Position numbers and translations under genes: made by a program | Source of the DNA: a virus | Lineage: Duplodnaviria; Heunggongvirae; Uroviricota; Caudoviricetes | Strand: one strand, 5' to 3' | IMG/VR virus record: IMGVR_UViG_3300018839_000001 | DNA length: 14,631 nucleotides | The notes under the pieces: generated by a model | What the model was told of the DNA's origin: nothing | Databases searched by the model: none | What the model saw: only the letters and a program-made list of their open reading frames with translations | In this document: positions 1 to 14,631 of the stretch, piece after piece | How the letters are laid out: each line of letters opens with the position of its first letter | Numbering within the stretch: the first letter of the stretch is position 1

Positions 1-154
1 TTTCCAACTCTGTCACCTTGGTACCAATCATGTTTACATATTCGATGATTTCATTTATCTTATTCATCATTTCTTGATTGTTTGGCAATCTGGCTATTTG
101 TGTTCCCTTTTCATCTTCATTTACTATAATTCTTTTTAATAGTTCTATCGACAT
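1..154 (-). CDS. Hypothetical protein, 5' part (runs off window start)
   Basis: SD GAGGTG, then ATG at 154. Reads MSIELLKRIIVNEDEKGTQIARLPNNQEMMNKINEIIEYV... open to position 1. Confidence 0.7.
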   Translation of the reverse strand, partial: MSIELLKRIIVNEDEKGTQIARLPNNQEMMNKINEIIEYVNMIGTKVTELE

Positions 155-186
155 ATTACCACCTCATAAGATTTTAATTCTATTTT

Positions 187-333
187 TTATTTCTTAATAT
201 ATTCTACAACTTCTTCAAACTTAAATTTATCTTTTATTTCAGGTTCTATCCAAATTCCCCAAGTGGTCTTATAAGAGTATAAAAGCCATGCTGACCGCAA
301 TTTTAGTATCTTTGCAACCTTATCGATATTCAT
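187..333 (-). CDS. Hypothetical 48-aa protein (not in ORF track)
   Basis: GAGG-N6-ATG at 333. MNIDKVAKILKLRSAWLLYSYKTTWGIWIEPEIKDKFKFEEVVEYIKK, TAA at 187-189. Fills the gap and overlaps the upstream gene end. Confidence 0.65.
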   Translation of the reverse strand: MNIDKVAKILKLRSAWLLYSYKTTWGIWIEPEIKDKFKFEEVVEYIKK

Positions 334-670
334 TTACAGCCTCTATTTTTATATAATTCTGGTTTTTGAGAATGGATTTCGAGATATTTGTGGCTAAAAT
401 AGCAGTGTGAGGATTGTCTATTCTATTCCTCGCACCTTCTAGACTTCTGAAATGATATATACATCCCCAATAAGGATAGTATCCACCGTCTTTAAAATAA
501 ATTTGATTACCTTTATACTCTTCAATAAACCTCTGTTGCTTTAATTCGTTTTCGACAGCTTCTTTACACTCTTCACAATATAGACCTTTTACACGCTCAT
601 GATCAACATCTATGACACTGACATTTTTACAATAGAACCCTAAATATTTATTACATCTTGTACAGTTCAT
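320..670 (-). CDS. Hypothetical protein with N-terminal CxxC...CxxC (putative Zn ribbon)
   Basis: SD GAGGTG-N5-ATG; CTRC and CEEC pairs; 116 aa. Confidence 0.8.
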   Translation of the reverse strand: MNCTRCNKYLGFYCKNVSVIDVDHERVKGLYCEECKEAVENELKQQRFIEEYKGNQIYFKDGGYYPYWGCIYHFRSLEGARNRIDNPHTAILATNISKSILKNQNYIKIEAVNEYR

Positions 671-679
671 TTAAACACC

Positions 680-855
680 TCACACATTATCTTTCTCAAT
701 ATAGATTCCGCTGTCATAGCCATAATCTTCTGACTGTGCTTTTAAAATTATTTCCATACCATTATTAAAAACCACTTGCATTCTTTTCTTATCGATAACT
801 TTTATATACTTTACATTTTTCATTTTTTGTTCTTAACTTCATCAATTCTTCGCAT
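680..855 (-). pseudogene. Small gene split at an A6 run (11-aa ORF 820-855 plus 47-aa ORF 680-823), or a translationally coupled pair
   Basis: MRRIDEVKNKK* overlaps (ATGA) with MKNVKYIKVIDKKRMQVVFNNGMEIILKAQSEDYGYDSGIYIEKDNV*. One extra A would fuse them. Confidence 0.45.
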
Positions 856-856
856 T

Positions 857-1138
857 TTAATTATTCTTTCCTAGTCCCATTTCTTCAAAATATTCATTAA
901 TATCATCAATTCCTGTTTCATCATCAATCCACGAAACCCATTCATTTCTTTCTTCATCAAATTCTTCTAGAAAAGTTGCATTTGTATAATCTGGTTTAAC
1001 ATTGTTTTCAAATTGAAATAGATCATAATTTGCCAATACATCAAACAGAAGCTTAGCCTCTTCTAGGCTTTTAACTTCAACATAAAATGCTTCCATAGGA
1101 AATTGTGGAACATGTGCGACTCTTAGTTTTTTACTCAT
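857..1138 (-). CDS. Phage P22 gp17-like (superinfection-exclusion-associated) protein
   Basis: KLRVAHVPQFPMEAFYVEV...LANYDLFQFENNVKPDYTNA...W.SW matches the gp17 family pattern as I recall it (LRVWHIPQVPM...YD.FQY.NNIKPDY.N). SD AAGGAGAGG. Confidence 0.75.
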   Translation of the reverse strand: MSKKLRVAHVPQFPMEAFYVEVKSLEEAKLLFDVLANYDLFQFENNVKPDYTNATFLEEFDEERNEWVSWIDDETGIDDINEYFEEMGLGKNN

Positions 1139-1180
1139 ATTAACCTCTCCTTATTCATTCTTTCTATATGCATTTTACTT

Positions 1181-2062
1181 TTATTCATCAAGATGTACAT
1201 CTGGAGGAATGTATCCCAACTCTTCTTCATACACTTTACATATCCACTTATAGGCGTTTTCCCATCCAGAAAAACATGCTATCTCTTTATCGCCTTCCCA
1301 TAAGTATACAGGCTTAAATCCTCTTTTTCCGCCGCCTCCACGTTTTCCTTTTATAACAACGCCTAAATCTCTAGCCATCGCTCCAACTGCATTTTTATAA
1401 TGTTTAAACACTTTCCTTTTCATATTGAATGGGGTTTCCGCATCAAATTTTTCAAATTTTTCTATCATTTCATCTAAATATTTAGAGGTGTCTCCGCCTT
1501 TAATAAAGCTAACTATTTCTCTTACACCTGCTCTATTCTGAACGTTGATCCTGTATGATTCGCTAATAATCCCTTCACTTTCTCTTTCTCTTCTTCTGAA
1601 TACATCACCTACAGAAACATTTAATTCTGTCTCAAGCATATGTTTAATATAATTTATATCATCTTTATTCCCACTAATAGAGATGCGCCAAGAAATACTG
1701 TTTCTACTGTGATAAGTAAACAGAGAACCTTTAGTTTCAATAATCCCTCTAATAAAATCTTTATTCCACTTAATTCTTTCATTTGCGCTATCTGACAGGA
1801 AACCTTGCGATAAAAGATACTCTCTGAATTTTTCATCAGTAATTTCAATTATTTCAAGAACTTCATAGTTTTCATTTTTATGACCTTTAGGAAATTGTCT
1901 TCTGTGATTGAAATATTTAATATTATTCTCATCTAAATAGGTCAAGACTTTATCAGATAATTCTTTGTGCGTGGTAGAAAACATAAACCATTCATATCTA
2001 TCTTTAATTTGAAAATGGCCATCCCCATAAAGCAATCCTAATATATAATTGTCTTTAAGCAT
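1181..2062 (-). CDS. Free-standing double-motif LAGLIDADG homing-endonuclease-like protein
   Basis: Motif 1 ILGLLYGDG, motif 2 IRGIIETKG, with DOD-like spacing. Start placed at ATG 2062 (GAGGTG-N6-ATG). 293 aa. Confidence 0.8.
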   Translation of the reverse strand: MLKDNYILGLLYGDGHFQIKDRYEWFMFSTTHKELSDKVLTYLDENNIKYFNHRRQFPKGHKNENYEVLEIIEITDEKFREYLLSQGFLSDSANERIKWNKDFIRGIIETKGSLFTYHSRNSISWRISISGNKDDINYIKHMLETELNVSVGDVFRRRERESEGIISESYRINVQNRAGVREIVSFIKGGDTSKYLDEMIEKFEKFDAETPFNMKRKVFKHYKNAVGAMARDLGVVIKGKRGGGGKRGFKPVYLWEGDKEIACFSGWENAYKWICKVYEEELGYIPPDVHLDE

Positions 2063-2218
2063 TCCTACCACCTCGTGTTTTTAGATTAAAGTTTTACCTA
2101 CGCAATATTATCATGCCAAAAACAAGAACCTATATTGTTAAACGAAACTTTTCCAATGTCAAAATTATTTTTCAAATACTTTTCTAAGATATTATCGTCT
2201 CTCTATATGTTTAGACTT

Positions 2219-2422
2219 TTATTCTCTCCATCCCATTTCACAAGCACCTGTATTGTAACTATCCCAACAATCTTTCCTAAGACCTTCTAGGAAATCTTCA
2301 AACTCTTCGACTGTGTGCTCTATCTTCTTACTTTTAAACGGTTTACCTTCCCACATGAAATTCTGAATCCTTCTAGCCATTATTGCATGGTCTCTAATCA
2401 TATCCCTAGCTACACTACCCAT
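2219..2422 (-). CDS. Hypothetical protein (67 aa)
   Basis: SD GGGGTG-N5-ATG; phage-like composition. Confidence 0.75.
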   Translation of the reverse strand: MGSVARDMIRDHAIMARRIQNFMWEGKPFKSKKIEHTVEEFEDFLEGLRKDCWDSYNTGACEMGWRE

Positions 2423-2468
2423 TCGATCACCCCGTATCTATTTTTCAATGTAACTTCTTTTTGAAATT

Positions 2469-2552
2469 TCAACGCCATTCGACAATTTCTTCAAATGCTT
2501 CTTTCAATTTTTCATCCGATAATTCTGCTACAATTTCTCCATGCTTCTCATA
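2469..2552 (-). pseudogene. Possible frameshifted gene remnant
   Basis: Strong SD AAGGAGG-N7-ATG (2551) gives only MRSMEKL*. The adjacent frame reads YEKHGEIVAELSDEKLKEAFEEIVEWR*. Confidence 0.3.
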
Positions 2553-2569
2553 GAAAAACCTCCTTTTAT

Positions 2570-3004
2570 TTATTTTCCATAATTTTCATAGGCAGGCTTA
2601 ATAGCTAGAAATGCGTAGAAATCGCCATCAATTCTGCCCCATTTTTCAGTATATACCCTCCATCCTTCTACACTCGTTAAATCACTATCTTCCTCTTCCA
2701 TATTTCCATCAAAATCTTCAATCTCAACTTCGATGTCGCCATCATAAAAAGATTTTAAAAATGTTTTAACTTGTGGATATACTTGTTCTGCTGTTAATGG
2801 TGTCACGAACATATTTATTTGTTCACGTTTTTCGGATGTATTTGTCCAATAAAGGATTAATCCTTTATTTTTGTCGATACGAAAAGCTTCGGCTTTGCTA
2901 TGGTCTGATATTGCAAATGCCAATTTCAAAGCATTTAACAAGTTGCACTCACCACCTTCATATTGTGTGAGTGTACCCATCACATTAAAGATTGTATTCT
3001 CCAT
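2570..3004 (-). CDS. Hypothetical phage-type protein (144 aa)
   Basis: SD AGGAGTG; C-terminal GWRVYTEKWG...AIKPAYENYGK looks like a conserved motif; function unknown. Confidence 0.85.
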   Translation of the reverse strand: MENTIFNVMGTLTQYEGGECNLLNALKLAFAISDHSKAEAFRIDKNKGLILYWTNTSEKREQINMFVTPLTAEQVYPQVKTFLKSFYDGDIEVEIEDFDGNMEEEDSDLTSVEGWRVYTEKWGRIDGDFYAFLAIKPAYENYGK

Positions 3005-3051
3005 TCAATCACTCCTGTATAAAATTAAGATTTTATGTAGCTCAACAATAG

Positions 3052-3312
3052 CTATTTTTCTTCAATCTTTAACAATCGTCTCCCATTCCTAATCTGTTCT
3101 ATTTCTAAATTTGTAAGTTGAGGAGGCTTCCCACTTCCACATTTCGCGCATCTCCTTCTTACCGCTTGATATTCGCCGATTATATCTTGTTTTGGATTAG
3201 CATAATGTCCACATTCAAATACCTCCATTGGTATTGAGTAAATGTCATCGGATGATAATTTAACCTGTATTATGCCTATAATTTTCCTTAATGGATTCTG
3301 ATTAACTCTCAT
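3052..3312 (-). CDS. Hypothetical protein, putative Zn-binding (CGH...CAKC)
   Basis: SD AGGAGGAG; C-x-H and CxxC ligands; 86 aa. Confidence 0.75.
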   Translation of the reverse strand: MRVNQNPLRKIIGIIQVKLSSDDIYSIPMEVFECGHYANPKQDIIGEYQAVRRRCAKCGSGKPPQLTNLEIEQIRNGRRLLKIEEK

Positions 3313-3328
3313 ACAACTCCTCCTCTTG

Positions 3329-3562
3329 TTATTTTATTGTGTTATGTGGATTCGGGGAATCATTATAGTATGATCGTACTTCTCCATCATTACAAAAACC
3401 ACATATTACTTCTCCTTTAATTTGCTTCCATCCTTGTGACTTGAGCATTTTAATTATACGATCCTTATTTCCTTTAAGAGCACCTGCCCCCATATCGTGA
3501 GATGCCCAATATCCACAACGATCACAACAGGTGTCATAATACTTTTTAAGTTTGAAATCCAT
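3329..3562 (-). CDS. Hypothetical protein, putative Zn-binding (CDRC...CGFC)
   Basis: SD GAGGTG; two CxxC pairs; starts 1 nt after the Thg1-like stop. Confidence 0.75.
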   Translation of the reverse strand: MDFKLKKYYDTCCDRCGYWASHDMGAGALKGNKDRIIKMLKSQGWKQIKGEVICGFCNDGEVRSYYNDSPNPHNTIK

Positions 3563-3563
3563 A

Positions 3564-4289
3564 TCACACCTCTAAATAAACGTATTGTTCAACATATTCT
3601 CTATCTTGAGAAAAGATAGGTGTTTCAAGGTCTACATCCCATACACTTCTATTGGCACCATTCTTTTCAAAATAAATCTTTTTAATACAAGCTCCGCGTT
3701 TTTGCCATGTAGGAATGTCATTCCAATTAATTCCCTTCTCTAAGAATAGCTTATCTTGCATCTGACCGCTATTCAAACCTTGAAGTTGATTATGTGGAAA
3801 GTTCGCTTGTGCAACCATTGAAATACTATTCTTTGTTGCATCCTGTTGTCTCCACAAAAAATAATTACACACTTCATCTTTAGGAAGCACCCACGCTCTA
3901 GCATCAAACAAGGCAGGTTGTTTTTCTGGATATTCCTCACGCATAATCTCATTAAATTTTGCTGTAGCTAATGAAGCTGAAACTGAAACTATTTTTTGAA
4001 GATTGTTATCGAACCATGATTCTGTTGCAAGCTTATCATAATTAGTAAGTAGTAAGCTGATTTCGTCTGACTGTGTGTAGGCTAATTTACAGCCCATAAT
4101 GTTCTGAGCAAGATATTTGCACGTTTCCCACATCGCATACGTCAAATACCGATCAAATGGTTTCTCCATTCCTCTTGTGTATGTATGAAACGATTTCCCA
4201 TCTATTCTAATGATAATTGGCATTCGTTTTGGTAACTTCATTCGATAAGTATTTTCATACCCTTTCATTCTGTCTCCGAACTTATCCAT
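3564..4289 (-). CDS. thg1: tRNA(His) guanylyltransferase Thg1-like protein (3'-5' polymerase, TLP)
   Basis: DRMKGYE, IIRIDGKSFH, YTQSDEISLL, FDARA, NYFLWRQQDATKNSI and WQKRG are Thg1 family motifs, with both metal-binding Asp (RIDG, SDE) intact. Start at 4289 by SD spacing (4295 is the alternative). Confidence 0.95.
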   Translation of the reverse strand: MDKFGDRMKGYENTYRMKLPKRMPIIIRIDGKSFHTYTRGMEKPFDRYLTYAMWETCKYLAQNIMGCKLAYTQSDEISLLLTNYDKLATESWFDNNLQKIVSVSASLATAKFNEIMREEYPEKQPALFDARAWVLPKDEVCNYFLWRQQDATKNSISMVAQANFPHNQLQGLNSGQMQDKLFLEKGINWNDIPTWQKRGACIKKIYFEKNGANRSVWDVDLETPIFSQDREYVEQYVYLEV

Positions 4290-4307
4290 TAACATCTCTC
4301 CAATCTT

Positions 4308-4400
4308 TTAGCTCTTCATATAATTAATTAATGTGTATAGTCCTAACAAAACCGTTTGTATTAACCAAATAACAAGTATAAACTGTATAATTTTTATCAC
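4308..4400 (-). CDS. Small single-pass membrane peptide (27-30 aa), start uncertain
   Basis: Frame reads VIKIIQFILVIWLIQTVLLGLYTLINYMKS*. SD GGAGTG lies 6 nt before an ATT codon (4391). Fills the 4411/4289 gap. Confidence 0.45.
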   Translation of the reverse strand: MIKIIQFILVIWLIQTVLLGLYTLINYMKS

Positions 4401-4410
4401 TCCAGTTCAT

Positions 4411-4611
4411 TCACAATGCATTTGATAAAAAGTAGGCAAGCTCTTTAATCTTTTCATTTTTCTTTCTTTCATTGTCGATAAGATTAGTTAAAGCGTATAA
4501 ATCTTTTTCAAGTTCAGAACCCTCTTTTGCATGTTCACGAATAATTCTCATAACTTCCTGATTTAATTTAACAAAGCTTACAGATTCAATTTTATTAATA
4601 TCTATGCTCAT
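4411..4611 (-). CDS. Hypothetical protein (66 aa, coiled-coil-like)
   Basis: SD AAGGAG; directly downstream of the promoter at 4644-4672. Confidence 0.75.
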   Translation of the reverse strand: MSIDINKIESVSFVKLNQEVMRIIREHAKEGSELEKDLYALTNLIDNERKKNEKIKELAYFLSNAL

Positions 4612-4643
4612 TTTTTCATTCTCCTTTTCATTGCTATGTATTT

Positions 4644-4672
4644 ATTATAGCATTATTAATTAGTTTTGTAAA
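4644..4672 (-). promoter_or_regulatory. sigmaA-type promoter P1
   Basis: TTTACA-N17-TATAAT with extended TG. Confidence 0.8.
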
Positions 4673-4687
4673 AGGAATTTCAAGTTT

Positions 4688-4885
4688 TTATTTATTAAAA
4701 TTCCTTGTATCTCGACTTTTAACTTCTATCTTTCTTCCTTTTGAGCATTTCATTCTAATATGAAGTATTTCTAATTTGGCAAGAGGTTGGCTTTCCAACC
4801 AAGGTATATCTTCTTTGCTGAAATAAGCTCTAAACTTTAAAAGTTCAAAAATAAGATATCTTCTTCTATCTTTGATTTCGCTCAA
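4688..4885 (-). CDS. Fur-regulated basic protein FbpA-like small protein
   Basis: RRRYLIFELLKF...LESQPLAKLEILH fits the FbpA pattern as I recall it (R..LI.EL.......LYEL.L.ELE...). SD GGAGTG-N6-TTG at 4885; basic C-terminus; 65 aa. Confidence 0.6.
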   Translation of the reverse strand: MSEIKDRRRYLIFELLKFRAYFSKEDIPWLESQPLAKLEILHIRMKCSKGRKIEVKSRDTRNFNK

Positions 4886-4960
4886 ATTATTCACTCCAGC
4901 TCTATGCAACCATTATTCTATTACTCTTATCGGTTACAGCTTTCATTTCTTTATATTTAA

Positions 4961-4989
4961 ATTATAACATTAACATAGTCCTTTGTCAA
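4961..4989 (-). promoter_or_regulatory. sigmaA-type promoter P2
   Basis: Perfect TTGACA-N17-TATAAT with TG. Motif AATCTG abuts the -35. Confidence 0.9.
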
Positions 4990-5006
4990 CAGATTCAAAA
5001 ATTAAT

Positions 5007-5029
5007 AGAGTCAGCTATAGGCCGACTCT
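5007..5029 (-). terminator. Intrinsic terminator (possibly bidirectional)
   Basis: Minus-strand AGAGTCGGC-CTATA-GCTGACTCT stem followed by ATTAATTTTT, just after the 5040 stop. A T-run also follows on the plus strand. Confidence 0.75.
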
Positions 5030-5039
5030 TTTTGATGAG

Positions 5040-5405
5040 TTACTTTTCCCAATTAATCTCTAATATTTCAAGCCCATTGTTAAGGTATTGATCTAAAGGA
5101 ATTTTACCTGTCATCTGATGCGCCTCAATCTCTTTGCTATCCCATCCTTGCATATCAAAACCTTCCCTTACTTCTTTATAAATTTCACTGGATGATAAAT
5201 TTTCATCATACTCTCTATCTCTACCAAGATACATAACTGTTTGCAAGACTTTTACATCTTCAAAACTAAGATTATCTACATATTTTTTTAAAGCATCATT
5301 TTCTTTTGTATACTCTTGATCACTTTCGACAAGCTTCCTTCTTTTCTCCGCGAGTTTTATGATATCTCGAAAAATTTCAATCCTGCTTTCCACATCTTTA
5401 ACCAT
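5040..5405 (-). CDS. DUF3775-like protein
   Basis: VLQTVMYLGRD...KIPLDQYLNNGLEIL resembles the DUF3775 LMWLGR...L.DYL..GL pattern. SD AGGAGTGG; start 5405; 121 aa. Confidence 0.65.
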   Translation of the reverse strand: MVKDVESRIEIFRDIIKLAEKRRKLVESDQEYTKENDALKKYVDNLSFEDVKVLQTVMYLGRDREYDENLSSSEIYKEVREGFDMQGWDSKEIEAHQMTGKIPLDQYLNNGLEILEINWEK

Positions 5406-5454
5406 TTTACCACTCCTAAACAATAACATAATTAAATACCATCACTACCTTTAG

Positions 5455-5463
5455 ATTATAACA
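5455..5463 (-). promoter_or_regulatory. Extended -10 promoter for the DUF3775-like gene
   Basis: TGTTATAAT about 50 nt upstream of the start; poor -35. Confidence 0.55.
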
Positions 5464-5523
5464 AATTTACCATAATGTTCACATATAAATGATGAATTTC
5501 TTTCCAAGACAATTAAATACTGG

Positions 5524-5552
5524 TTGATCCATAATATATTCATTGTTACAAT
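5524..5552 (+). promoter_or_regulatory. Plus-strand sigmaA-type promoter (sRNA promoter)
   Basis: TTGATC-N17-TACAAT with extended TG; predicted start site about 5557-5559. Confidence 0.65.
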
Positions 5553-5556
5553 AGTC

Positions 5557-5625
5557 ATAGAGGGATTATCCCTCTGTTCAAAATCAATCGTCTTCGTCAT
5601 TATTTGATTTTGGACTTTCTTTTTT
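5557..5625 (+). ncRNA. Candidate ~68-nt small RNA (two hairpins plus U-tail)
   Basis: Stem 1 AGAGGGA/TCCCTCT (5559-5575). Stem 2 GTTCAAAATCAA/TTGATTTTGGAC (5576-5615, one G-U, 16-nt loop). Then TTTCTTTTTT. Begins exactly where the upstream promoter predicts; no SD-ATG inside. Confidence 0.55.
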
Positions 5626-5634
5626 CAGCCCAAA

Positions 5635-5663
5635 GAGGGAGAAGTTATTCGGCCTTCTCCCTC
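5635..5663 (-). terminator. GC-rich hairpin after the XRE gene (probable terminator or processing stem)
   Basis: Perfect 10-bp stem GAGGGAGAAG/CTTCTCCCTC with a 9-nt loop; only a short U-run follows. Confidence 0.5.
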
Positions 5664-5675
5664 GAAAATATCCTC

Positions 5676-6038
5676 CTAAAAATTCTTTTTTGACATTTTT
5701 TTAATTTCCTTCTCTTTAAGAAAATCTATAAAATTAATAATTTGCTGTTTTGATTCATCTGATAAGTGTAAAGCTCTTCTTAGGGCACTCTCTAAATTTT
5801 CATCGTTAAACTCTTCATTTAGTATCCATTTTTCATTAGAACGACCTAATAAATAATCTACTGTAACGTTGAAGAAGTCAGCGATTTTAATTAATGTCCT
5901 ACAATCTGGCTCATTATCACCTGTCTCGTATCTGGCATATGTCGAACGATTTAAACCTAGATTTTTACAGAGTTCCTTCTGAGATAGCTTAGGTTTATGC
6001 TGATCTCTTAAGATTTTCAACCTTTCATTTAAAATCAT
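5676..6038 (-). CDS. XRE-family helix-turn-helix transcriptional regulator
   Basis: RLKILR...LSQKELCKNLGLNRSTYARYETGDNEPD..TLIKIADFFNVTVDYLLGRS is a canonical Xre/ImmR-type HTH. SD AAGGAG. Confidence 0.93.
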   Translation of the reverse strand: MILNERLKILRDQHKPKLSQKELCKNLGLNRSTYARYETGDNEPDCRTLIKIADFFNVTVDYLLGRSNEKWILNEEFNDENLESALRRALHLSDESKQQIINFIDFLKEKEIKKMSKKNF

Positions 6039-6121
6039 ATTAAAGCTCCTTGATATTTACTTTGCATAAATACTCTTCTATTATATTTGATAACGGGAAG
6101 TTTTTAAATAAATAATAAGAA

Positions 6122-6143
6122 AACGCAGGATTATTCCTGCGTT
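6122..6143 (-). terminator. Intrinsic terminator of the DUF262 gene
   Basis: AACGCAGGA-4nt-TCCTGCGTT followed by a T-rich tract on the minus strand; overlaps the stop codon. Confidence 0.8.
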
Positions 6144-7416
6144 AAGCTTTGGTTGTTGCATGTTTTGGTTCTGCGTCAATATCTTTCAAACCACCGCTTT
6201 TATCTTTCTTCTCTTTCTTTGGCTCTTCTTCTTTTTTCTCCGTCTTAGTTTTTACCTCTTTATCTTTAGACTTCTGATCTTTTTTAACGTTTTCCTCTTT
6301 CTTTTGTTCTTTTTTCGGCTCTTCTTTTGGTTTTTCTTCTAATTTCTCTTGCAAGGCAACAAACTCATCAAAATGCGCCATCATTGCATTCAAGCGACCA
6401 AGTATTTTATTCCGTTTTACACTACCCGCTCCTTGATACTTCTCTTTATAGTCGTCTTCGACTTTAACAAGAGCCTTTTCTTTTGACCTCTTACCAAGTG
6501 CATAATTGAAATCTTCCACCCATTTGCCAAAGATTTCAGAAGGTAATTTTTTATCCTTAGCTTTTTTGGCCACCATGAAAACTGTTGGCAATTGAAGCTT
6601 TTTGAACAGTGGATTTGAGATATTTGCAGAATAAGCATAATTAAGCACGTCTTTAAATTCTTTTACAATTGAAGTTAAATCAGAATTTTTCATTTCTGTT
6701 GCGAAATTCAAAATTTTATCCGCGACAAAGCTCTCAATTTTATCTTTATCTTTCATCAGCATGATTGTCTGTAGAATAACCGCTTCATCATCGCTTCTTC
6801 TACGTTGCAACGGAGTAAACTGTGCAACCTCTTCCATAAATGGATGCTTCAATAATTCTTCGATCATAGTTGCATTTTTTGTACCCATTTTCGCACGTGA
6901 TTTTTGTTGTTTTGTCAATGGCGTACCATTATTCCATCTAAAGAATAGCTCTTCAATCTCTTCGTCAGTAGCATCTTCAATTCTTTGGACTGGAATATTA
7001 GTGGTCATGATTTCAGCTTGTACATCTTGAGGCAATTCATCGAAATATTTACCCGCTATTTTAATCTTTTCAATCTTGCCTTTCATTCCCTGTATAAAAA
7101 GGTCTGGAGTTTCTACATGTAAAGGATATGCCTTGTCAGGGTATACTCCTGTTTCGGGATCTCTTACACCTCTAACAAAATTTATAAGGTTAGTGCTACG
7201 CTGTTTACCGTCTAATACATATTCATATTTATCTGCCTTAAAGACTAAGATAGGTGGCATCGCCCATCCAGATGCCGCTGTATGAATAAATAGCGATTTT
7301 TGTAGCTCATCCCATTGACCACTTGGTCTTTGAATTGGATAGTTGAAATTCAACTCTCCACTTTCTGCCATCCTGAATAAATCTTTAATACTCCATGAGG
7401 GGCTAGTTGTTTTCAT
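6142..7416 (-). CDS. DUF262 (ParB/GmrS-like) domain protein with Lys/Glu-rich C-terminal tail
   Basis: YPIQR..QW..LQKSLFIHT, PPI, VLDGKQRS, FFRWNNGTPL are DUF262 motifs (QR, DGxQR, FxxxN). No HNH/DUF1524 motif seen. Start 7416 by SD spacing. Confidence 0.85.
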   Translation of the reverse strand: MKTTSPSWSIKDLFRMAESGELNFNYPIQRPSGQWDELQKSLFIHTAASGWAMPPILVFKADKYEYVLDGKQRSTNLINFVRGVRDPETGVYPDKAYPLHVETPDLFIQGMKGKIEKIKIAGKYFDELPQDVQAEIMTTNIPVQRIEDATDEEIEELFFRWNNGTPLTKQQKSRAKMGTKNATMIEELLKHPFMEEVAQFTPLQRRRSDDEAVILQTIMLMKDKDKIESFVADKILNFATEMKNSDLTSIVKEFKDVLNYAYSANISNPLFKKLQLPTVFMVAKKAKDKKLPSEIFGKWVEDFNYALGKRSKEKALVKVEDDYKEKYQGAGSVKRNKILGRLNAMMAHFDEFVALQEKLEEKPKEEPKKEQKKEENVKKDQKSKDKEVKTKTEKKEEEPKKEKKDKSGGLKDIDAEPKHATTKA

Positions 7417-7475
7417 TCTCATCAATCCTTTTCAATGTTATTTTCGTTTTATGTCCAATTAATAATGTTAAAAAT

Positions 7476-7504
7476 ATTATAACATTATTAATGGATTTTG
7501 TCAA
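7476..7504 (-). promoter_or_regulatory. sigmaA-type promoter P3
   Basis: Perfect TTGACA-N17-TATAAT with TG; the -10 lies within a 35-bp dyad. Confidence 0.9.
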
Positions 7505-7524
7505 AGGATTTTAAAAACAAAAGT

Positions 7525-8160
7525 TTATTCTTCTGGTTTTGCTATCGTAAACATTAAGCCTAATTTTTCACTGGAGTAATCCAGAGTATATTTTAAACCG
7601 TGGTATTCTTTTGATTTGACTGTCTTATTTTTTATAGTGTTATCAGCATCTAAATCAGTAAATAACAACTTCCCTCTATCGCCTTTAGACATATCAGGAT
7701 TAAACACATTCATTAAAACCCCGATAACTCTATAATAATCTTCAAGGTCTTCTGATATATCTCCTCTTTTAATAAGAATCAAATCGTTGATCTCTTTTGA
7801 ATCTTCATCGAAATTTCCCATTAAGGAAAAATTATTATTAAAATTATGATAAAAAATATTTGTTGTTTCTCCTTCTTTTAAAACGGGGTGAATATTCAAC
7901 AGATCATTTCCTAATAAATTTACCGCTTCTTCATTGTAATGCTGTTGAAATTCTTCGGGTGTAAATTCCATTTGATAATGTTCATCTTCTGTTTCGTCAG
8001 TCTCATTAGATACTCTTTCAACAGATGTGTCATTGCTTTTGCTTTCTGTAGATACTTCCTCTTTGTTTGATTTCATTGCATTGCCACTTATCCACGCCAC
8101 TATAAAAATTCCTATTCCAATCGTTAAAGCGACAATGGCTATTTTCTTAAAAAGTCTCAT
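7525..8160 (-). CDS. N-terminally membrane-anchored/secreted protein (211 aa)
   Basis: SD AAGGAGG-N5-ATG at 8160; TM segment IAIVALTIGIGIFIVAWI; acidic Ser-rich linker. Confidence 0.85.
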   Translation of the reverse strand: MRLFKKIAIVALTIGIGIFIVAWISGNAMKSNKEEVSTESKSNDTSVERVSNETDETEDEHYQMEFTPEEFQQHYNEEAVNLLGNDLLNIHPVLKEGETTNIFYHNFNNNFSLMGNFDEDSKEINDLILIKRGDISEDLEDYYRVIGVLMNVFNPDMSKGDRGKLLFTDLDADNTIKNKTVKSKEYHGLKYTLDYSSEKLGLMFTIAKPEE

Positions 8161-8194
8161 GGATTTCCTCCTTATGCGTTGTGAGACTATTATA

Positions 8195-9163
8195 CTATGT
8201 TTTTCCAAATGTTTTAACAATTTTTCTGGATAAATTAAAAAAATTATCTGGTGACATAATAATCTCATCTTCTCCTTGTTTTATTGTAACCTTCCCATCG
8301 ATCATATAGGCACATACTAGACCACAATCATCCTCTTCCTCTTCCCAAATAAATTCTTTTTCACACTCACTATTAGCTATCCATTTGTTCTCACACGGTA
8401 CATTAGCAAAACCTTGGTAACTATCGTTAATTGAAGAGAGAATCATTAAGATTAAATTAATTGCATCCTTCATATTATATATCGACAAAAACTCAAATTC
8501 TGTATGCTCATTCTGGTATCCTGCGCTCAAATTTACTGTATTGACTCCATTCTTAGCGAAAATGCACGCATCAGATGACCTTCCTTTTACACATGAATAA
8601 TTTAAACCAATCTCTTTTGAAATTCTTTCAACAAAATCCCCAACTTCATTACAGCAGAAAGGAAATTCTGATCCTACAACAATATCTCTACTTCCTTGAC
8701 GATCTACAACAATCGCCAAATCAACATTCTTATAAAAAGACTTGTTTATCTTTTCTGCTCCGACAAGACCTACTTCCTCTTCTCTGCTGAATGCAACTTT
8801 AATCGTACCGTTAAAATGCTCTGGAATTTTCTCAATAACTGAAAGGATAATTGCTATTCCTGCTCTATCATCCGCACCTAGAATTGTACGAGAACCGTCA
8901 GGCAACTCTGCGGTAATAATCCCACCCTTATTAACTACCCTCTTCTCTCTTTTTATCCCGTATACGGTATCCATATGAGCTGAGAGCATTACCGTGGCTC
9001 CTTTACCCGTTCCAATTTTTTTTGATGCTAAAAGATTTCCATAAGAATCTTCGAAAACGTCTGTCATTAATTTCTTCAAAATAGGCTTTAAATAGGATCG
9101 TACTGCGGATTCTGCACCTGATGGAGCGTAAATGTTAAGTAATTCAATTAGTCGTTTTTGCAA
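8195..9163 (-). CDS. M20/M28/M42-clan dinuclear metallopeptidase
   Basis: APSG.E, YGNL, LSAHMDTV, LGADDRAG, REEEVG..GA, VVDR, SD and NEHT supply the His/Asp/Glu ligand set. Start TTG 9163 after AGAAGGGA, since the longer ORF crosses a terminator. Confidence 0.9.
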   Translation of the reverse strand: MQKRLIELLNIYAPSGAESAVRSYLKPILKKLMTDVFEDSYGNLLASKKIGTGKGATVMLSAHMDTVYGIKREKRVVNKGGIITAELPDGSRTILGADDRAGIAIILSVIEKIPEHFNGTIKVAFSREEEVGLVGAEKINKSFYKNVDLAIVVDRQGSRDIVVGSEFPFCCNEVGDFVERISKEIGLNYSCVKGRSSDACIFAKNGVNTVNLSAGYQNEHTEFEFLSIYNMKDAINLILMILSSINDSYQGFANVPCENKWIANSECEKEFIWEEEEDDCGLVCAYMIDGKVTIKQGEDEIIMSPDNFFNLSRKIVKTFGKT

Positions 9164-9186
9164 CCAGCCTACATCCCTTCTATATG

Positions 9187-9215
9187 AAAATAAGACAGCA
9201 TAAGCTGTCCTATTT
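9187..9215 (-). terminator. Intrinsic terminator
   Basis: Minus-strand AAATAGGACAGC-TTAT-GCTGTCTTATTTT spanning the 9210 stop. Confidence 0.75.
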
Positions 9216-9476
9216 CGTTTTTGTCTCCCAATATTCATTGAGTTTTTCTCTAAATGATTTTAATGAAGCAATGTTTAATTCTTTTACAAATTTTTCATCA
9301 TCATAAATTGCAAGCTCCCCTTGCCGACTCAAAGCGGCAATAACGTTTCCTGTATTATAACTTTCTAGTTCAGGTAAAAGAAATTCTACATTGTAAAATT
9401 GAAGTGTATCCCCTTCAAGAATATCATACTCTTCCCATTTTAATATTTCGACACCCATAATTGTTTCTAATTCCAT
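9210..9476 (-). CDS. Hypothetical protein (88 aa, acidic)
   Basis: SD AAGGAGGG; complete ORF. Confidence 0.8.
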   Translation of the reverse strand: MELETIMGVEILKWEEYDILEGDTLQFYNVEFLLPELESYNTGNVIAALSRQGELAIYDDEKFVKELNIASLKSFREKLNEYWETKTK

Positions 9477-9490
9477 TATATACCCTCCTT

Positions 9491-9910
9491 TTAAAATCCA
9501 TTCTCTTGCAATACTTGCTCATATGCAGTATCAATTTTTGCCTTCCCATTCTCTAATGCTTTTGCTTCTGCGCTTTCTAGAGCTGTTCTAATTTCTTTTA
9601 GTTTTTCGCCAATAACTTTCTTTTCCATATCTTTTGTTTTTGTCTTTTTGTACTCATTGAGATCATACTTTAGATTTTGATTATTTTCTTCTACTAAATC
9701 TGATGCCTCATCTTTTAAAGCACTTTTTAATTTATCTAAGTCTGATTGAAATGCCTTTTTATAATCTACGCTTGGAGCTTGAATACTTGCTACAGATTTG
9801 CTCTTTAATTGTTCAAACCAATTCGTTGCGGCATATGTTACAGTTCCTCCTACCAAAGCTCCAGCTAATCCGACAGCTAATACAACACTCTTCATCTTTT
9901 TGTTTTTCAT
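9491..9910 (-). CDS. Secreted helical protein with Sec signal peptide
   Basis: MKNKKMKSVVLAVGLAGALVGGTVTYA-AT: basic n-region, hydrophobic core, T-Y-A cleavage site. Own promoter P4. Confidence 0.85.
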   Translation of the reverse strand: MKNKKMKSVVLAVGLAGALVGGTVTYAATNWFEQLKSKSVASIQAPSVDYKKAFQSDLDKLKSALKDEASDLVEENNQNLKYDLNEYKKTKTKDMEKKVIGEKLKEIRTALESAEAKALENGKAKIDTAYEQVLQENGF

Positions 9911-9953
9911 TAATAATTCCCCCTATATAGATTCTCTTCTTTTCTATATATTT

Positions 9954-9982
9954 ATTATATCATTATTAATTAGTTTGGTCAA
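9954..9982 (-). promoter_or_regulatory. sigmaA-type promoter P4
   Basis: TTGACC-N17-TATAAT with TG; nearly identical to P1 from the spacer onward. Confidence 0.85.
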
Positions 9983-10056
9983 CTTAAATTCGCTGTCAAA
10001 ATTATAGATATTTGACCGTAAATCATCTTTCCAATTTTGCCAACGAATTTAAGTTG
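9980..10056. repeat. 77-bp imperfect inverted repeat (24-bp arms, 22/24 matching)
   Basis: CAACTTAAATTCGCTGTCAAAATT (9980-10003) versus AATTTTGCCAACGAATTTAAGTTG (10033-10056), with a 29-nt spacer. Confidence 0.9.
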
Positions 10057-10075
10057 AAAATATAATGGCTAATGA

Positions 10076-10639
10076 TTATTGAATTGCACCATTATTCCTT
10101 AAATTACTCATAAGTTGTGGATTATCATGTTCAACATCATAAAAAAATACTTCATCAACATGCTTTTCAATATCCCAATCTTTTATACTCCATTCATTTG
10201 TTGTGATCAATATTATTTTTCTCGAATTACAATTCTTTATGTCATTTAAAAAATCATTATAATCTTTTTGATTTTTTAGGACTAGTTGAACAGGAAAGTA
10301 TAGAGTAAATGTATTTTCATTACCCTTCAAATCAACCTTAGTATTGCTTCCATAACTATTTATTCTAATCGTCATATCTCCTATTTTGTAACTTATTGTT
10401 GATTTGACTGCATCAGGTAAAAATTTTTTCTTAAAGTCGAAGGCTTGATGTATACGGTACGATATATTGGACATAGAATTTGTTCTTATGATTCCTCTAT
10501 CAAACATTGCATTTAAACAAGAAAGAACTACTCTTGCTTTGGCATTATGATCATACCCTCTCACCAAGAGTATTCTTTTCGTTTCATCTTCTAAAAACTT
10601 TAATATACTATCAATAGCTCTTTCTCTATCTTTCATCAT
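10076..10639 (-). CDS. Hypothetical protein, possibly a degenerate P-loop NTPase fold
   Basis: SD AAGGAG-N4-ATG at 10639. Helix/RILLVRG/loop/helix start, with later KIILITTNE and VDEVFFYD strands. Confidence 0.8.
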   Translation of the reverse strand: MMKDRERAIDSILKFLEDETKRILLVRGYDHNAKARVVLSCLNAMFDRGIIRTNSMSNISYRIHQAFDFKKKFLPDAVKSTISYKIGDMTIRINSYGSNTKVDLKGNENTFTLYFPVQLVLKNQKDYNDFLNDIKNCNSRKIILITTNEWSIKDWDIEKHVDEVFFYDVEHDNPQLMSNLRNNGAIQ

Positions 10640-10664
10640 GAATCTCCTTAATAAAATAAATATT

Positions 10665-10871
10665 TTAAACACATTTGCAAATTGCTTTGAAAAAGTCTAA
10701 ATTATTTCCATGCTGTCCATCATCAAAATCATAAACAATGTTCCCGTTTCGCTTTATAGCATACCTTTGTTTATATTTAACACGATCAACAAAAGAATAT
10801 AGTTCTAACTCTCCCGATGAGTCCGTTAATTCCCAAGCATTTGTACATTCTTTTATATATTTCTCGTCCAT
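10665..10871 (-). CDS. Hypothetical protein (68 aa)
   Basis: TAATG stop-start overlap with the upstream gene. Confidence 0.7.
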   Translation of the reverse strand: MDEKYIKECTNAWELTDSSGELELYSFVDRVKYKQRYAIKRNGNIVYDFDDGQHGNNLDFFKAICKCV

Positions 10872-11428
10872 TACACATACTCGTCCAAACTTTTTTGTTC
10901 TCCAATCAATTCGAAATTTTCTAAAATAAACTGTTCTACTTCATCTCTTGTAACACCATTATGTTCATCAATTCTATGAGTCGCATACATTAACTTTAGA
11001 GGAGAAGCATATCTTGGGTGTTTCTCTTCTACAATTTGCATTACTCTAGACCAATGCTCTCCAAACTTACATTCATAGAATGTATTACTAGCTTTATCGA
11101 TCACTCCGCAACCAGTTTCTCCATGTCCTCTTTTCTGATATTTAAAAACCAAATCTTTAAATCTTTCAGTTTGGAAAATTGCATCAAACATTCCTCTACA
11201 TTCTTTTTCCCAATCCTCAAAAGTTATTGCTTCTACATTTTCATTTATCATATATTGATCTATAGTATCTTCTAGTTCTTTATCTTCTATTGTGCGAAGA
11301 AATTCGTAACAAGCGTATGTTCTTATATCATCAGATTTGTTTTCGATAAAATCTTCAACATATTTTTGTAATAATATTCTTGTCAATCCTATGCCATCAA
11401 CTGTGAATGAAAGTGTTTTTGCATTCAT
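10871..11428 (-). CDS. Hypothetical protein (185 aa); true start may be 11474 with a frameshift
   Basis: Long ORF with phage-like composition. The best SD (AGAAGGG) precedes an out-of-frame ATG at 11474. Confidence 0.75.
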   Translation of the reverse strand: MNAKTLSFTVDGIGLTRILLQKYVEDFIENKSDDIRTYACYEFLRTIEDKELEDTIDQYMINENVEAITFEDWEKECRGMFDAIFQTERFKDLVFKYQKRGHGETGCGVIDKASNTFYECKFGEHWSRVMQIVEEKHPRYASPLKLMYATHRIDEHNGVTRDEVEQFILENFELIGEQKSLDEYV

Positions 11429-11522
11429 CTGTATTAATATCTAACTCTTCAAGTAATTCATTATTATTATCCATTATGACCAACCCTTCTATTTTTAATA
11501 TTTGTAGAAAATCAACCTTTTA

Positions 11523-11762
11523 TCATTCCATAATTAAATCTCTAGCGTATACTTCATGTTTAACTGGCTGAGAAGAGAGAATTTCTTCTTTAGTGTATCC
11601 TCCTGACTCTATAGGATAAATTCCTACAACCTCTGCACCTCTATCAATATAAAATGATACTACATACTTTAAATTTTGATCGATTTCATTTCCATCTAAA
11701 TCTCTTTCTACATCAACTAAAACTGTCTTTCCGTAGCTGTTTTTATACTCCATAATAGACAT
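11523..11762 (-). CDS. Hypothetical protein (79 aa)
   Basis: SD AGAGAGGA; downstream of P5. Confidence 0.75.
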   Translation of the reverse strand: MSIMEYKNSYGKTVLVDVERDLDGNEIDQNLKYVVSFYIDRGAEVVGIYPIESGGYTKEEILSSQPVKHEVYARDLIME

Positions 11763-11805
11763 CCTCTCTTCTCTACAAAATGAATTACTCTTATTTATAC
11801 ATCGA

Positions 11806-11835
11806 ATTATAAAATTTTTGTGATCTTTTTTTCAA
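11806..11835 (-). promoter_or_regulatory. sigmaA-type promoter P5
   Basis: TTGAAA-N18-TATAAT, preceded by AATCTG as in P2 and P6. Confidence 0.7.
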
Positions 11836-11854
11836 CAGATTCGCAATATAAATA

Positions 11855-12121
11855 TTATGATTTCTCTTCATAAATAATTGTATAAACGGTTCTAACGTAG
11901 CCTGTTGTATCTTTTGCATCTGATAATTTTATATCAATGATTTTTACACCCTTCTTATGCAAATCTTGTAGAACATTATTTAAATTAGTCTTTTCAATAT
12001 CAGTCATTACTTGTACCAAACCTTGTTTATTTGATTCTGTTTTGGTTTCATTTACAGGCTGGCCTTGGCAAGCTGATAATAGACATGATGATAACACCAC
12101 GATAGTCAAGATTTTTTTCAT
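11855..12121 (-). CDS. Putative lipoprotein (88 aa)
   Basis: SD AGGAGAG-N6-ATG at 12121; MKKILTIVVLSSCLLSA-C lipobox. Confidence 0.85.
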   Translation of the reverse strand: MKKILTIVVLSSCLLSACQGQPVNETKTESNKQGLVQVMTDIEKTNLNNVLQDLHKKGVKIIDIKLSDAKDTTGYVRTVYTIIYEEKS

Positions 12122-12143
12122 TTTTAACTCTCCTAAGGCATAT

Positions 12144-12713
12144 TTATTTCTTCTCTTCAATTATAAAAGTTGATATACGCTGTGGCTCTCCACCACCCGA
12201 TAAAGTATATTTTAATCCATCTTTTGAAGTTGAGGTATTTCCTCCATTTATTATCCAGTTGTTAAAATTCAGATCATTTAAAACAAGATGATTCCTCTCA
12301 TCCCTTGAGAGTTTTGGGTCTGCAATACCACTTAAAGCCTTTATTAATTCTTGGTATTGACCTAATGCAATTTCATTTAATCTGCCAGATTGGGGAGCTA
12401 AAATGCCAAAAGGTAATATAAAGTTATTTTTCTTATCTGTCTTCGCAGTGATTGTAAAACCATTCCAATCGGCCATATATAAGAATCCTTCATCACTCAG
12501 CTTTTCAATTTTGGGATTTGTGACTTGAATCATCCCATCAGACAAATCACTTAGTTTATTTTCAAATTGCTCTTGAGTCAATCCAGAATTTCTACCAAAG
12601 AAGATATACCAAATGATGAAGATTCCAATAACTCCAATTATCCATTTCCTATGTTTTAGGATTGCTTTCTTGATGTCGGAGGAGGGCGATTCCTCATTTG
12701 ACACTCTTTCCAT
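12144..12713 (-). CDS. N-terminally membrane-anchored protein, paralog of 7525-8160
   Basis: SD AGGAGG; TM segment WIIGVIGIFIIWYIFF; C-terminal similarity to the 7525-8160 product. Confidence 0.85.
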   Translation of the reverse strand: MERVSNEESPSSDIKKAILKHRKWIIGVIGIFIIWYIFFGRNSGLTQEQFENKLSDLSDGMIQVTNPKIEKLSDEGFLYMADWNGFTITAKTDKKNNFILPFGILAPQSGRLNEIALGQYQELIKALSGIADPKLSRDERNHLVLNDLNFNNWIINGGNTSTSKDGLKYTLSGGGEPQRISTFIIEEKK

Positions 12714-12743
12714 TATTTTAATCCTCCTATAACTCTCTATATG

Positions 12744-12965
12744 TTAATCTAACTTTCTGATCTCATTTACGATTGATTCAAAGACACTTATAACTTCCTT
12801 ATTTTCATTGGCATACTTTCTGTCATATGTAGACGGAATGTTAAAAGTTGAAACCATTACATTTAAAAGGTTTGACAGCATCAGTTTCTTTTCTGGTTTA
12901 TTTGCTTTTGCGTACTTTTTTATAAAATCAAGTTCTTCTTTAAAGTTTAACAACAACTCCTTCAT
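12744..12965 (-). CDS. Hypothetical protein (73 aa)
   Basis: Complete ORF; SD GGAGAGG upstream. Confidence 0.75.
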   Translation of the reverse strand: MKELLLNFKEELDFIKKYAKANKPEKKLMLSNLLNVMVSTFNIPSTYDRKYANENKEVISVFESIVNEIRKLD

Positions 12966-13015
12966 ACCATTTCAAATCCTCTCCTGTATGAATTTATTCC
13001 CAACAACTTTTACAA

Positions 13016-13312
13016 TTACCTTAAACAATTTGCCCTGTGCCGCTTTAATAATTCGCTCATTTTAATTTCTCCGCATTCTGTTCCATCGTAATCATAGCAA
13101 TTATATTTAACTTTAAATCCAGAATACTGATCACCTGTAACAGTTGTTTGAACAATGAATATATCAAACATTTCTTTATTATCTATTGTTACATTATAAG
13201 CATTTGTTGCAAACATTACCGCACTATATAGAGACTTAGATACCAGTATTTCTTGCGGCTCTAACTCATCATGAATGCGATCCATATATACTGTATAAGA
13301 AGTAAGATTCAT
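13016..13312 (-). CDS. Hypothetical protein (98 aa)
   Basis: Complete ORF in a co-oriented run; SD-like AAGGAG and AAGG upstream. Confidence 0.75.
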   Translation of the reverse strand: MNLTSYTVYMDRIHDELEPQEILVSKSLYSAVMFATNAYNVTIDNKEMFDIFIVQTTVTGDQYSGFKVKYNCYDYDGTECGEIKMSELLKRHRANCLR

Positions 13313-13344
13313 AAACCTTCTAACTCCTTCCCTGTAAAATGGTA

Positions 13345-13575
13345 TTACACCTCAAGTGTTACTTTAACAGGAATTATTTCAGCAGTTGGATAGTGTTCAT
13401 GAATTAATTCCTTTCTAGTTTGTTGCACCCCTTCAATCACATAACTAAGATATTCATCACTTATAATAAAAGCTTTATCGAATACATCTTCTCTTATTGA
13501 TGGGACAACTCCTGCTGTCCATTGAATCCATTTCGCAAATTTATTGTCGTTCATTTTCACAACATATCTTTTCAT
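13345..13575 (-). CDS. Hypothetical protein (76 aa)
   Basis: SD AAGGAGGAG-N6-ATG. Confidence 0.8.
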   Translation of the reverse strand: MKRYVVKMNDNKFAKWIQWTAGVVPSIREDVFDKAFIISDEYLSYVIEGVQQTRKELIHEHYPTAEIIPVKVTLEV

Positions 13576-13629
13576 AATTATCTCCTCCTTGTTAACTTAT
13601 ATTAAAACACCAATCCAAGTTGTTTTAGA

Positions 13630-13968
13630 TTAATATTCTTCTATATTATACTCTGATTTTAATATGATTTCCCTTTGAATTTCTGTCAACTCTTGCCCTT
13701 TATTTATAAGTGCAATTTTTGTTTCTGGAGTTAACCTTACTAACCCCAACTCAAAATGAACTCTTTCCCAAAAATCTTTTGCATATCTATCGCCTAAAAC
13801 AATTTCGATCATTGTGTGGTCTTCCGTCCTGCCACAACCTTGTTCAAACATACCATCAATCATTCTGCCATCAGTCAAGAGGTATAAAGCCTGATGGATA
13901 TTTTCTGTTAATCTGCCACCACTTTCTATAACTTCATTAACGATCATATCATTTATTTGTTTATTCAT
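13630..13968 (-). CDS. Hypothetical protein (112 aa)
   Basis: SD AAGGGGG; overlaps the upstream stop; motif YLLTDGRMIDG...EDH. Confidence 0.8.
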   Translation of the reverse strand: MNKQINDMIVNEVIESGGRLTENIHQALYLLTDGRMIDGMFEQGCGRTEDHTMIEIVLGDRYAKDFWERVHFELGLVRLTPETKIALINKGQELTEIQREIILKSEYNIEEY

Positions 13969-14173
13969 GTTGCCCCCTTATTTTATTTAATAGTTGATAC
14001 ACTTTTTCCATACTATCCATCATGTCAGGATACACTGTATGAAATACTTCTAGGTCATACTCTTCTAAAAGCACATTTTCTAATGCTTCGTACTTCTCTT
14101 CAATTTCTAATTCATATTCCCTAGCTACCATTAGCATAGCCTTAAACGCATGAATTAAATCCATTTCATTCAC
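13961..14173 (-). CDS. Hypothetical protein (70 aa, acidic)
   Basis: SD AAGGAGAG, GTG start; first gene after P6. Confidence 0.75.
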   Translation of the reverse strand: MNEMDLIHAFKAMLMVAREYELEIEEKYEALENVLLEEYDLEVFHTVYPDMMDSMEKVYQLLNKIRGQHE

Positions 14174-14236
14174 TATCCATCTCTCCTTTTCGTACCTGTT
14201 TTTATTATTGGATCGATCGTTTGGTCTTATATATTA

Positions 14237-14265
14237 AATATAACATACGTTAAATCTGTTGTCAA
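14237..14265 (-). promoter_or_regulatory. sigmaA-type promoter P6 with palindromic operator over the -35
   Basis: TTGACA-N17-TATATT with TG; perfect palindrome AATCTGTTG-T-CAACAGATT at 14253-14271. Confidence 0.85.
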
Positions 14266-14281
14266 CAGATTATAAAAAATA

Positions 14282-14327
14282 ATTATGCTACCGTATTATG
14301 ATGGGAATTATAATACGGTAGCATAAT
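14282..14327 (-). terminator. Long-stem terminator / perfect 18-bp inverted repeat
   Basis: ATTATGCTACCGTATTAT-10nt-ATAATACGGTAGCATAAT, followed on the minus strand by TATTTTTT. Confidence 0.75.
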
Positions 14328-14449
14328 ATCATCTTCTCAAAGTATAAAAATTGATAATTACTTATAATAGTTTTTAATTTCTTCTACTTCAATTTCGTTT
14401 CTTTATCGATTTTCATAACCATCATTTCCCTTCACATGAGATCAGTGCT

Positions 14450-14631
14450 TTATATTGTGTGATGAAAATAAATCGATTCATCTTTATATACAAATCCAAT
14501 ATCACCATCGTCTTCATGAAACATATCACAAGTCAATTTATTCCCATCTTTTTCATTTACCTCAACTGTCATGTTTTCAAAATTTTGCTTACCAATTTGA
14601 ACCGACACAACACCATGTCGTGTACGATATT
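14450..14631 (-). CDS. Hypothetical protein, 3' part (start outside window)
   Basis: Open frame ...YRTRHGVVSVQIGKQNFENMTVEVNEKDGNKLTCDMFHEDDGDIGFVYKDESIYFHHTI*, TAA at 14450-14452. Confidence 0.7.
   Translation of the reverse strand, partial: YRTRHGVVSVQIGKQNFENMTVEVNEKDGNKLTCDMFHEDDGDIGFVYKDESIYFHHTI

What the first reader, a model, noticed from the sequence alone, without database searches (positions are those of the whole stretch)
4688..5625. Candidate phage-encoded sRNA plus FbpA-like chaperone: a possible FsrA/FbpA-type riboregulatory module
Seen: the best-supported plus-strand transcription unit in an otherwise minus-strand region. Promoter TTGATC-N17-TG-TACAAT (5524-5552) is followed exactly at the predicted start by ATAGAGGGATTATCCCTCTGTTC, then a 12-bp stem with a 16-nt loop (TCGTCTTCGTCATTAT) and a U-tail. 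Known: B. subtilis FsrA is an sRNA that acts with the small basic proteins FbpA/B/C. From memory, unverified, FsrA begins with a similar ATAGAG...CTCTGTTC hairpin. An FbpA-like gene with its own perfect promoter lies about 670 bp away. Inference: a phage sRNA with an FsrA-like scaffold but a different seed loop. The loop is complementary to ATAATGACGAAGACGA, an ATG-ACG-AAG-ACG start region, so it could repress a specific host or phage mRNA.
Basis: partly seen in the sequence, partly recalled or inferred. Interest (0 to 1): 0.75.

Follow-up and report, generated by a model that had tools for sequence, protein, structure and literature searches.

The report
Unannotated small RNA gene in Bacillus phages
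The plus-strand promoter, two hairpins and U-tail are real. They look like a roughly 60-nt non-coding RNA gene from a previously undescribed family found in at least 39 Bacillus phage and prophage sequences. It is not related to FsrA, and I found no link to an FbpA-like chaperone.

Summary
An extended -10 promoter (TTGATC-N17-TGt-TACAAT, 5524-5552) sits 7 nt before a 7-bp hairpin (5559-5575). A 12-bp, 16-nt-loop hairpin (5576-5615) and a T-run follow. The plus strand folds at -21.7 kcal/mol (z -5.3).

- The Rfam FsrA model gives no hit, and there is no Fur box.
- The 65-aa protein (4688-4885) gives no Pfam FbpA hit. One 53%-identical homologue reaches 19.9 bits against a 22-bit cut-off.
- RNA and protein do not co-occur outside this lineage.
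- The "ATG-ACG-AAG-ACG target" is only the opposite strand. It starts a 49-codon ORF that a 1-nt indel cuts to 14 codons in the closest relative.

New result: the unit belongs to an RNA family absent from Rfam.
- Covariance models match reciprocally between the window copy and a unit in phages FADO, PK-3, PJN02 and 2S-4, where it lies antisense inside the tRNA cluster.
- There are 33 further copies in ~40-kb IMG/VR contigs.
- All copies have a TGn extended -10 about 7 nt before a 5' hairpin, the same basal stem with a conserved U.G wobble, and a U-tail. Nearly all point against the flanking genes.
- The 5' hairpin covaries.

The function is unknown. My best guess is an antisense or base-pairing RNA like lambda OOP. 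No transcript data exist.

The parts
5524..5552 (+). Sigma-A-type extended -10 promoter: TTGATC, 17-nt spacer, TGt, TACAAT
   Evidence: In the 93%-identical relative G001, all 4 substitutions fall outside the -35, TG and -10 positions. The family shares an extended -10 about 7 nt before the 5' hairpin.
5559..5575 (+). 5'-terminal hairpin hp1: 7 bp, 3-nt loop, -9.2 kcal/mol. It starts at the predicted transcription start.
   Evidence: In G001 the loop is replaced (ATTAT to TACG, with a 1-nt indel) while the stem is kept. Across the family the 5' hairpin covaries, with 7 of 8 pairs showing double changes.
5576..5615 (+). Hairpin hp2: 12 bp including one U.G pair, 16-nt loop TCGTCTTCGTCATTAT, -10.5 kcal/mol. 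Together with the T-run it forms the terminator.
   Evidence: The basal 11 pairs are shared with the FADO-type and prophage-type units. One pair shows a compensatory U-A to C-G change, and the U.G wobble is conserved in all copies.
5616..5626 (+). T-run CTTTCTTTTTT. The predicted 3' end of the RNA is near 5617-5622, giving about 59-64 nt.
   Evidence: It is identical in G001. A U-tail follows hp2 in all family members.
5635..5668 (-). GC-rich hairpin hp3 (10 bp, -18.5 kcal/mol) after the XRE stop codon. It is terminator-like for the minus strand, with a weak U-tract (UUUGGGCU). It is not part of the RNA.
   Evidence: Its stem sequence equals that of the 5' hairpin of the prophage-type units; this is unexplained.
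5455..5463 (-). Extended -10 (TGTTATAAT) of the divergent minus-strand promoter for the DUF3775-like gene
   Evidence: Read. The stretch 5446-5490 is invariant in G001.
5451..5600 (-). 49-codon ORF opposite the RNA; not a gene
   Evidence: There is no family hit. In G001 the 1-nt indel in the hp1 loop shifts the frame and leaves 14 codons, and no ORF of 25 aa or more is present.
4688..4885 (-). 65-aa three-helix protein of a small Bacillus phage/plasmid family (phrog_9455). I found no link to the RNA.
5676..6038 (-). XRE-family HTH regulator, convergent with the RNA
   Evidence: Pfam HTH_3, E 8e-14.
5040..5405 (-). DUF3775-like gene, divergent from the RNA

Best explanation
Positions 5524-5626 (+) form a self-contained gene for a small non-coding RNA of about 60 nt.

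**Anatomy**
- A sigma-A extended -10 promoter starts transcription at about 5559.
- The first 17 nt form a 5'-terminal hairpin. In Bacillus, such hairpins protect RNAs from 5'-end-dependent decay; this step is inferred from general knowledge.
- A second, longer hairpin plus a U-tract ends the RNA.

**Family**
- The RNA is a short-loop member of a phage RNA family that is not in Rfam.
- Other members are a ~90-nt version in the tRNA clusters of phages FADO, PK-3, PJN02 and 2S-4, and a ~88-nt version in many ~40-kb Bacillus-type prophage contigs.
- In nearly every copy the cassette points against the surrounding genes. It sits tail-to-tail with the upstream gene and back-to-back with the promoter of the downstream gene.

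**Mechanism (inferred, not shown)**
- It most likely acts by base pairing.
- My leading guess is an OOP-like cis-antisense role. The RNA would pair with transcripts that read through from the upstream regulator gene (here XRE, whose terminator has a weak U-tract) and mark them for cleavage.
- A trans target in the host is the main alternative.

It is not an FsrA relative and is not partnered with an FbpA-type protein.
For: **Anatomy and fold**
- Sequence features. Folds.
- Strand asymmetry: -21.7 against -17.1 kcal/mol in the window, and -27.1 against -15.4 kcal/mol in FADO.

**Closest relative (G001)**
- The promoter's key positions are kept.
- The hp1 stem is kept while its loop is replaced by an indel that breaks the opposite ORF.

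**Homology to other units**
- Model R1, built from the window copy, hits FADO, PK-3, PJN02 and 2S-4 at 21-24 bits.
- Model R2, built from those four, returns window 5550-5625 (29.3 bits, E 1.7e-4) and the G001 copy (24.1 bits). These were the only matches with E below 5 in 122 kb.
- A joint alignment shows shared -35, TG and -10 positions, spacer positions and hp2 arms.
- The hp2 helix has one compensatory pair and a U.G wobble in all copies.

**Prophage-type copies (33)**
- 33 of 33 have a TGn extended -10.
- In 32 of 33 it ends 7 nt before the 5' hairpin.
- The flanking ORFs lie on the opposite strand in 24 of 26 cases.
- They are 85-97% identical to the FADO type over hp2.

**Pair statistics and coding checks**
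- 97.3% of cells are paired, and 8 pairs show double changes. The observed values exceed all 500 shuffles, and slid controls give 40-56% paired.
- There is no conserved ORF on either strand.
- There is no Rfam family.
Against: - No RNA-seq, Northern or 5'/3'-end data exist for any member.
- The window-type copy is known from only two sequences that are 93% identical. Its 75-nt identical run is only the 7th longest in a 7.3-kb alignment.
- The link between the window type and the other types rests on modest scores (21-29 bits).
- hp2 is AU-rich with a 16-nt loop, and the consensus terminator scan did not call it.
- The invariance of the hp2 stem among IMG/VR copies is partly forced by the search pattern I used.
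- Alignment A11 was fitted to the model, which favours pairing.
- No target stands out. The best phage start-region duplex is -18.7 kcal/mol, against -19.6 +/- 2.1 for the best hit of shuffled loops.
- Host genomes could not be searched.
- The cis-antisense mechanism needs read-through past hp3, which is not shown.
Confidence: 0.62

Rival explanations
1. FsrA/FbpA-type module. The RNA would be an FsrA-like scaffold that works with the FbpA-like 65-aa protein encoded 670 bp away.
For: - The 65-aa protein is small and basic at its C-terminus.
- One homologue (P0003, 53% identical) hits Pfam Fur_reg_FbpA at 19.9 bits, E 6e-4.
- Both genes have their own promoters.
Against: - FsrA model RF02273 gives no hit at the locus at E<=10.
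- No Fur box lies near the promoter.
- No C-rich unpaired region is present.
- The window protein and 5 other family members give no PF13076 hit, and six-frame PF13076 finds nothing in G001.
- The four FADO-type RNA-bearing phages lack the protein family. Protein-bearing PM1 and the B. velezensis plasmid lack the RNA.
- A separate gene with its own promoter and terminator lies between the two.
- RNA binding has not been shown for any Fbp protein (PMC8464778).
Confidence: 0.03
2. No discrete RNA is made. The hairpins would be DNA- or RNA-level punctuation between transcription units, such as terminators or processing sites for the gene strand or a block to stray antisense transcription. The promoter match would have no function.
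For: - A single promoter-like site of this quality is expected by chance on the plus strand.
- The region is a cluster of four hairpins, including a minus-strand-specific one (5608-5633) and hp3.
- hp2 is atypical for a terminator.
Against: - An extended -10 at a fixed 7-nt distance from the 5' hairpin occurs in 33 of 33 prophage-type copies and in all FADO-type and window-type copies, even though the sequence around it differs.
- The U-tract and the conserved U.G pair exist only on the strand that carries the promoter.
- On the gene strand none of the hairpins is followed by a U-run.
Confidence: 0.2
3. hp1 is a DNA operator. The AGAGGGA-TTA-TCCCTCT palindrome would be bound by the neighbouring XRE regulator to control the divergent promoters.
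For: - A perfect 7-bp inverted repeat lies next to an XRE gene and between two back-to-back promoters.
- The pattern is unique in the window.
Against: - In G001 the half-site spacing changes by 1 bp and the centre is replaced. The predicted recognition-helix segment of XRE is unchanged; this is my reading of the two translations.
- No similar palindrome lies at the XRE gene's own promoter.
- Homologous units occur in a tRNA cluster and next to a sigma-like gene, with different 5' hairpin sequences and no XRE.
Confidence: 0.05
4. Type I toxin-antitoxin system. The plus-strand RNA would be the antitoxin for a small toxic peptide encoded opposite it.
For: - Prophage type I systems are common in B. 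subtilis (general knowledge; PMC8464778).
- A 49-codon ORF with a hydrophobic stretch starts inside the hp2 loop complement.
- In the prophage type, a small membrane-like ORF lies next to the unit.
Against: - The ORF is cut to 14 codons in G001.
- It has no ribosome-binding site and no family hit.
- The FADO-type copies sit between tRNA genes with no such ORF.
Confidence: 0.04

Closest known systems
Phage lambda OOP RNA, and similar short phage antisense RNAs such as P22 sar
   Same: - It is a short RNA (lambda OOP is 77 nt) made from its own constitutive promoter with its own terminator.
- It is oriented against the surrounding operon.
- It is placed just downstream of, and convergent with, a regulator gene.

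This comparison rests on my own knowledge.
   Different: - There is no sequence or structural homology.
- OOP overlaps the 3' end of the cII coding region, whereas this RNA ends about 55 nt short of the XRE stop codon.
- Any overlap therefore depends on read-through, which is unproven.
- The host clade is different.
B. subtilis FsrA (Rfam RF02273) with FbpA/B/C
   Same: It is a small RNA in a Bacillus setting with a 5' hairpin and a terminator hairpin. A small basic protein is encoded nearby.
   Different: - There is no covariance-model match, no Fur box and no C-rich seed.
- It is about 60 nt, against 84 nt for FsrA.
- The protein fails the FbpA profile and does not co-occur with the RNA.
SPbeta/skin prophage antitoxin RNAs (SR4, SR6, RatA)
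   Same: It is a prophage- or phage-borne small RNA, convergent with a neighbouring gene, in the Bacillus subtilis group.
   Different: - There is no conserved toxin ORF opposite or overlapping it.
- No Rfam family matches.
- It is much shorter.
Intrinsic (Rho-independent) terminators
   Same: hp2 plus the U-tract has the form of a terminator.
   Different: - It has a 16-29-nt loop or an internal-loop structure, and an AU-rich stem whose sequence is conserved across unrelated phages.
- It is always preceded, within about 40-50 nt, by its own promoter and a 5' hairpin.

Membership tests
FsrA sRNA (Rfam RF02273) | Match to the family covariance model (gathering score 80 bits) | tested here: not met
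   There is no hit at the locus at E<=10 in window 4600-5750, and none at gathering score in the whole window. In G001 the best hits are 13 bits, elsewhere in the genome.
FsrA sRNA (Rfam RF02273) | Fur-regulated promoter (Fur box) | tested here: not met
   The 7-1-7 Fur box, allowing up to 3 mismatches, gives 4 hits against 4.6 expected. None is near 5500-5560.
FsrA sRNA (Rfam RF02273) | C-rich single-stranded regions used for pairing (PMC8464778) | tested here: not met
   The only C-run (CCCUCU) is paired in hp1. The loop is UCGUCUUCGUCAUUAU.
FbpA (Pfam PF13076 Fur_reg_FbpA) | Profile match above the 22-bit cut-off | tested here: not met
   The window protein gives no hit at E<=10 in Pfam or NCBIfam. 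One of 7 family members reaches 19.9 bits. A six-frame search of G001 finds nothing.
FbpA (Pfam PF13076 Fur_reg_FbpA) | Acts with the sRNA (RNA chaperone) | not testable with these tools
   RNA binding is unproven even for the B. subtilis Fbp proteins (PMC8464778). Co-occurrence with the RNA fails.
New phage hairpin-RNA family (FADO-type / prophage-type units, models R1 and R2) | Covariance-model match in both directions | tested here: met
   R2 finds window 5550-5625 at 29.3 bits, E 1.7e-4, as the top hit in 122 kb. R1 finds the FADO, PK-3, PJN02 and 2S-4 units at 21-24 bits. The scores are modest.
New phage hairpin-RNA family (FADO-type / prophage-type units, models R1 and R2) | TGn extended -10 ending about 7 nt before a 5'-terminal hairpin | tested here: met
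   In the window, TGtTACAAT ends at 5552 and the hairpin starts at 5559. The FADO type has TGaTATGAT. In the prophage type 33 of 33 copies have it, 32 of them at 7 nt.
New phage hairpin-RNA family (FADO-type / prophage-type units, models R1 and R2) | Terminator hairpin with basal stem G-C, C-G (U-A in the window type), U.G, C-G, AAAAUCA/UGAUUUU, then a U-tail | tested here: met
   The U.G wobble is present in 24 of 24 distinct rows.
New phage hairpin-RNA family (FADO-type / prophage-type units, models R1 and R2) | Orientation opposite to the flanking genes | tested here: met
   The window copy is a plus-strand unit among minus-strand genes. The FADO-type copies are antisense to the tRNAs. In the prophage type this holds in 24 of 26 cases.
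New phage hairpin-RNA family (FADO-type / prophage-type units, models R1 and R2) | Expressed as a discrete RNA | not testable with these tools
   No transcript data are available.
Type I toxin-antitoxin | Conserved small toxin ORF overlapped by the RNA | tested here: not met
   ORF 5451-5600 (-) is frameshifted in G001.
Cis-antisense RNA of the lambda OOP kind | Overlap with a transcript of the opposite strand | tested here: inconclusive
   The RNA lies about 55 nt beyond the XRE stop codon. The XRE terminator hp3 has a weak U-tract (UUUGGGCU), so read-through is plausible but unproven.

The most novel reading that the evidence does not exclude
The ~90-125-nt promoter-RNA cassette is a portable gene exchanged among otherwise unrelated Bacillus phages: ~165-kb FADO-like phages, ~40-kb temperate phages, and this phage. 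It would encode a conserved regulatory RNA with a shared partner in the host or phage, whether a protein or an RNA. Examples would be a host-takeover or counter-defence RNA, or a general device that cuts read-through transcripts at operon boundaries.
Probability: 0.2. Interest if true: 0.7.

Novelty: new member of a known kind. Interest (0 to 1): 0.45.

Why it matters
Few small RNAs of Gram-positive phages are known, and none is described for the FADO/PJN02 group.

This family has a clear, testable anatomy and at least 39 copies in three structural versions. It sits at operon boundaries next to regulator genes (XRE, a sigma-like factor) or inside a tRNA cluster. If it is expressed, it gives a handle on how these phages separate or time their transcription units, or on a host target they share.

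There is also an annotation point. One member is currently annotated as a protein-coding gene (fado_143 in FADO), and that call looks wrong.

The FsrA/FbpA analogy, which drove the original high score, should be dropped.

Tried and rejected
**FsrA and Rfam**
- Rfam at gathering and at E<=10 gave no family for the window type or the prophage type.
- The FsrA model on G001 gave nothing at the locus.
- A Fur box scan found nothing nearby.

**FbpA**
- Pfam, NCBIfam and PHROGs on the 65-aa protein gave only phrog_9455, of unknown function.
- An exhaustive HMMER search found 3 real homologues plus 2 repeat-protein artefacts.
- A profile search found 6 small proteins, none named FbpA.
- tblastn against phages and plasmids returned only hypothetical proteins.
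- The ESM Atlas gave no usable hit.
- The AlphaFold2 model is a three-helix unit. Foldseek against the PDB found nothing below E 5, and a PDB sequence search also found nothing.

**More window-type copies**
- Exact and loop-free patterns in the viral, genome and metagenome collections returned only G001 plus chance hits.
- blastn against GenBank phages found nothing.
- Relatives of the XRE and DUF262 proteins in IMG/VR carry no such RNA.

**Targets**
- Loop complementarity in the window and in G001 was at chance level.
- A duplex scan of 230 start regions was no better than shuffled loops.
- A 71% direct repeat between hp2 and the 5' end of the 65-aa gene (D8) is at the level of many chance repeats. 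That start region ranked 13th.
- No host genome could be reached.

**Hits judged to be chance**
- R1 hits inside a 486-aa gene of G001.
- R1 hits at the fado_48/49 junction.

**Alignment problem**
- MAFFT misplaced the hp1 indel, so R1 was built from the window sequence alone.
Full report
**Setting**

The window is a stretch of a large Bacillus phage. All credible genes lie on the minus strand. In order they are:
- a DUF262/GmrSD_N protein (6142-7425);
- an XRE-family regulator (5676-6038);
- a DUF3775-like protein (5040-5405);
- a 65-aa protein (4688-4885);
- a 66-aa protein (4411-4611);
- a Thg1-like enzyme (3564-4295).

Thg1 is 88% identical to that of Bacillus phage FADO. Megablast links the window to FADO, PK-3, PJN02 and 2S-4. 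No whole genome is held for the window. The only close relative is IMG/VR contig UViG_2728369130_000006, called G001 here. It is 107 kb and 93.8% identical over window 3573-10850.

**The observation**

- Promoter: TTGATC (5524-5529), a 17-nt spacer, TG (5544-5545) and TACAAT (5547-5552).
- Seven nucleotides later comes a perfect 7-bp hairpin with a 3-nt loop (5559-5575, -9.2 kcal/mol).
- Directly after it is a 12-bp hairpin with one G.U pair and a 16-nt loop (5576-5615, -10.5 kcal/mol), then CTTTCTTTTTT.
- The plus strand folds at -21.7 kcal/mol with z -5.3. The minus strand folds at -17.1 with z -3.6.
- Further on lies hp3 (5635-5668), a GC-rich hairpin after the XRE stop codon that reads as a minus-strand terminator with a weak U-tract.
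- A minus-strand extended -10 (TGTTATAAT, 5463-5455) serves the DUF3775-like gene. The two promoters therefore stand back to back.

A promoter match of this quality is not rare. Shuffles give 1.5e-4 sites per nt per strand, about two per strand in this window, and two are seen on the plus strand. What is unlikely by chance is its position right before the hairpins.

**Comparison with the close relative**

- The promoter's four substitutions all avoid the -35, TG and -10 positions.
- The five differences inside the RNA are one clustered replacement of the hp1 loop (ATTAT to TACG, one base shorter) that leaves a 6-bp stem.
- hp2 and the T-run are identical.
- The indel shifts the frame of the 49-codon ORF on the opposite strand (5600 to 5451) and leaves 14 codons, so that ORF is not a gene.
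- With two sequences the conservation is weak evidence. The 75-nt identical run is the 7th longest in 7.3 kb.

**The FsrA/FbpA reading**

- Rfam finds nothing in the window at gathering thresholds. At E<=10 it finds nothing for FsrA in 4600-5750.
- The FsrA model finds only 10-13-bit chance hits elsewhere in G001, while the same search does detect FsrA above cut-off in a control genome.
- No Fur box lies near the promoter.
- FsrA pairs through C-rich single strands (PMC8464778). Here the only C-run is inside the hp1 stem.
- The 65-aa protein has no Pfam or NCBIfam match even at E<=10. Its only hit is to PHROG 9455, of unknown function.
- An exhaustive search of 1.8 billion representatives finds three true homologues.
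- One of them, P0003 (53% identical; from Bacillus, and 98% identical to a gene on a B. velezensis plasmid), scores 19.9 bits on Fur_reg_FbpA, below the 22-bit cut-off. The other six family members score nothing.
- PF13076 finds nothing in six frames of G001.
- The predicted fold is a three-helix unit with no PDB match.

A very remote kinship to FbpA cannot be excluded, but the membership test fails. RNA binding has not been shown for any Fbp protein in any case.

**A family of such units**

A covariance model built from the window copy alone (R1) gave 21-24-bit hits in FADO, PK-3, PJN02 and 2S-4. These lie inside the phage tRNA cluster, antisense to the tRNAs, and have the same anatomy:
- TTGAAT or TTGCAT, a 17-nt spacer, then TGaTATGAT;
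- a purine-rich 5' hairpin starting 7-9 nt later;
- a short linker;
- a long hairpin whose basal stem is nearly that of window hp2;
- a U-tail.

The four copies are about 90% identical to one another, and there is one copy per genome. The antisense strand folds at -27.1 kcal/mol, against -15.4 for the tRNA-sense strand.

The reverse test holds. A model built from these four (R2) returns window 5550-5625 (+) at 29.3 bits (E 1.7e-4) and the G001 copy at 24.1 bits. These were the only matches with E below 5 in 122 kb.

In a joint alignment the -35 TTG, several spacer positions, TG, -10, both hp2 arms and the tail are shared. The hp2 basal helix has 11 pairs. Ten are invariant, one changes on both sides (U-A to C-G), and a U.G wobble that exists only on this strand is kept in all copies.

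G001's own tRNA spacer lacks the ~125-nt unit that PK-3 and FADO carry there. The unit therefore behaves as a cassette found at different places in related phages.

**A third version**

A pattern for the shared stem found 33 more copies in IMG/VR, mostly in ~40-kb contigs from isolate genomes.
- All 33 have TGnTATA(C/A)T. In 32 of them it ends 7 nt before a GGGAGAAG...CTTCTCCC hairpin.
- The largest flanking ORFs are on the opposite strand in 24 of 26 cases.
- Their hp2 is 85-97% identical to the FADO type (blastn E down to 5e-19). R2 scores them at 60-74 bits.
- In one example the unit lies convergent with a sigma-70 region-4 regulator gene and back to back with a small membrane-like ORF.

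On the model-fitted alignment of 24 distinct sequences, 97.3% of pair cells are standard pairs. Eight pairs show changes on both sides, seven of them in the 5' hairpin. The observed values exceed all 500 shuffles, and slid controls give 40-56% paired.

Two cautions apply. The alignment leans towards the model. The invariance of the hp2 stem among IMG/VR copies is forced by my search pattern.

Rfam has no family for this version either. No paper in the library contains these sequence strings.

**No link to the 65-aa protein**

The four FADO-type phages lack the protein family in a six-frame profile search. Phage PM1 and the B. velezensis plasmid carry the protein family but have no RNA match. 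The prophage-type contigs were not checked for the protein. In the window a complete gene with its own promoter and terminator lies between the two.

**What it most likely is and does**

- Shown: a conserved cassette of promoter, 5' hairpin, long hairpin and U-tail. The structure is strand-specific, no strand codes for a protein, and the cassette is set against the local direction of transcription.
- Inferred: it is transcribed as a discrete RNA of about 60 nt (window type) or about 90 nt. The 5' hairpin stabilises it, and it acts by pairing.
- The recurring position is tail-to-tail with an upstream gene (twice a regulator) and back-to-back with the next promoter. That recalls lambda OOP RNA.
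- I therefore favour a cis-antisense action on read-through transcripts, with a trans target as the alternative.
- Neither could be tested. Start regions of the phage give no duplex better than shuffled loops, and no host genome was reachable.

**Verdict**

The FsrA/FbpA interpretation is not supported. The feature is a new, unannotated family within a known kind (phage small RNAs), without expression data.

This blocked access to three more close relatives.

Noticed in passing
L039:964-1119 (FADO OM236516.1 83363-83518, + strand): The annotated CDS fado_143 (51 aa) starts inside a tRNA-like T-arm and runs across the antisense RNA unit. It is very likely a false gene call. ARAGORN does not call the tRNA-like stretch just before it.
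   Followed up: partly
window 5635-5668: The stem of hp3 (GAGGGAGAAG / CTTCTCCCTC) has the same sequence as the 5' hairpin of the 33 prophage-type units. Here, however, it lies downstream of the RNA's terminator. It could be a remnant of a second cassette or a recombination scar.
   Followed up: no
window 5608-5633 (minus strand): An 8-bp hairpin with a G.U pair forms only on the minus strand. It shares bases with the 3' arm of hp2, so the two structures exclude each other on a read-through transcript.
   Followed up: partly
window 5406-9300 compared with L001/L002: Upstream of the DUF3775-like gene, FADO and PK-3 carry nicotinamide phosphoribosyltransferase and ribose-phosphate pyrophosphokinase. 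These look like the genes of the NAD+-rebuilding pathway discussed in a preprint that mentions FADO (10.1101/2024.02.11.579819); I saw only its abstract. This phage instead has XRE, a stand-alone DUF262 protein, an unknown 247-aa protein and an M42/M28-type peptidase.
   Followed up: partly
L034/L041/L042, 5' end of the FADO-type unit: PK-3, PJN02 and 2S-4 have an AUG followed by a 19-codon frame at the very start of the RNA. FADO has AUA there, so the frame is not conserved.
   Followed up: partly
L014:9570-9647 (G001): ARAGORN reports a tRNA with an undetermined two-base anticodon. It sits where FADO has tRNA-Cys.
   Followed up: no
P0005, P0006: Two long repeat proteins appeared as weak hits of the 65-aa protein. 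They are low-complexity artefacts, not relatives.
   Followed up: yes
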